Assembly: GCA_966211685.1 (NCBI GenBank)
Contig: CBIHOX010000011.1
Location: forward strand, 7,649-71,648
DNA length: 64,000 nt
Direction: 5' to 3'
Source of the DNA: an uncultured Pseudoduganella sp.
Lineage (GTDB): Bacteria; Pseudomonadota; Gammaproteobacteria; Burkholderiales; Burkholderiaceae_D
Shown: in pieces, positions 1 through 64,000 of the stretch
Layout: the number at the start of each line of letters is the position of its first letter
Numbering within the stretch: the stretch's first letter is position 1
The notes under the pieces: generated by a model
Database searches by the model: none
Told to the model about the DNA's origin: nothing
Seen by the model: the letters and a program-made list of their open reading frames with translations, nothing else
Translations under genes and position numbers: made by a program

Positions 1-1257
1 GAACAATTCAATATCCTGCGGCAGGTAACCGATGTGCGGGCCCAGCTCGTCCTTGTTCCAGTGGAAGATGTCGGCGCCGTCCAGGCGCACCTTGCCGCTT
101 TGCGCCGGCCAGATGCCCACCATCAGGCGTGCCAAGGTGGATTTGCCGGAACCGCTGGGGCCGATCACGCCCAGCACGTCGCCGGGATTGATGGCGAACG
201 TCAGGTTTTTCAACAACACGGTCTTGGAACCCGGCGGCGCCGCCACCACGGCTTCCACCGACAGCTTGCCGGTCGGCTTTGGCAATTCCATGCCGGCTTC
301 GCGCGGCGGGTTGTCTTTCAACAGCGCGGTCAGGCGTTCGTAAGCGCTGCGGGTGGTGGCATAACTCTTCCAGACAGAAATCACTTGCTGTACCGGCGCC
401 AGCGCGCGGCCCACGAGGATCGACGCGGCAATCATCATGCCCGGGGAAATCTTCGCTTCCAGCACCAGCAGTGCGCCAAAGCCCAGCACCAGCGATTGCA
501 GCGATACTTGCACGAATTTCGTGATGGCGCCCACCAGGCCGGCTTTTTCACTGGCTTCGGCTTGCAGGTGCAGGAATTTGCCGTGCAGTTTGAACCAGCG
601 GTTCATCAGGTTCGGCAGCATGCCCATCGATTCGATGACTTCGGCGTTGCGCAGGTTGTTGGTCGCCAGGTTGCTCGAGGCGATCATCATGGAGTTGGCT
701 TCGCCCAGCGGCTTGCGCGACACGCGTTCATTCACGTACGCCAGCACCACCAGGATGGCCGTGCCGCACAGCGAGAACACGCCCAGGCCCGGTTCGAACA
801 GGAAAATCACGATCAGGTAAATCGGGAACCATGGCGCGTCGAAGAACGCGAACAGCGCGTTACCGGTCAGGAACTGGCGGATGCTTGTCAAGTCCTGCAG
901 CGCCTGGCCGGCGTTGACGCCGCCGCGGCGCAGGTTGTGCTCGAACGCGGCGCTGTACACACGGCGGTTCAGCGCCATGTCGAACTTCGCGCCCACCCGC
1001 ACCAGCACGAAACTGCGGATCAATTCCAACGCCCCCATGAACAGGTACGCGCCCAGCATCATCAGCGTCAGCATCAGCAGCGTGATTTCATTTTGGCTGG
1101 CCAGCACGCGGTCGTATACCTGCAACATGTACAGCGACGGCGTCAGCATCAGCAGGTTGGTGATCGCACTGAACACGCCGACTGTATAAAACGTCTTCTT
1201 GAAAGCACGCAGCACCTGCGCGATTTCATTGTTTGCATCCGCAAATGGATTTTTCAT
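1..1257 (-). CDS. prtD: Type I secretion system ABC permease/ATPase, PrtD/AprD/RsaD family (5' part; runs off the left edge)
   Basis: Translated by hand from ATG at 1257: MKNPFADANNEIAQVLRAFKKTFYTVGVFSAITNLLMLTPSLYMLQVYDRVLASQ..., then FFDAPWFPIY, GRALAPV, Walker A GPSGSGKSTLARL and GYLPQDIELF. Open for 419 codons to the edge; absent from the ORF track because it has no stop in the window. Confidence 0.95.
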   Translation of the reverse strand, partial: MKNPFADANNEIAQVLRAFKKTFYTVGVFSAITNLLMLTPSLYMLQVYDRVLASQNEITLLMLTLMMLGAYLFMGALELIRSFVLVRVGAKFDMALNRRVYSAAFEHNLRRGGVNAGQALQDLTSIRQFLTGNALFAFFDAPWFPIYLIVIFLFEPGLGVFSLCGTAILVVLAYVNERVSRKPLGEANSMMIASSNLATNNLRNAEVIESMGMLPNLMNRWFKLHGKFLHLQAEASEKAGLVGAITKFVQVSLQSLVLGFGALLVLEAKISPGMMIAASILVGRALAPVQQVISVWKSYATTRSAYERLTALLKDNPPREAGMELPKPTGKLSVEAVVAAPPGSKTVLLKNLTFAINPGDVLGVIGPSGSGKSTLARLMVGIWPAQSGKVRLDGADIFHWNKDELGPHIGYLPQDIELF

Positions 1258-1393
1258 GTAATTTATCTTGCAAAGGACATCGGGATACCAGCGGCGATGG
1301 CGCGCGGCGGAGCGCCTGCCATCATCGTTGCAGAGAGGAAATGCGGGCATTTCACATAAGGTCGAGACATTATGCCCGAAAACCGGCAAAGAA

Positions 1394-1409
1394 TGTGATG
1401 TACGTCACA
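1394..1409. promoter_or_regulatory. Perfect CRP-type box TGTGA-TGTACG-TCACA upstream of prtD
   Basis: Sequence aaTGTGAtgtacgTCACAtttt with AT-rich flanks. On the minus strand a -10-like CATAAT (1374-1369) / TAATGT (1372-1367) lies at class II spacing from the box centre. Confidence 0.8.
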
Positions 1410-1483
1410 TTTTTTAGTGCCCGGCGCCCACCAACTTGTTGCAAGTTGTAATTTGGAGTGATTTGTTACTATGCACCAGCCTT

Positions 1484-1568
1484 GTAGGCCGGATTAGCGC
1501 AGCGTAATCCGGCGTCTGGCGCCAGCGCCTGCCACAGCGCCCGCGTGGCGGATCACGATCCGCCACGC
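1484..1568. repeat. GTAG-type REP plus second hairpin (BIME-like unit)
   Basis: GTAGgccggattagcgcagcgtaatccggc (1484-1513) followed by gcgtggcggatcacgatccgccacgc (1543-1568). The whole unit recurs inverted at 35507-35591. Confidence 0.8.
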
Positions 1569-1592
1569 GTCACAACAGGCATACCATCGGGT

Positions 1593-4500
1593 TCAGGCAA
1601 CAAACAAATCGTAGCTGACCCCGCCCCCGATGACTGCAGCCAGCGTCTGCTGGTTTTCCGGGCTTTCACTGAACGCGGCCAGCACGTCCGAAACGGGCGC
1701 CAGTTTCTTGTTCAGCACATCCAGCCAGAAGGCATATCCGCCCTGTTCCGGCGCACGGTGCAAAACATTGTTGTACAGGCGCGTGACCAGTTCTTCATTG
1801 GTCGGGCTGGCGCCGTACAGGGCCTTGAATTCCGGCGAATTCACAAAGCCGGCCGCCACCGCGCCTTGCGTGACGCCATTGTCCATCATGGCGATCCAGA
1901 AGCCCAGGCCGGTGGCGTCGGGCGCGCGGTCGAACGCGGCCTGGTACATGCGGTACGCCTGGCCGGCAATACCGCTGGCGTCGGTATCGAACGCCATGGC
2001 GGCCTTGTCGTCGAACACCAGGCGCTCGACATTGGCCAGCACATCCTTGCCGTCCGCGCCTTTGTCCACGGTCAGGCCGCCGTTGCCGTCAGGCAGGACC
2101 GTAAAGGCGCTGCGCGCGCCCTGGTAGCGCACCGTATCGAGTCCGGCGCCGCCGTCGAACACGTCGTTGCCCGCGCTGCCGGCCAGGGTGTCGTTGCCGC
2201 TGCCGGCCAGCAGGTTGTCGCTGCCCGCCGTGCCACTGATCTTGCCGGACTGCACGGCCGGTTCATTGCGCGTGGTGAAATCATACGCATCGGTTGCCAG
2301 GTTGCCGTTGCCGGCCTGGTCGAGAATCACGCCGGCCGGCACCACCAGCTTGTAATGTGTGTTGCTCTTCAATGGCGCCGTCGGGTCGATGGTGACCGTG
2401 CCACCATTGATCGTGATGCGGTCGCTGGTGGCGACGTTGAAGCGTTCCACCAAGGTGCCATTGTCCAGCACGAGGTCGACCATCCCGGCGCCGCGCACGA
2501 CGGGATCGGAAAACACCACGGTGATGTTACTGTTCAGTGCTGCATTGAGCGCGCCATCTTCGGGTGTCACCGAGACCACTTCCAGCCCCTTGGCTTCGGT
2601 GGTGAAGTTGTACGCGTCGGTCGCGTCGATGCCGTTGCCAGCCAGGTCGACCACGGCTCCGGCCGGCACCACCATATGGTAATGCGTGCCCGGCTGCAAG
2701 TTCGCGGAAGGATCGATGGTCACCACGACGCCATTGACTGTCACGCGCTGGCTGGTCGCGATATTGAAGCTTTCCACCACGGTGCCGTCATCGAGCGCCA
2801 GCTGGACGATGCCTGTGCCGCGCTTGACGGGCTCCGAGAAGATCACCGTGATATTGGAATCGACGGCAACATCGGCGGCGCCATTGTCGGGGAAGATCGA
2901 AGACAGGTCGGGGCCCGAACTGTCGTTGTTGGTGACGCTGACCGTATACGCGCCGGTGGTGCTGTTCATGCCGCTGGCCGCCACATAATATGTGCCGCCC
3001 GTGATTGCCTTGTAGGTCAGGCTGGCATTAACACCGCCGCCACCATCGTCATTGCTGTCCATCAAGGAAGCGACATTGTTATACAGGCGCAGCAGTGGAT
3101 CGAGCGTGCTGCCGCTGGCGGCTTTCACGTTGATGGTATAAGTTGCGCCGGCCGCCAGGGTCACCGCGAACCAGTCGCTGTCGCCAACCGCTTCCACGTT
3201 GCCCTGCGCCGTGCCGCCGACGGTGGCCTTGCCGGTGGTGACCGTGCTGGCGGCAAAATCGTCAACCCCGGCCGTCAGCGTGGCCGCCACGGTATAGCCG
3301 CCAGTGCTGCCGTTGAGGTTACCTGCCGAGACGTAATAGGTACCGGCAGCGGTCGCCTTGAACGACAGTTGCGACGAACCATTGAGCCCCCCGTTACCAG
3401 TGGACAACAGCGTGCCGGCGCTGTTGTACAACTTTATCTGCGACGACAGCAGGTTGCCGCTGAACGGCGTCTGGTCGAAGCGGTAAGTCGAGCCCGATGC
3501 CAGTGTCACGGCAAACCAGTCCGTGTCCGCCGAGGTTTCGATTTTGCCGGTCGTGAAGCTGTCAATGGCCAGCTTGCCGGTGGTGGCCGTGGTGGCGGCA
3601 AAATCATCGGCGAAGCCGACCTGGAAGGCCGACACGCGGTAGCTGCCGGTGCTGGTATTGGAAGCGCCGGCCGACACATAGTAAGTGCCGCCCACGGCCG
3701 GCTTGTACGACACTTGCGACGCGCCGCCCTCCGTCGAGGCGCCGGTGGCCAGCAGGCTGCCGAAACTGTTGTAGATTTTCACCTGCGAGCTCAGCGCGCT
3801 GCCGGTGGCCGGGAACTGGTCGAAACGGTAATTCGTGTCGGCCTTGAGGGTAATGGCGAACCAGTCCTTGTCGCCGGACGTTTCCACCTTGCCGGTCACG
3901 CTGCCGTTCACCGCAAGCTTGCCGGTGGTGCCGGTGCCGGCCAGGTAATCATCGACGCCGGCAGCCACTTTGGCGGCCACGCTGTAGCTGCCGATGCTGC
4001 TGTTGAGCGATCCGGCCGACACGAAATACGTGCCGCCGGCAGTCGGGGTATAGGTCAGTTGCGACGCATTGCCGGCCGTGGCCACGCCGGTCGCCAGCAG
4101 GCCGCCAAAGCTGTTATAGATTTTCACCTGCGAGCTCAAGGCGCTGCCGGCGGCCGGCAACTGGTCGAAACGGTAGGTCGTGCCGGCCGTTAAGGCGACG
4201 GCAAACCAGTCCGCATCGCCCGACGTTTCCACCCTGCCTGAAGTGCTGCTGCCCACCGCCAGCTTGCCGGTGGTGCCGATGCCCGCCGCATAATCGTCGG
4301 CCGGGGCGCCCAGCTTGGTGAGGTCGACCACCTTGTCGCTGAACGAGGCGAATTCGATATTGCTCAGGGTATCGGTACCGCCGGCACTGACCACCGTGAA
4401 TTTATTGGTGGTGGGATTGTAGGTAATGGTGGCGCTGGTGGAGGTGCCGCTGAAGGAGGCGGTATCGACGCCCTCGCCGCCGTCCAGCGTATCGTTGCCC

Positions 4501-5564
4501 GCGCCGCCTGTCAGGTTGTTGTTGGCGCTGTTGCCGATCAGCGTATCGTTGCCGCTGCCGCCAATCGCGTTTTCTATGATGCAGCCGAATGCAATGCCGA
4601 GGTTGTCGGTGCCGTCATAGGTGGGCTTGGTGGCGCCATTGCTGAAGTCAAAGCCTGCCGTCGAGGCCGATTCGATGGTGATCCTGGAATAATGGCCGGG
4701 CTGCAAGTCGATGATGCAGCCTTTCGTGAAGTTCGACACGGAAATCGTATCGGTGCCGCCCGCATCCCAGATGGTGCGCATGAACGGCGTGGCGGGATCG
4801 AAGGTGTAGGTATCGCTGCCGGTTTTGTAGGATGTATTGGCGCCATACAGGTATTGCATGGCGGCGATATCGTAGACCATCGGCGACTCGGCCTCGATCT
4901 TGCGGGTCTCGTAGCCGCCGCTGGCGTTGATGAAGCCAAACAGGCTGTGCGCCCCGTCGGTATAGGACATCACCGTGAACTGTTCGGTATCCTGGCCGGC
5001 CGGCAGCGCCGGGGCCGGTTCGCCGAACGGGTGCTTGAAGCCCAGCGCATGGCCGAGTTCGTGGATCAGCGTGCTGTAATTCTGCGATCCCACCGCCCAG
5101 CTGCCATTGTACAGTTCGCTCTTATTGGCATTGAACCAGATATCGCCGCCGTTGGGCTCGACACTGTCCGGCGTCGAGCCCCAGGCCAGGGTGTCGCCCG
5201 TCAATGCGGACGACCAGGCCAGGCGGATGTCCCCCACCGTGGTGCTGTTGTCGACCGATTTCACGAACGTCAGGTTGGCCACCGCACTCCAGCTCTGCAA
5301 CGCCGCCACGGCGGCCGCCTGCTGGGTCGCATTGAACGCAAAATGCTTGGTGGCAAGATGTTCCTGCGCATCGGAATATTGGCTGCTGCCATTCGCCCCG
5401 AAGAAACTGGCAGCGCCGCCGTCGGCCCACGGAAAACTGTACGTCAGCGTCACGCCGGTGCCCAAGGCCCCGCCCCATTTATGCCCCTCGAGCAACGCAT
5501 TGATCAGTAACTGGGAACTTTTGGCAACACTGGTGGCAGTGCCGGCAGCGGTGGGCGATGGCAT
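1593..5564 (-). CDS. Serralysin-like M10B metalloprotease P1: catalytic domain, RTX, 4 PPC-like repeats, 2 Ig-like (Big_5/SbsA-like) domains, RTX, C-terminal DUF4214-type domain
   Basis: HELGHALGFKH zinc motif, Met-turn TVMSY, DIAAMQYLYGAN, GGxGxD repeats, four DD(Y/F)xAxxxTTGK...DWFAV repeats, C-terminal QAYRMYQAAFDRAPD...FVNSPEF...FSESPEN. No signal peptide. Start moved to MPSP (5564) to match the paralogs. Confidence 0.9.
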   Translation of the reverse strand: MPSPTAAGTATSVAKSSQLLINALLEGHKWGGALGTGVTLTYSFPWADGGAASFFGANGSSQYSDAQEHLATKHFAFNATQQAAAVAALQSWSAVANLTFVKSVDNSTTVGDIRLAWSSALTGDTLAWGSTPDSVEPNGGDIWFNANKSELYNGSWAVGSQNYSTLIHELGHALGFKHPFGEPAPALPAGQDTEQFTVMSYTDGAHSLFGFINASGGYETRKIEAESPMVYDIAAMQYLYGANTSYKTGSDTYTFDPATPFMRTIWDAGGTDTISVSNFTKGCIIDLQPGHYSRITIESASTAGFDFSNGATKPTYDGTDNLGIAFGCIIENAIGGSGNDTLIGNSANNNLTGGAGNDTLDGGEGVDTASFSGTSTSATITYNPTTNKFTVVSAGGTDTLSNIEFASFSDKVVDLTKLGAPADDYAAGIGTTGKLAVGSSTSGRVETSGDADWFAVALTAGTTYRFDQLPAAGSALSSQVKIYNSFGGLLATGVATAGNASQLTYTPTAGGTYFVSAGSLNSSIGSYSVAAKVAAGVDDYLAGTGTTGKLAVNGSVTGKVETSGDKDWFAITLKADTNYRFDQFPATGSALSSQVKIYNSFGSLLATGASTEGGASQVSYKPAVGGTYYVSAGASNTSTGSYRVSAFQVGFADDFAATTATTGKLAIDSFTTGKIETSADTDWFAVTLASGSTYRFDQTPFSGNLLSSQIKLYNSAGTLLSTGNGGLNGSSQLSFKATAAGTYYVSAGNLNGSTGGYTVAATLTAGVDDFAASTVTTGKATVGGTAQGNVEAVGDSDWFAVTLAAGATYTINVKAASGSTLDPLLRLYNNVASLMDSNDDGGGGVNASLTYKAITGGTYYVAASGMNSTTGAYTVSVTNNDSSGPDLSSIFPDNGAADVAVDSNITVIFSEPVKRGTGIVQLALDDGTVVESFNIATSQRVTVNGVVVTIDPSANLQPGTHYHMVVPAGAVVDLAGNGIDATDAYNFTTEAKGLEVVSVTPEDGALNAALNSNITVVFSDPVVRGAGMVDLVLDNGTLVERFNVATSDRITINGGTVTIDPTAPLKSNTHYKLVVPAGVILDQAGNGNLATDAYDFTTRNEPAVQSGKISGTAGSDNLLAGSGNDTLAGSAGNDVFDGGAGLDTVRYQGARSAFTVLPDGNGGLTVDKGADGKDVLANVERLVFDDKAAMAFDTDASGIAGQAYRMYQAAFDRAPDATGLGFWIAMMDNGVTQGAVAAGFVNSPEFKALYGASPTNEELVTRLYNNVLHRAPEQGGYAFWLDVLNKKLAPVSDVLAAFSESPENQQTLAAVIGGGVSYDLFVA

Positions 5565-5716
5565 GGTTGTCTCCGGAAGAAAGGCAAGAAGTTTGTCCTG
5601 AACGATGGATTGTACGTGAAATATTACCAACAATCAGTAGCAATATATCCACAGTAACTAAAATTCCACCGCCCTGCCCCGTCCCGTTCTACAGCCCGCT
5701 GCTCTCCGCCAGACTG

Positions 5717-8700
5717 CTAGCCGCCATACGGCTGATAACCGAAGCCGCTGCCGATTACCGCCACCATGTTGTCCTGGTTTTCCGGGCTTTCGCTGAACGC
5801 GGCCAGCACGGCCGGCACCGTGGCCAGTTTGTTGTCGAGCACATTGAGCCAGAATGCGATGCCGCCACTGTCGGGCGCGCGGTGCAGCACGTTCTTGTAC
5901 ATGCGCGTCACCAATTCTTCATTGGTGGGGCTGGCGCCATATAACTGCTGGAATTCCGGGGAATTGACAAAGGCGGCAGCGACGTCTTGCCGGGTCACGC
6001 CGTTGTCCATCATGCTGATCCAGAAACCGAGGCCGGTGGCGTCCGGCGTGCGGTCGAACGCGGCCTGGTACATGCGGTAAGCCTGGCCGGCAATGCCGCC
6101 GGCCCCGGTATCGAAGGCCATCGCGCCATCGTTGAACAACAGCCGCTCCACGTTGGTGAGCACATCCTTGCCGGCCGCGCCCTTGTCCACCGTGACCACC
6201 ATGGCAGCGCCGCCGCCCTCGGCCTGCGCCGTGAAGGCGGCGCGCGCGCCCTGGTAGCGCACCGTATCGAGCCCGGCGCCGCCATCGAACAGATCGTTGC
6301 CGGCGCTGCCCGCCAGCGTATCGTTGCCGCTGCCGGCCAGCACGTCATCGCTGCCGGCAGTGCCGGCATAGGTTCCGGGCTGGTTCGATGGCGCGCCGCG
6401 CGTGGTGAAATCGTAGCCATCGATTCCCGCAATGCCGTTGCCGGTCAAATCCGTGATGGCGCCGGCCGGCGTCAACAACCTGTAGTGAGTACCTACTTTC
6501 AATGGCACGGTCGGGTCGATGGTCACCGTGGCGCCATTGATGGCGATGCGCGGGCTGGTGGCGACGTTGAAACTCTCCACCACGGTGCCATCGTCCAGCA
6601 GCAGTTGCACGTTGCCGCTGCCGCGTTTGACGGCTTCGTTGAAGGTGGCCGTCAGGTTGGCGTTCAAGGTCACCCCGGTGGCGCCATCGTCCGGGAATAC
6701 CGACACCAGTTCCGGCGCCGCCGTATCGCCATTGGCGACCGAGACCGTGTAGGCGCCAAGGGTGTTGTTGGCGCCGCTCGCGGCAATGTAATACGTGCCG
6801 CCGGCGGCGGCCTTGAACGACAGGCGCGCATTGAGGCCGCCGCCGCCATCGTCATTGGTGTCGAGCAAAGTGGCGGCATTGTTGTACAAGCGCAGCAATG
6901 GATCGACCAGGCTGCCGGCCGCGCCCTTGACCTCGATGGTGTAGGTGGCGCCGGCCGTCAAGGTGACGGCAAACCAGTCGGCGTCGCCGGCCGATTCGAT
7001 AGTGCCGGCCGTCGCGCCGCCCACCGTGACCTTGCCGTTGGTGGCCGTGGTGGCGCTGAAATCATCGGTGACCTGCACTGCGGCAGCCAGCGCGTACGCG
7101 CCCGTGCTGGTATTGCCGGCCCCGGCGGAGACGTAATACGTGCCGGCGGTCGTGGCCTTGTACGTCAGTTGCGATGTGCCGCCGGTGCCGGCCGCGCCGG
7201 TGGCCAGCACCGTACCGGCGCTGTTGAAGATCTTGATTTGCGAGCTGAGCTGGCTACCCTGGGCCGGGGCCAGGTCGAAGCGGTAGGACGTGCCGGCCGC
7301 CAGGGTCACGGCGAACCAGTCGCTGTCGCCGGACGTTTCCACGGTGCCCGTGGCGCTGGAACCGATGGCCAGCTTGCCGGTGGTGGCCGTGGTGGCCGTG
7401 TAATCGTCGGCAATCACCACTTGCGCCACCGCCACGCTGTATGCTCCGGTGCTGGCGCCGTTGCCGCTGTCGGCCGCCGCGGCCGAGACGTAATACGTAC
7501 CGGTGGCGGTGGCCTTGTAGGTCAGGCTGCCATTGCCGCCGCCTCCGCCATTGTCATCGGTGGCTTGCAGCGCGCCGGCGCTGTTATACAGGCGTAAGAG
7601 CGGATCGAGCTGGCTGCCGCCGGCCGCGTTCAGGGTAATCGTGTACGTGGCGCCGGCCGTGAGGGTCACGGCGAACCAGTCCGCGTCGCCCGGCGTTTCC
7701 ACGTTGCCGGTGGCGCTGGCGCCCACGGTCACCTTGCCGGTGGTGGCGCTGGTGGCGGTGTAATCGTCGGTCGCGACCAGCGCCGCGGCCACGCTGTAGG
7801 CGCCGGTGGCCGCGCCCGTGGCCACGCCAGTGGCGGCCGAAGCCGCCACGTAATACGTGCCGGCCGTGGTGGTCTTGTACGACAATTGCGACGCGCCGCC
7901 GGCGGCCGTGCCGCTCGCTTGCAGCTGGCCCGCGCTGTTGTAGATTTTGACTTGCGGCGACAGCGTGCTGGCGCCGGCCGGCGCCACGTCGAAGCGGTAG
8001 GTGGTATTGGCCGCCAGGGTAATGGCAAACCAGTCGGCGTCGCCCGAGGTTTCCACGCTGCCGGTGGCGCTCGAACCTACCGCCAGCCTGCCGCCGGTGG
8101 CGGTGGTGGCGGTATAGTCGTCTGCCGCCACCGTGAGCGTGGCCGCCACGCTGTAGCTGCCGGTGCTGTTGCTGGTGCCGCCGGCCGACACATAATACGT
8201 GCCGGCCGTGCTTGCCTTGTACGACAGTTGCGATGCGCCGCCGGCCGCGCTGGTCCCGGTGGCCAGCAAACTGCCGCTGCCGCCATAGATGCGCACTTGC
8301 GAGGTCAACGCACTGCCGGTCACCGGCGCCAGGTCGAAACGGTAAGTCGCGCCGGCCGCCAGGGTCACGGCAAACCAGTCGGTGTCTCCCGCTGTTTCCA
8401 CGCTGCCGGTGGCGCTGGCGCCGACCACGAGCTTGCCGGCGGTGGCGGTGGTGGCCGTGTAATCGTCGCCAACGCCGCCCAAGGTGCTCAAGTCCACGGT
8501 CTTGTCGGAAAACGAGGCGAATTCGATATTGCCCAGGATATCGGTGCCGCCGCCGGCCGTCACCACGGTGACCTTGCGCGTGGCCGCGTTGTAGGTGAGC
8601 GTGGCGGCGCCCGCCAGGCCGGAAAACACGGCAGTATCGGTACCGGCGCCGCCATCGAGCGTATCGTTGCCGGCGCCGCCGGCCAGGCTGTTGTTGGCGT

Positions 8701-9742
8701 CATTGCCAATCAGCGTGTCGTTGCCGCTGCCGCCGATGGCATTCTCAATGATGCAGCCAAAGGCGATGCCGAGGTTGTCGGTGCCGTCATAATTGGGCAG
8801 GTCGCCGCCGCTGAAATTGAAGCCGTCGGTGGAGGCCGATTCTATCGTGATCTTGGAATAATGGCCGGGCTGCAAATCAATGATGCAACCCTTGGTGAAG
8901 TTCGACACCGAGATGGTATCGGCGCCGCCCGCATCCCAGATGGTGCGCATGAATGGCGAGGCCGGGTCGAACGTATAGGTATCGTTGCCGGTCCTGTACG
9001 ACGTGTTGGCCCCGTACAGGTACTGGATGGCGGCAATGTCGTCGACCATCGGCGTTTCCGGCACGATCGATTGCAGGTGGTAGGTCTCGCTGTTGCCGGA
9101 GGCGATGATCGAGCCGAACAGGCTGTGCGCGCCATCGGTATACGACATCACCGTGTATTGCCGCGTATCCTGCGCCCCGGTCAGGACCGGCGTGTCGGAA
9201 AACGAGTGTTTCAAGCCCAGCGCATGGCCGATTTCATGGATCAGCGAATAAAAATCGTAATCGCCCGCATTCCAGCCGCCATTGACCACCGAGGCCAGGC
9301 CGGCGTTGAACCAGATGTCGCCGCCGCTGGGAAAGACATTGTCCGGATAGCCGGCCCACGCGGCAGCTTCGGACGGCAGTGCGGACGACCAGGCAAAGCG
9401 CACGTCGCCCACGCTGGCGCCGGTGTCGGCGGTCGTCGTGAAGGTGACGTTGGCCACCGAGGCCCAGGTTTGCAGCGCGGCCGTCGCCGCCGCTTGCTGG
9501 ATGGCGTTGAAGCCATAGTGCTGGGGCGCTTCGAATTCCTGCGCCGTGGAGTAATCCGAACTGCTGCCGGTCGGCCCCAGGAAGGTCGCGCTGTCGGAAG
9601 CGGCCCACGGGAAGCTGTACGTCAGCGTGGCGCCCGTTCCCAGCGCCCCGCCCCACTTCATGCCGGCCAGCAGGGCGTTGATGATCAATTGGGAACTGTT
9701 GGCGACGTTGGTGATCGTGCCCGCGGTGCTGGGGGATGGCAT
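5717..9742 (-). CDS. Serralysin-like metalloprotease P2: 5 PPC-like repeats, 1 Ig-like domain, C-terminal DUF4214-type domain
   Basis: HEIGHALGLKH, TVMSY, RTX nonapeptides, five DD(Y/F)xATxAT repeats, same C-terminal domain. Start moved to MPSP (9742). Confidence 0.9.
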   Translation of the reverse strand: MPSPSTAGTITNVANSSQLIINALLAGMKWGGALGTGATLTYSFPWAASDSATFLGPTGSSSDYSTAQEFEAPQHYGFNAIQQAAATAALQTWASVANVTFTTTADTGASVGDVRFAWSSALPSEAAAWAGYPDNVFPSGGDIWFNAGLASVVNGGWNAGDYDFYSLIHEIGHALGLKHSFSDTPVLTGAQDTRQYTVMSYTDGAHSLFGSIIASGNSETYHLQSIVPETPMVDDIAAIQYLYGANTSYRTGNDTYTFDPASPFMRTIWDAGGADTISVSNFTKGCIIDLQPGHYSKITIESASTDGFNFSGGDLPNYDGTDNLGIAFGCIIENAIGGSGNDTLIGNDANNSLAGGAGNDTLDGGAGTDTAVFSGLAGAATLTYNAATRKVTVVTAGGGTDILGNIEFASFSDKTVDLSTLGGVGDDYTATTATAGKLVVGASATGSVETAGDTDWFAVTLAAGATYRFDLAPVTGSALTSQVRIYGGSGSLLATGTSAAGGASQLSYKASTAGTYYVSAGGTSNSTGSYSVAATLTVAADDYTATTATGGRLAVGSSATGSVETSGDADWFAITLAANTTYRFDVAPAGASTLSPQVKIYNSAGQLQASGTAAGGASQLSYKTTTAGTYYVAASAATGVATGAATGAYSVAAALVATDDYTATSATTGKVTVGASATGNVETPGDADWFAVTLTAGATYTITLNAAGGSQLDPLLRLYNSAGALQATDDNGGGGGNGSLTYKATATGTYYVSAAAADSGNGASTGAYSVAVAQVVIADDYTATTATTGKLAIGSSATGTVETSGDSDWFAVTLAAGTSYRFDLAPAQGSQLSSQIKIFNSAGTVLATGAAGTGGTSQLTYKATTAGTYYVSAGAGNTSTGAYALAAAVQVTDDFSATTATNGKVTVGGATAGTIESAGDADWFAVTLTAGATYTIEVKGAAGSLVDPLLRLYNNAATLLDTNDDGGGGLNARLSFKAAAGGTYYIAASGANNTLGAYTVSVANGDTAAPELVSVFPDDGATGVTLNANLTATFNEAVKRGSGNVQLLLDDGTVVESFNVATSPRIAINGATVTIDPTVPLKVGTHYRLLTPAGAITDLTGNGIAGIDGYDFTTRGAPSNQPGTYAGTAGSDDVLAGSGNDTLAGSAGNDLFDGGAGLDTVRYQGARAAFTAQAEGGGAAMVVTVDKGAAGKDVLTNVERLLFNDGAMAFDTGAGGIAGQAYRMYQAAFDRTPDATGLGFWISMMDNGVTRQDVAAAFVNSPEFQQLYGASPTNEELVTRMYKNVLHRAPDSGGIAFWLNVLDNKLATVPAVLAAFSESPENQDNMVAVIGSGFGYQPYGG

Positions 9743-9806
9743 GGAAACTCCGCTGAAAGATACTGGCCGGCTAGTAGTTACGCAAAATTTACCGTCAATG
9801 CCTGCT

Positions 9807-9894
9807 GTAGGCGGATTAGCGCGAAGCGCGTAATCCGCCACGCATGCGTGCCCGTGGCCTGCCTGCCGGATTACGCTGCGCTAATCCGGCCTAC
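9807..9894. repeat. Inverted pair of GTAG REPs
   Basis: GTAGgcggattagcgcgaagcgcgtaatccgcc (9807-9839) and gccggattacgctgcgctaatccggcCTAC (9865-9894); the second is the exact reverse complement of 1484-1513. Confidence 0.85.
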
Positions 9895-10004
9895 ATCGCT
9901 TTCCCTGGACGCACACGGGAATTTATGCGCAGCTATTTCGCTGTTGTTGGGCAACATTGTACGCACAAGGCGGGCCCCTGTGCTCGCCGGAATGCGGGGG
10001 TCCG

Positions 10005-12275
10005 TCACCCTGTATACGGTTGATAACCGAACCCGGCTCCAATCACCAGCGCCGTGGCTTCGCGGTTTTCCGGACTTTCGCTGAACGCCGCCAGCACATC
10101 CGGCACCGGCGCCAGCTTCCTGTCCAGCACGTCCAGCCAGAACGCCTTGCCGGCCGGCTCCGGCGCCCGGTGCAGCACGTTGTTGTACAGGCGCGTCACC
10201 AGTTCTTCATTGGTGGGATGGGCGCCATACAGCGCCTTGAATTCCGGCGAATCCACGAATGCCGCTGACACCTGCTGTTGCGTGACGCCCTTGTCCATCA
10301 TGGCGATCCAGAAGCCCAGCCCCACCGCGTCCGGCGCACGGTCGAACGCGGCCTGGTACATGCGGTACGCCTGCCCCGCCACGCCGCTGGCGCCGGTGTC
10401 GAACGCCATCGCGCCATCGGTAAACAGCAGCCGTTCCACGTTGGTCAGCACATCCTGCCCGCCCCCGCTCTTGGTGACCGTGATGGCGCCGCCGGCGTTG
10501 GCCTGCGCCGTGAAAGCGCTGCGCGCGACCTCGTAAGTCACCACATCGAGTCCGCCCCTGCCATCGAAGAGGTCGTTGCCGGCGCTGCCGACCAGGGTAT
10601 CGTTGCCGCTGCCGGCCCGCAAGTCATCGTTGCCCAGTGTGCCGGCCAGCGTGGTCGGCGCCCCCGTGTCGAACTCGCCGACCGACAGGCGGTAACTGCC
10701 GATGGTATTGTCGGCGCCGCCGGCCGCCGCGTAATACCTGCCGTCCTTGTCGGGACTGAACATGATGCGCGCATTGACGCCGCCGCCACTGTTGTCATCG
10801 CTGCCTATCAGTGCGCCATTGCTGTCATACATGATCAACACCGGATCGATTCCACCGCCATTGGCCGCCCCCAGGTTCAGCTCATAGATGACGTTCGCGC
10901 GCAACGTGATGGCGAACCAGTCGGTATCGCCGAAGGTCTCCACGCTGCCCATGGCGGCGCCGCCGACCACCAGGGCGCCGGCAGTCGCGGTGCCGGCCTG
11001 GTAATCGTCCGTCATTTCGCCCAACGTGCGCAAATCCAGCACCTTGCCCCTGAACGAGGCGTATTCGATATCGGTCAGCGTATCGGTGCCCCAATAACGC
11101 GTCGTGACGGTGGCTTGCCTGGTGAGCGCATCGTAAGTAATGGTGGCCTCGCCGGGCTCGCCTTCGAAGATGGCGGTATCCATCCCCTGTCCGCCCTGCA
11201 AGGTATCGTCGCCGTAGCCTCCCGCCAGGATATTGTTGGCGTCATTGCCAATCAACAGGTCGTTGCCATCGCCGCCAATTGCGTTTTCTATCACGCAGCC
11301 ATACGCGATGCCCAGGTTGTCCGTGCCGTCATACGTCGGCAAGGTGGCGCCGGGAAAGTCCACGGTGGGTGTGGAATCCATGGCGAGCGATGAATAATGG
11401 CCAGGCCGCAAATCGACCGTGCACCCTTTGAAAAAACCCGCGATGGAGATGGTATCGGTGCCGCCGGCGTCCCAGATGGTGCGCAGGAACGGCGTATGTT
11501 GATCAAAGCTATAGGTATCGTTGCCCGTCATGTAAGACATGTTGGCGCCATACAGGTACTGGATCGCCGCGATGTCATTGACCATCGGCGTGTCCGGATA
11601 GATGTACTTGTAGTTGTAATACCGGCTGTTGCCGCTGCTCGTGATGTAGCCATACAGGCTGTGCGCGGCGTTGGTGTACGACATCACCGTATATTGATGC
11701 GAGTCTTCGGGCCCGGGCAAGACCGGCGTATCTTCGAACGGGTGTTTCAATCCCAGCGCATGGCCGATTTCATGCATCAGCAGTTTGTAATTGAACCCGC
11801 CCACGTCCCACGATCCGTCGCGGACGCTGTTGATGTTGTCATTGAGCCAGATGTCGCCGCCGCTCGGGTAATAATCGTCGGGATATGAAGCCCAGGCGCC
11901 CGCATCGGAAGGCAGCGCGGACGACCACGCGAACCGGATATCGCCCACCGTGCTGCCGGTGTCGGCAGATTGCGTGAATGTCAGGTTGGCCACCGACGCC
12001 CATGCCTGCAGGGCCATCACGGCGGCGACCAGCTCCGTGCTGTTCAAGGCACGGTGCGAGGTTGCCAGATGTTCTTGCGCGTCAGAATAGTCGGAACCGC
12101 CATCGGGGCCCAGGAAGGTGGCGGAATCGGCAACGGCCCAAGGAAAACTGTAGGTCAGCGTGACGCCGGTGCCAAGTGCCCCGCCCCATTTCATGCCGGC
12201 GACTAAAGCATCGATGATGAGTTGCGAACTTGGGACGACGGCAGTGGTGGGGCTGGCGGAACTCGGCGATGGCAT
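10005..12275 (-). CDS. Serralysin-like metalloprotease P3: 1 PPC-like repeat, C-terminal DUF4214-type domain
   Basis: HEIGHALGLKH, TVMSY, RTX repeats, a single DDYQAGTATAG...DWFAITL repeat, DUF4214-type tail. Confidence 0.9.
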   Translation of the reverse strand: MPSPSSASPTTAVVPSSQLIIDALVAGMKWGGALGTGVTLTYSFPWAVADSATFLGPDGGSDYSDAQEHLATSHRALNSTELVAAVMALQAWASVANLTFTQSADTGSTVGDIRFAWSSALPSDAGAWASYPDDYYPSGGDIWLNDNINSVRDGSWDVGGFNYKLLMHEIGHALGLKHPFEDTPVLPGPEDSHQYTVMSYTNAAHSLYGYITSSGNSRYYNYKYIYPDTPMVNDIAAIQYLYGANMSYMTGNDTYSFDQHTPFLRTIWDAGGTDTISIAGFFKGCTVDLRPGHYSSLAMDSTPTVDFPGATLPTYDGTDNLGIAYGCVIENAIGGDGNDLLIGNDANNILAGGYGDDTLQGGQGMDTAIFEGEPGEATITYDALTRQATVTTRYWGTDTLTDIEYASFRGKVLDLRTLGEMTDDYQAGTATAGALVVGGAAMGSVETFGDTDWFAITLRANVIYELNLGAANGGGIDPVLIMYDSNGALIGSDDNSGGGVNARIMFSPDKDGRYYAAAGGADNTIGSYRLSVGEFDTGAPTTLAGTLGNDDLRAGSGNDTLVGSAGNDLFDGRGGLDVVTYEVARSAFTAQANAGGAITVTKSGGGQDVLTNVERLLFTDGAMAFDTGASGVAGQAYRMYQAAFDRAPDAVGLGFWIAMMDKGVTQQQVSAAFVDSPEFKALYGAHPTNEELVTRLYNNVLHRAPEPAGKAFWLDVLDRKLAPVPDVLAAFSESPENREATALVIGAGFGYQPYTG

Positions 12276-12308
12276 CGTGAACGGTGTGAGTAAGCGATGC
12301 GGTGTATT

Positions 12309-12797
12309 TTAATGCAGCACCGCCCCCTCCGGCACCGGCGCAACCCCTGTCAGCCAGTCCGGCCAAGGCAGCGCCCAATAGCCCAGTTCACTTCCACGCC
12401 GCACGATGGCGAGCCACTGGCGCAGCGGCACGGTTTCCAGCAACAATTGCGCGCTGCCGCCGTCCGCCGATTTGAACGTCAGGCTCACCACGTGGTCGGC
12501 CAGCGCAATGTCGACCTCGTGCACCAGCCAGGCCACACTGTCCTGGGCCGCCTGCACGGGCGCCGAAGGCTGCAGGCTGGACTGGGCGGCCTGCTGCGCG
12601 AACTCTTGCGCCAGCGCGGGCAGCGCCTGCGCGCCGCCCTGCGTTTTCAGCCAGCCGACCAGGTGGTCGAGCAGCAGGCGCACCATGCGCCGTGTCAGCC
12701 ACAACACGACGGGTGCGCCGTCGCCCGTTTCCGCCGACATGCGCAAACGGTCTTCAAATGCCTCGTATTCAGTGGTGAGGCGGTGCAAGGTAATCAT
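12309..12797 (-). CDS. Hypothetical cytoplasmic protein (162 aa) inside the protease array
   Basis: GC3-rich ORF MITLHRLTTEYEAFEDRLRMSAE...VLWLTRRMVRLL...HEVDIA that fills the gap between P4 and P3. No signal peptide or transmembrane segment. Confidence 0.7.
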   Translation of the reverse strand: MITLHRLTTEYEAFEDRLRMSAETGDGAPVVLWLTRRMVRLLLDHLVGWLKTQGGAQALPALAQEFAQQAAQSSLQPSAPVQAAQDSVAWLVHEVDIALADHVVSLTFKSADGGSAQLLLETVPLRQWLAIVRRGSELGYWALPWPDWLTGVAPVPEGAVLH

Positions 12798-12899
12798 GTA
12801 AAGCCAGTCAGGTGCAGTGCCAAATCATGAAATTATGACAGAACGCACCGGCCGCATGCACCACATGGCATCCCTGCCCCACCATGCATGCCGCAGCGC

Positions 12900-14825
12900 T
12901 TATCCGGTATACGGCTGGTAACCGAACCCGGCCCCGATCACCAGCGCCATGGCTTCGCGGTTTTCCGGACTTTCACTGAACGCCGCCAGCACGTCCGACA
13001 CCGGCGCCAGCTTCCTGTCCAGCACGTCGAGCCAGAACGCCTTGCCGCCCGGCTCCGGCGCGCGGTGCAGCACGTTGTTGTACAGGCGCGTGACCAGTTC
13101 TTCATTGGTGGGATTGGCGCCATACAGCGCCTTGAATTCCGGCGAATTCACGAACCCGGCCGAGACCTGCTGCTGCGTGACGCCGCGGTCCATCATGGCA
13201 ACCCAGAAGCCCAGTCCCACCGCGTCCGGCGCGCGGTCGAACGCGGCCTGGTACATGCGGTAGGCCTGCCCCGCCACGCCATTTGCGCCGGTATCGAACG
13301 CCATCGCGCCATCGGTAAACACCAGGCGCTCGACGTGCGCCAGCATATCCTGCCCGCCCGCGCTTTTCGCCACCGTGATGGCGCCGCCGCTGCCGACCTG
13401 CACGGTGAAGGCGCTGCGCGGTCCCTGGTAATTGACCGTATCGAGCCCGGCGCCGCCGTCAAACACGTCGCTGCCGGCGCTGCCGGCCAGGGTGTCGTTG
13501 CCGCCGGCGCCCAGCAGGTTGTCGTTGCCGGCCGTGCCGGTAATGGCGCCGGACTGCGGCGCGGGTGCGCGCAAGTCCACCATGCGGTCGCTGAAGGCGG
13601 CAAACTCGATGCCGGTCAGCGTATCGGCGCCGCCGGCCGCCGTCGTGATGCGGGTTTGCCCGGTCGCTGCATCGAACGTGATGGTGGCGCTGGTGGACAG
13701 GCCGCTGAAACTGGCGGTGTCAAGCCCGGCGCCGCCGTCGAGCGTATCGTCGCCGGCGCCGCCGGTCAGGTTGTTGGCCGCATCGTTACCGATCAGGAAA
13801 TCATTGCCGGCGCCGCCCACCGCGTTTTCTATCACGCAGCCAAAGGCGATGCCCAGGTTGCCGGTGCCGTCATAGCCGACCGCGGGCGGGGTGCCGCTCC
13901 AGTTGAAACCCGCGGTTGATGCGGACTCGATGGTGATGTTCGAATAATGGCCCGGCTGCAAATCAATCATGCAGCCCTTGGTGAAATTCGACACGGAAAT
14001 CGTATCGATGCCGCCCGCATCCCAGACCGTGCGCAGGAACGGCGACGCGGGGTCGAAGGTGTAGGTATCGTTGCCGGTTTTATACGCGGTGTTGGCGCCA
14101 TACAGGTACTGGATCGCGGCAATGTCGTCCACCATCGGCGTATCGGGCACGATGCGTTCGGTATGGTACGTCTGGCTGTTGCCGGACCTGGTGATGTAGC
14201 CATACAGGCTGTACGGGCCGTCGGTATACGACATCACCGTGTATTGCCGGGTATTGAATGGCGCGCTCAGGACCGGGGTATCGTCGAATGGGTGTTTCAA
14301 ACCCAGCGCATGGCCGATTTCGTGGATCAGCGTGTAATAGTTGTAATCCCCGGCGTTCCAGCCATCATTGAGGTTGCTGGCCAATGAGGCATTGATCCAC
14401 ACGTCGCCGCCATTGGGGAAAACCTTGTCCGGATAATACGCCCATGCGGCGGTCTCCATGTCGTTGCTGGACGCCCAGCCGAAGCGGATATCGCCAACGA
14501 CCGTGGCAGTGTCGGGAGAGGGCGCGAACGTGACATTGGCCACCGCGGCCCATGCCTGCAAGGCCGCGGCGGCGGCAGCCTGCTGCACGGTATTCAGGCC
14601 GAAATGCGTGGCCGCCTGGTATTCCATGTCGGTCGAATACGGGGTCTGGCTGTCCGGCCCGGAAAACGTCGCGTTGCCGCTGCCGGCCCACGGAAAGCTG
14701 TAGGTCAGCATGACACCGGTGCCGGATGCCCCGCCCCACTTCATGCCGGCCAGCAGCGCGTTGATGATCAGTTGGGACGAATTGGCGACCGGCGTGGCGG
14801 TGCCGGCGGAACTGGGCGATGGCAT
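12900..14825 (-). CDS. Serralysin-like metalloprotease P4: minimal form, no PPC-like or Ig-like spacer, C-terminal DUF4214-type domain
   Basis: HEIGHALGLKH, TVMSY, RTX repeats followed directly by a second RTX block and the DUF4214-type tail. Confidence 0.9.
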   Translation of the reverse strand: MPSPSSAGTATPVANSSQLIINALLAGMKWGGASGTGVMLTYSFPWAGSGNATFSGPDSQTPYSTDMEYQAATHFGLNTVQQAAAAAALQAWAAVANVTFAPSPDTATVVGDIRFGWASSNDMETAAWAYYPDKVFPNGGDVWINASLASNLNDGWNAGDYNYYTLIHEIGHALGLKHPFDDTPVLSAPFNTRQYTVMSYTDGPYSLYGYITRSGNSQTYHTERIVPDTPMVDDIAAIQYLYGANTAYKTGNDTYTFDPASPFLRTVWDAGGIDTISVSNFTKGCMIDLQPGHYSNITIESASTAGFNWSGTPPAVGYDGTGNLGIAFGCVIENAVGGAGNDFLIGNDAANNLTGGAGDDTLDGGAGLDTASFSGLSTSATITFDAATGQTRITTAAGGADTLTGIEFAAFSDRMVDLRAPAPQSGAITGTAGNDNLLGAGGNDTLAGSAGSDVFDGGAGLDTVNYQGPRSAFTVQVGSGGAITVAKSAGGQDMLAHVERLVFTDGAMAFDTGANGVAGQAYRMYQAAFDRAPDAVGLGFWVAMMDRGVTQQQVSAGFVNSPEFKALYGANPTNEELVTRLYNNVLHRAPEPGGKAFWLDVLDRKLAPVSDVLAAFSESPENREAMALVIGAGFGYQPYTG

Positions 14826-14835
14826 GGTGCCTCCA

Positions 14836-14871
14836 CAAGAAAATACCCCGGCAGGCGGGCTGGCCGGGGTA
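14836..14871 (-). terminator. Terminator-like hairpin immediately upstream of P4
   Basis: Minus strand TACCCCGGC-cagcccgcct-GCCGGGGTA followed by TTTTCTTG. Confidence 0.5.
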
Positions 14872-14875
14872 CTTG

Positions 14876-14903
14876 ATTGTATGCCGAAAAGAATTCCTGT
14901 TAG
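14876..14903 (-). promoter_or_regulatory. Putative sigma70 promoter of P4 (conserved with the P5 promoter)
   Basis: Minus strand CTAACA-ggaattcttttcggca-TACAAT; 22 of 24 nt identical to 19331-19354. Confidence 0.55.
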
Positions 14904-14949
14904 AAGCCGGAATCACAGGAATCGCGGTGGCGATGCGTGCACGCCACCA

Positions 14950-17900
14950 TCAGGCAAATCCCGTATAAGGCTGATAATTGAAACCGGAACCGATCAGTGT
15001 CGCCAGCGCCGCCTGGTTTTCCGGACTTTCACTGAACGCGGCCAGCACGGCCGGCACGGTCGCGAGTTTCTTGTCGAGCACGTTGAGCCAGAATGCATAA
15101 CCGCCCGCGTCCGGTGTGCGGTGCAGGACGTTCTGGTACATGCGGTTCAACAAATCCTCATTGGTGGGATTGGCGCCATACAGGGCCTTGAATTCCGGGG
15201 AATTCACGAATCCGGCCGACACGTCCAGCTGCGATACGCCATGGTCCATGACGGCGATCCAGAACCCCAAGCCGCCCGCGTCGGGCGCGCGGTCGAACGC
15301 GGCCTGGTACATGCGGTACGCCTGCCCCGCCACGCCGGTGGCGCCGGTATCGAACGCCATGGCGCCGTCAGTGAACAACAGGCGCTCGACGTGGGCCAGC
15401 AGATCCTGCCCGCCGGTCGCCTTGGTGACGACGATCTCGCCATTGCTGGTGACTTGCGCGGAAAAGCCGCTGCGCACGCCCTGGTAGCTCACCACGTCGA
15501 GCCCGGCGCCGCCATCGAAGATGTCGCTGCCCAGGCTGCCCACCAGCGTATCGTTGCCGCTGCCGGCCAGCAAATCATCGTTGCCCAGCGTGCCGGTCAA
15601 CGTGGTTGGCTGGTTCGATGGCGCGCTGCGGGTATAAAAATCATACGTATTGGTGCCCGCATACAGGTTGCCTGCCACATCCGTGATGGCGCCGGCGCCC
15701 ACCACCAGCTTGTATTGTTTGCCGGCCACCAGCGCGGCGGTCGGATCGACCGTCAGCGTGGCGCCATTGATGGCCAGGCGCGGGCTGGTGGCCGCGCCGA
15801 AGGTTTCCACCACGGTGCCGTCGGCCAGCACCAATTGCAGGGTGCCCAGGCCGCGCTTGATGTTTTCCGAGAACGTCACCGTGATATTGCTGTTCACCAG
15901 CACGTTGCTGGCGCCATCGGCCGGATCGAACGACACCGCCACCGGCGCCACGAGGTCGAGCTGGCCGGCCGACAGGCTGTAGCCGCCGATGGTATTGCCG
16001 GCGCCGCTGGCCGACGCGTAATAAGTCCCGGCCGTGACGGGACTGTAAGTCACGCGGGCATTGAGGCCGCCGCCACTGTTGTCATCGCTGGTCAGCAGCG
16101 CGCCGTTGCTGTTGTAGAGGCGCAGGATGGGGTCGATTTCACTGCCCTCGGCGGCGGCCAGGTTCAGTGCATAGGTGGCGCCCGCGTTCAGCGTGACGGC
16201 GAACCAGTCGGCGTCGCCCGCGGTTTCCACGAAGCCGGCCGCACTGATACCCGGCACCAGCTTGCCGGTGGTGGCCGTGGTGGCGGCGTAATCGTCCGGG
16301 GCCGCGGTCTGTACCGCCGTCACGGTATAGCCGCCGGTGCTGCTGTTGAGCGTACCGGCCGACACGTAATACGTGCCGGACGCGGTGGCCCGGTACGTCA
16401 GCTTGGCGTTGACGCCGCCACCGCTGTCATCGTCGCTGGCCAGCAAAGTGCCGCTGCCGTTATACAGGCGCAGCAAGGGATCCAGCGCGCTGCCATTGGC
16501 CACCGATACGGCAAACGTATAGGTGGCGCCGGCCGTGAGCGTGACGGCGAACCAGTCCGCGTCGCCTGAGGCTTCCACACTGCCGGTGACGGTACTGCCC
16601 AGCACCAGCTTGCCGGTGGTGGCCGTGGTGGCCGCATAATCGTCGGCCGCCGCCGTCTGCGCGGCAGCCACGCTGTAGCCGCCGGTACTGGTGTTGAGCG
16701 CGCCGGCCGAGACGTAGTACGTGCCGCCCGTCAGCGCCTGGTATGACAGTTGCGATGCGCCGCCGGTGCCGGCTACGCCGGTGGCCAGCAGGGCCCCGGT
16801 GCTGTCATACATTTTCACTAGTGACGACAGCGCGCTGCCGGCCGTTGGCGTCTGGTCGAAGCGGTATGTGACGCCGGCCGCGAGGGTGACGGCAAACCAG
16901 TCGGTGTCGCCGGACACTTCGACGCTGCCGGCGGTCTTGCCGCCGACCGTCAATTTGCCCGTGGTGGCGGCGGACGATGCGAAATCATCGGGCGCCGCGG
17001 TCAGCACGGCCGCCACGCTGTAGCCGCCTGTGCTGGTGTTGAGCGCCCCGGCCGACACGTAATACGTGCCGCCCGTCAGCGCCTTGTACGACAATTGCGA
17101 CGTGCCGCCGCTGCCGGCGGCGCCAGTGGCCAGCAAGGCCCCGTTGCCGTCATAGATTTTCACTTGCGCCGACAGCGCGCTGCCGGCCGACGGCGCCTGG
17201 TCGAACCGGTACGTGGCGCCGGCCGTCAGGGTCACGGCAAACCAGTCGGCGTCGCCGGCGGTTTCCACCGTGCCGGCGCTGCTGCCACCCACCGCCACGG
17301 CGCCGGTGGTCGCGGTGGTGGCCGCATAATCGTCGGCCGCAGCCGTCAGCACGGCCGCCACGCTGTAGTTGCCGGTGGAGGTATTGGTGGCGCCGGCCGA
17401 CACGTAATACGTGCCGGCCGTGGTGGCCTTGTACGACAGTTGCGACGCCCCGCCGCTGCCGGCTGTGCCGGTACCCAGCAATACGCCGCTGCCGCTGTAG
17501 ATCTTCACTTGCGGCGACAACGCGCTGCCGCTGGCGGGCGACTGGTCGAAGCGGTACGTGGCGCCGGCCGCCAGGGTCACTGCGAACCAGTCGGCGTCGC
17601 CCGCGGTTTCCACGCTGCCGGTGGCCGCGCCGCCCACCGTCAATTTGCCGGTGGTGGCAACGGTGGCCGCGTAATCGTCAGCCGCCGCGGTCAGCACGGC
17701 CGCCACGCTGTAGTTGCCGGTGGAGGTATTGGTGGCGCCGGCCGACACGTAATACGTGCCGGCCGTGGTGGCCTTGTACGACAGTTGCGACGCCCCGCCG
17801 CTGCCGGCTGTGCCGGTACCCAGCAATACGCCGCTGCCGCTGTAGATCTTCACTTGCGGCGACAACGCGCTGCCGCTGGCGGGCGACTGGTCGAAGCGGT

Positions 17901-19290
17901 ACGTGGCGCCGGCCGCCAGGGTCACGGCAAACCAGTCGCTGTCGCCCGACGTTTCCACGCTGCCGGTCGCGGCCCCGCCGACCGCCAGCACGCCGGTGGT
18001 CGCGGTGGTGGCCGCATAATCGTCGGGTACGGCGCCCCAGGTGCGCAAGTCCACCACCTTGTCGCTGAACGAGGCATATTCGATATCGGCCAGCGTATCG
18101 GTACCGCCCGCGGCCGTGACGATGGTGGCCTGTTTGGTGACGGCGTTATACGTGATGGTGGCGGCCGAAGACAGGCCGCTGAACGCGGCGGTATCGTTGC
18201 CCAGGCCGCCCTGCAGCGTATCGTTGCCGGCGCCGCCGGTCAGGCTGTTGTCGGCGTCATTGCCGATCAACAGGTCGTTGCCGCTGCCGCCAATCGCGTT
18301 TTCAATCACGCAGCCATACGCAATGCCGAGGTTGTCGGTGCCGTCATAGGTCGGCAGTTGGGCGCCGCTAAAGCCCGACGTCGACGCGGACGCAATCGTG
18401 ATCGATGAATAATGGCCGGCCTGCAAATCGATCGTGCAACCGGCGGAAAAATTCGCCACCGAAATGGTATCGGTGCCGCCCGCATCCCAAATGGTGCGCA
18501 GGAAGGGTGTCGAGGAGTCGAAGGTATAGGTGTTGTTGCCGGTCATGTACGACGTGTTGGCGCCATACAGGTACTGGATCGCGGCGATGTCGTCCACCAT
18601 CGGCGTATCCGGATAAATGTACTCGTAGTTATAAAACCGGCTGTTGCCGCTGCTCGTGATATAGCCATACAGGCTGTGCGCGGCGTTGGTGTACGACATC
18701 ACCGTGTATTGCAGCGAATCCGCCGCCCCGGTCAGGACCGGACTGTCTTCGAACGGGTGTTTCAAGCCCAGCGCGTGGCCGATTTCATGCATCAGCAGGC
18801 TGTAGTTGAATTCACCGGCGCTCCACGATCCACTGGTGATGCTGCTGATGTTGGCATTGATCCAGACGTCGCCACCGCTCGGGTAATAATTGTTGGGGTA
18901 CGACGCCCAGGCGCCAGCGGTGGAAGGCAGCGCCGACGACCAGGCAAAGCGGATGTCGCCGACAGTGGTGCTGGTGTCGACGGACTTCGTAAACGTCAGG
19001 TTGGCCACGGACGCCCATGCCTGCAGGGCCGCGGTCGCGGCAGCCTGCTCCGTGCTGTTCAAGCCATAGTGCTGGGTCGCCTGGTGTTCCTGTGCGTCAG
19101 AATAGTCGGAACTGCCGTTGGGACCGACGAACGTCGCGGTCCCCGCATCGGCCCACGGGAAACTGTAGGTAATGGTGGCGCCGGTGCCGACGGCGCCGCC
19201 CCATTTAATGCCGGCTAACAAAGCATTAATGATGAGTTGCGAACTGTCGGCAACGGAAGTGGTACTGCTGGCGGAACTCGGCGATGGCAT
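14950..19290 (-). CDS. Serralysin-like metalloprotease P5: 6 PPC-like repeats, 1 Ig-like domain, C-terminal DUF4214-type domain
   Basis: HEIGHALGLKH, TVMSY, RTX repeats, six DD(Y/F)A repeats, DUF4214-type tail. Confidence 0.9.
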   Translation of the reverse strand: MPSPSSASSTTSVADSSQLIINALLAGIKWGGAVGTGATITYSFPWADAGTATFVGPNGSSDYSDAQEHQATQHYGLNSTEQAAATAALQAWASVANLTFTKSVDTSTTVGDIRFAWSSALPSTAGAWASYPNNYYPSGGDVWINANISSITSGSWSAGEFNYSLLMHEIGHALGLKHPFEDSPVLTGAADSLQYTVMSYTNAAHSLYGYITSSGNSRFYNYEYIYPDTPMVDDIAAIQYLYGANTSYMTGNNTYTFDSSTPFLRTIWDAGGTDTISVANFSAGCTIDLQAGHYSSITIASASTSGFSGAQLPTYDGTDNLGIAYGCVIENAIGGSGNDLLIGNDADNSLTGGAGNDTLQGGLGNDTAAFSGLSSAATITYNAVTKQATIVTAAGGTDTLADIEYASFSDKVVDLRTWGAVPDDYAATTATTGVLAVGGAATGSVETSGDSDWFAVTLAAGATYRFDQSPASGSALSPQVKIYSGSGVLLGTGTAGSGGASQLSYKATTAGTYYVSAGATNTSTGNYSVAAVLTAAADDYAATVATTGKLTVGGAATGSVETAGDADWFAVTLAAGATYRFDQSPASGSALSPQVKIYSGSGVLLGTGTAGSGGASQLSYKATTAGTYYVSAGATNTSTGNYSVAAVLTAAADDYAATTATTGAVAVGGSSAGTVETAGDADWFAVTLTAGATYRFDQAPSAGSALSAQVKIYDGNGALLATGAAGSGGTSQLSYKALTGGTYYVSAGALNTSTGGYSVAAVLTAAPDDFASSAATTGKLTVGGKTAGSVEVSGDTDWFAVTLAAGVTYRFDQTPTAGSALSSLVKMYDSTGALLATGVAGTGGASQLSYQALTGGTYYVSAGALNTSTGGYSVAAAQTAAADDYAATTATTGKLVLGSTVTGSVEASGDADWFAVTLTAGATYTFAVSVANGSALDPLLRLYNGSGTLLASDDDSGGGVNAKLTYRATASGTYYVSAGTLNSSTGGYTVTAVQTAAPDDYAATTATTGKLVPGISAAGFVETAGDADWFAVTLNAGATYALNLAAAEGSEIDPILRLYNSNGALLTSDDNSGGGLNARVTYSPVTAGTYYASASGAGNTIGGYSLSAGQLDLVAPVAVSFDPADGASNVLVNSNITVTFSENIKRGLGTLQLVLADGTVVETFGAATSPRLAINGATLTVDPTAALVAGKQYKLVVGAGAITDVAGNLYAGTNTYDFYTRSAPSNQPTTLTGTLGNDDLLAGSGNDTLVGSLGSDIFDGGAGLDVVSYQGVRSGFSAQVTSNGEIVVTKATGGQDLLAHVERLLFTDGAMAFDTGATGVAGQAYRMYQAAFDRAPDAGGLGFWIAVMDHGVSQLDVSAGFVNSPEFKALYGANPTNEDLLNRMYQNVLHRTPDAGGYAFWLNVLDKKLATVPAVLAAFSESPENQAALATLIGSGFNYQPYTGFA
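17345..17925. repeat. 236-bp direct repeat, 345-bp period, inside P5
   Basis: 17345-17580 and 17690-17925 look identical base for base on manual comparison. Confidence 0.85.
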
Positions 19291-19326
19291 GATGGTCGTG
19301 GGCGGTGCCCAGAAAATAGGCAGAGT

Positions 19327-19357
19327 AGGAATTGTACGCCGAAAACAATTCCTGACA
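19327..19357 (-). promoter_or_regulatory. Putative P5 promoter overlapped by a 9-bp inverted repeat
   Basis: Plus strand AGGAATTGT-acgccgaaa-ACAATTCCT; minus strand CTGTCA-N16-TACAAT. Confidence 0.55.
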
Positions 19358-19369
19358 GAAGGGTTTTGC

Positions 19370-20602
19370 TTACAACGCCGCCAGTCCTTCCACCCACGCC
19401 ACCTGCCCGGGCAGGCAGACCGTATTCAAATCATATGTTTCCTGGGCAAAGGCGCGGGCACGCGCGCCCAGGCGCGCCCGCTGCGCCGGGTCGCCCAGCA
19501 ATTCCGACACGGTCGACGCCAGGGCGGCAGCGTCGAAGAAATCCACCAGCCGGCCGGTGTCGCCGTCGCGGATGGCTTCGCGCACGGGCGCCGTATCGCT
19601 GGCCACGATGGTGCAGCCGATGCTCATGGCTTCCAGCATGCTCCAGCTCAGCACGAACGGATACGTGAGGTACACGTGCACCATCGACAACTGCAGCAAG
19701 GGGATAAACAAGTCGTAGGGAATCTTGCCCAGGAAGTGCACGCGCTCGCGCTGTTCCGGCGTCAACTGTCCCTGCACTTCCGTGGCAAAAATGTCTTTCC
19801 AGCTGCGGCCGTCAGGCGGACGGCTGCCGTAGCTGACGTCATCGCCACCCACGATCAGCACACGCGCCTGCGGGCGGTTGCGCAACAGTTCGGGCAGCGC
19901 ACGCATGAACACGTGGTAACCGCGGTATGGTTCCAGGTTGCGGTTGACGAAGGTGACGACTTCATCCTGCCGCGTCAGGCGGATGCCGGCCACCTGCAGC
20001 GCCACGTTGGGCGCCGGCGCGGCAGCCTCGGTATCGATGCCTTCGTGGACCACCGTGATGCGCGAACGGAAGCGTTCGGGGAACGTACTGGCCTGCCACA
20101 ACGTGGGGGAAATGCCGGCGTCGGCCACTTCCATGTGCAGCAGCATGTTGGTGTTCTTGACCAGCATGCGCGGCCCGGCTTCGGCCGAATCATTGGGGAA
20201 TTCCGGATCGAAACCGACATCGGCGCCGCTGGCGTGGTAGTAGAATTCGCAGCTCAGGCCCAGTTTCGCCTGCGGCCACACGTCCTTCAGGAACAGGCTT
20301 TCGCCCCAGCCCGGATGCGCCACGATGACGTCCGGCGCAAAGCCGGCCGCCTTCAGCTTCAGGGCGGCGCGATAGCAGGCTTCGCCGCGGATGATCTTGG
20401 TTTCGGTATCGGACAGCCACGGGTGGACATTGGCGCCGTTGCCGCGCTCGACCCCATATTGCAGCACTGTCACACCCTTCCACTGGCCGCTCAATTTGCG
20501 GTTCATGGTCAGGGTGACCACCTTGTGCCCGCGCGCCGCCAGTGCGGGCGCCAGGAACTTGTATTGGGCCGGGAAGTTTTGATGGATAAATAAGATATTC
20601 AT
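19370..20602 (-). CDS. Glycosyltransferase family 4 (GT-B fold)
   Basis: MNILFIHQNFPAQY, PDVIVAHPGWGE, RNLEPYRGYH, HVYLTYPFVLSWSMLEAMSIGC. Start moved to the ATG at 20602. Confidence 0.9.
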   Translation of the reverse strand: MNILFIHQNFPAQYKFLAPALAARGHKVVTLTMNRKLSGQWKGVTVLQYGVERGNGANVHPWLSDTETKIIRGEACYRAALKLKAAGFAPDVIVAHPGWGESLFLKDVWPQAKLGLSCEFYYHASGADVGFDPEFPNDSAEAGPRMLVKNTNMLLHMEVADAGISPTLWQASTFPERFRSRITVVHEGIDTEAAAPAPNVALQVAGIRLTRQDEVVTFVNRNLEPYRGYHVFMRALPELLRNRPQARVLIVGGDDVSYGSRPPDGRSWKDIFATEVQGQLTPEQRERVHFLGKIPYDLFIPLLQLSMVHVYLTYPFVLSWSMLEAMSIGCTIVASDTAPVREAIRDGDTGRLVDFFDAAALASTVSELLGDPAQRARLGARARAFAQETYDLNTVCLPGQVAWVEGLAAL

Positions 20603-20651
20603 GGCGCGCGGCCGCACCGGCGATACACCGGTGCGCCTGGATCGGCAGAGG

Positions 20652-21431
20652 TCAGTTCAGCTTGCTGAGGTTCAGTACACCGCCATCGTTGAGGAAGTCG
20701 GCCGGCTCGGTGGCCGCCAGTTCCTTCATCTCGGCAGCGATTTGCGCACGCACCTGCACCAGCTTGGACAGCAGCGGCAACTGGTGCATCGACAGCAACT
20801 GGCTGTACGCCACCGCCAGCGCGCCGCTGTCGGCCAGCTCGCGCAGCGCATCGCCCGGCAAGGCGTTCAGGGCGGCCTCGTCGACCTTGAACAGGCCATT
20901 GACGGTCTGTTCGCCCTGGGCGCCGCGCAGGGTCAGCGGCCATGGCGCAAGCACCTTGTGCTTTTGCAGCGCGGTGCATGCCATGGTTGCCTGCATGCGG
21001 CTGCGCTCGGCCTGCACCAGGAATTGCAGCATGCCGGCGATCTTTTGCGCCGGCTTGCCATCTTCTTCAAAGAAACGCTCGCCGGCGGCGTCCACCAAGC
21101 CGCTGGCTTCATCGATGCACAGCACGGCTTCATCATTCTGGCGCGCCAGGCGGAACGGATAGCCGCGCAGCGCGGCCGGCACGTACGAACCCAGCCAGCG
21201 GCCATCGGGCGCCACATACAGGTTGACGCCATCCTGCACACCCATCAGCGCCGACAGCACATAACCGTCGCCATCGGCCAGGAAAGCGATCGGCATGGCC
21301 GGCACGGCGGCAGCCAGTTCCGCGGCAGCCAGCGGCACGACGGCGCTGCCGGCGGCAAACAGGTAATTGGCAGGCGCCTTCCAGCGCAGGTTGGCGTGAC
21401 GCTCTTGGGTAATCAGTTGAATGGTGGTCAT
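20652..21431 (-). CDS. sapC: SapC family protein
   Basis: YLFAAGSAVVPLAAAEL...PIAF...LMG...NLYV...W...YVPAALRGYPFRL...LCID...LFEEDG...LQF...FKVDEAAL..L...L...GAL...YSQLLSM pattern of SapC. RBS GAGG before the ATG at 21431. Lies directly downstream of the S-layer-like gene. Confidence 0.85.
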   Translation of the reverse strand: MTTIQLITQERHANLRWKAPANYLFAAGSAVVPLAAAELAAAVPAMPIAFLADGDGYVLSALMGVQDGVNLYVAPDGRWLGSYVPAALRGYPFRLARQNDEAVLCIDEASGLVDAAGERFFEEDGKPAQKIAGMLQFLVQAERSRMQATMACTALQKHKVLAPWPLTLRGAQGEQTVNGLFKVDEAALNALPGDALRELADSGALAVAYSQLLSMHQLPLLSKLVQVRAQIAAEMKELAATEPADFLNDGGVLNLSKLN

Positions 21432-21485
21432 GGGGTCCTCTGTGAAATTTTTGCTGAAGGCGCTCATTATCGGGTGAACGTCCTC

Positions 21486-21521
21486 AGAAAAAACCCCGCC
21501 TCTTAAAAAAGAGGCGGGGTT
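21486..21521 (-). terminator. Rho-independent terminator after the S-layer gene
   Basis: Perfect 12-bp stem AACCCCGCCTCT / AGAGGCGGGGTT followed by a T-run on the minus strand. Confidence 0.85.
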
Positions 21522-21605
21522 GGGAACATCTTCTGCTTACGCCGGCGCGGGGTACCGCGCCGGCGGCAGTTCCAGTCACGCGGCTTGCGCCGCGTGGTGG
21601 GACTA

Positions 21606-24600
21606 TTAAGCGGAGAAGTTGGTCGAGGTCAGCGAGTCAGCGGTCACGCCCGACAGGGTACCGATCAGGTCAACCACGATGTTAGCGGTGGTTGCGTCTG
21701 CGCCGGCAGCGGTCGAGGTTACAGCGTACACGTAGGCGTTGCCGCCGCCGTATGCAACAACCGTCAGGTTGCCCGAAGCGGTGGTGCCCAGGGCGCTGGC
21801 GATCAGGGTTTCAACTGCCAGGCCGTCGCCGACTTGGGTTGGAGCCAGGATCGAACCGGCAGCCGATTCGATCTCGATCACGCCACCGGTTGCCACGGTG
21901 ATTGCCGTGCCAGCTGGGTTGGTTACCGTCTGGAAGGCAGTCACGCCAGCCGATGCCACTTTCAGAACGTCAGCCGACGCGCCGGTTGCGGTGAAGCCGG
22001 TGATGGTGTCAGCGCCGGTGGTGATACCGGTTGCTGCGCCACCAGCCAGCGTGGTCAGCGTGAAGGTATCGGTGCCGGTGCCGGCCGTTGCGGTCTGCGC
22101 GGTGGCAGCGTGGAACGTGAAGTTGTTCGCACCGTTAGCCAGTACGTAGTTTTCCACGTTCACGTTACCCGTTGCGGTGCCGGCCGTCGTGAAGGTGACG
22201 GTTTCGGTACCAGCAGCGTTGATGGTCGTGAAGGCGTTGTGCTGTGCCACGGTCATCGATACGGAACCGCCCGAAGCGATGGTTGCCGTGGTGAAGCCTG
22301 CACCGATGGTAGCGCCAGCAATGTTGGAACCAGTTGCCAGGCTCACGATGTCAGCAGCGGTCACTTCGCCGTTCAGCGTACCGGTGAAGGTGCCGCTCAC
22401 GCCCACGGTTACCACGTCGGTTGCCGCGGTGCCGGTGACGGACTGGGCGCCGGTGATGCCGGTCACGGAGATGGCGTTACCAGCAGCATCGCTCAGGGTG
22501 TAGCTTTCCACGTTGGCGTTCGCTGCCACAGCGGTGATTGCCGTGTCAGTGAAGGTTACGGAGTCAGCACCGCCAGCAGCGTTGATGGTGGTGAAGCCAG
22601 CGTACTGAGCCGAGGTCAGCGACAGGTTGCCGGTCAGGTTCAGCACGGTCGCGCCGGTTACGGCACCAGCGTTCACGCCAGCGATGTTAGCGCCGGTGGT
22701 CGCGGTGATGCTGTCCAGAGCTTGCAGCGTGTAGGTACCGGTGACGGTGTTACCGCCCACGTTCACGGTGTCGGTGCCAGCGGAAACAACGTTCACGCCG
22801 GTATCCGATGCCAGAACCGTGAAGGTACGGCCGTCGGTGCCCAGGTTGTAGGTCTCAACACCAGCTTTACCGGTCACAGCGCCAGCGCCGGACAGGGTCA
22901 CGGTGTTGGCACCGGTTGCGCTCAGGGTGGTGATCGCGTTGTGCTGGGTAGCCGACATCGTTACTGCAGCCAGGCCGTCGATGGTCACGGATTCAGCGGT
23001 CAGCGCTGCGCCGCCGTTGATGCCTGCCAGGTTGGTGCCGGTGGTGGTCACAACCAGCGAGTCAGCAGCGCCGGCCAGAGCCAGGGTGCCGGTCGGGGTG
23101 GTGATCGCGCCGGTGTTCACCGTTACGTTGCCAGCGGCCGACACGTTCTGGGCAGCTGCGCCCAGCGTGAAGTTCGAACCGGTAGCCAGTACGTAGCTTT
23201 CAACAGCTGCGTCGCCAGTGTCGGTCAGAGCCGTGGTCACGGTCACGGTGTTGGTGCCCGTTGCGTTGAAGGTGGTTACAGCAACGTGCTGAGCAGCGGT
23301 CATCGAAACAGCAGCAATGCCGTTGATGGTCACGGTTTCAGCAGTCGTGTCCGCGCCGCCGTTGATGCCAGCCAGGCTGGTACCAGTGGTGGTCACAACC
23401 AGGGTGTCGCCAGCGCCAGCCAGAGCCAGGGTGCCGGTTGGAGCGGTGATCGCGCCGGTGTTCACGGTGACGTTGCCAGCAGCCGACACGTTCTGAGCAG
23501 CTGCGCCCAGGGTGAAGGTGGAGCCGGTTTGCACGGTGTACGACTCGATAGCTGCGTTACCGGTCAGGGTAGCAACATCGCTGATGGTCACGGATTGTGC
23601 GCCGGTAGCGGTGAAGCTGGTAGCAGCAGCCAGCGTGTCGAACTGAGCCTTCGTTGCGGTCAGGGCCAGGCCAGCAGCCAAGGTCACGGTGTTGAAGCCG
23701 GTCAGGTTGCCGATGGTCGAGGTGCCGCTGATGGTCAGCGTGTCGGTTGGCAGGGTTGCCGCGGCGTTGACTGCGCCGGTGGTGACGCCATCCTTGAACA
23801 CGTTGTTGGTCGCGTTCGCGGTGAAGTCCACGGTGTACGAGCTGCCCAGGGTGCCAACTTCGAAGTCAGCTTGTGCCAGCGATGCTGGGCTGTTCGACAG
23901 GTTCAGCTGGATGTCGTTCGCGTTCAGCGCGCCGTCGTTGTTGACGTCGATCCACAGGGTGTGGGTGGCGGTATCCAGAACGGCGTCGATGGTGCCGCCA
24001 GCCGAGATCGCGCCTTGAGCTGCGCCGAACGAGCTGTATGCGCCAACGTAGGTGACTGCGCTGGTGTACACGATCTTGTCGGTGCCCGATACGAAGTCGG
24101 TGATGGTGTCAGCATTGTCCGCGCCAACGTCGCTTGCCACGATGTAGAAGCGGTCGGTGCCGGTGCCACCGGTCAGCACGTCTTTGCCAGCGCCGCCCAG
24201 GATCGAGTCGTTGCCTGCGCCACCGATGATGGTGTCGACTTTCGCGCCGCCCAGGATGCGGTCAGCACCTGCGCCGCCGGTTACGCTGTACGAACCGTCC
24301 AGTTCAGCGGTACCAACGAAGTTGAAGGCAGCAGCAGCGTTGGTCAGCGCGGATGCGTCGACGTTCAGCGTTTTGCCAGCTTCCAGGTTGCTGTTCACGG
24401 TGGTGATCGATACGCCGTTGGCGCCGTTGGCTTCAACGAACACGTTTTCGATCTTCGTTACGCCGTTCAGGTTGGCAACTGCGTTGTCAGCAACAACTAC
24501 CAGCTTGTCACCGGTGTTGGTGCCGCCGGTGATCACGTCGGTGCCCGACAGCGAAGCTGCGGTCGAACGTACGGTCATCAGGCCGGTTGCCAGGCTTGCG

Positions 24601-27600
24601 TTGACGGTGTCGTTGCCGCCGGCGCCCAGGTTGATGGTCAGGTTGCTGGAGAAGCCTTCACCCACGTTCACGCTGTCGTCGCCCGTGCCAACGGTGATGT
24701 CTTTCAGGCCGTTCTTGTTGGCGATCGCGTTCACGTTGATGGTGTTGTTGCCGTTGCTCAGCACCAGGTTTTCAACGGAATCCCAGTTGTTGAAGATAGC
24801 GTCGTTCAGGACTGCGGCATCCGTCGTGATCTTGACGGTGTCGGTACCTGCGCCACCTTTCACGGTGTCGGCCGAAGTGATGCCTTCGGTTGCGACAACA
24901 GCGCTGTAGGTGAAGTTGAAGGTGTCGTCGCCGGCACCGCCATCCAGGTAATCAACGCCTTCCACGCCGGAAACTGCGCCGGTACCAGCGGTGATGGTGT
25001 CGTTGCCGTCGCCGCCAACGATCGAATCGTCGCCGTTGCCGCCGATGATCACGTCGTTGCCTGCACCGCCGGTGATGGTGTCTTTACCAGCAGCGGTGGT
25101 CACGGTCCAGCCGCCTGCGCCTACAGTGATCTTGCCGTTTGCGCCGCCGGTCAGGGTGACGGAGCCAGCGCCAGCGCCGGTGGTCACGGTGTGGGTTGCG
25201 GTCGAGCCAGCAGCCGAGTTCAGGGTGATGACGTCTGCGCCCGAGCCCGAGTTCACGGTGAAGGTGCCGGTGCTGGTGCCATTGCCCAGGGTGATGGTGT
25301 CAACGCCGGTGCCGCTGTTCACGGTCACGGATTGTGCAGCAGCAGCGGTCGCTGCGAACGACACGCCGCCCGACAGAGCGGTTGCGTCAACGGTAGCCAG
25401 CTTGGTCGAGCCGATGGCTGCGGTGATGACAACCTTGTCTTCGCCCGACAGGGTCAGCTTGGTCAGGTTGGCGCCATCCAGCGAAGCCGCGGTGATGGTT
25501 TCAACGGTGTTGCCTACGGCGCCGTTGTTGGCGTCTTTGGCGGTCACGGTGACGTTTTCAGCCTGGCTGAACAGCAGCGCGCCGGTCGCGTAGTTAGCGG
25601 TGTCGGTGGTCAGGTTCAGGGTCAGGTTGTCAGCTGCCGTGTCGGTAGCGTGGGTCACGGTCAGGTTGTCCGCGCCAGCGAAGCCGGTGGTTGCTGCACG
25701 GGCGTTCACGTTCACCACCACGTTGTTGGCAACGTTGTTCAGGGCAACAGCGCCATTGGTGCCGTTGTCGAACGAGAAGGTGTTGATCACGTGATCGGTG
25801 CTGCCCGAAGCCTTGGTGCCGCCGTTGCCTGCATCCAGAACACCAGACGTTGCGTCGGTGAAGGTCAGGTTTTCAACGTTGGTGGTGTTGGCGAACGTAT
25901 CGGCGTCAACAGTAACGCTTGCAATGGTGGTGGTCGACACGGTGTCGGTGCCGGTGCCGCCGTTGACGGTGTCGCTATTGCGGTAGTTTGCACCCAGCTT
26001 GATGGTATCGTCGCCGGCGCCGGCGTTCACGTTGGACTTGCCTACGTTAGCCGATACGTCCAGCGTGTCGCTGCCCGAACCGGAGGTTACCGACAGAGCG
26101 GTGCCAGCCAGGGTCACGTAGTTGCCCGAGGTGATGTTCAGGTTGCCGGTGAAGGCGCCTGCATCGATGGTGCCCACGGTGCCGTTCAGGCCAGCGGTGA
26201 TGGTCAGGTTCTGGTTACCAGCGATGGTGACTTTCGAAGCGTCCACGTTCAGCGCGCCGACGACCGATGCTGCGCCGCTGGTGGTGATGGCCACGGTTTC
26301 GATGCCGGTGTTGCCAGCGCCAACCAGTGCGTCGGTGTTGGTACCGATCTTGATGGTGCCGGTGCTGTTACCGTTCAGCAGGATCTTCTGGGTGTCGGCT
26401 GCGCCAGCAACAGCGGCAGCTTTGTAAGCCAGGGTCAGGTCGGAAGCGTTCAGTGCGTTAGCAACTTCCAGGTCAACGATCTGGCCGATGTTTTTCACGG
26501 TCAGGTTGTTGTTCGAGGACGACGAACGAACGGTCTTCAGTGCGGAGTCAACGTTTTCCAGGCCCAGGATGGTCGCGCCTTCAGCTGCTGGAGCTTGAGC
26601 TTGAACTTCCAGAACTTCGATGTTTTTCACGACGAAGCCTTGTACCTGGCTTGCGTTGGTGATGGCAGCGTTGTTGGTGGACGAGGTAACCACGCGCAGG
26701 GTGTCGGTGCCCACGCCGCCGTCGATCGAGTCGGACGATTGCAGGGTGGTGGATTGACCGGTCTGGCCGATGATGGTGTCATCGTTCAGGCCAGCGATGA
26801 CCACGTCGGTTGCGCTGATGGTCAGGGCCTTGCTCTGTGGGCCGGCTTCAACAACGGCGTCTTGAGCAACTTTCTGGTGAGCAGCAACCAGCAGTTGAGC
26901 AGCAACCAGCGGATCGTTGATGGCTTTGATGGCGGCAGCGGTAGCGGCCGAAGCAACGTCGTCAGCGGTCGACTTGGTGGTGCCTACAACAGCGGCGAAG
27001 TCAGCAGCGGCGGTGTTAGCAACAACAACGCTGGCCAGTGCTTTTTCGATCGCGGTTTTTTCGTTGGTGGCAGCGGTAGCCAGAGCCGTGGCGTTGGCAA
27101 CGGATTTGGACAGGTCGAATGCAGCTTTCGCGTCAACGTACGCTTTGGTTGCTGCAGCGGCAGCGTCAGCGTCGGTCTTGGCGGTAGCCAGTGCCGTGGT
27201 GTAAGCACCTTTCTTGGCATCGGAGATCGCTTGAGCAGCAGCTTCAACAGCGTCTTCACCAGCTTTGATGGCGTCGTCAACAACGGTCTTGGCAGCGGCA
27301 GCAGCGGTCACAACGGTGTTAGCGTTGGTCACGGCGGTAGCGGCAGCGGTGTTGTCAGCGGCGTTGACGGTCTTGTCAGCGGCAGCTTTCAGTGCGTCAG
27401 CAGCGGTCTTGGCATCGGCAGCGGCGGCAACAGCGGCGTCTGCAGCGGTCTTCGCGTTGGCGATGGTGGTCGGCACCTTGGCGACAGCAGCGGCTGCGTC
27501 GGCGATGGTCTTGTTGCCAGCGGTCAGGTTGGCGGCAGCGGTGTTCGAAGCAGCCAGCTTGGTGGCGGCGTCTTGCTGTGCTTTAGCCAGGTTGAAGTCG

Positions 27601-28928
27601 GCAACCGACTTGGTCGCGCCGGTAGCAGCGATTTCGTCAGTGTTACCACCAGCAACGGCAGCGTTGTACGCGTCGGTAGCAGCTTTGGCATCGGCTTGTG
27701 CGGTGGTCAGCACGCCTTGGGCTGCGTCGGATGCGGCTTTGGCATCGTTTGCTGCGGTGGTCAGAGCGGCAACGTCAACAGCGGCAGCGGCCGTTTTCAG
27801 GGCAGCGGCAGCGTCTTGGTCGATCTTGATCTGGGCAGCAGCGGTGGTAGCAGCAGCGGCCTTGGCGGTAGCGTTGGCGTTAGCGGTGGTAACGGCAGCT
27901 TGTGCGTCGATCACGGCTTGCACCAGTGGCTTCTCAGCAACAGCAGCGGCTACGTGGGCAGCAGCGTCGGTCACCAGCTTGGCAGCAGCGGTCTGAGCAG
28001 CAGCAGCGTCTGCAACAGCTTTGATTGCCAGCGCGTCGTCAGCGGTGGTGGCGGTTTTCAGTGCTTTGGCCAGGTAGTTGTCGGCAGCGGCTTTCGCGGT
28101 GTCGGCAGCGGTCTTGGCAGCGTCGGCAGCAGCTTTCTCGGTGTCGGCAGCGGTCTTGGCAGCGTCAACCTTGGCGATGGTGTCCGAACCTTCCAGGGCA
28201 ACTTTAGCAGCTGCGGCAGCGGTAGCGGCGGTAGCGGCAGCGGTGGCGGCAGCGGTTACTGGCGCGGTCAGGGCGGCGGCAGCCAGGTTCGCGTCGAACT
28301 CGGCAGCAGCGTTGGCGTCGTAGGTGCGCAGCACTTCGTTGGTCACCAGTGCCAGGGCAGCAGGTGCGGTAGCAGCAGCCAGCGAGGCAGCGTCCTTAAC
28401 CGAGTTCAGGAACGACGTACCCCATGCGTTTGCCTGTGGGCCGCTGTAAGCCAGTTGCAGGGCAACGCTGTCAGCGATTTTTGCGGTGAACGCGGTAGCA
28501 GCAGCCAGCTTGCTTGCAACGGTTTCAACGTCTTGGCCTTTTGCGTTCGAGAACATCGTGTTCAGCGTGAAGCTGACAGCTTGCGCTTTGACTTCGGCTT
28601 TCTCAGCAGCGGTCAGTTTCGTGTTGGCGGCGTTGGCGGCATCAACACTGTTCAGGTAGTCGGTGTAGAAGTTCAGGCCTTCCTGGTCCGGCAGACGACC
28701 GAACGAGTTCTGGTACATCTTGGCAACCAGTTGCTGGTTGCTCAGTTTCGGCGTTACATAGATCGCCTTGTACTCTTCGTTGTTGGCAAAGAAGTTTGCC
28801 ACGGCTTTCATGTCGATCTTGTTTGCAGCCAGCAGATCTTCCCAAAACTTCAAACCGGCTGGGTCAGCGGGACGGTTGTAGTAAGCGATATACAGTTTTT
28901 GCAGATCGGAGGTGTACTGTGTTGCCAT
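21606..28928 (-). CDS. Giant S-layer-like T1SS substrate (2440 aa): N-terminal SapA/DUF4214-type domain, ~490-aa Ala-rich stalk, Thr/Gly/Asn-rich beta-helix region with RTX motifs
   Basis: N-terminus DLQKLYIAYYNRPADPAGLKFW...NQQLVAKMYQNSFGRLPDQEGLNFY. Many GGxGxD motifs, no signal peptide, RBS AGGAG, high-expression codon bias, and adjacency to sapC and a T1SS gene. Confidence 0.85.
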   Translation of the reverse strand: MATQYTSDLQKLYIAYYNRPADPAGLKFWEDLLAANKIDMKAVANFFANNEEYKAIYVTPKLSNQQLVAKMYQNSFGRLPDQEGLNFYTDYLNSVDAANAANTKLTAAEKAEVKAQAVSFTLNTMFSNAKGQDVETVASKLAAATAFTAKIADSVALQLAYSGPQANAWGTSFLNSVKDAASLAAATAPAALALVTNEVLRTYDANAAAEFDANLAAAALTAPVTAAATAAATAATAAAAAKVALEGSDTIAKVDAAKTAADTEKAAADAAKTAADTAKAAADNYLAKALKTATTADDALAIKAVADAAAAQTAAAKLVTDAAAHVAAAVAEKPLVQAVIDAQAAVTTANANATAKAAAATTAAAQIKIDQDAAAALKTAAAAVDVAALTTAANDAKAASDAAQGVLTTAQADAKAATDAYNAAVAGGNTDEIAATGATKSVADFNLAKAQQDAATKLAASNTAAANLTAGNKTIADAAAAVAKVPTTIANAKTAADAAVAAAADAKTAADALKAAADKTVNAADNTAAATAVTNANTVVTAAAAAKTVVDDAIKAGEDAVEAAAQAISDAKKGAYTTALATAKTDADAAAAATKAYVDAKAAFDLSKSVANATALATAATNEKTAIEKALASVVVANTAAADFAAVVGTTKSTADDVASAATAAAIKAINDPLVAAQLLVAAHQKVAQDAVVEAGPQSKALTISATDVVIAGLNDDTIIGQTGQSTTLQSSDSIDGGVGTDTLRVVTSSTNNAAITNASQVQGFVVKNIEVLEVQAQAPAAEGATILGLENVDSALKTVRSSSSNNNLTVKNIGQIVDLEVANALNASDLTLAYKAAAVAGAADTQKILLNGNSTGTIKIGTNTDALVGAGNTGIETVAITTSGAASVVGALNVDASKVTIAGNQNLTITAGLNGTVGTIDAGAFTGNLNITSGNYVTLAGTALSVTSGSGSDTLDVSANVGKSNVNAGAGDDTIKLGANYRNSDTVNGGTGTDTVSTTTIASVTVDADTFANTTNVENLTFTDATSGVLDAGNGGTKASGSTDHVINTFSFDNGTNGAVALNNVANNVVVNVNARAATTGFAGADNLTVTHATDTAADNLTLNLTTDTANYATGALLFSQAENVTVTAKDANNGAVGNTVETITAASLDGANLTKLTLSGEDKVVITAAIGSTKLATVDATALSGGVSFAATAAAAQSVTVNSGTGVDTITLGNGTSTGTFTVNSGSGADVITLNSAAGSTATHTVTTGAGAGSVTLTGGANGKITVGAGGWTVTTAAGKDTITGGAGNDVIIGGNGDDSIVGGDGNDTITAGTGAVSGVEGVDYLDGGAGDDTFNFTYSAVVATEGITSADTVKGGAGTDTVKITTDAAVLNDAIFNNWDSVENLVLSNGNNTINVNAIANKNGLKDITVGTGDDSVNVGEGFSSNLTINLGAGGNDTVNASLATGLMTVRSTAASLSGTDVITGGTNTGDKLVVVADNAVANLNGVTKIENVFVEANGANGVSITTVNSNLEAGKTLNVDASALTNAAAAFNFVGTAELDGSYSVTGGAGADRILGGAKVDTIIGGAGNDSILGGAGKDVLTGGTGTDRFYIVASDVGADNADTITDFVSGTDKIVYTSAVTYVGAYSSFGAAQGAISAGGTIDAVLDTATHTLWIDVNNDGALNANDIQLNLSNSPASLAQADFEVGTLGSSYTVDFTANATNNVFKDGVTTGAVNAAATLPTDTLTISGTSTIGNLTGFNTVTLAAGLALTATKAQFDTLAAATSFTATGAQSVTISDVATLTGNAAIESYTVQTGSTFTLGAAAQNVSAAGNVTVNTGAITAPTGTLALAGAGDTLVVTTTGTSLAGINGGADTTAETVTINGIAAVSMTAAQHVAVTTFNATGTNTVTVTTALTDTGDAAVESYVLATGSNFTLGAAAQNVSAAGNVTVNTGAITTPTGTLALAGAADSLVVTTTGTNLAGINGGAALTAESVTIDGLAAVTMSATQHNAITTLSATGANTVTLSGAGAVTGKAGVETYNLGTDGRTFTVLASDTGVNVVSAGTDTVNVGGNTVTGTYTLQALDSITATTGANIAGVNAGAVTGATVLNLTGNLSLTSAQYAGFTTINAAGGADSVTFTDTAITAVAANANVESYTLSDAAGNAISVTGITGAQSVTGTAATDVVTVGVSGTFTGTLNGEVTAADIVSLATGSNIAGATIGAGFTTATIASGGSVSMTVAQHNAFTTINAAGTETVTFTTAGTATGNVNVENYVLANGANNFTFHAATAQTATAGTGTDTFTLTTLAGGAATGITTGADTITGFTATGASADVLKVASAGVTAFQTVTNPAGTAITVATGGVIEIESAAGSILAPTQVGDGLAVETLIASALGTTASGNLTVVAYGGGNAYVYAVTSTAAGADATTANIVVDLIGTLSGVTADSLTSTNFSA

Positions 28929-29029
28929 TTAAAGGGCTCCTAAGGGATTCATTGAAAGTCAATATTGCAGGGGCTCAAACCCGCTACAACCCAACGTACC
29001 GAATACTCGCAGATGGATTTGCGTACTAA

Positions 29030-29045
29030 TGTGACGGTCATCACA
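29030..29045. promoter_or_regulatory. Perfect CRP-type box TGTGA-CGGTCA-TCACA upstream of the S-layer gene
   Basis: taaTGTGAcggtcaTCACAaaa. With the centre set at -41.5, the minus strand gives an extended -10 TG-C-GAGTAT at 29011-29003. Confidence 0.85.
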
Positions 29046-29287
29046 AAACAACACAAATCCTCTGTTTATTAGTAATTTATTCACTAAAAAAATACACGGC
29101 GGGACATTATCCGAGATGGCAAGAGGTAAAGCAAGGATTAGCAACTTTCCCGGCAGGGTACCCCCAACGCAATCCTTGCCAGCCCCATGGACAGCGCCAG
29201 CCGGCCGTTAACAGCGCGGCTAACTTACCATAAAGGCACTGATAACGGGCGCTACAGATGGGTCTGAATAAAAAAGTCACAAGCATA

Positions 29288-29330
29288 TAAAAAGCGCAAG
29301 CAAGGCTAATGCCGTGCTTGCGCTTTTATT
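29288..29330. terminator. Terminator downstream of the FecR-domain gene (probably bidirectional)
   Basis: AAAAGCGCAAGCA...TGCTTGCGCTTTT stem with A/T runs on both sides. Confidence 0.75.
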
Positions 29331-29369
29331 AACTTTGATTGGCGTGCAATTAGCGCACGCGAATTGGCG

Positions 29370-30782
29370 TCACTTGGGCTTGGTCCAATACGTGGCGCCT
29401 TCCGTGGTGCGGGCCGCATCGAGACGCCCCTGGAACAGGTAGGCCGCAGTGCCCCCATTCTCCGAACTCAACACCCCTGTCACATTGACATTGCTGTTGT
29501 TGTTGTAACGTGGCGACTCTCCATAGAAGCGGCCATCGCTCCCCACCGTGCCGCTGGAACGCATGTTGAAACGCTCGGCCTGCGCCACCAGGTCAAAACT
29601 GGTGGTGTACGTTTTTTGGTCAAAATTGAAATTCAATACACCGTTTTCCACTTTGGCCACTTCCGCCGGCGTGAAACTGTCGCGCAAAATATACGCTTCA
29701 CTGTCTTTCAAGGTGAAACCAGCTGAACTGCGTTCCGGTATTTGATAATCGGCGCCCGGCGTGCGGAACAAGGCAAAGTTGCCTTTCATGTCCACCAGCT
29801 CCGCACCGCTCTTCAGCATGGCGACCAGGTCCACCTTGGCGGTTTTATCGAGCAACGGTTGCCAGCGTCCCCAGACGATCTTCCGCTCAGGCTGCGGCGG
29901 TTCAGGCGGCGTCACCACGGGCGGGTCCACCACCGGCGGCGTCACCACCGGCGGGACCACCACCACCCCGCCGCCCGTGTCGGGTTTTTCCAGCACTGGC
30001 GGCACGGTAACGATCGGGTCCGGAGTCGTCGTTGGCGGCTGCTGCACCACTTGCGCCACGCGCTGCTTCAACTCCTGGTCTTTTTTTGCTTCCAGGCTGG
30101 GTTCCGGCGGCCCGCCCGCCATGCCGCCTTTAGGTTCATCCGTGCGTGGCGGCGCCACCACATCCGGCGCCAAAGTGCCAGACGGCAACAATTGTGGCGC
30201 CGCCTGGCCGCGGCGCACCTGCAACAGCAGGCCGCGCTGCGCGGCGGACAATTCACGGCTGGCCTTGCCTTCGCATGGGCCGGTACCGTCCGGGCTGCAC
30301 GCGCCGGCAAATCCACTAATAGTAATACCGCCAGACAGCACGGTGACCCGGGTTACTTCCTGGTCGGCCGACACGGCGAAATCCGTCCCACGCACCCCAA
30401 TGGCCGCCACCGGCGTATTGAAACGGAAATTCTGGCGCGCCTGCTTGACGGCTTCGCCGGACTGGCTGCGCGCCACCCCTTCCAGCAATTCCAGCTTGAT
30501 GCGGGTATTGGCCGGGTTGGCGGCGTCGATGTGGTAATTGACGATGCGGGCCTTGCTCGACGGCCGGACAATGAACAGGCCGTTGTCGATGGTTTTCACA
30601 TACACATAGCCATCGCCTCCGGTGACCAGCATATCCCCTTCCCGCACCACGCCGTTCAATTCGGCGGCGCGGTCGGCGACCTTGACCTGGCCTGCGACAA
30701 AAATGATTTTCCCGGCATCGGCCGCGAAGGCTGTTGCGCCCCACAAGCCGAGCCCGACGATAGCTAATAGATTACGCAACAT
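29370..30782 (-). CDS. Exported FecR-domain protein with Pro-rich linker and C-terminal beta-rich domain
   Basis: Signal peptide MLRNLLAIVGLGLWGATAFA, FecR-type ...FRFNTPVAAIGVRGTDFAV...VTVLSGGI, linker PVVTPPVVDPPVVTPPEPPQPE, alternating aromatic/polar strands at the C-terminus. Confidence 0.85.
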   Translation of the reverse strand: MLRNLLAIVGLGLWGATAFAADAGKIIFVAGQVKVADRAAELNGVVREGDMLVTGGDGYVYVKTIDNGLFIVRPSSKARIVNYHIDAANPANTRIKLELLEGVARSQSGEAVKQARQNFRFNTPVAAIGVRGTDFAVSADQEVTRVTVLSGGITISGFAGACSPDGTGPCEGKASRELSAAQRGLLLQVRRGQAAPQLLPSGTLAPDVVAPPRTDEPKGGMAGGPPEPSLEAKKDQELKQRVAQVVQQPPTTTPDPIVTVPPVLEKPDTGGGVVVVPPVVTPPVVDPPVVTPPEPPQPERKIVWGRWQPLLDKTAKVDLVAMLKSGAELVDMKGNFALFRTPGADYQIPERSSAGFTLKDSEAYILRDSFTPAEVAKVENGVLNFNFDQKTYTTSFDLVAQAERFNMRSSGTVGSDGRFYGESPRYNNNSNVNVTGVLSSENGGTAAYLFQGRLDAARTTEGATYWTKPK

Positions 30783-30837
30783 ATGATTCCTTTTCCTTCT
30801 GGCGCCCGGATATGGTGATGGGCGATGGCGCGGATGT

Positions 30838-30867
30838 GCCGGATTACGCTGCGCTAATCCGGCCTAC
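30838..30867. repeat. GTAG REP
   Basis: gccggattacgctgcgctaatccggcctac, identical to 9865-9894. Confidence 0.85.
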
Positions 30868-30967
30868 ATCACAAGCTGCAGGGGCGGATCGCGGTCCGCC
30901 GTTGCTTGAGGGTCTGCAGGCGGCCTTCCCCTGTTACCGTAATTATCCCTGTGGATACACAAGTTAC

Positions 30968-30983
30968 AGTGACGACCATCACA
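30968..30983. promoter_or_regulatory. Near-perfect CRP-type box AGTGA-CGACCA-TCACA in the fecR/cyclase divergent region
   Basis: 9/10 consensus match. GATAAT on the minus strand (30947-30942) lies at class II distance, facing the FecR-domain gene. Confidence 0.7.
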
Positions 30984-31128
30984 TTGTACCGAACTTGCCT
31001 GCCTCGGCCGCCAAGGTTACACATTGTTGCAAAGCAGGGTCTCCATATATATAGAGGGTAGGAAGGCTGACGTATAATAAAAGCTCAGTCTCCCCATCTT
31101 CCAGCGCAGCACTTTCAGGCGATCCCCT

Positions 31129-33066
31129 TTGTTGAGTTTTACGGCATTGTCCACGTGGCGTTCCTTTTTCCGTATACCGGCCATCCCGGCGCATGCGGTG
31201 CTGGCCGCGATCGGGCTGGCTGCCGTGCTGTTGACCGCGGCCGCCCAGTGGGGCATGCCGGCCGGCGCCACCTTCCCCGCCGATGAATGGCTGCGCGACC
31301 GCATCCTGCGCCTGCGCAGCGCGCCCACGCCGGAGCCGCGCATCCTGGTGGTCGATATCGATGAAGCCAGCCTGGCAGAAGTAGGCGCCTGGCCGTGGCC
31401 GCGCGAGCGGCTGGCCACTTTGGCGGAAATCCTGCTGACCCATTACGAAGCACGCGGCGTGGCCTTCGATATCCTGCTGCCCACGGCCGGCGATCCGCAG
31501 GGCGACCAGCGCCTGATGATGCTGGCGGCGCATGGGCCGCTGGTGCTGGCGCAGGCATTCGATTATCCGGAAGCCCAGCGCCAGCCGCTGCGCGCCGGAC
31601 AGCTCGGCGGCGCCCGCCCCGGCCGCGGCACGGCCCAGCTGGAAGCTTCCGGCTACATCGCCAACCACCCGCAATTCGCTAATGCGCGCAATATCGGCAA
31701 CATCGGCTTCCTGCCCGATGCCGATGGCGCGCTGCGCCGCGTGCCGCTGCTCACCAGTTTCAATGGCGCGCTGTATCCTTCGCTGTCGCTGGCGCTGCTC
31801 GATTGCTGCAGCGGCGGCCCCAAACTCGTGGTGACGGACCCGGCGCCGTTGCGGGTGGATTTCCAGCGCGACTGGAATGCCTATACCGTGGTCAGCGCCG
31901 CCGACATCCTCGACGAACGCATTGCCCCCGAGAGCGCTTCCGGCCGCCTGGTGCTGGTCGGCTCCTCGTCGATGGGCACCGGCGACCGCGTGACCACACC
32001 ATTGGCGCGCAACCGCCCCGGCCTCGGCGTGCAGGCCGCCGTGCTGTCGACCATCCTGGACCGCCAGCAAGGACTGGCGCCCCGCCCCTGGCCGGGCCGC
32101 CTGATCGCCTGCGTGTTTACCGCCATCGTGGCGCTGGTGAGCGTGTGGAGTTTCCCGCGCCTGTCCGCCATGGCCAGCGTCAGCCTGCTCGGCGCCGGCA
32201 TGGCGGCGTGGCTGGGCGTGGCGTGGGTGGTGTTGCCGCACGACGACGCCATGGTCAGCAGCGCCCCGCTGGCCAGTTGCCTGTTCTTGCTGGCGTTTGC
32301 CATTCCTTACCAGTGGCACGTCAGCCAGCGCCGTTCGCGCCGCCTGCTCGATACCCTGCGCCAATATGTGGCGCCCGCCGTCGTGACGGAACTGTTGCGC
32401 AGCGACATGGCCGATCCCTTGCAGCCGCGCCTGCTCGACGTCACCACCCTGATTGCCGACCTGCAGGGTTACACGTCGCACGTGGAAGCGCTGCCGCTCG
32501 ATGAAGCCGCGGAATTGACCAGCAGTTTCCTCGATTGCCTCACCGCCCCCGTGATTGAACAGCAGGGCACCTTGGATAAATATACCGGCGACGGCTTGGT
32601 GGCATTCTGGGGTGCGCCGTTGCCCAATGATAACCATGCTGATTTGGCATTGGACGCGGCACGTGATATTGTAGCCAGAGTGCAACAATTGAGCGCCCAG
32701 CGCCGTGCCGCCGGCTTCCCGCCGCTGCGGGTGCGGATCGGCATTGAAAGCGGCCCCGCCATGGCGGGCGATTTCGGCAGCGTGTTCCGCAGCGTGTATA
32801 CCGCGGTCGGCGACAGTGTGAACACGGCGGCGCGCCTGGAGCAGGCCGCCAGGGATTTCCCGCACGACGTCATCATTGGCGCCGGTACAGCACAACGCAC
32901 GCGCCGCCACCGGCTCATGTTGCTGGGCGAACGGCAATTACGCGGCAAAGATAAACCAACCATTCTTTATACGTTTGACAGCAGCATGGATGTCTCCCTC
33001 ACCAACGGCCTCACTGGCGCCAGCCAGGCTGCCGCCACGCCGGCAAAGGCAGCGTTTACTGCATGA
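31129..33066 (+). CDS. CHASE2-domain class III adenylate cyclase (start codon uncertain)
   Basis: N-terminal TM, CHASE2 motifs ILVVDIDEASL...GAWPWPRERLA...FDILLP...D.DGALRR, three TMs, cyclase motifs LIADLQGYT, DKYTGDGLVAFWG and YTAVGDSVNTAARLE. Both Asp residues, the ATP-specifying Lys/Thr and the Asn/Arg are present. Confidence 0.92.
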   Translation: MLSFTALSTWRSFFRIPAIPAHAVLAAIGLAAVLLTAAAQWGMPAGATFPADEWLRDRILRLRSAPTPEPRILVVDIDEASLAEVGAWPWPRERLATLAEILLTHYEARGVAFDILLPTAGDPQGDQRLMMLAAHGPLVLAQAFDYPEAQRQPLRAGQLGGARPGRGTAQLEASGYIANHPQFANARNIGNIGFLPDADGALRRVPLLTSFNGALYPSLSLALLDCCSGGPKLVVTDPAPLRVDFQRDWNAYTVVSAADILDERIAPESASGRLVLVGSSSMGTGDRVTTPLARNRPGLGVQAAVLSTILDRQQGLAPRPWPGRLIACVFTAIVALVSVWSFPRLSAMASVSLLGAGMAAWLGVAWVVLPHDDAMVSSAPLASCLFLLAFAIPYQWHVSQRRSRRLLDTLRQYVAPAVVTELLRSDMADPLQPRLLDVTTLIADLQGYTSHVEALPLDEAAELTSSFLDCLTAPVIEQQGTLDKYTGDGLVAFWGAPLPNDNHADLALDAARDIVARVQQLSAQRRAAGFPPLRVRIGIESGPAMAGDFGSVFRSVYTAVGDSVNTAARLEQAARDFPHDVIIGAGTAQRTRRHRLMLLGERQLRGKDKPTILYTFDSSMDVSLTNGLTGASQAAATPAKAAFTA

Positions 33067-34325
33067 CGCATCGCCTTGCCCTGACAGCCTGGCTGCTGGC
33101 CATGGCCGCGCTGCCGGCCGCGGCGCAGGACGCCCCCCGGGAGCCCGCGCCGCCGCTGCCCGTGGTGGAAATACCCGGTCCGCACCAGCAGGATTGGTAC
33201 CAGGCCGCGCTGCAGTCGATTGCCGAGGGCCGCAAGCATGACGCCAGCGCGGAACTGGAGCGTGTCATCCGCAATGAACCGCTGCACGCCGGCGCCTGGC
33301 TGGACCTGGCGCTGATCCAGTGCAGCCTGGGCCACGCCGAGGAAGCCTTCCGCCTGTTCGGTATCATCGAGGAGCGCTTCAAGCCGCCGCCGGCATTCCT
33401 GGAATTGATCGCCAGTTACCGCCAGCAGGGATGCGACCGGTGGGAAGTGCAAAGCCAGGCCAGCCTCACGCTGGCGCGCGGCATCGACCAGAACGTCAAC
33501 CAGGGCCCGAGCGCCAGCAGTTACTCGGTCGGCACCGCCGCGCTCAGCGTGGAATATCCGGTGTCGCCGGAATTCAGGCCGAAACACGACCAGTATACGT
33601 CGCTGTCCGGCGATTATCTGCGCGACCTTACCAGCAATGGCACGGTCGGCATCGTGCAATTCCAGTTCCGGCGCAATGATGAATTGAAACAATATGACAA
33701 TGCATCGCTGTTCGGCAGCGTCGAGTCGCCGTGGCGCCTGGGCAACTTCAGCGGCCGCCATGTCGGCACGGCCGGCCTGCTGACACTGGGCGGCCACCTG
33801 TACCAGCGCCAGGCCCAGTTGCAGGAGCGCGTCACGGTACCCCTGCCCGGCAAGGTGCAATTGACGATGATGACCAGCATGACGCGCCTGAATTACGTCA
33901 CGTTGAACAATTTCGATTCCAGCACGGCGGAACTGCGCGGCGTGCTCAGTTACAGTGCCGGCGCCGGCAGCGTGCGCGCCGCCATCAGCCTGCTCAATGA
34001 CCATGCGATGGCCGACCGCCCCGGCGGCAACCGCCATGGCCAGGTGCGCTCGGTGTTGTTCCGCCAGAACCTGGGCATGCGCATCACGGGCGAACTCGGC
34101 TACACCGACCAAACCTGGCAAAGCGCCACCGCATATGCGCCGGGCGCACTGGACATCATCCGGCAGCAGCGCACGCAATCGCTGACGGCCAGCCTGTTTT
34201 ACCCGATCGGCAAGAACCAGATGGTGCAGCTGGAAGCGCGGAAAGTACGAAATCAGGAAAACATTCCGATCTTTCAGTACAATAATCGGCAGTTACAGCT
34301 AAGTTGGCAGTGGCAGGGTTTGTGA
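33063..34325 (+). CDS. Exported TPR plus outer-membrane beta-barrel protein (Slam/NsrA-like architecture)
   Basis: Signal peptide, TPR-like helices (EPLHAGAWLDLALIQCSLGHAEEA), amphipathic beta strands ending QLQLSWQWQGL. ATGA overlap with the cyclase stop. Confidence 0.75.
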   Translation: MTHRLALTAWLLAMAALPAAAQDAPREPAPPLPVVEIPGPHQQDWYQAALQSIAEGRKHDASAELERVIRNEPLHAGAWLDLALIQCSLGHAEEAFRLFGIIEERFKPPPAFLELIASYRQQGCDRWEVQSQASLTLARGIDQNVNQGPSASSYSVGTAALSVEYPVSPEFRPKHDQYTSLSGDYLRDLTSNGTVGIVQFQFRRNDELKQYDNASLFGSVESPWRLGNFSGRHVGTAGLLTLGGHLYQRQAQLQERVTVPLPGKVQLTMMTSMTRLNYVTLNNFDSSTAELRGVLSYSAGAGSVRAAISLLNDHAMADRPGGNRHGQVRSVLFRQNLGMRITGELGYTDQTWQSATAYAPGALDIIRQQRTQSLTASLFYPIGKNQMVQLEARKVRNQENIPIFQYNNRQLQLSWQWQGL

Positions 34326-34334
34326 GTGTAAAGA

Positions 34335-34679
34335 ATGGCAAATGAAATTTGGGGTATCGCTTTACTGGTTGGTATCCTGGGCCTGTCGGCCGGTTGCCTG
34401 GTCCCCAACCGGTGGTTGCCTGCCCGCATGCCCAACGATAAGTTGATGCATTTCGTCGCGTTTGCCGTCCTGGCCGGAGTGGCCATGCAAATCGCACAAA
34501 CCCGTATCGAAGCGGCCTGGTGGATGCTGGGCTTGCTGGTGGCGGGTTGGATAATTGAATGTCTGCAACAATTGCTGCCGGACCGCGGCTTCAGCTGGCG
34601 CGACATTGCCGCCAACGCGGCCGGCATCGTATTTGCCGCCGGCTGTACCCTGGCCTACCAAAGCCTGCCGATTTCGTGA
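34335..34679 (+). CDS. VanZ-like small membrane protein
   Basis: NDKLMHFVAFAVLA...IECLQQLLPDRGFSWRDIAANAAGI, a VanZ-like pattern. Confidence 0.8.
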   Translation: MANEIWGIALLVGILGLSAGCLVPNRWLPARMPNDKLMHFVAFAVLAGVAMQIAQTRIEAAWWMLGLLVAGWIIECLQQLLPDRGFSWRDIAANAAGIVFAAGCTLAYQSLPIS

Positions 34680-34732
34680 CGCAGATCACACGATACTGCT
34701 CGACTGACGCCGCTCCATGAGATAATCACTGC

Positions 34733-35485
34733 ATGAGTTCGACGCCCCTGCCTGCCAACGCGCCTGCGCAAACCGCCACTGCCGCGCCTTCCGCCGCTCC
34801 CGCCAGCGAAGAGCGCAATGTCCAGGTGCACCTGCGCAAAATCCCGCTGCTGGCGAATTTGAACGATGAGGAAATTGCCCGCGTGAAGGCGGACATCCGC
34901 ATCCGCCAATACGCCAAGCGTGAAGTCGTGCTGCACAAGGGCGGCAGCGGCGACGGCTTGCTGTTCCTGCTGGCGGGCCAGTTGCAAGTCATCGACGTGA
35001 CCGAGGATGGCCGCGCGATCGGCTTGCGCATGCTGGTGCCGGGCGACTTTTTCGGCGAAATCGCGCTGATCAACAATACCACCCGCTCCGCTTCCGTGGT
35101 GGCCACCACCGACGTGCTGGTGGCGTTCCTGCCGGCGCCGACCGCGATGCACCTGTTTTCCCATTCGCCGTCGGTGGCGCGCCAGATGCTGCAACACCTG
35201 GCGCAAAAGATCCAGCGCGACTCGGAATTCCGCGCGCTGCTCAGCATCAACAACACGGCCAAGCGCATTTACACCTACCTGGTGCTGATGCAAAAGAAAA
35301 ACCCGGACGGCACCGTGGTGGAAAACCTGCCGACTCACCAAGACATTGCCAACATGATCAACACCAGCCGCGAAACCGTGACGCGCGCGCTGTTGACCTT
35401 GGTGCAACAGGGTATCGTGCAAAAAGAACCGAATCGCCTGGTCATCAAGGATCCGGAAGCGCTGCAAAAGCTGGTGCAGGGCTGA
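34733..35485 (+). CDS. Crp/Fnr family cNMP-binding transcriptional regulator
   Basis: cNMP pocket GDFFGEIAL...RSASV; HTH THQDIANMINTSRETVTRAL; no FNR-type Cys cluster. Confidence 0.93.
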   Translation: MSSTPLPANAPAQTATAAPSAAPASEERNVQVHLRKIPLLANLNDEEIARVKADIRIRQYAKREVVLHKGGSGDGLLFLLAGQLQVIDVTEDGRAIGLRMLVPGDFFGEIALINNTTRSASVVATTDVLVAFLPAPTAMHLFSHSPSVARQMLQHLAQKIQRDSEFRALLSINNTAKRIYTYLVLMQKKNPDGTVVENLPTHQDIANMINTSRETVTRALLTLVQQGIVQKEPNRLVIKDPEALQKLVQG

Positions 35486-35506
35486 AATAAGGCGCTGCCG
35501 CATGAT

Positions 35507-35591
35507 GTAGGGCGGATCGTGATCCGCCATGCTGGCGCCGTGGCAAGCGCTGGCGGCGGATGCCGGATGACGCTGCGCTAATCCAGCCTAC
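35507..35591. repeat. BIME-like REP unit (inverted copy of 1484-1568)
   Basis: GTAGggcggatcgtgatccgcc ... gccggatgacgctgcgctaatccagcCTAC, with a spacer also similar to that of the 1484-1568 unit. Confidence 0.8.
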
Positions 35592-35779
35592 GGTTCACCA
35601 CCACTGCCCGCCTTTAACCTGTGACAACGTGTTACAACTGTGGCAAGGCCTCTTGCCGCAGTGCGGTATAATACCCGCCTCCTACCGGTTTCCAGACAGC
35701 GCCGCTTCCAGGACGGCGTATCAGCTTTCAAAATGACAGTTTCAATCGCAGCAGCGGCACGCTTGCAACGAGGTGCGGC

Positions 35780-36580
35780 ATGATTTCGGGCATGATGATG
35801 CGGGCGCTGTGGTCGTACCGCGGCTTCGTCGCGGGCAGCGTACGGCGCGAGTTCCAGGCCAAATACCGCAATACCATGCTGGGCGCCGCATGGGCGGTGC
35901 TCAGCCCGCTGGCCATGATCCTGGTCTACACCATGATTTTTTCCCAGGTCATGCAAAGCAAGTTGCCCGGCAACGCCAGCCAGTACGGCTACAGCATTTA
36001 CCTGTGCGCTGGCATCCTGACCTGGGGCCTGTTCTCGGAAATCCTGGCGCGCTCGCAAAACGTGTTCTTGGAAAACGCCAACCTGCTGAAGAAAATCAGC
36101 TTTCCGCGCATTTGCCTGCCCGTCATCGTGGTGTTGAACGCGCTGCTCAATTTCGCCATCATTTTCGGCCTGTTCACCGCGTTTTTGATCCTGTCCGGCC
36201 AGTTCCCCGGCGCCGTGTTCCTGTTGCTGTTGCCGGTGATCGCGCTGCAAGTGCTGCTGGCGCTGGGACTGGGCATGGTGCTGGGCGTGTTGAACGTGTT
36301 CTTCCGCGACGTCGGCCAGTTTTTCACGATCTTCCTGCAATTCTGGTTCTGGCTCACGCCCATCGTCTACCCGGCCTCGATCGTGCCGGAAAGCGTGCGC
36401 GAGGCCATGAAATTCAATCCCATGGCGGCGCTGATCCAGGCGTGCCAGGACATCCTGGTGGCCGGCCGCGCGCCGGCCTGGGGCGACCTGCTGCCCGGCG
36501 CCGTGCTGGCGCTGGCGCTGTGCGCGCTGGGCTTGCACTTGTTCCGCCGCCGCGCGGGTGAAATGGTGGATGAACTCTGA
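35780..36580 (+). CDS. wzm: Polysaccharide ABC exporter permease (start may be one of the next in-frame Met codons)
   Basis: RREFQAKYRNTMLGAAWAVLSPL, LLKKISFPR, LNVFFRDVGQ, WFWLTPIVYP, NPMAALI. Confidence 0.93.
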   Translation: MISGMMMRALWSYRGFVAGSVRREFQAKYRNTMLGAAWAVLSPLAMILVYTMIFSQVMQSKLPGNASQYGYSIYLCAGILTWGLFSEILARSQNVFLENANLLKKISFPRICLPVIVVLNALLNFAIIFGLFTAFLILSGQFPGAVFLLLLPVIALQVLLALGLGMVLGVLNVFFRDVGQFFTIFLQFWFWLTPIVYPASIVPESVREAMKFNPMAALIQACQDILVAGRAPAWGDLLPGAVLALALCALGLHLFRRRAGEMVDEL

Positions 36581-37806
36581 TGGGATCGATTACCGTTACC
36601 AAACTGGGCAAGGCCTACAAGCAATATCCGACACGCTGGTCGCGCCTGCGCGAATGGCTGCCCATGGGCGGCACGCACCACACGCTGAAGTGGATCTTGC
36701 AGGACATCGATTTCCAGGTGAAGCCCGGCGAAGCCGTGGGCCTGATCGGCACCAATGGCGCCGGCAAGAGTACGCTGTTAAAGCTGATCACCGGCACCAC
36801 GCAGCCGACCACCGGATCGATCTACATGGAAGGCACCGTGGCCGCGCTGCTGGAGCTGGGCATGGGCTTTCATCCCGACTTCACGGGGCGCCAGAACGTC
36901 TACATGGCGGGCCAGCTGATGGGCATGAGCATGGAACAGATCACCGCGCTGATGCCGGAAATCGAAGCCTTTGCCGAGGTCGGCGAATACATGGACCAGC
37001 CGGTGCGCGTCTATTCGTCCGGCATGCAGATGCGCGTGGCGTTTTCCATCGCCACCGCGCGCCGGCCCGATATCCTGATCGTCGACGAGGCATTGTCGGT
37101 GGGCGACGCCTACTTCCAGCACAAGAGCTTTGAACGGATCCGCCAGTACCGCCGCGCCGGCACCACCTTACTGCTGGTGTCGCACGACAAGCAGGCCATC
37201 CAGTCGGTGTGCGACCGCGCCATCCTGCTCGATGGCGGCCGTATCGCGCGCCAGGGCCCGCCCGATGAAATCATGGATTACTACAATGCGCTGATCGCCG
37301 ACAAGGAAAACAGCAAGCTGCAATTGCTGGCGCGCGAAGACGGCAAGGTGCAGGTGATTTCCGGTACCGGCGAAGCCACCGTGACCGACATCGCGCTGCT
37401 CAACGAAGCCGGCGAGCGGGTCGACGTGATCGACGTGGGCGCCCGCGTGACCCTGGAAATTGCGGTGCAGACGCGCGCCCTGATCCCGTGCCTGATCCTG
37501 GGCTACATGATCAAGGACCGCCTGGGCCAGCCGATCTACGGCACCAATACCGACTTGCGTGAAATGCCGCTGCATGACGTGCAGCCGGGCGAACGCCACG
37601 TGTACCGCTTCACGTTCGACGCCAACCTGGGCGCGGGCAGCTATTCGGTCGCCACCGCGATCGTCAGCACCGCGACCCACTATGTCAACAATTACGAATG
37701 GCGCGAACTGGCGCTGGTGTTCACGGTCGTGAACATGCGCCGGCCTTATTTCGAAGGTTCCTCGTGGATGGAACCCGCCATTGAAATCGCACGCGACGAG
37801 CCATGA
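36580..37806 (+). CDS. wzt: Polysaccharide ABC exporter ATPase with C-terminal carbohydrate-binding domain
   Basis: Walker A GTNGAGKST, YSSGMQMRVAF, ILIVDEALSVGD, ~150-aa C-terminal Wzt_C-type extension. TGATG coupling to wzm. Confidence 0.93.
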   Translation: MGSITVTKLGKAYKQYPTRWSRLREWLPMGGTHHTLKWILQDIDFQVKPGEAVGLIGTNGAGKSTLLKLITGTTQPTTGSIYMEGTVAALLELGMGFHPDFTGRQNVYMAGQLMGMSMEQITALMPEIEAFAEVGEYMDQPVRVYSSGMQMRVAFSIATARRPDILIVDEALSVGDAYFQHKSFERIRQYRRAGTTLLLVSHDKQAIQSVCDRAILLDGGRIARQGPPDEIMDYYNALIADKENSKLQLLAREDGKVQVISGTGEATVTDIALLNEAGERVDVIDVGARVTLEIAVQTRALIPCLILGYMIKDRLGQPIYGTNTDLREMPLHDVQPGERHVYRFTFDANLGAGSYSVATAIVSTATHYVNNYEWRELALVFTVVNMRRPYFEGSSWMEPAIEIARDEP

Positions 37807-39200
37807 CCTTCATTTCCTATTCGCAGAACCACGAAGACGTGCTGCTGTGGCGCGCGCTGGGCCACATCGCCAACGGTTTCTACATCGACGTCGGCGCCAA
37901 CGACCCGGAATTGCATTCCGTGACCAAGGCGTTCTACGACGCCGGCTGGCGCGGCATCAACGTCGAACCGATGCCGTCCTACCGCCAGCCGTTCCTCGAC
38001 CAGCGCCCGCGCGACATCAACCTCGCTTGCGCGGCCGGCGCAGAGGAAGGCGAGATCACGCTGTACGACGTGCCCGACATGAACGGCTGGGCCTCGACCG
38101 ACGCCGCGGTGGCCAGCGCCCACGCGGCCGACGGCTACGCGGTAACCGAAGTCAAGGTGCCGCTGCGCACCCTGTCCGGCATTTGCGCCGAGCACGTGCA
38201 GGGACCGATCCACTTCCTGAAGATCGACGTCGAAGGCTTCGAAGGCGCGGTCCTGCAAGGCATGGATTTCCAGCGCTGGCGCCCATGGGTGCTGGTGATC
38301 GAAGCCACCCTGCCGGGCCAGCGCACCACCAACCATGGCGACTGGGAACACCTGGTGCTGCCGCACGGCTACCGCTACGCCTACTTCGACGGTTTGAACC
38401 GCTATTACGTGGCCGAGGAACACCCGGCGCTGCTGGAGGCGTTGAACCTGCAGCCAAACGTGTTCGACGCGTTTATCCCGCACCATCTGGACAAGGCGTG
38501 GAAGCAGGAAAAGCAACTGGCGGCCGAGGTGCGCGCCAACTGGCAGCGCATCGATGAACTGGACGCCCATGCCGGCAAGCTCACGGCCGACCTGCAGCGG
38601 CGTGCGCAGGAAAACGCGCGCCAGGCCAGCCAGCTGGAGGAATTGCAGCAGCAGGCGCTGCGCATGGTCGAGCATTTGCAGCAGACCCAGGACCAGCTGC
38701 AGGAAACCATCCAGCGCGAGCTGGCCGCCCTGCAGCGCGAACAGGCGGCGCTGCAGCGCGAACAGGCCGCCAACCAGCGCGAACAAACCACCTACGCCTC
38801 GCTGCTGCGCGCCGACGAATGGGGCCGCAACCTGGAACAGCGCCTGAATGCGGTCTACGCCAGCTCGTCGTGGCGCATCACCGCGCCGCTGCGCCTGGTC
38901 ATGCGGCGCGGGCCGGACAGCCTGCCGAACCTGGTGCGCCGCAAGGCCAAGGGCGCGCTGCGCCGCGGCCTGCGCTGGCTGACGTCGCGCGAAGCGCTGC
39001 GCCGCACGCTGTTGCCGGTGATCGGCCGTTCGCCCTGGCTGCAGCAGCAGGTCGCCAATACACTGGCCGCCGCCAAGATGGCGACCGCGCCGGACAGCGC
39101 CGCCACGCCCGACGTGCCATCGCAATTGCGCGACTTGTCCATCCCGGCCCGCGCCGTGCTGGCCGACTTGCAGCGCGCCTTTGACACCCAAGCCAAATGA
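37803..39200 (+). CDS. FkbM-family methyltransferase with C-terminal coiled coil (WbdD-like chain terminator)
   Basis: SYSQNHED, FYIDVGANDP, GINVEP, HFLKIDVEGFE, then a Q/E/L/R heptad region and an SSSWRITAPLR amphipathic tail. Confidence 0.88.
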   Translation: MTFISYSQNHEDVLLWRALGHIANGFYIDVGANDPELHSVTKAFYDAGWRGINVEPMPSYRQPFLDQRPRDINLACAAGAEEGEITLYDVPDMNGWASTDAAVASAHAADGYAVTEVKVPLRTLSGICAEHVQGPIHFLKIDVEGFEGAVLQGMDFQRWRPWVLVIEATLPGQRTTNHGDWEHLVLPHGYRYAYFDGLNRYYVAEEHPALLEALNLQPNVFDAFIPHHLDKAWKQEKQLAAEVRANWQRIDELDAHAGKLTADLQRRAQENARQASQLEELQQQALRMVEHLQQTQDQLQETIQRELAALQREQAALQREQAANQREQTTYASLLRADEWGRNLEQRLNAVYASSSWRITAPLRLVMRRGPDSLPNLVRRKAKGALRRGLRWLTSREALRRTLLPVIGRSPWLQQQVANTLAAAKMATAPDSAATPDVPSQLRDLSIPARAVLADLQRAFDTQAK

Positions 39201-42200
39201 ACATGCCAACCTTGCGTCTCGTTATCGATTTACAGTCTTGCCAGACCGGCGCCGCCCATGACCGCGCCTTCGTGCTGGATCAGGCCAAGGCGCTGGCGCG
39301 TGTCGGCGCCGCGCAGGGCCACATGGTGCTGGCGGCCGTCAATGAAGCGTATCCCGACAGCGCGGCCGCCGTGCGCGCGGCATTGACCAGCGAACCGGGC
39401 GCGCTGCCGGCACGGCACATCGTCAGCTATGCCGTGCCGGCGCCGGACAGCGACTGGCAGCGCCACGCGGCCGAGCAACTGCGCGCCGGCTGGCTGGCCG
39501 GCTTCAATGCCGACGCCGTGTATGCGCCGGGCGTATTCGACATCCCGCAAACCGCGACCCTGTACACGGCGGCGCCGCACACGCTGAACGTGATCGGCGT
39601 CGGCGACGCCGGCCAGCTGGCCGCCAGCGCCGGCCCGCAACAGGCGCTGCTGTGCCAGCAACAGCAATTGCTGCGCCAATGCGACCTGGTGACCTTGCGC
39701 GACGCCGCGCTGCACATCAAGCTCGCCGCCTGCCTGCCGCCACAATCCCCGGCCGTGCCGGCCGACGCCACCGAAGCCGGCGCCGCCGCGCTGTTCGAGG
39801 CGATCCGCCTGGCCGCCCAGACGCTGGCCGCGCGCCAGGCCCTGCAGGCGCAGCCGGCCGGCCGCCCGCGCCTGGCGTACATTTCGCCGCTGCCGCCGGA
39901 ACCGTCGGGCATTGCCGACTACAGCGCCGAAGTGCTGGAGCAGATCGGCCAGTTTTACGACATCACGCTGGTGGCCACGCCAGGCGCCACGCCCAATGCC
40001 GCGATGCAGCGCTACCCCATCATCGACGCCGCCGCGTTCGCGCAGCAGGCCGCCGGTTTCGAGCGCATCGTTTACCACTTCGGCAATTCGAACATGCACA
40101 AGCACATGTTCGCGCTGCTGAAGGCGCATCCGGGCGTGGTGGTGCTGCACGACTTTTACCTCAGCGGTGTGCTCGACAACATGGAGCGCGACGGCGACGT
40201 GCCGGGCGCGTTCATGCAGGCGCTGCATGCGTCGCACGGCTACGGCGGCTTGCGCCACCATACCGAACATGGCCGCAACCCCACCATCTGGGCGTACCCG
40301 TGCAACAAGGAAGTGCTGGACCACGCGGCCGGCGTGATCGTGCACAGCGCCTACGCCAAACGCCTGGCCGAACAATGGTATGGCCCCGGCAGCGCCGACA
40401 GTTGGCGCACCCTGCCGCTGTTGCGCGGCGGCGCCGAAGGCGACCCGGCCGCGCGCCGCGCCGCCGCGCGCAAGGCGCTCGGCATCGCCGACGATGAATT
40501 CATCGTCAGCAGCTTCGGCATGCTGGGCGCGATCAAGCTCAACGACCGCCTGCTCGATGCTTACCTGGCCTCGCCGCTGGCCGGCCAGCGCCAGTGCCAC
40601 CTGGTCTTCGTCGGCGCCAATGACGCGGGACCGTATGGCGCCGAACTGCAGCGCCGCATCCAGGCCTCCGATGCGCGCGACCGCATCCGCATCACCGGCT
40701 TCGCCACCACGGAAGATTACGCCAACTGGCTGGCCGCCAGCGACGTGGCCGTGCAGTTGCGCACCATGACGCGCGGCGAATCGTCGGCATCCATCCTCGA
40801 CTGCCTGCTGTATGGCGTGCCCACCATCATCAATGCGCACGGCGCGGCGGCCGACCTGCCGGACGACGTGCTGGTGATGCTGGACGATGAATTCGACACG
40901 GCCGACCTGGCCGGCGCGCTGGCAAGCCTGCAAGGCGACGCCGCACGCCGCGCCCATCTGTCCGACGTGGCGCGCGCCTACATCCGCCGCGAGCACAGCC
41001 CGCAACAGGTCGGCCTGCAATACCGCGACGCCATCGAACACTTCCACCAGCGAAGCGGCCACGCGCATTACCGCCGCATGGTGGCGGCGCTGGCGCAGCC
41101 GGGCGCCCCGCGGCCGCCATCGGCCGACGCCCTGACGCCGCTGGCCCGGCAGATCGCCGCCAACCGCGCGCAACTGCTGCCCGGCCACCGCCAGCTGCTG
41201 GTCGATATCTCGGCGCTGGTGCAGACCGATTACAAGACCGGCATCCAGCGCGTGGTGCGCAGCGTGCTGCTGGCGCTGATCGCCGATCCGCCGGCCGGCT
41301 ACCGCGTCGAACCGGTCTACAGCGCCGGCGTGATGCACCCGTACCGTTATGCGCGCCGCTTCATGTGCGCCATGATCGGCGGCCAGGCGCCGGAACTGGA
41401 AGATGCGCCGATCGACACCGCCGCGGGCGACCTGTTCCTGGGCCTGGACCTGGCCTCGAACATCACCACGCAAAACGAGGCGCAATTCAAGCAGATGCGC
41501 CTGCGCGGCGTGGCGATCTGGTTCGTGGTCTATGACCTGTTGCCGCTGCTGCGTCCCGACGCTTTCCCATACGGCACGCAAAAATACTACGGCGACTACA
41601 TCAACACCGTCAGCCGCATCGCCGACGGCGTGGCCGCGATTTCGCGCTCGGTGTCGGACGAACTGGCCGCGTGGCTGGCGTCCCGCCCGAGCCAGCGCGC
41701 GCAACCGCTGCAACTGGGCTATTTCCACCTGGGCGCCGACATTGCCGCCAGCGCGCCATCGACCGGCATGCCGGACAATGCCCAGCAAGTGCTGCAAGCC
41801 ATGCAGGGCGCGCCGACCCTGCTGATGGTCGGCACCATCGAACCGCGCAAGGGCCAGGCGCAGGCGCTGGCCGCGCTGGAATTGCTGTGGCAACAGGGCA
41901 TCGCGGTCAACCTCGTCATCGTCGGCAAACCCGGCTGGCTGGTGGACCAGGTGGTCAAGCGCCTGGAACAGCATCCGCAGCGCGAACGCCGCCTGTTCTG
42001 GCTGCCGGGCGTGTCCGATGAAATGCTGCTGCAGCTGTACCAGGGCTGCGCCGCGCTGCTGGCCGCCTCCGAAGGCGAAGGCTTCGGCTTGCCGCTGATC
42101 GAGGCCGCGCAGCATGGCTTGCCGATCATTGCGCGCGACATTCCCGTGTTCCGCGAAGTGGCCGGCGAACACGCGTACTACTTCGACGGCAAGGCGCCGC

Positions 42201-43717
42201 AGGCGCTGGCCGACGCGGTCCGGTCGTGGCTGGCCCTGCACGCGGAAGGCAAGGCGCCCGCGTCGGCCGGCATGCCGTGGCTGACGTGGGAACAAAGCGC
42301 GCGCCAGCTGGTCGACGTGGTGGTGCACGGCCGCGCCCATGGCAGCTTCGCCGCCGGCCGCGTGGCGCCGCAACTGCTGGTCGACGTGTCGGCCGTGGCG
42401 CGCGAAGACTTGAAGACCGGCATCCAGCGCGTGGTGCGGGCGCAATTGTCGGAATTGCTGCGCCTGCCGACCACCGCATTCCAGGTGGTGCCGGTGTACC
42501 TGACCGACGAGGGCAACCGCTGGCACTACCGCTACGCGCGCCGCTATGAGCACACCATGCTCGGCACCGACAGCTATGGCGTGGTCGATGACGAAGTGCG
42601 CGTGTCGGCCGGCGACGTGTTCTACAGCCCGGACTTCTTCCCCGGCGCCGTCACCGAAGCGGCCAACACCGGCCTGTATGCGCGCTGGCGCGCGGCCGGC
42701 GTCAGCGTGAATTTCCTGGTGCACGACATCCTGCCCGTGCTGCGGCCGGACTTCTTCCCGCCCAACACCGACGCGGTGTTCGAGCGCTGGCTCAAGGCCA
42801 TCAGCGGCCATGCCGACCGGCTGGTCTGCATCAGCGGCGCGGTGGCCGACGAAACGCGCCAGTGGCTGCGGCAAAAGCTGCCGCACCAGGCCATGCCGGA
42901 GATGGTGGTCGTGCACCACGGCGCCGACATCGACGCTTCGCAGCCGAGCAAGGGCTTGCCCGACGACGCGCCTGCCGTGCTGGCCGACATCGCCGCCGCG
43001 CCATCCTTCCTGATGGTGGGCACGATCGAGCCGCGCAAGGGCCACCTGCAAGCGCTCGACGCGTTCGAGCAACTGTGGGCCGCCGGCGCCGACGTGCGCC
43101 TGGTGATCGTCGGAGGCGAAGGCTGGAAAGGCGTGCCCAATGCACAGCGCCGCACCATCCCCGCCATCATGGAGCGCCTGTCGTCGCACCCTGAACTGGG
43201 CAAGCGATTGCACTGGCTGCGCGGCATCAGCGATGAATACCTGGAGCGCGTGTACCAGTCGTGCGCCTGCCTGCTGGTGCCGAGCGAAGGCGAAGGCTTT
43301 GGCCTGCCGCTGATCGAGGCGGCGCGCCACGGCGTGCCGCTGATTGCGCGCGACATTCCGGTATTCCGCGAAGTGGCGCGCGAGCATGCGCACTACTTCA
43401 GCGGCAACGGCGGCGCCGACCTCGCCGGCACCATCACGGCCTGGCTGGCGGACAGCAAGGCCGGCAAGGTCACGGGCTCGCAAGGCATGCCGTGGCAAAC
43501 CTGGGCGGACAATGCTCGCCAGCTGGCCGCCGCGCTGTTTGGACCGGAGACCGCCGCCGCCATGGCCACCGCCGATGCGGCGCGCGCCGGGCATGCCGAT
43601 CCTGCTGCGCCTGCCGATCGCGCCGGGCGTGCCGCCGGCACAGCCAATGCGGCCGCCGCCAGCGCCATCAATGAACCGCTTGCCAACGCAGGCACCGAAC
43701 TGAGTACCACGCCATGA
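39197..43717 (+). CDS. Multidomain GT4 glycosyltransferase (1506 aa, WbdA-like polymerase)
   Basis: SPLPPEPSGIADYS module plus two LLVD.S...D.KTGIQRVVR ... MVGTIEPRKG ... EGFGLPLIEAA modules. Confidence 0.9.
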   Translation: MNMPTLRLVIDLQSCQTGAAHDRAFVLDQAKALARVGAAQGHMVLAAVNEAYPDSAAAVRAALTSEPGALPARHIVSYAVPAPDSDWQRHAAEQLRAGWLAGFNADAVYAPGVFDIPQTATLYTAAPHTLNVIGVGDAGQLAASAGPQQALLCQQQQLLRQCDLVTLRDAALHIKLAACLPPQSPAVPADATEAGAAALFEAIRLAAQTLAARQALQAQPAGRPRLAYISPLPPEPSGIADYSAEVLEQIGQFYDITLVATPGATPNAAMQRYPIIDAAAFAQQAAGFERIVYHFGNSNMHKHMFALLKAHPGVVVLHDFYLSGVLDNMERDGDVPGAFMQALHASHGYGGLRHHTEHGRNPTIWAYPCNKEVLDHAAGVIVHSAYAKRLAEQWYGPGSADSWRTLPLLRGGAEGDPAARRAAARKALGIADDEFIVSSFGMLGAIKLNDRLLDAYLASPLAGQRQCHLVFVGANDAGPYGAELQRRIQASDARDRIRITGFATTEDYANWLAASDVAVQLRTMTRGESSASILDCLLYGVPTIINAHGAAADLPDDVLVMLDDEFDTADLAGALASLQGDAARRAHLSDVARAYIRREHSPQQVGLQYRDAIEHFHQRSGHAHYRRMVAALAQPGAPRPPSADALTPLARQIAANRAQLLPGHRQLLVDISALVQTDYKTGIQRVVRSVLLALIADPPAGYRVEPVYSAGVMHPYRYARRFMCAMIGGQAPELEDAPIDTAAGDLFLGLDLASNITTQNEAQFKQMRLRGVAIWFVVYDLLPLLRPDAFPYGTQKYYGDYINTVSRIADGVAAISRSVSDELAAWLASRPSQRAQPLQLGYFHLGADIAASAPSTGMPDNAQQVLQAMQGAPTLLMVGTIEPRKGQAQALAALELLWQQGIAVNLVIVGKPGWLVDQVVKRLEQHPQRERRLFWLPGVSDEMLLQLYQGCAALLAASEGEGFGLPLIEAAQHGLPIIARDIPVFREVAGEHAYYFDGKAPQALADAVRSWLALHAEGKAPASAGMPWLTWEQSARQLVDVVVHGRAHGSFAAGRVAPQLLVDVSAVAREDLKTGIQRVVRAQLSELLRLPTTAFQVVPVYLTDEGNRWHYRYARRYEHTMLGTDSYGVVDDEVRVSAGDVFYSPDFFPGAVTEAANTGLYARWRAAGVSVNFLVHDILPVLRPDFFPPNTDAVFERWLKAISGHADRLVCISGAVADETRQWLRQKLPHQAMPEMVVVHHGADIDASQPSKGLPDDAPAVLADIAAAPSFLMVGTIEPRKGHLQALDAFEQLWAAGADVRLVIVGGEGWKGVPNAQRRTIPAIMERLSSHPELGKRLHWLRGISDEYLERVYQSCACLLVPSEGEGFGLPLIEAARHGVPLIARDIPVFREVAREHAHYFSGNGGADLAGTITAWLADSKAGKVTGSQGMPWQTWADNARQLAAALFGPETAAAMATADAARAGHADPAAPADRAGRAAGTANAAAASAINEPLANAGTELSTTP

Positions 43718-44706
43718 AAAACGATTACCAGGCAACCACCGCCGCGATTGCCGTCGTCATCCCCAGCTACCGCGTGACGCGCCACATCCTGGGCGTGATC
43801 GAATCGATCGGCCCGGAAGTGCTGCGCATTTACGTGGTCGATGACAAATGCCCGGACAATTCCGGCGAATTCGTCCGCGCCAACTGCCAGGACCCGCGCG
43901 TGGTAGTGATCTTCCACGAACAAAACCAGGGCGTGGGCGGCGCCGTGATGAGCGGTTACCGCGCCGCCATCCAGGATGGCATGACGGTGATCGTCAAGGT
44001 CGACGGCGACGGCCAGATGGACCCGCGCCTGATCCCGGAATTCGTCGCGCCCATCCTCAATGGCGAAGCCGACTACACCAAGGGCAACCGCTTCTTCGAC
44101 CTGGAACAGATCAGCGCCATGCCGCCGGTGCGGCTGTTCGGCAACGCGGTGCTGTCGCTGATGACCAAGCTGTCGTCCGGCTACTGGGATTTGTTCGATC
44201 CCACCAATGGCTATACCGCGATCCATGCCGACGCCGCGCGCCATTTGCCGTTCCATAAGATCAGCCAGCGCTACTTCTTTGAAACGGACATGCTGTTCCG
44301 CCTGAACACCATCAACGCCGCCGTGGTCGACGTGCCGATGGACGCCAGCTATGGCGATGAAGTCAGCAATTTGAAGATTTCCAAGATCATCACGGAATTT
44401 TTGTTCAAGCACGTGCGCAACTTCGGCAAGCGCGTGTTTTACAACTATTACCTGCGCAATATGTCGCTGGCATCGATTGAATTGCCGCTGGGCCTGCTGA
44501 TGTTGATCGGCGGCGCCGTGTATGGCGGCATCCACTGGATGCAGTCGGCCAAGGCCGGCCTGCCGACCGCGCCCGGCACCGTGATGCTGTCGGCGCTGCC
44601 GGTGCTGATGGGCACCCAGCTGATCCTCGCGTTCCTGTCGCACGACATCGCGTCCGTGCCGCGCCGTCCCATCCACCGCCGCAGCCTGTGGCGTGCGCCG
44701 AAATGA
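43714..44706 (+). CDS. GT2 glycosyltransferase with C-terminal TMs (polyprenol-phosphate glycosyltransferase-like)
   Basis: VVIPSY, VVDDKCPD, NQGVGGA, KVDGDGQMDP, DPTNGY, two C-terminal TMs. Confidence 0.88.
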   Translation: MKNDYQATTAAIAVVIPSYRVTRHILGVIESIGPEVLRIYVVDDKCPDNSGEFVRANCQDPRVVVIFHEQNQGVGGAVMSGYRAAIQDGMTVIVKVDGDGQMDPRLIPEFVAPILNGEADYTKGNRFFDLEQISAMPPVRLFGNAVLSLMTKLSSGYWDLFDPTNGYTAIHADAARHLPFHKISQRYFFETDMLFRLNTINAAVVDVPMDASYGDEVSNLKISKIITEFLFKHVRNFGKRVFYNYYLRNMSLASIELPLGLLMLIGGAVYGGIHWMQSAKAGLPTAPGTVMLSALPVLMGTQLILAFLSHDIASVPRRPIHRRSLWRAPK

Positions 44707-45119
44707 AGCGCCACGTGCAACGGTTGCGCCACCTGCGCCAGTTCGTCATCTATGTCGGCGGCGGCGTGGTGTCGGCGCTGATCGACATCGGCGTCATGCA
44801 ATGGCTGCTGTCGCTGGGCTGGCACGTGGTGGCCGCCAGCTCGGCCGGCTTCCTGACGGGCCTGCTGTTCAATTACATGTTCCACGCCAAGGTCACGTTC
44901 AGCGCCATGCCGCAGGGCCGCAGCTTTGCGCGCTACCTGGCGCTGGTGGCGGTGAATTACCTGATCACGGTCGCCATGGTCAGCGTGGCGCAAAGCCTGT
45001 TCGGCAGCGCGCTGGCAGGCAAGCTGGCGTCCCTGCCGGTGGTGGCCGTCAATGGCTACCTGCTCGGCAAATACTGGATCTTCAAGCCAGCCGTCGGCTC
45101 CGCCGCGCCCGCCAAATAA
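44703..45119 (+). CDS. GtrA-family flippase-like membrane protein
   Basis: RQFVIYVGGGVVSALIDIG...NYMFHAKVTF...RYL...NYL...KYWIF; four TMs; ATGA overlap with the GT2 gene. Confidence 0.85.
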   Translation: MKRHVQRLRHLRQFVIYVGGGVVSALIDIGVMQWLLSLGWHVVAASSAGFLTGLLFNYMFHAKVTFSAMPQGRSFARYLALVAVNYLITVAMVSVAQSLFGSALAGKLASLPVVAVNGYLLGKYWIFKPAVGSAAPAK

Positions 45120-45235
45120 AAACAACGACGGGAACCGCTGGTACAGGGTTCCCGTCCTGCCATTCAAAATGATGTCTTTTTGCTACATGTGCGTTATCAT
45201 CGCCGCCGTGTTGCCACTTTGAAAGTAATCTCTTC

Positions 45236-47353
45236 ATGTCTGTCTCACTGTCTGGCTCAAGCAGCAATTCCACACTGGGGCGCATCACCACGGCCCATGG
45301 TTTCACGGCCGCGCTGGTCATTGCCCTGTTGTACCTGGCGCTGCGCAATACCGGCCCCTATCCGCTGGTGTTTGCCGATGAATGGCTGTACAGCAAATTC
45401 GCGCGCCTGACCCCGCTGGGCGAGTCGCAATTGCCGTCGTACCTGTACCTGGGCCTGTATGGCTGGACCAATGCATGCGGCGCCGGCTTCCTGCAATGCA
45501 CGCGCCTGCTCAACGTGGCGTTCTTCATTGCCGCCGCCCCCTTCATTTACCTGGTGGCGCGCACGCTGCTGCCGCGCCCGGCCGCCGCAGTGCTGGCCGT
45601 GCTCAGCATGCTCTCGCCCATCAATGGCTATACCGCGTACTTCATGCCGGAAGCCATGTATTACTTCGGCTTCTGGGTCTTGACCTGGGTCTTGCTGCGC
45701 CCCGGCCTGCAAGCCACGCTGGCGCTGGGCGCCGGCGCCGGTGTGCTGCTGGGCCTGCTCAGCCTGATCAAGGTGCATGCGCTGTTCCTGTTGCCGGCGC
45801 TGTGCCTGTACCTGGTGTACGCGGCGTGGGCCGGCTCCGGCCGCCAGGGCTTGCTGCAGGGCGTGCTGGCCGCCGCAGCGGCGCTGGCGCTGACGATTGC
45901 CACCAAGCTTGGCGTCGCTTACCTGCTGGCCGGCAAACCCGGCTTGAGCCTGTTCGGCACGTTCTATGGCGGCCACGTCAACAACAGCGACCATGGCTTG
46001 CTGCATTTGCTGCCGCCGGCCCTGCACAATTTTTATGGCCACGCGATGGCGCTGGCCGTGCTGTTCGGCTTCCCGCTGCTGGCCTTTGCCGCCGCGGCCG
46101 CGTGCCGCGGCATGCGCAACGCCGTGGGCGCCCAGGGCCGCACGCTGCTGCTGTACACGGTCTTGATGCTCGGTTCCGCACTGGGCATGACGGTGGCCTA
46201 TACCGCCTCGATCGCCAATGCCGGCCCGCTGGAAGGCAGCCGCCTGCATTTGCGCTATTACGATTTTGCTTTCCCGTTACTGTTGCTGGCCGGCGCCGCC
46301 TGCATGGCGCAAGCCACGAAGATGTCGGCGCGGCTGCGCTGGCTGCTGGCCGGCGGCATGGCCGTGCTGGTGGGGTTTGCCGCGCTGCGCCTGCTGCCGG
46401 CCTACGTCAGCTCGCTGATCGATTGCCCGGAAGTGTTTACCCTGCTCGACAGCCAGGGCCGCTTTGGCCACGGCAGCACCCGCCCCGCGTCGGCGCTGCT
46501 GGTGGGCCTGGAAATCGGCTTGCTGCTGTGGTGGGCATGGCGCCCGCAACAGGCGGCGCGCGGCTTCCTGTACGGGCTGCTGCCGCTGATGATGCTGTGC
46601 TCGGAAATCGGCACCACGGTCGTGTTCCAGCGCGCCCAGGCCGGCAATGAATACGACGCGGCCGGCGCCGCCGTGCGCGCCGTGCTGACGCCGCGCCAGC
46701 GCGACGACGTGGCCATTGCCGGCAGCGACCTGGCCGGCCTGGCGCGCGCGCAATTCCACATCGACAGCCCGCGCGCCACCACCATTGAATTGCCGGCCGA
46801 TGTACCGTTCGACGCCATGCTGGCGCCGGCCGACAAGCGCTGGCTGCTGGTGGTCGGCAAGCATGCACTGCCGCCGGAATGGAAACCCGCGCTGGCCACG
46901 CCGGACTATGCGCTGATCCCGGTCACGGGCGCCGGCGCCATGCTGTACCAGCTGGAATTCGGCCAGCCGCGCAACAACCCGGCGCTGGAGCGCATCGAAG
47001 GCTTGCATGACGCGGAAGACTGGGGCAGCTGGTCCAGCGGCAAGACCGTCACGCTGCACTTCGTACAACCGCTGCCGGCGCGCGCCACGCTGGTGCTGGA
47101 AGGCCGCGCCTTCGGCCCCAACGCCGGCAAGGAATTCGTACTGCAGGCGGGTTCCACTACGCTGCCGTTCAAGCTGCAGGCCGGTCCGCAGCAATTGCTG
47201 CTGAAACTCGATACCGATGGCCGGCAGCGCCAGTTGACCATTACGGTGCCGCAACCGGCCTCGCCGCTGGCGCTCGGCATGGGCAACGACCAGCGCACGC
47301 TGGGCCTGGGGCTGACCCGCCTGGCGGTGGGCGAAACGCCGCCATCGCCATGA
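45236..47353 (+). CDS. Polytopic membrane protein, putative GT-C glycosyltransferase with C-terminal periplasmic beta domain
   Basis: FADEWLY acidic motif after TM1, YFMPEAMY, about 12 hydrophobic segments, C-terminal EDWGSWS...F..PLP domain; follows GT2 and GtrA. Confidence 0.65.
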   Translation: MSVSLSGSSSNSTLGRITTAHGFTAALVIALLYLALRNTGPYPLVFADEWLYSKFARLTPLGESQLPSYLYLGLYGWTNACGAGFLQCTRLLNVAFFIAAAPFIYLVARTLLPRPAAAVLAVLSMLSPINGYTAYFMPEAMYYFGFWVLTWVLLRPGLQATLALGAGAGVLLGLLSLIKVHALFLLPALCLYLVYAAWAGSGRQGLLQGVLAAAAALALTIATKLGVAYLLAGKPGLSLFGTFYGGHVNNSDHGLLHLLPPALHNFYGHAMALAVLFGFPLLAFAAAAACRGMRNAVGAQGRTLLLYTVLMLGSALGMTVAYTASIANAGPLEGSRLHLRYYDFAFPLLLLAGAACMAQATKMSARLRWLLAGGMAVLVGFAALRLLPAYVSSLIDCPEVFTLLDSQGRFGHGSTRPASALLVGLEIGLLLWWAWRPQQAARGFLYGLLPLMMLCSEIGTTVVFQRAQAGNEYDAAGAAVRAVLTPRQRDDVAIAGSDLAGLARAQFHIDSPRATTIELPADVPFDAMLAPADKRWLLVVGKHALPPEWKPALATPDYALIPVTGAGAMLYQLEFGQPRNNPALERIEGLHDAEDWGSWSSGKTVTLHFVQPLPARATLVLEGRAFGPNAGKEFVLQAGSTTLPFKLQAGPQQLLLKLDTDGRQRQLTITVPQPASPLALGMGNDQRTLGLGLTRLAVGETPPSP

Positions 47354-47372
47354 TGTATTGCTGTCTTCAGCT

Positions 47373-47410
47373 GTAGGGCGGATTAGCGGGCGCAGCCCGC
47401 GTAATCCGCC
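47373..47410. repeat. GTAG REP
   Basis: GTAGggcggattagcgggcgcagcccgcgtaatccgcc. Confidence 0.8.
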
Positions 47411-47445
47411 ACGCACCGCCGCATAAATTGTTCTCACCAACCCTT

Positions 47446-49560
47446 ATGAAACCTGTTTCCGTCTCTCCCCAACGCCCCGCCGCGCCGGTCTGGTTCGCGC
47501 CGCTGCTAGCGGTGATCTTTATCTTCCTGTTCATCCGCAACAGCGGCGTCTACCCGATCGCCTTCGTCGATGAATGGGTCTACAGCAGCGGCGCGCGCCT
47601 GTTGCCGGCGGCGCAGGCGGAAGTGCCGTCGTACCTGTACTTCTGGCTGTACAAGCTCACCCTGCAGTGCGGCGACAGCTTCCTCGACTGCAACCGCATG
47701 TTCAACGTATTGCTGTTCGTGCTGGCCGCGCCGTGCATCTACCTGATGGCGCGGCGCCATATGCCGGCCTGGGTGGCGGCGCTGGTGGCGGCGGTGGCGA
47801 TGTTCGGCCCGAACAATGCGTACACGCCGTTCTTCATGCCGGAAGCGATTTACTTTTGCGCTTTCTGGGCCTTCAGCTGCCTGGTCATGACTTACAGCGA
47901 CGCCATGACCACGCGCCGCGCGCTGGCCATCGGCGTGGCGCTGGGCCTGACCGCGCTGATCAAGTTGCACGGGCTGTTCCTGGCGCCGGCCCTGGCGGTG
48001 TTCCTGTTTTACCTGGCCTATGCGGACCGCGGCGACGCGCCGGCCTCGCGCTGGCTGTTGCGCGGCCTGCTGTGGACCGTGGCTGCCGCAGTGGCGACGC
48101 TGGCCACGCGCATGGCGGTGGGTTACCTGTTGGCCGGCAAGAACGGCTTGAGCCTGCTGGGCTCCCTGTACAGCGGCCAGGCCGCCTACACCGCCAAGAC
48201 CCACTACCCGCTGCCGATGCTGCTGCAATTCGCGTGGCACAACATGCAGGGCCACCTGATGCTGCTGGGCCTGATGTTCGGCGTACCGCTGGCAGTCTTG
48301 CTGACCATGCTGCCGGGCGCCGTGCGCGCCGCCCGCGGCGGCGATCCGGCCACGCGCCGCATGCGGGCGCTGACGGTCTATACGATCCTGATGCTCGGTT
48401 CCGTGCTGGCCGTCACGGTGGCGTTTACCGCATCGATCACCGGCCTGGCCGTCACCGACAGCACGGCGCGCATCCACACCCGCTATTACAACTTTGCCTT
48501 GCCGCTGTTGATGGTGTTTGCCGCCGCCGCATGGCAGGCGCCGCAAGTGGACAAGCGCCAGTGGCCGCGCCTGCTGGTCGGCGCCCTGCTGCTGGTGCTG
48601 ATCTGGCACGCCCGCGCGCACTTGCTGCACCGGTTTGCACCGGGCATCATCGACAGCCCGGATTTGCTGGCGGTGTCGTACAAGCGTTCCATCTTCAACG
48701 TCGTCACCGGCCTGGCGCTGCTGGCGTCGCTGGCCTGGATGGTGCGTCCGCTGCTGGGCTTGCGCCTGTTCGTGCTGCTGGCGCTGCCGCTGGCCACGCT
48801 GGGCGGTTCGCTGAACATCAACAAGTACGTGCGCTACACGATCTGGCCCGACCATTATTCGAAGGCCGGCCTGTTTGCACGCCATTACCTCGACCGCGGC
48901 GAGACGGACCAGCTGGTGATCGTCGCCAACGACATCGGCGGCCTGCACCGTACCCGCTTCTTCGTGGAAAACCCGAATTCCGCCTTCATGCAAGTGCAGC
49001 CGGGCCAGCAGCCCGACTGGTCGCAACTGCCGGGCGACAAGCAGTGGGTGCTGGTGATTGGCCAGTACGCGCCGCCGCCGCAGGCGCGCGTGGTGGCGCG
49101 CAAGGATGAAATGATGCTGTTCCAGATGCCGCGCAGCGCGGCCGGCAAGGTGTTCACGTTCGACCGCCCGCTGACCGGCATGTACGTGGCGCGCGCCATG
49201 GGCCTGGCCGGACCGGAACCCTGGGGCAGCTGGTCGGACGGACCGCAAGTGGAAATCGAATTCACCGGCCCGCTGCCGAAGCACCTGACGCTCGCCATCA
49301 AAGGCCGCGCGTTCGGCCCGAACATCGGCCGCGACATCACGGTGTCCATCGGCGGCCAGCAACGGACCATGCAGCTGGGCGCGGAAAGCAGCCAGGTCAC
49401 GCTGCCGTTCGATACCGACGGCACGGCCACCACGCTGCGCTTCACGATCCCGGCCCCGACTACGCCCAAGTCGCTGGGCCAGGGTGAAGACTTGCGGGCA
49501 ATGGGCATCGGGTTTGAAAGCTTGAAGATCGACAGCGCGGAAAGCGTGTCGGGCAACTGA
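47446..49560 (+). CDS. Paralogous putative GT-C membrane protein
   Basis: FVDEWVY, FFMPEAIY, IKLHGLFL, HTRYYNF and EPWGSWSDG mirror the motifs of 45236-47353. ATG at 47446 preferred over TTG at 47428. Confidence 0.65.
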   Translation: MKPVSVSPQRPAAPVWFAPLLAVIFIFLFIRNSGVYPIAFVDEWVYSSGARLLPAAQAEVPSYLYFWLYKLTLQCGDSFLDCNRMFNVLLFVLAAPCIYLMARRHMPAWVAALVAAVAMFGPNNAYTPFFMPEAIYFCAFWAFSCLVMTYSDAMTTRRALAIGVALGLTALIKLHGLFLAPALAVFLFYLAYADRGDAPASRWLLRGLLWTVAAAVATLATRMAVGYLLAGKNGLSLLGSLYSGQAAYTAKTHYPLPMLLQFAWHNMQGHLMLLGLMFGVPLAVLLTMLPGAVRAARGGDPATRRMRALTVYTILMLGSVLAVTVAFTASITGLAVTDSTARIHTRYYNFALPLLMVFAAAAWQAPQVDKRQWPRLLVGALLLVLIWHARAHLLHRFAPGIIDSPDLLAVSYKRSIFNVVTGLALLASLAWMVRPLLGLRLFVLLALPLATLGGSLNINKYVRYTIWPDHYSKAGLFARHYLDRGETDQLVIVANDIGGLHRTRFFVENPNSAFMQVQPGQQPDWSQLPGDKQWVLVIGQYAPPPQARVVARKDEMMLFQMPRSAAGKVFTFDRPLTGMYVARAMGLAGPEPWGSWSDGPQVEIEFTGPLPKHLTLAIKGRAFGPNIGRDITVSIGGQQRTMQLGAESSQVTLPFDTDGTATTLRFTIPAPTTPKSLGQGEDLRAMGIGFESLKIDSAESVSGN

Positions 49561-49657
49561 AAAACGCGCTCAGCGCTGGCGCGGCGGGCGGCACTGGTTT
49601 GCGTGCCGCCAATTGGCTCTGTCACCTGGAATCGTGGCATACCCTGTACTGGCAACG

Positions 49658-49757
49658 GTAGGGCGGATTAGGCGGTACGCCGTAATCCGCCATTGCATGC
49701 GTATAGGTGCTGCCGGCAATGGCGGATTACGCTGCTGCGCAGCTAATCGCGCCCTAC
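49658..49757. repeat. Inverted pair of GTAG REPs between convergent genes
   Basis: GTAGggcggattaggcggtacgccgtaatccgcc and ggcggattacgctgctgcgcagctaatcgcgccCTAC. Confidence 0.8.
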
Positions 49758-49924
49758 AGCCTACAGCCGTGGGCCATTCCACGATTGCTGGTGACAGCGC
49801 TTTTTAATTTCCCTTCCCCTGTTCGCAAATCGCCTTCAAGGGCAAAAGAAAATGGCACCGCCTCTGGCCTTGCGCCTCTAGGCTGTTGCCTAGGGGCTGC
49901 GCGCGGCCATCGACGAGGCGCCGC

Positions 49925-51928
49925 TTACTTGTTTCCGCGCGCCGCCTGCTGCGCCGCGAACTGTTCGCCCACATACAAATCGCCCACATAACTCAGGTGG
50001 TGCGTATCGCGGTACATCAGGCGCTTATTCAACATCACGTGACAGCGCTGCGCATCGCACAGGGGCGCGGCCGCGTCGAACAATTGCACGTCGGGGAACT
50101 CGCGCAGCACGGCTTGCAGCGCATCCTGGTGCAGCTTCACGTTTTCATCGAATTTCGCGCGCGGCAGCGCGCAGTCGGTGCGCATCTGCGTGCTGGCGAT
50201 ACCCGGGCGGCCGATGCAGGCGCGCGGTTCGAAGTCCAGCATCGGCACGTCATTGACGAAGATGACGCGCTTGCCGGCCGCCTGCAATTGCTGCAGCGTT
50301 GTGCGCAGCGCCGCCACCATGCGCTGGCCATCTTCATTCACGTTTTGCAGCTTGGCCACGGTGGAAATGATCACCGTGTGCACGCTGGCGGTCTTCAGCG
50401 CCAGCTCCAGCATGGCCGGCGTGGCTTGCTGGTACGGGTCGGAACCGACCGGCAGGCCGATGAAGGGGATGCGGGTGCCCAGCAGCCACAGGTTGTCGCC
50501 GCGCGCGCGCCAGTATTTCGTCATGCCGGCCACGATGTGGTAGGCGTGGCTGTCGCCGATCAACAGCACGGTCGGATCGCGCTGCACGTCGTCCAGGATG
50601 CAATACTGGTACTGGCTGGTGAATCCATAGCGCGCCTTGCACGCATTGGCCTTGGCCACGTCTTCCACCATGATCAAGTCCTTGTGCAACTGGGCGTTGG
50701 CCACCACCGCGCCACGCTGCGGCAAACCTTCGGCGCGGTTCACGTACACGCCGGCCCCCGCCAGCGCCGCCATGGCCGCCGACAGCACGATGACTTTCAC
50801 GCGGCCCTGCGCGGCGCCGCGCAATGGGCGCTCGAGCAGGCGGTACGTCAGCCACGCCAGCACCACGGACGCCGCCAGGGCAATCGCGCGCCATTTGGCC
50901 GGCGGCGTGCCCGATTCAATGATGTGGGCAAACGACAGCAGCGGCCAGTGCCACAGGTAGAGCGGATAACTGATCAGGCCCACCCACACCATGGCGCGGT
51001 TCGACAGCACCACGCGGTTGACCCACGCTTGCGGCCCCGCGCTGATCAGCATGATGGCGCCCAGCACCGGCAGCAAGGCGCCCCAGCCCGGATACGGGCG
51101 CTTGGCGCTGAGGAAGGCATAGGCCGACGCGATCAGCAACAGGCCGACCACCGAACGCACGCTGCGCGCATAGGCGCTGCCGGGATTGAGCAGCAGCCGA
51201 TCGCCGCCGCCTTCCTGGCGCACGCCGGCAAACAGCGTGTAGCGGTGCACGCTCAGGTAGGCCAGCAAGGCGCCCAGCAGCAATTCCCACACCCGGCTGG
51301 CCGGCGAATAAAACGTGGCGCTGGCATATTTGTGCATGCCGCCGATATTGACCAGGAACGACACGGCCGCCAGCGCCAGCAACACCTTCACCACGTTGCC
51401 GCCGCGCTTGTGGGTCCACGCCAGGATCAGGGGCCAGAAAATGTAGAACTGTTCCTCGATGCCGAGCGACCACAAATGCAGCAGCGGCTTGGTATCGGCC
51501 GCCGTGTCGAAGTAGCCGACTTCATTCCACAGGAAGATATTCGACAGGAACGCCGCGCCGCCAAACACGTGGCGACCGAGCTTGGCCAGTTCATCGGGGA
51601 ACAGCGCGAACCAGGCGTACGCCAGGCACGCCGTCATCACCAGCAGCAGGGCCGGGAAGATGCGGCGCACGCGGCGCGCGTAAAAGTCGGCGAACGTGAA
51701 CGTGCCCTGCTCCAGGTTGCCCATCAGGATGCTGGAAATCAAAAAGCCGGAAATCACGAAGAACACGTCGACGCCGGCAAAGCCGCCCGGCAGCGCCTTG
51801 GGGAACGCGTGGTACACCAGCACGGCCAGCACGGCCAGCGCGCGCATGCCATCGATATCGGGGCGGTAAGCCGGGTGCGCGTGGCTGGCCGCGGCCACGC
51901 CTGCTTCAGGGAGTTTTTCCAGTTTCAT
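49925..51928 (-). CDS. OafA-type O-acyltransferase (acyltransferase-3 fused to SGNH domain)
   Basis: YRPDIDGMRALAV, GVDVFFVISGFLI, HLWSLGIEEQFY, SYPLYLWHWP, then IGDSHA and DTHH (SGNH catalytic Ser and His). Confidence 0.93.
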   Translation of the reverse strand: MKLEKLPEAGVAAASHAHPAYRPDIDGMRALAVLAVLVYHAFPKALPGGFAGVDVFFVISGFLISSILMGNLEQGTFTFADFYARRVRRIFPALLLVMTACLAYAWFALFPDELAKLGRHVFGGAAFLSNIFLWNEVGYFDTAADTKPLLHLWSLGIEEQFYIFWPLILAWTHKRGGNVVKVLLALAAVSFLVNIGGMHKYASATFYSPASRVWELLLGALLAYLSVHRYTLFAGVRQEGGGDRLLLNPGSAYARSVRSVVGLLLIASAYAFLSAKRPYPGWGALLPVLGAIMLISAGPQAWVNRVVLSNRAMVWVGLISYPLYLWHWPLLSFAHIIESGTPPAKWRAIALAASVVLAWLTYRLLERPLRGAAQGRVKVIVLSAAMAALAGAGVYVNRAEGLPQRGAVVANAQLHKDLIMVEDVAKANACKARYGFTSQYQYCILDDVQRDPTVLLIGDSHAYHIVAGMTKYWRARGDNLWLLGTRIPFIGLPVGSDPYQQATPAMLELALKTASVHTVIISTVAKLQNVNEDGQRMVAALRTTLQQLQAAGKRVIFVNDVPMLDFEPRACIGRPGIASTQMRTDCALPRAKFDENVKLHQDALQAVLREFPDVQLFDAAAPLCDAQRCHVMLNKRLMYRDTHHLSYVGDLYVGEQFAAQQAARGNK

Positions 51929-51939
51929 CGTTCAATTGC

Positions 51940-53142
51940 TCAATTACCGTAGCGGCGCTGGCCCTCTTGGGCGCCAGCAGTGGATTCCGGGGCCGGTGCG
52001 GCGACCGTGCGCGCCGCGTGCAGGCCGCGCCGCGGCAATGCCTGCAGCAACAGCGCGTGCGCCTGCAGCATGCGCTTGCGCAGCCAGGGCGCCACGCCCA
52101 GTTCCAGGTAGTGGTGCGACAGCGCCGCCAGCGGCAGCGACAGCACCGTGGAAATGAACATGTAGTTCCAGCCGTGGGTAAACGGTTCCAGTCCCACCTT
52201 CGTCAGCGCGACCTTGACCACGTGCTGGGCGATCAAGTGCGTCAGGTACAGCGAATACGAAATCGCGCCCAGCCACAGCAGCAGGCGCGGCATCTTGAAC
52301 GGCAGGGTTTTCACGCCGATCGCCAGCGACAGCACCATCAGCGCCACCGGCCAGCCCCAGTGCGTGGGGCCATGCATGTAGGTGGCGCCGCTGTAGATGG
52401 CCCACACGCCGAAGCCGCAGCCGACCCACATCAATTGCGCCGCCACCGCTTTGCTGGAAAAGCGCAGCCAGGGCGCGCGGTACGCCCAGCCGATCGCCAC
52501 GCCGGCCAGAAATTCAAGGATGAACGGGCTGGTGACGATGGCCATGTAGCGCGAGTGGTAACCCAGGTCTTGCGTGACTTCCAGGTTGAGGCCGATGCGG
52601 CCCAGCGGCAGCAGGAACACGGTCAGCACGATCCACGACAGCATCACGAACCAGCGCAGGCGGTGGAACAGCATGGAACCGGCAAACACCAGGTAGAAGT
52701 ACATTTCAAACACCAGGGTCCAGCCCACCTGCAGCGCGATCGTGAAATACGGCGGCTGGCGCGGGTCGACCGGCAGGAAGAAGATACTGCGCAAGAAGTT
52801 GGCCTTGTTGCCGTCAAAGTAATGCCAGCCGCCGTTGACCACCAGCACATAGGCCAGCGACACCACGGCATACACGGGCCACACGCGGGCAAAGCGCTTG
52901 ATCAGGAAATTGGCCGCGGCCGCCGGACCGGTCGGCGTGCCAACCGTCGAGTAATACATGATGAAGCCGCTGATCACGAAGAACAGGTCGACGCCCATCG
53001 CGCCCGGAATGAAGATCTGGTTCGCCAGGCCCCATTGCTCGGTATTGAGCAGGGCATAGCGCGCGTGGGTCAACACCACCAGCAGCGCGGCAATGCCCCG
53101 CAACATTTGTATCCAGTCCAGTTCCTGCTCTTGGCGCTTCAA
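51940..53142 (-). CDS. Acyltransferase-3 family protein
   Basis: IQMLRGIAALLVV, GVDLFFVISGFIM, GWTLVFEMYFY, SYSLYLTH. TTG start at 53142 chosen for its RBS. Confidence 0.9.
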   Translation of the reverse strand: MKRQEQELDWIQMLRGIAALLVVLTHARYALLNTEQWGLANQIFIPGAMGVDLFFVISGFIMYYSTVGTPTGPAAAANFLIKRFARVWPVYAVVSLAYVLVVNGGWHYFDGNKANFLRSIFFLPVDPRQPPYFTIALQVGWTLVFEMYFYLVFAGSMLFHRLRWFVMLSWIVLTVFLLPLGRIGLNLEVTQDLGYHSRYMAIVTSPFILEFLAGVAIGWAYRAPWLRFSSKAVAAQLMWVGCGFGVWAIYSGATYMHGPTHWGWPVALMVLSLAIGVKTLPFKMPRLLLWLGAISYSLYLTHLIAQHVVKVALTKVGLEPFTHGWNYMFISTVLSLPLAALSHHYLELGVAPWLRKRMLQAHALLLQALPRRGLHAARTVAAPAPESTAGAQEGQRRYGN

Positions 53143-53176
53143 CCTCGCCCCCTGTCTTAATTGGTAAAAATGCAAC

Positions 53177-53206
53177 ACCCCTCCCGCACGGATGCACGGG
53201 AGGGGT
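53177..53206 (-). terminator. Hairpin downstream of rhlE
   Basis: ACCCCTCCCG-N10-CGGGAGGGGT, followed on the minus strand by GTTGCATTTTT. Confidence 0.5.
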
Positions 53207-53224
53207 ATCGGTGTAACGTGCGCC

Positions 53225-54730
53225 TTACTGCTTGCGCAAGCCGCCCAGCAACGCAGCGATTTTTTGCTTGGGCTTGGCGGTGCCGGCCGTCGCGGCCGGC
53301 GCCGGGGCGGCCGGGGCGGTGCTCTTGCTGGGCTCGTATGGTTTCAGGAACCACGGATCGACTTTTTCACGCCGTGGCGCCGGGCTGAATGGGCGGCTGC
53401 CACGCTCGCCTGGACGGTCGCCGCCGCGGTCACTGCCGCGTGCACGCTCGCCGCCGCGCTCGCCGCCGCGCACCTCGGCGTCGGGACGGCGGGCGCCGGC
53501 GCGGCGTTCGCCCATGCGGTCATCGCGCTCGCCGCGCGACGACGACGGCATGAAGCCTTCCAGGGTGCCGCGCGGGATGGTTTGCTTGATGAGCTTTTCA
53601 ATATCATCGAGCAGGCGCGTATCCTTGTCGGAATAAATCGAAATCGCGTCGCCCGAGGCGCCGGCGCGGCCGGTACGGCCGATGCGGTGCACGTAATCTT
53701 CCGCGTTGTACGGCAAATCGTAGTTGATCACGCACGGCAAGTCGGAAATGTCGAGGCCGCGCGCCGCCACGTCGGTGGCCACCAGCACGTCGATCTCGAA
53801 GCGCTTGAAGGCGTCCAGCGCCGCCATGCGTTCCTGCTGGGTCTTGTCGCCGTGAATCGCGGCGGCTTTCATGCCTTCGCGTTCCAGGCTGCGCGCCAGG
53901 CGCGACGCGCCGATCTTGGTGTTGGAAAACACGATGACTTGCTTGGCTTCGCGCTGGCGCAGGATGTGCGCCACCACGTCGCCCTTTTGGCTTTCCTCGA
54001 CCTTGTACACCACCTGCGTCACGCGCTCGGCCGTGGCGTTGCTGCGCGCCACTTCGATGGTGACCGGCTGGTTCAGGAAGCTGCCCGCGAGTTTCTTGAT
54101 TTCCGGCGAGAAGGTCGCCGAGAACATCAGGCTCTGGCGCTGCTTCGGCAACAGGTTCACGATGCGCTGCAAGTCCGGCAGGAAGCCCATGTCGAGCATG
54201 CGGTCGGCTTCGTCCAGCACCAGCATTTGCACCTGACCCAGCGCGATGTTTTTCTGCTCGACGTGGTCGAGCAGGCGGCCCGGCGTGGCAATCACGATTT
54301 CCACGCCCCGGCGCAGCGCTTCGGTTTGCGGCTTCATGTCCATGCCGCCAAACACCACGCACGAGCGCAGCGGCGTGAACTGGCTATAGGCCTGGACGTT
54401 TTCCGCCACCTGCACCGCCAGTTCGCGGGTCGGGGTCAGGATCAGCGCGCGCACCGGATGGCGCGCCGGCGACATGCTGGTGTTGGCGTGCGCCAGCAGG
54501 GTCTGGATGATCGGCAGCGAAAAGCCGGCGGTTTTGCCGGTGCCGGTCTGGGCGGCGCCCATGACGTCGCGGCCTTGCAATACGATAGGAATTGCCTGCG
54601 CCTGGATCGGCGTCGGATGGACATAACCTTGGGCCGTCAGGGCCCGCTGGATATCGGGCGACAAGCCAAAGTCGGCAAAGCGCACCGTTGGCGCATCGAC
54701 AACTTCAGGATTGATCGGTGTTTCAGACAT
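53225..54730 (-). CDS. rhlE: DEAD-box RNA helicase, RhlE-like
   Basis: Q motif PTPIQ, AQTGTGKT, PTRELA, TPGRLLD, DEAD, SAT, HRIGRTGR. Start MSETPINPE at 54730. Confidence 0.92.
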   Translation of the reverse strand: MSETPINPEVVDAPTVRFADFGLSPDIQRALTAQGYVHPTPIQAQAIPIVLQGRDVMGAAQTGTGKTAGFSLPIIQTLLAHANTSMSPARHPVRALILTPTRELAVQVAENVQAYSQFTPLRSCVVFGGMDMKPQTEALRRGVEIVIATPGRLLDHVEQKNIALGQVQMLVLDEADRMLDMGFLPDLQRIVNLLPKQRQSLMFSATFSPEIKKLAGSFLNQPVTIEVARSNATAERVTQVVYKVEESQKGDVVAHILRQREAKQVIVFSNTKIGASRLARSLEREGMKAAAIHGDKTQQERMAALDAFKRFEIDVLVATDVAARGLDISDLPCVINYDLPYNAEDYVHRIGRTGRAGASGDAISIYSDKDTRLLDDIEKLIKQTIPRGTLEGFMPSSSRGERDDRMGERRAGARRPDAEVRGGERGGERARGSDRGGDRPGERGSRPFSPAPRREKVDPWFLKPYEPSKSTAPAAPAPAATAGTAKPKQKIAALLGGLRKQ

Positions 54731-54924
54731 AAATTTCCCGGGCCTCCAATGGGAAGCCCTGTTCTTGATGAAGGTGGATGGGCTGCTGTGCTGGCAAGAC
54801 CCGCAAAAAACGGGCGCACAAGCGTAGACACAATAATAGTGGCGTAAACGATACCGCAAAACCCGGCAACTGTACATCACATCCTACGTTATACTAGGCG
54901 CTTTTCTTTTTGCAACGGATTGGT

Positions 54925-56049
54925 ATGGAAGGGTATGCAGGGCGTTCGCGCCCACTGGCCACGGCAATTGCCTCGCACGACAACGGCTTCAACCTGGTGC
55001 GCCTGGCCTGTGCCCTGCTGGTAGTGGTCTACCATGCCTACCAGATCAATGCGGTGCGTCCCGGCGCGGCCGATCCCCTCAGCGCCCTGATGGCGCCGCT
55101 GACCGACCTGGGCAGCCTGGCCGTCGGCGTGTTCTTCGTCATCAGCGGCTTGTTCATCACGCAAAGCTGGGAGCGCGATCCCCATGTGCTGCGCTTTTTG
55201 GCGCGCAGGATCGCGCGCATCGTGCCGGGCCTGTTTGTCTGCCTGCTGGTCTCCACTGTCGTGGCCGTGGTGTTCTTTTCCGACAAGGGCGCGGCCGGCC
55301 TGGCCGAGACCGCGCCTTGGCGCTACATTGTTGGCAACACGGTCCTGCACCGCCTGGTCTACATCATCCCGCCCTCGGAATACCGGATTGCCGGCGTGCT
55401 GGGCGGCCAGGACTTGAACGGTCCACTGTGGACGCTGTACTGGGAAGGCCGCATGTACATCATGGTGGCGCTGGTCGGCGTGGCCGCCATGCTGCCGATG
55501 CGCACCTGGCTGCGCGGCGCCGCGGTTTTCCTGTTACTGGCCACGCATCTGTTCCCCACGGTCTTGTCGGGCTATATCTGGGAAACCAGACTGTGGTCGA
55601 TGTTTTTGGCCGGCATGCTGCTGTACACCTTGGCGCCGTCGGTCCACATCACGTGGCGCCACGTGCTGTGCGCGGTGGCGCTGCTGGCGCTGAACTGGAC
55701 CCGCAACCATGACTTGACGCCCAGCGGCCTCAGTTATTTCGGCATTGCCCTGGTGGCGGCCACGGCGGGACTGGCCCTCGGCGGCGCCACCCGGCGCTGG
55801 ATGCATTTGCGCCACGATTATTCATACGGCGTGTATATCTGGCACTGGCCCATCCTGCTGATGCTGCGCGCCGCCCTGCCCCCGCTGGACGCGCCCGCCA
55901 CCCTGGCCATCGCGCTGGCGGTCACGCTGCCGATCGCCATGCTGAGCTGGCATTTCGTGGAATTGCCTGCGCAACGGCTGGCGCGGCGCTGGCTGCGCAC
56001 ACCGCGCGCCGATACGGCGCCCGTGGCGAACCTGAATAAAATTGCCTAA
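54925..56049 (+). CDS. Acyltransferase-3 family protein
   Basis: NGFNLVRLACALLVV, AVGVFFVISGLFI, RIVPGL, NGPLWTLYWE, DYSYGVYIWHWP. Confidence 0.9.
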   Translation: MEGYAGRSRPLATAIASHDNGFNLVRLACALLVVVYHAYQINAVRPGAADPLSALMAPLTDLGSLAVGVFFVISGLFITQSWERDPHVLRFLARRIARIVPGLFVCLLVSTVVAVVFFSDKGAAGLAETAPWRYIVGNTVLHRLVYIIPPSEYRIAGVLGGQDLNGPLWTLYWEGRMYIMVALVGVAAMLPMRTWLRGAAVFLLLATHLFPTVLSGYIWETRLWSMFLAGMLLYTLAPSVHITWRHVLCAVALLALNWTRNHDLTPSGLSYFGIALVAATAGLALGGATRRWMHLRHDYSYGVYIWHWPILLMLRAALPPLDAPATLAIALAVTLPIAMLSWHFVELPAQRLARRWLRTPRADTAPVANLNKIA

Positions 56050-56089
56050 AATACAGCACTTCATTTCCATTACCCGTCGGAAGCAGTAC

Positions 56090-56123
56090 GTAGGCCGGAT
56101 TAGCGCTAAGCGCGTAATCCGGC
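56090..56123. repeat. GTAG REP
   Basis: GTAGgccggattagcgctaagcgcgtaatccggc. Confidence 0.8.
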
Positions 56124-56181
56124 AAGCATTCCGCCCCGCATGCATGGCGGAACAACCCGTCCAGGATCAAGTTTCCAACTG

Positions 56182-57603
56182 ATGAAATCCCTATTTAACT
56201 TATTCAAGCAGAGCGCCAGCCTGGCGCCCGCCCAGCCTGAACCTGCGACTGCCGTGGCGCAAGCGCCTGTCCTGGAACCAGTTGCAGCGCCCGCCGTGCC
56301 AGCGCCGGACACCTCCTCATCCCAGGCTTCCGGCGCCGCCGTGGATGCCGGTGCCGGCGCCCATGCCGTAGCCGCCCCCGCCGAACCGGCCGCGCAGCCG
56401 GCAGCCGCCCCCGCCGGCCCGGCCCACCGCCGCTTCCTCAAGGACAACCCGATCGCCTACCAGAAAGCCGTCGCGGCGGCCGAAGCGTATGTCGACATCC
56501 TCGAGCAGGATGGCGATAAATGGTGGCTGTACCAGAAGCCGTTCGACCAGCGCAACCATAACCAGCAATACTTCCGCCTGATGTATGACGTGCTCAACAT
56601 CCTGCAGGCGATGGATATCAAGCCGGGCGGGCGCGTGCTGGAAATCGGCAGCGGTCCCGGCTGGGTCACTGAAATCCTGCTGGCGCTGGGCTTTGCCGTC
56701 GATGCGCTGGAACCGGCCGCCGACATGGTCAGCGTGGCGCGCGAGCGCGTGGCCGCCGCCGCCGCGCATTACCGCCTGCCGGGCGAATTGCCGATGCGCT
56801 TCCACCAGACCACGGTGGAAGACATGGCGTTCGACGACGGCGAGTTCGACGCCATCCTGTATTTCGATTCGCTGCACCACATCCACGATGAACACGACGC
56901 CATAGCGAAGAGTTTTCGCTACCTCAAGCCGGGCGGCTGCCTTGGCGTGGTCGAAGGCGCGTGGCACCCGGACTTCAAGGAACTGGAAGCGGGCCTGATG
57001 GCGGAAATGGAAAAGTACGGCACGCTGGAAAATCCGTTTTCCGTCGAATACCTGGACCAGTTGCTGGACCAGGCCGGCTTTATCGAAGTGCAGCGCTATG
57101 TCGGCGTCAATGGCTTCTTCACGCACAGCCAGCTGGCGCAACTGCACCACGCCGGCAACGCCATGGCGGGATCGAACAACGTCACCGCGCGCAAGCCGAG
57201 CCGCGAAGAATTGCAATACCCGCCGTGCACGGATTTGCAGCACAAGACCGATGCCCGCTTCGCGCTGCAATCGGCCACGATCGCGCCCGGCAGCCGCCAG
57301 GCCACGGTGCAGGTGGCGTTCACCAATACCGGCGACACCATCTTTTCCAACCGCCAGGCGCGCGTGGGCCACGTCACGTTTGCGTTACGGCGCGGCGCGC
57401 CCGGCAGCGATGGCTTTGCCGAGTGCAAGGAGCGCCACCTGTTGCCTGAAATGATGATCCCGGGGAAAACCATCACGCTGCAACTCGCGTTCACGTTGCC
57501 GGCCGGCGCCAGCCTCGATGGCTGGGAACTCGATGCGATTGCCGAAGGCGTGTTCTGGTTTTCCAGCCGGGGCGTGGCGCCCTGCCCGGTGCCGCTGGCG
57601 TGA
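56182..57603 (+). CDS. Class I SAM-dependent methyltransferase with C-terminal Ig-like domain
   Basis: RVLEIGSGPGW, FDAILYFDSLHH, LKPGG; C-terminal VAFTNTG...IPGKT...AIAEGVFWF beta domain; Ala/Pro-rich N-terminus. Confidence 0.85.
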   Translation: MKSLFNLFKQSASLAPAQPEPATAVAQAPVLEPVAAPAVPAPDTSSSQASGAAVDAGAGAHAVAAPAEPAAQPAAAPAGPAHRRFLKDNPIAYQKAVAAAEAYVDILEQDGDKWWLYQKPFDQRNHNQQYFRLMYDVLNILQAMDIKPGGRVLEIGSGPGWVTEILLALGFAVDALEPAADMVSVARERVAAAAAHYRLPGELPMRFHQTTVEDMAFDDGEFDAILYFDSLHHIHDEHDAIAKSFRYLKPGGCLGVVEGAWHPDFKELEAGLMAEMEKYGTLENPFSVEYLDQLLDQAGFIEVQRYVGVNGFFTHSQLAQLHHAGNAMAGSNNVTARKPSREELQYPPCTDLQHKTDARFALQSATIAPGSRQATVQVAFTNTGDTIFSNRQARVGHVTFALRRGAPGSDGFAECKERHLLPEMMIPGKTITLQLAFTLPAGASLDGWELDAIAEGVFWFSSRGVAPCPVPLA

Positions 57604-57788
57604 TGGAGTCCGTCAACATGGCACCCGACAACGACCCGCGCCCCGAGCCGCCCGAAGCGCCACAGCCCGGCGATTGCTGCCACAGCGGCTGCGCCTATTG
57701 CGTCGAGGACTTATATACCGAAGCGCTGCACAAATACCGCGAAGAGTTGCAGGCGTGGCTGGCGCGGCATCCGGACGCGGAGCAGTGA
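57603..57788 (+). CDS. Small oxidoreductase-like domain protein (CCxSGCxxCV)
   Basis: PEPPEAPQPGDCCHSGCAYCVEDLY...Y; TGATG overlap with the methyltransferase stop. Confidence 0.75.
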   Translation: MESVNMAPDNDPRPEPPEAPQPGDCCHSGCAYCVEDLYTEALHKYREELQAWLARHPDAEQ

Positions 57789-57886
57789 GCTGGCGGCGGG
57801 CTGGATCACCGCCGATCCGGCCTGCGCCGTCAACTTGCTGTAAACCGGCCCGATCAGCAGGAATTTCGGGTCGCCCCCTTTCGCGG

Positions 57887-58285
57887 TTATCTGACTTCGG
57901 CCAGCAATTCAGGGTGGTGATCCAACACCTTCAGCAGCTTTACCAAGGCAACTGGCGGCTTCGTTTTGCCGCTTTCATATCGGACAAAGGCATTGGCGCC
58001 GCCGCCGAAGATGGCTGATGCCTGTTTCTTGTCCAGGCGCAGCTTGGTGCGCACCCTGGTGATGTATGCCGGGTCCACCAGTCCCGCATTGACTGTGCGC
58101 TGGAATTCCCCGACCGACTCGCTGTAACGGTCCACCGCGTCACGGTCCAGCGTCACCTCGCCGCAAGCGGCGCAGTGATAACCGGACACAGCCGGGATGG
58201 TGGTGGTTTGGCCTTTGTAAGTGTAGGGCACGCCACGGATGTCATGCACCGGGGACGATGCCCCGCATTCGGGGCAATTCTTCAT
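57887..58285 (-). CDS. mqsA: MqsA-family antitoxin (Zn ribbon plus HTH)
   Basis: MKNCPECG...YHCAACGE, RTKLRLDKKQASAIFGGGANAFVRYESGKTKP. Confidence 0.92.
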   Translation of the reverse strand: MKNCPECGASSPVHDIRGVPYTYKGQTTTIPAVSGYHCAACGEVTLDRDAVDRYSESVGEFQRTVNAGLVDPAYITRVRTKLRLDKKQASAIFGGGANAFVRYESGKTKPPVALVKLLKVLDHHPELLAEVR

Positions 58286-58286
58286 G

Positions 58287-58588
58287 TCACAACTCCTTAA
58301 ACGAAACAATCAGCACATCATCGATCACGGTCAGCTTGATATAAAGCGATACGCCTTCCGCTGTCTTACCGTGATACACGTCCTGCCATATCCGATGATC
58401 CGCGTGCGTAGTCATGCTCTTGTGGAATCCGCCGTGGTCAGAGATAGCACCACGTCACACATCCCTCGCAATGTGTTGATGCCGACTGCGCGGGCGCTGG
58501 CGATTGCACTGCCAGTGGCGCTAACACGGTCGGCTTTAATCATTTTCCTGACGGCAGCCAGTTTGCAATGTGGAGTGTGCTTTTCCAT
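58287..58588 (-). pseudogene. mqsR: MqsR mRNA interferase toxin, frameshifted by a 1-nt deletion
   Basis: First frame reads MEKHTPHCKLAAVRKMIKAD...GMCDVVLSLTTAD then STRA* (stop 58412). The shifted frame continues FHKSMTTHADHRIWQDVYHGKTAEGVSLYIKLTVIDDVLIVSFKEL*. The span is 302 nt, one short of a 100-codon gene plus stop. Confidence 0.88.
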
Positions 58589-58615
58589 GAGCCATTATAC
58601 CCAAATAGGTTGATA

Positions 58616-58632
58616 ACAACCCATTAGGTTGT
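58616..58632. promoter_or_regulatory. MqsA-type operator palindrome in the mqsRA promoter
   Basis: ACAACC-catta-GGTTGT resembles the E. coli MqsA site AACCT-N3-AGGTT; TATAAT on the minus strand at 58598-58593. Confidence 0.6.
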
Positions 58633-58789
58633 TTTAGGCTTATTAATTGCATACGCATGGCATGTGGCGCGGCGCCTGGCTGCGGTCATCTTGAAACACC
58701 CCAAGCTGGCCGAGGAATATGACGCAGTGGCAGTCGGAATACATATGCCCCTGCACAAGGCAGGACTGCCACTGGTCTGCGGTGAAGCC

Positions 58790-60520
58790 CTAGAACTCTT
58801 CCCACTCATCGCCCGCCGGCGCATTGGCGCGCTTGCGCGGCTGCGGCGGCGTGGCTGCCTGCGCGGCAGGCTTCGGCGCGGGCTTGGCCAGCGCCACGGC
58901 CCGCGCCGGCGTCCTGGCGGGCGCCGCGACTTTCGGCGCAGGCGCCTGCGCCACGCCGAGCGCCATGGCGCCGGCATCGAGCTTGAAGGCGCTGACCACC
59001 TGGCTCAGGTGCGCGGCCTGTTCCATCATGGCTTCGGCCGCGGCGGCGGCCTGTTCCACCAGCGCCGCGTTTTGCTGCGTCGACTGGTCCATGTGCGTGA
59101 TGGCTTCATTGACTTGCGCAATGCCGCCGCTTTGTTCCTGGCTGGCCGCCGTGATTTCCGACATGATGTCGGTGACGCGCGTGATGCTGGCCACGATTTC
59201 ATTCATCGTGGCCCCGGCTTCATCGACGAGTTTCGAACCGGCTTCGACCTTGTCGACGGAATCGCCGATCAGGGTCTTGATGTCTTTCGCGGCGGCCGCC
59301 GAACGCTGCGCCAGCGAGCGCACTTCGGACGCCACCACGGCAAAACCGCGGCCCTGTTCGCCCGCACGGGCCGCTTCCACTGCCGCGTTCAAGGCCAGGA
59401 TATTGGTCTGGAACGCAATGCCGTCGATGACGGCAATGATGTCGACGATCTTGCGCGACGATTCATTGATGGACGCCATCGTGCCCACCACCTGGCTGAC
59501 CACGTCGCCGCCCTTGACGGCAATGCCGGACGCCGATTGCGCCAGCTGGTTGGCCTGGCGCGCATTGTCCGCGTTTTGCTTGACGGTGGACGTCAACTGT
59601 TCCATCGACGACGCGGTTTCCTCGAGCGAGCCGGCCTGTTGTTCAGTGCGGGCCGACAAGTCCTGGTTGCCCGAGGCGATTTGCGTGGAGGCGGTGGCGA
59701 TGGTGTCGGTGCCGCTGCGCACTTGCGCCACCAGCGATTGCAGGCTGGCCAGCATTTCCTTCAGCGCCTGCATCAAGTCACCGGTTTCACACTGGCTCTT
59801 GACGTCGATGGCCACCGTCAAGTCGCCGGACGCCACCTTGCGCGCCACCGTGACGGCTTCCTGCAGCGGGCGCGACACGATGCGGGCCAGCCACAATTGC
59901 ATGATGATCCCGATGACCATGTTGGCCGCCACCAGCGCGCCGATCGACCACATGGACTTGCTGAAGACGCCGCCCGCCTCCTTGTTGGCGGCCTCGCCGC
60001 CGGCCACGTTCAGCTGGACCAGCTTGTCCAGCGCATCGGTGACTTGCAGCAGCTTTTGCGTGGACGCGCCCGTCGCCAGCGTGCGCGCGTCATCCTTGGC
60101 GCCCTGGCGCGACAGCGCCACCAGCTTGTCATGCTCCACCATGAATTCCTGCCACGCCTTCTTGAACTGGTCATACCGCGCCTGTTCCTCCGGGTTGGAA
60201 ATCAGCTTGGTGTAATTGACGATATCCTGCTGTAAATCAGCCTGCGTGGCGGTCATGCGCTTTTCATATTCCGCATAGGCCGCATCGGTATTGGCGATCA
60301 TGTGCGCCAGTTCCCAGCGCCTGAAATCGCCCACGTTGGTGCGCATGTCCATGGCCGACTGCACGCTGGGCATCCAGTCGGTGGCCTGTTCTTCCGAGGA
60401 GTCATGGATGCGGCTCATGGCCATGATGGCATTGATGCCGAGGAACAGGGTGAGCAATTGCACAACCCCGAAGGTGAGATTAAGCTTCCTTGCAATCCGC
60501 AAGTTGTAGAACCACTTCAT
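58790..60520 (-). CDS. Methyl-accepting chemotaxis protein (4HB sensor, HAMP, signalling domain)
   Basis: Two TMs, [45 protein letters not shown]-terminal pentapeptide EWEEF. Confidence 0.95.
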
Positions 60521-60659
60521 AATCTCTCCTTGTCGTGTGGATGAGTATGCTGAACGGCAACTACAGGCTTACATCATGGGCCACGGTGTTGGACAAAGCA
60601 AGACCGCCGGCGCAACAATGTTCGGGTCTTAACGGACGGGTTAAGCGGGCTCTTCTAGC

Positions 60660-61961
60660 ATGACTGACATGGACATGACACCACCCCACAAATCCGCCAC
60701 ACCCGGCTCCCAGCATGGTTCATGGACCAGCAAGCTGGGGCCCGGCCTGGTGGCCGGCGCGGCCGATGACGATCCCAGCGGGATCGCCACTTATTCGCAG
60801 GCGGGCGCCCAGTTCGGCTTCGGCATGTTGTGGACGGTCTTGCTGACCTACCCGCTGATGGTCGGCATCCAGATGACCAGCGCCCGCATCGGCCGCGTCA
60901 CGGGGCGCGGGCTGGCGTCGAACATCCGCCGCCATTACCCGGCGCCATTGCTGTACCTGCTGGTCTTGCTGCTGGTAGTGGCCAACACCATCAATATCGC
61001 GGCCGATATCGCGGCCATGGGCCAGGCCGTGCAATTGCTCGCCGGCGGTCCCGCGCCCGTGTATGCGGCGGGCTTCGGCCTGCTGTCGCTGGCGCTGCAG
61101 ATTTTCATTCCATACCAGCGCTACGTGCGTTTGCTCAAGTGGCTGACCCTGGCGCTGATGGCGTACGTGGCCACGGTGCTGGTGGTGCGCGTGCCATGGC
61201 TGCACGTGCTGCGTGAAACAGTGCTGCCGCAAATCCAATGGACACCCACCTGGCTGACCACGGTGGTGGCGGTGCTGGGCACCACCATCAGCCCGTATAT
61301 GTTCTTCTGGCAATCGTCGCAGGAAGTCGAGGAATTGCGCGCCAACCCGGAAGCGCAAGCGCTGAAACGCGCGCCGTACCAGGCCGAGGAAGAATACCGC
61401 CGCATCAAGCTTGACACGCTGACCGGCATGGGCTTTTCCAACCTGGTGGCGTTTTGCATCATGCTGACCACCGCCATCACGCTCCATGCGCATGGGGTGA
61501 AGGACATCGCCACGTCGGCGCAGGCCGCCTCGGCATTGCGCCCGGTGGCGGGCGAATTCGCCTTCATCCTGTTCACGGTCGGCATCGTCGGCACCGGCTT
61601 GCTGGCCATTCCGGTACTCGCCGGTTCCGCGGCGTATGCGGTGGCGGGCACGTTCCAGTGGCGTAACAGCCTGGAACTGGCGCCGTCTGCGGCCCGCAAG
61701 TTCTACGGCATCATTGCCGGCTCCACGCTGGCCGGCGTGGCGCTGGGCTTTGCCCACTTCGATCCGATCCAGGCGCTGTACTGGAGCGCCGTCATCAATG
61801 GCGTCATCGCGGTGCCGGTGATGGCGGTCATGATGCACCTGGGCGGCCTGCGCTCGGTCATGGGCCAGCAAACGCTGCCCGGGTGGTTGAAGGCGCTGGG
61901 CTGGACGTGCACGGGCGCGATGGCGGCCGCTGTTGCAGCGATGTTCGTGACGGCGGCCTGA
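60660..61961 (+). CDS. NRAMP-family divalent metal transporter-like protein
   Basis: LGPGLVAGAADDDPSGIATYSQAGA, GTTISPY; about 11 TMs. Confidence 0.88.
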   Translation: MTDMDMTPPHKSATPGSQHGSWTSKLGPGLVAGAADDDPSGIATYSQAGAQFGFGMLWTVLLTYPLMVGIQMTSARIGRVTGRGLASNIRRHYPAPLLYLLVLLLVVANTINIAADIAAMGQAVQLLAGGPAPVYAAGFGLLSLALQIFIPYQRYVRLLKWLTLALMAYVATVLVVRVPWLHVLRETVLPQIQWTPTWLTTVVAVLGTTISPYMFFWQSSQEVEELRANPEAQALKRAPYQAEEEYRRIKLDTLTGMGFSNLVAFCIMLTTAITLHAHGVKDIATSAQAASALRPVAGEFAFILFTVGIVGTGLLAIPVLAGSAAYAVAGTFQWRNSLELAPSAARKFYGIIAGSTLAGVALGFAHFDPIQALYWSAVINGVIAVPVMAVMMHLGGLRSVMGQQTLPGWLKALGWTCTGAMAAAVAAMFVTAA

Positions 61962-61999
61962 CGATTGCCGCGGCGCGGACGCTCCGGTAAGCTGGAGCG

Positions 62000-62338
62000 A
62001 TGCGCTTCTCTTCGATCCTTGCCACTGCCATCCGCGCCGCCGCGCTGGCCGCCATTGCCGCCCCATTGGCGCTGCTGCCTGCCGCCGGCGCATGGGCCGA
62101 CCGCCCCATTCCGCCGCACGCCAAGCGCGGCACGATGACGCCCGCTTACCACCCCGACATCCTCATCGACGGCAAGCCGCGCCGCCTGGCGCCTTCGGCC
62201 CGCATCTTCAACCAGGACAACCTGATCGAATTGCCGGCCAGCCTGCGCGGCGCCGATATCGTGGTGAAGTATGAGGAAGACCGCGACGGATTGATCGTCA
62301 ACGTCTGGATCCTGACGCCCGAAGAAGCCCGCCGCTGA
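62000..62338 (+). CDS. Exported hypothetical protein
   Basis: Ala-rich signal peptide (AWA-D), then RPIPPHAKRG...IDGKPRRLAPSARIFNQDN...VWILTPEEA. Confidence 0.7.
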   Translation: MRFSSILATAIRAAALAAIAAPLALLPAAGAWADRPIPPHAKRGTMTPAYHPDILIDGKPRRLAPSARIFNQDNLIELPASLRGADIVVKYEEDRDGLIVNVWILTPEEARR

Positions 62339-62412
62339 GCTTGCAATGTCACACCCTGGGGTCAGGCACCACAGTGTGACATGCGGTGCGTGGCGGACTT
62401 TGGTGGCTTGCG

Positions 62413-63312
62413 TTACAGGAAGATGATGGCTGCCGCCAGGCCGATGATCAGGCCGAATTTCGTGATCTTGTACACGGTCTTGTTCCACGCCTTGAAACGG
62501 CGGCGGTACTGGCCCATGTAAAACGAAATCTTGAACAGTTTCGATACCAGCCCGGTCTGGTCGCCGGTTTCATTGGGCGAACTGGCCGCCGTCATCATGG
62601 TGCGGCCCAGGAAGCGGTTGATGGCTTGCGCCCAGCCGAAACGCATCGGGCGTTCGACGTCGCAGAACAGGATGATGCGGTCGCTTTCGCTGCCATTGAT
62701 GGCCCAGTGGATATACGTTTCATCGAACATCACGCCCTGGCCGTCGCGCCAGCTGTGGCGCTCGCCATCGACGTCGATGAAGCAGCGGTCATCGTTGGGC
62801 GTGGCCAGTCCCAGGTGGTAGCGCAGCGAACCGGCAAACGGGTCGCGGTGTGGATTCAATTTGCCGCCGGGCGGCAGTTCGGCAAACATGGCGGCCTTGA
62901 CCGACGGGATGGCTTTCAACAGCGCATAGGTTTGCGGGCACAGTTGCGCGGCCGATGGATGGCTGGCGTCATACCACTTCAAGTAAAAGCGCTTCCAGCC
63001 ATTCTTGAAGAAGGAATTGAAGCCGGCGTCGTCGTTCTGTTCCGCCGCCTTGATTTTTTGCATGTCGCGCAGCGCTTCGGCTTCGGCGCGGATCACTTGC
63101 CAGTTCTGTTGCAGCGGTTCCAGTTCCTTGAACTGGTCCAGCGGCAAGTAGGGCTTGGACGGCACGCGTGAAAACGTGTGCATGAACCAGTTGATCGGCG
63201 CCATGAATGACGAGTGGTCGAACAATTGCCGCATGAACGGCAAACGCACCCGGCCACGGAAGTGAATATGGAAAACAGACAACAGGTAAATCGACACCAG
63301 CACCAGCTTCAT
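62413..63312 (-). CDS. lpxO: Lipid A hydroxylase LpxO (Asp/Asn beta-hydroxylase family)
   Basis: HFRGRVRLPF.RQLFDHS, GWKRFYLKWY, PHRDPFAGSLRYHLGL, FDETYIH; N- and C-terminal TMs. Confidence 0.9.
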   Translation of the reverse strand: MKLVLVSIYLLSVFHIHFRGRVRLPFMRQLFDHSSFMAPINWFMHTFSRVPSKPYLPLDQFKELEPLQQNWQVIRAEAEALRDMQKIKAAEQNDDAGFNSFFKNGWKRFYLKWYDASHPSAAQLCPQTYALLKAIPSVKAAMFAELPPGGKLNPHRDPFAGSLRYHLGLATPNDDRCFIDVDGERHSWRDGQGVMFDETYIHWAINGSESDRIILFCDVERPMRFGWAQAINRFLGRTMMTAASSPNETGDQTGLVSKLFKISFYMGQYRRRFKAWNKTVYKITKFGLIIGLAAAIIFL

Positions 63313-63478
63313 GGAGCCTCCAGCATTTGAGCAATCGGTAATGATACCGCCAAATGCCCGCCATCGCGTAATTGCACGGCGCTGGCGATATCAACAAGGC
63401 AAGATGCTCAGGGGCTGGCGCAGTCCCGGTCATTGCACGCGGCAATGACCGGGCGGGAATGCTGCCGGAGCGGGCTCG

Positions 63479-63583
63479 TCACCAGGGGACGAACATCAGC
63501 AGCATGGCAACAACCAGTAACACGATCAGGACAGTCACAAGGTGGCGGCCGCGGCGCGGCTGTATGCCTCCAGGAAGTCGCAT
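63479..63583 (-). CDS. Candidate 34-aa single-pass membrane microprotein
   Basis: GGAGG 5 nt before ATG; MRLPGGIQPRRGRHLVTVLIVLLVVAMLLMFVPW. Confidence 0.4.
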   Translation of the reverse strand: MRLPGGIQPRRGRHLVTVLIVLLVVAMLLMFVPW

Positions 63584-63904
63584 GGTGGCCTCCAAAGGTT
63601 GGTATCGATGAGGCCAGTCTAGAGCCGGTACGCAACTTTGTATGTTCTGTGGCGCACATGGAGCGGCACGCCGCTCATCCTCGCGGTTGCCGGGGATGCT
63701 CTCCTTCAATTCAAAAATATGTCGACTGTTGGTAAAAAACATACATCCCGGCCGTGATCGCCGCCAATAGAATCAAGCGCAACGCGGCGCTGATGTCCGC
63801 CAGGCCCGTCACCGATCCTGCTTCCAGTCGCGCCGCAATCCCAGACCAGACCCACGCGGCAGGCCTCCCTCACGGCAACCGCGTGCATCCAACAAGGAGA
63901 AGAC

Positions 63905-64000
63905 ATGAGACACCTATGGACCGCCCTGCTTTTCACCGCGCTCGTCGCTTGCGGAGGTGGGACCGCCGCCACCGGCACTTCCACACCCGTATTGACATCT
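63905..64000 (+). CDS. Lipoprotein, 5' fragment
   Basis: AAGGAG RBS, MRHLWTALLFTALVAC-GGG lipobox; runs off the right edge. Confidence 0.7.
   Translation, partial: MRHLWTALLFTALVACGGGTAATGTSTPVLTS

Follow-up and report, generated by a model that had tools for sequence, protein, structure and literature searches.

A FecR/Slam/CHASE2 gene trio in an S-layer/O-antigen locus of an uncultured Pseudoduganella: a candidate envelope-to-cyclic-nucleotide relay

Organization of the locus

The window analysed here is a stretch of 64,000 nucleotides from an uncultured Pseudoduganella sp., a soil bacterium of the Massilia/Duganella group. Two open reading frames, named P0001 and P0002, had been paired by an earlier reading based on the sequence alone; both were confirmed, at 29370-30782 (minus strand, 470 amino acids) and 33063-34325 (plus strand, 420 amino acids), respectively. 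The features of the locus are the following:

29370..30782, minus strand: P0001, secreted FecR-domain protein with a type 11 cargo architecture (ORF, Pfam, AF2, Foldseek)
30783..31128, no strand: region of the divergent promoters of the FecR-cargo gene and of the cyclase operon, with a Crp-type box inside
31129..33066, plus strand: P0003, 645 amino acids, fusion of an inner-membrane CHASE2 sensor and a class III adenylate/guanylate cyclase (Pfam)
33063..34325, plus strand: P0002, 420 amino acids, predicted divergent outer-membrane protein of the Slam/DUF560 family (AF2, Foldseek, hhalign, HMM)
34335..34679, plus strand: VanZ-like small membrane protein (Pfam VanZ, E 1.1e-7)
34733..35485, plus strand: Crp-like cyclic-nucleotide-binding transcription factor (Pfam cNMP_binding, E 5.2e-20; HTH_Crp_2, E 8.6e-17)

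The genes of P0001 and P0002 are divergent and 2.3 kb apart with the cyclase gene between them, a layout that is kept in relatives. The stop codon of the cyclase gene overlaps the start codon of the P0002 gene (ATGA), and the P0002 gene is thereby translationally coupled to the cyclase gene. P0003 displays the Pfam domains CHASE2 (E 1.6e-44) and Guanylate_cyc (E 6e-8), and hydrophobic segments are visible in the sequence on both sides of the CHASE2 domain. The protein encoded at 34733..35485 is the probable reader of the cyclase output. Its gene is conserved downstream in relatives, and the VanZ-like gene occupies the corresponding position in Massilia sp. 9I and in Herminiimonas, flanked by the Slam-like and crp-like genes.

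The window contains four Crp-type boxes (TGTGA-N6-TCACA) versus 1.24 expected. One candidate box with a single mismatch (30968-30983) lies in the divergent promoter region listed above. The others are found at 29030 (a perfect box, before the S-layer gene), 34675 (before the crp-like gene) and 1394. Genes for Wzm/Wzt, FkbM and GT4 proteins are present downstream, and the rest of the locus is devoted to surface structures (S-layer/O-antigen). The locus is a divergent and rearranged FecR/Slam/CHASE2 trio, accompanied by Crp-type boxes and included in an S-layer/O-antigen locus.

The 72-kb contig contains no match to Sigma70_r2 and none to the Plug domain of TonB receptors (versus 17 and 55 matches in the genome, respectively), in agreement with the sequence-only reading, which had seen neither an ECF sigma factor nor a TonB receptor nearby. 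The two other CHASE2 genes of this genome each have a small FecR paralog in the vicinity, with a signal peptide and without an export domain; an OmpA-type peptidoglycan binder or TpsB transporters are found beside these two sets.

The FecR-headed protein and its C-terminal barrel

P0001 is divided into three regions, all on the minus strand:

30183..30719: FecR-type beta-sandwich head, residues 22-200, with the invariant residues Cys162 and Cys170 (Pfam PF04773, Foldseek, alignment A2)
29892..30182: disordered linker rich in Pro, Val and Thr, residues 201-297 (AF2 pLDDT below 50 over 204-272, composition)
29373..29891: handle and soluble beta-barrel of eight strands, residues 298-470, putative targeting domain for type 11 secretion (AF2, Foldseek, hhalign)

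The signal peptide, FecR domain, Pro/Val/Thr linker and C-terminal beta domain had been assigned by eye, and all four calls were upheld. The N-terminus is a hydrophobic signal sequence that ends in AFA, followed by AD, with no Cys lipobox. The FecR match to PF04773 covers residues 52-153 (E 1.9e-9, 38.3 bits versus a cut-off of 24). In the AF2 model, a beta-sandwich (residues 22-200) is followed by a disordered segment (204-295, pLDDT below 50) and by a beta domain (300-470, pLDDT above 90). The FecR fold begins around residue 22, directly after the cleavable signal peptide, and both sequence and model leave no space ahead of it for a cytoplasmic anti-sigma domain or a transmembrane segment, as the earlier reading had noted for the latter. 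The head resembles the periplasmic domains of the anti-sigma factors BDI_1681 (E 1.1e-5) and PupR (E 1e-4) in Foldseek searches, and the FecR region is also similar to two Leptospira proteins, Lsa33 (annotated as a surface adhesin) and LipL45 (annotated as a lipoprotein). Cys162 and Cys170 correspond to invariant columns of alignment A2. An assignment of P0001 to the FecIR-type anti-sigma systems was rejected, given the missing transmembrane and anti-sigma domains and the missing sigma factor and transducer on the contig.

The linker comprises 97 residues (25% Pro, 19% Val and 9% Thr). Across the P0001 family (1871 homologs) its length varies from 60 to 162 residues with a median of 92 and is never below 60.

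The C-terminal domain, for which a TbpB-like barrel of eight strands had been proposed, is indeed predicted as such by AF2: three short strands precede eight long strands at residues 353-467 (pLDDT above 90; strand counts of P0001 and P0002 were read from the secondary-structure strings of the models). Its best matches in the PDB are TbpB (3ve1, E 5.8e-4), the TbpB C-lobe (5kkx), LbpB (4u9c), the C-terminal domain of NHBA (6cuj, TM 0.60) and fHbp (7nru); lipocalins are the next-best fold matches. Compared by hhalign with the C-termini of FecR proteins encoded beside canonical Slam genes, the domain aligns at 94% (P 1.3e-7; reversed control 0.25). The Pfam model TbpB_B_D (PF01298) has no match in P0001 at E values up to 10 and none in the whole genome at E values up to 1. 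Two of the FecR proteins beside canonical Slam genes score 24.9 and 17.6 bits with this model, against a cut-off of 26. As it has zero matches in ten more FecR-barrel proteins of other genomes, the cargo domain is not assignable to that Pfam family.

The type 11 secretion family includes Slam1 and Slam2 (Neisseria), NilB and HrpB (Xenorhabdus) and TepS, with TbpB, LbpB, fHbp, hemophilins and Pls as cargoes. A cargo is defined by an effector, a pedestal and a C-terminal 8-strand barrel (PMC12282271). P0001 displays this organization, with a Sec signal peptide, an N-terminal effector, a beta pedestal and a C-terminal barrel of eight strands. As in type 11 cargoes, a variable head is separated by a disordered spacer from the handle and barrel. 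According to the models, the C-terminal domain is an 8-stranded barrel with a cargo-type fold whose best structural matches are Slam cargoes. Unlike the known cargoes, whose heads are nutrient binders or adhesins of kinds already described, P0001 is headed by a FecR signalling domain, and it differs from the lipoprotein cargoes in not being a lipoprotein.

This fold assignment bears on a first alternative, in which P0001 would be wholly periplasmic, its barrel being a lipocalin-like domain for ligand binding or docking and P0002 a channel or scaffold and not a translocon. The rank of the lipocalins, the silence of TbpB_B_D and the fact that the two genes are here neither adjacent nor co-oriented agree with it. 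We nevertheless judge it unlikely: the best fold matches are specifically Slam cargoes, the C-terminal domain shares homology with the C-terminal ends of FecR proteins whose genes directly follow canonical Slam genes (two of these proteins come near the TbpB_B_D threshold), and the homology of P0002 to translocons extends over the entire protein (see below).

A TPR-barrel protein of the Slam type

P0002 comprises two domains after its signal peptide, both on the plus strand:

33183..33428: periplasmic TPR domain, residues 41-122, with the invariant residues Cys87 and Cys124 (Pfam TPR_16/17/14/19)
33453..34316: outer-membrane beta-barrel, residues 131-418 (AF2, hhalign)

The TPR matches in Pfam are weak (residues 45-105). 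In its AF2 model (mean pLDDT 89), five helices (41-122) precede a series of 14 long strands together with a short hairpin (153-166). With P0001 modelled as ending in a barrel and P0002 as a TPR domain followed by a 14-strand barrel, both monomers were predicted as the sequence-only reading had expected. The best TM-scores were obtained with the 14-strand barrels OmpG (TM 0.71) and CymA, and the TPR-barrel proteins BcsC and PelBC are also among the top Foldseek matches.

The proposed kinship with Slam was partly silent in profile libraries. Pfam SlipAM (PF04575) has no match in P0002 even at E values up to 10, a scan of NCBIfam was likewise empty, and a six-frame search of the genome with SlipAM gave a best match of E 0.76 that is not located at P0002. 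PDB sequence-profile searches with alignments A1 and A2 returned only designed TPRs and irrelevant matches. Among 60 homologs of P0002, 16 match TPR_Slam (PF24575) and three match SlipAM (E 2e-3). As neither Pfam nor NCBIfam gave a SlipAM/DUF560 match in P0002, profile-profile comparisons were realized against bona fide DUF560 genes taken from Burkholderiales genomes, with reversed-alignment controls. The profile of the P0002 family (alignment A3, 60 homologs) aligned end to end with 13 DUF560 proteins over 369 columns (99.9%, E 4.7e-35; reversed-template control P 0.005). The barrel alone (99.6%, P 4.4e-24; reversed control 0.0066) and the TPR domain alone (97.4%, P 1e-11) were also aligned with the Slam proteins, and the reversed controls of the whole, barrel-only and TPR-only comparisons ranged from 0.005 to 0.11. 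When the comparison was restricted to the four best canonical Slams, the family profile still aligned at 98.6% (P 9e-16). An HMM built from the 13 DUF560 proteins gave P0002 a score of 57 bits. The HMM check was thus positive with our own DUF560 model and negative with the Pfam models SlipAM and TbpB_B_D for P0002 and P0001, respectively. A conserved motif D-x-N-V-N-Q-G after the first barrel strand is common to the P0002 family and to DUF560 proteins. On these profile comparisons, P0002 is assigned as a divergent Slam/DUF560 type 11 secretion homolog over both the TPR domain and the barrel, and it has the architecture of this family (signal peptide, short N-terminal periplasmic TPR domain, C-terminal barrel of 14 strands).

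In another alternative, P0002 would be unrelated to P0001 and would export polysaccharide for the nearby O-antigen or S-layer glycan genes, as a porin of the BcsC/PgaA/PelB kind. This would fit the BcsC and PelBC matches and the Wzm/Wzt, FkbM and GT4 genes downstream, but is very improbable and was rejected: the barrel has 14 strands and not 16-18, there are only about 2.5 TPRs, the profile homology is to DUF560, and the gene travels with cyclase and FecR genes on a 10.7-kb Herminiimonas contig with no glycan genes beside it.

Linkage of the three genes and the proposed relay

The P0001 and P0002 families (the latter with 612 matches) share contigs in Massilia, Duganella, Pseudoduganella and Herminiimonas. 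A FecR gene adjoins the Slam-family gene in 17 of the 20 best class-wide loci and a CHASE2 cyclase lies within 9 kb in eight of them, in varied orders and orientations; in other lineages the FecR gene comes directly after the Slam gene. The FecR/Slam/CHASE2 linkage is conserved well beyond this genome, in any gene order. In a sample of 40 Burkholderiales Slam genes chosen by Pfam SlipAM alone, a FecR-domain gene is directly adjacent in 26 cases, many of the proteins having 1-4 barrel modules, whereas CHASE2 is found within 7 kb in only four. Of 28 neighbour ORFs examined with Pfam, 27 were confirmed to contain FecR. CHASE2 is encoded in each of the 26 genomes where a Slam gene has a FecR neighbour, compared to 143 of 201 Burkholderiales genomes overall (71%); as CHASE2 is common anyway and kin are not independent, this genome-level association is weak. 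The spacers and module numbers of FecR-barrel proteins are highly variable (346 to more than 2000 amino acids), and one protein combines two FecR domains with an OmpA-type transmembrane barrel.

We lean towards the interpretation that the locus is an envelope-to-cyclic-nucleotide relay built on a type 11 (Slam-family) secretion pair, in which the trio probably conveys an outer-envelope signal to a gene regulator of the Crp type. For topology, FecR-CHASE2 contact, signal and regulon, we infer the following scheme. P0001 would be the cognate cargo of P0002, which would recognise its handle and 8-strand barrel and either display the barrel on the surface or hold it docked. The proline-rich linker (60-160 residues) would pass back via the pore and span the periplasm, and the folded FecR head would remain periplasmic, where it would contact, perhaps jointly with the TPR domain of the Slam-like protein, the CHASE2 domain of the cyclase translated along with P0002. 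Cyclase activity would respond to changes at the surface, such as a bound ligand, a pulling force, or a barrel that is lost or proteolysed, and the resulting cAMP or cGMP would be read by the Crp-like regulator two genes downstream, for which candidate boxes are present before the giant S-layer gene, the FecR-cargo gene and its own gene.

The closest experimentally studied relay is NsrA-CyaK of S. meliloti, where the CHASE2 cyclases CyaK and CyaD1/D2 depend for their signal on the outer-membrane barrel component NsrA, and a Crp-family regulator senses the cAMP made by a class III cyclase with a CHASE2 domain (PMC7529298, PMC13001267). The Clr/cAMP targets predicted and analysed for this species include the FecR gene smc02177 (PMC5498481); a FecR-domain gene counted among these targets adjoins cyaD1. 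We observe that NsrA is a single chain of 1200 residues with a FecR domain (66-160, E 2.3e-15), TPRs (378-587) and a barrel that extends to residue 1200, and that nsrA overlaps cyaK. Both systems associate FecR, TPR and barrel with genes for a class III cyclase of the CHASE2 type and for a reader of the Crp family. In contrast to NsrA, the parts are here distributed over two proteins, a barrel of the Slam type and a FecR protein with a cargo domain; the NsrA barrel is much larger than that of P0002 and is not detectably DUF560, the single NsrA sequence aligning to the Slam and A3 profiles in the TPR region only (79.8% and 22.9%).

In the FecA-FecR-FecI paradigm, a FecR-type periplasmic domain also couples an outer-membrane barrel to a signalling step at the inner membrane. 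The head of P0001 shares the fold of this domain (PupR, BDI_1681); unlike that system, P0001 has no anti-sigma domain or transmembrane segment, the contig has no ECF sigma factor or TonB-dependent transducer, and the output is a nucleotide cyclase. The BiofilmReg operons of Burkholderia (COG4254 with COG4252), which encode LysM-FecR proteins with CHASE2 histidine kinases, likewise combine a secreted FecR protein, a second domain tying it to the envelope and a CHASE2 sensor (PMC5192318). Their tether is LysM to peptidoglycan and their output a kinase, whereas here a cargo barrel with a Slam-type partner is associated with a cyclase.

The strongest alternative is an ordinary type 11 pair, in which P0002 would export the whole of P0001, the FecR head being an adhesin or binder displayed at the surface or released on a proline-rich stalk, and the CHASE2 cyclase and Crp-like regulator would merely control, or be co-regulated with, P0001 and the S-layer. 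Every characterised type 11 cargo ends up wholly outside, at the surface or in the medium (PMC8406197, PMC12282271). Proline/threonine stalks and multiple TbpB-like barrels are found in predicted surface proteins, many FecR cargoes have 1-4 barrels, the resemblance to Lsa33 and LipL45 points the same way, a Crp-type box faces the P0001 gene, and the surrounding locus is given over to surface structures. This alternative leaves unexplained that the three genes occur together in every order and orientation, that the Slam-like gene is translationally coupled to the cyclase and not to the cargo, that export-domain-less FecR proteins are present at other CHASE2 genes, and that NsrA fuses FecR to the periplasmic side of its barrel. 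We regard it as possible, at rather less than even chance.

The sequence-only reading had suggested a surface antenna whose FecR head stays in the periplasm. By analogy with the one-chain FecR, TPR and barrel of NsrA, with the FecR-FecR-OmpA barrel protein and with the periplasmic FecR paralogs by CHASE2 genes, a periplasmic head with the barrel outside or docked is favoured over whole export. Points against the relay are the complete export of all studied cargoes, the failure of SlipAM and TbpB_B_D to detect P0002 and P0001, the proximity of CHASE2 to only four of the 40 Slam loci, the variable FecR-barrel modules, which also suit an ordinary surface protein, and the NsrA barrel not being recognizable as DUF560. 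We know of no type 11 cargo that remains threaded in its pore.

To our knowledge, the type 11 cargoes characterised so far are all nutrient binders and adhesins, from bacteria that live in association with hosts. Contrary to those systems, the host is here free-living, the Slam-like gene has a CHASE2 cyclase gene as its coupled partner while the cargo gene is divergent, neither protein is found by the SlipAM and TbpB_B_D models, and export is a prediction from sequence and models. A FecR cargo or a CHASE2 link of type 11 secretion is not described in the literature searched, where no publication was found that combines DUF560 with FecR, or CHASE2 with any type 11 or Slam term. Two surveys of type 11 secretion mention neither FecR nor CHASE2 nor cyclases in their main text; for FecR, the sole entry is in a supplementary table of co-occurrence (201 versus 48 in the control).

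CHASE2 is among the commonest extracytoplasmic sensor domains, as its frequency in the sampled Burkholderiales genomes illustrates. Its inputs are described as unknown in the publications consulted, and the sole genetic lead is the need for the outer-membrane protein NsrA in S. meliloti. The locus joins the fields of type 11 secretion and CHASE2 signalling, with the FecR head as candidate partner and a Slam-type pore with a cargo barrel as candidate route by which surface events may set cAMP/cGMP levels. Pfam models currently miss whole branches of translocon and cargo alike, and FecR-headed proteins are the majority neighbour of Slam genes in one order-wide sample (26 of 40). A broader view, offered tentatively and with some doubt, is that a FecR-headed protein would be the commonest type 11 partner in free-living proteobacteria, threaded through the Slam pore as a trans-envelope tether, with the FecR head as direct input of CHASE2 cyclases, kinases and phosphatases and NsrA as a fused version; here, the state of the S-layer/O-antigen surface would be reported to a dedicated Crp regulator. 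If this threaded tether is real, type 11 secretion has a second, unrecognised job.

Locus content and the FecR protein P0001

The locus is composed of the FecR-headed cargo-like protein P0001, the cyclase P0003 and the TPR-barrel protein P0002, and the stop of P0003 overlaps the start of P0002. These genes and the Crp-type boxes (TGTGA-N6-TCACA) of the window are as follows.

29370-30782, minus strand: P0001, 470 aa
31129-33066, plus strand: P0003, 645 aa
33063-34325, plus strand: P0002, 420 aa
1394-1409: Crp-type box
29030-29045: Crp-type box before the surface-protein (S-layer) gene, perfect
30968-30983: Crp-type box in the FecR/cyclase divergent region
34675-34690: Crp-type box before the crp-like gene

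Pfam detects FecR in residues 52-153 of P0001 (E 1.9e-9), and P0003 has Pfam matches to CHASE2 (E 1.6e-44) and to the class III cyclase domain (E 6e-8). The gene upstream of P0001 codes for an RTX/DUF4214 surface protein of 2440 aa. On the 3' side of the three genes come genes for a VanZ-like protein and a Crp-like regulator and a set for O-antigen-type ABC export and glycosyltransferases. The VanZ-like membrane protein (114 aa, 34335-34679) is placed between the Slam-like and crp-like genes, as in Massilia sp. 9I and Herminiimonas. Two of the four boxes are perfect and two have one mismatch; 1.24 were expected by shuffling, and four were reached in 4 of 100 shuffles.

The sequence-only reading had described this locus accurately wherever it could be tested. 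The absence of an ECF sigma factor or a TonB receptor near P0001 extends to the whole contig of the window, where neither sigma-70 region 2 nor the TonB-receptor plug has a match. The order FecR, linker and C-terminal beta domain was found again by Pfam, AlphaFold2 and Foldseek. The N-terminus is a cleavable-looking signal peptide that ends in AFA followed by AD, lacks a lipobox cysteine and leaves no space for an anti-sigma domain or a membrane helix, in agreement with the claim that no anti-sigma transmembrane segment is present.

The AlphaFold2 model of P0001, built from a 40-sequence alignment, displays a confident beta-sandwich (22-200), a disordered region (204-295) and a confident C-terminal domain (300-470, pLDDT above 90) made of three short strands and then eight long ones. 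In a Foldseek search of the PDB, the head matches BDI_1681 and PupR, two anti-sigma factors, over their periplasmic domains (E 1e-5 to 1e-4). For the tail, the matches are TbpB (E 5.8e-4) and its C-lobe, the N-lobe of LbpB, the C-domain of NHBA (TM 0.60) and fHbp, with the lipocalins ranking below. Structure prediction gives the barrel that had been proposed for this domain; the Pfam model TbpB_B_D has no match to P0001, nor elsewhere in the genome. The linker (97 aa; 25% Pro, 19% Val) varies from 60 to 162 aa in the P0001 family (median 92). Type 11 cargoes verified by experiment include TbpB, LbpB and fHbp; by definition a cargo has an effector at its N-terminus, then a beta pedestal, and an 8-strand barrel at its C-terminus (PMC12282271), and the model of P0001 fits this definition.

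P0002 as a divergent member of the Slam superfamily

In Pfam, P0002 displays only weak TPR matches and no match to SlipAM. Its AlphaFold2 model (pLDDT 89) contains a signal peptide, five helices (41-122), 14 long strands and one short hairpin. The best Foldseek matches are the 14-strand barrels OmpG (TM 0.71) and CymA and the TPR-barrel exporters BcsC and PelBC; no Slam protein is among the top 50. Sixty diverse homologs, drawn from an exhaustive search, were aligned as A3; 16 of them match TPR_Slam and three match SlipAM weakly in Pfam. This alignment was compared with a profile of 13 Burkholderiales proteins from other genomes, all passing Pfam SlipAM. The two profiles match over the full length (99.9% probability, E 4.7e-35, 369 columns; reversed-template control P 0.005), with the barrel alone (4.4e-24) and with the TPR alone (1e-11), and have in common the motif D-S-N-V-N after the first strand. 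When the comparison is restricted to the four canonical Slams with the highest scores, A3 gives 98.6% and P 9e-16 (reversed 0.39). From these profile matches, P0002 is a divergent member of the Slam/DUF560 superfamily, missed by the curated model. The Slam-like character proposed earlier is retained from profile homology and the TPR plus 14-strand model, but not from the SlipAM HMM search.

Neighbourhoods of Slam-family, FecR and CHASE2 genes

Close relatives hold the FecR-cargo, CHASE2 cyclase, Slam-like, VanZ and Crp genes together, and Massilia sp. 9I also retains the upstream surface-protein gene. In Herminiimonas (L037:2074-4665), several toxin-antitoxin-type genes (TacA/acetyltransferase, RelB/YafQ-ParE, FitA-like) split the FecR-cargo gene from its cyclase operon, which shows that the genes of the module can be separated. 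The A3 profile, searched against 400 genomes of the class, matched in 79. Among the best 20 loci, which were examined, a FecR-domain gene directly adjoins the Slam-family gene in 17, and in eight of the 20 a CHASE2 cyclase lies no more than 9 kb away, the order and orientation of the genes varying. To control for the bias of our own profile, 40 loci were chosen by Pfam SlipAM alone from 201 Burkholderiales genomes. In 26 of them the Slam gene has a FecR gene next to it, and many of the proteins so encoded end in one to four barrel modules; the four top Slams, which are Neisseria-like, have no such neighbour. Of 28 neighbour ORFs submitted to Pfam, 27 were confirmed as FecR; in the exception the FecR part belongs to a separate ORF beside it. 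Homology links the P0001 C-domain to the C-termini of Slam-neighbour FecR proteins (94%, P 1.3e-7; reversed 0.25), two of which come near the TbpB_B_D threshold. Each of the 26 genomes in which a Slam gene adjoins a FecR gene has CHASE2 genes, against a background of 143 of 201, and CHASE2 is missing from most of the Slam genomes that have no such FecR gene; as relatives are not independent, the association is no more than suggestive.

Other arrangements were observed in the fetched loci. FecR-headed proteins of 1300-1600 aa with four tandem TbpB-like barrels are encoded beside canonical Slam genes (L070:1779-7011, L078:8030-11953 and L080:7801-12336); in L070 a separate ORF of 164 aa encodes the FecR part, perhaps because of a frameshift or because the gene is split. 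Tandem CHASE2 pairs about 4 kb apart are frequent (L064, L066; in sampled genomes e.g. G076:C50, G146:C18, G014:C29) and are composed of a cyclase of about 750 aa and a protein of about 860 aa, without a cyclase-domain match in L064 and L066. A Slam-FecR pair sometimes lies beside such a tandem pair.

FecR heads with CHASE2 sensors and the proposed relay

FecR and CHASE2 are also paired outside Slam loci. The genome under study contains three CHASE2 and four FecR genes. On one contig (C183:1-9000), a CHASE2 and SpoIIE/PP2C phosphatase fusion is convergent with the gene of a signal-peptide FecR protein of 160 aa; that gene overlaps the downstream gene for an OmpA-family peptidoglycan-binding protein. 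On another (C27:25000-44500), a CHASE2 cyclase heads a two-partner-secretion cluster that encodes a ShlB-like protein, a 3262-aa TPS/YDG exoprotein, a 253-aa signal-peptide FecR protein and a POTRA_2/ShlB transporter (two TpsB-type transporters); there CHASE2 and FecR are paired with two-partner secretion, whereas in the window they are paired with type 11. LysM-FecR and CHASE2 kinase operons occur in Burkholderia (PMC5192318), and in S. meliloti a FecR gene beside cyaD1 is among the predicted Clr/cAMP targets (PMC5498481). The most telling case without Slam is NsrA, the outer-membrane protein needed for signalling to CyaK and CyaD1/D2 in S. meliloti (PMC7529298, PMC13001267). In NsrA (L081:3240-6839, pSymB), whose gene overlaps cyaK, Pfam detects FecR at 66-160 (E 2.3e-15) and TPRs at 378-587, followed by a C-terminal barrel. 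Since FecR, TPRs and C-terminal barrel are ordered in a single chain, the FecR part must be on the periplasmic side; no mention of it was found in the NsrA literature searched. A protein of 1212 aa (L021:4948-8583) combines two FecR domains with an OmpA-like 8-strand transmembrane barrel at its C-terminus; its gene directly precedes a Slam-family gene, after which two more FecR proteins are encoded. From these comparisons, the common denominator appears to be a periplasmic FecR head that is tied to an outer layer of the envelope and whose gene accompanies that of a CHASE2 sensor; in the window the tie would be the type 11 cargo barrel and the Slam-type pore.

Because the FecR-CHASE2 pairs share this envelope-tied periplasmic head, we lean slightly towards the relay proposed by the sequence-only reading, whose whole topology we infer. 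The barrel of P0001 would sit outside the cell or docked, and its linker would thread the pore and span the periplasm. The FecR head, perhaps together with the TPR domain of the Slam-like protein, would modulate the CHASE2 cyclase, whose nucleotide would be read by the adjacent Crp-like factor. The main rival, to which we give clearly less weight, is that P0001 is exported whole and that its FecR head is a surface effector, export of the entire cargo being the canonical type 11 outcome.

No description of DUF560 together with FecR, nor of CHASE2 combined with type 11 or Slam terms, was found in the papers searched, and the two type 11 survey papers contain FecR only in a supplementary co-occurrence table. 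The trio of the window stands out by its divergence and rearrangement; it lies within an S-layer/O-antigen locus that has a Crp regulator of its own.
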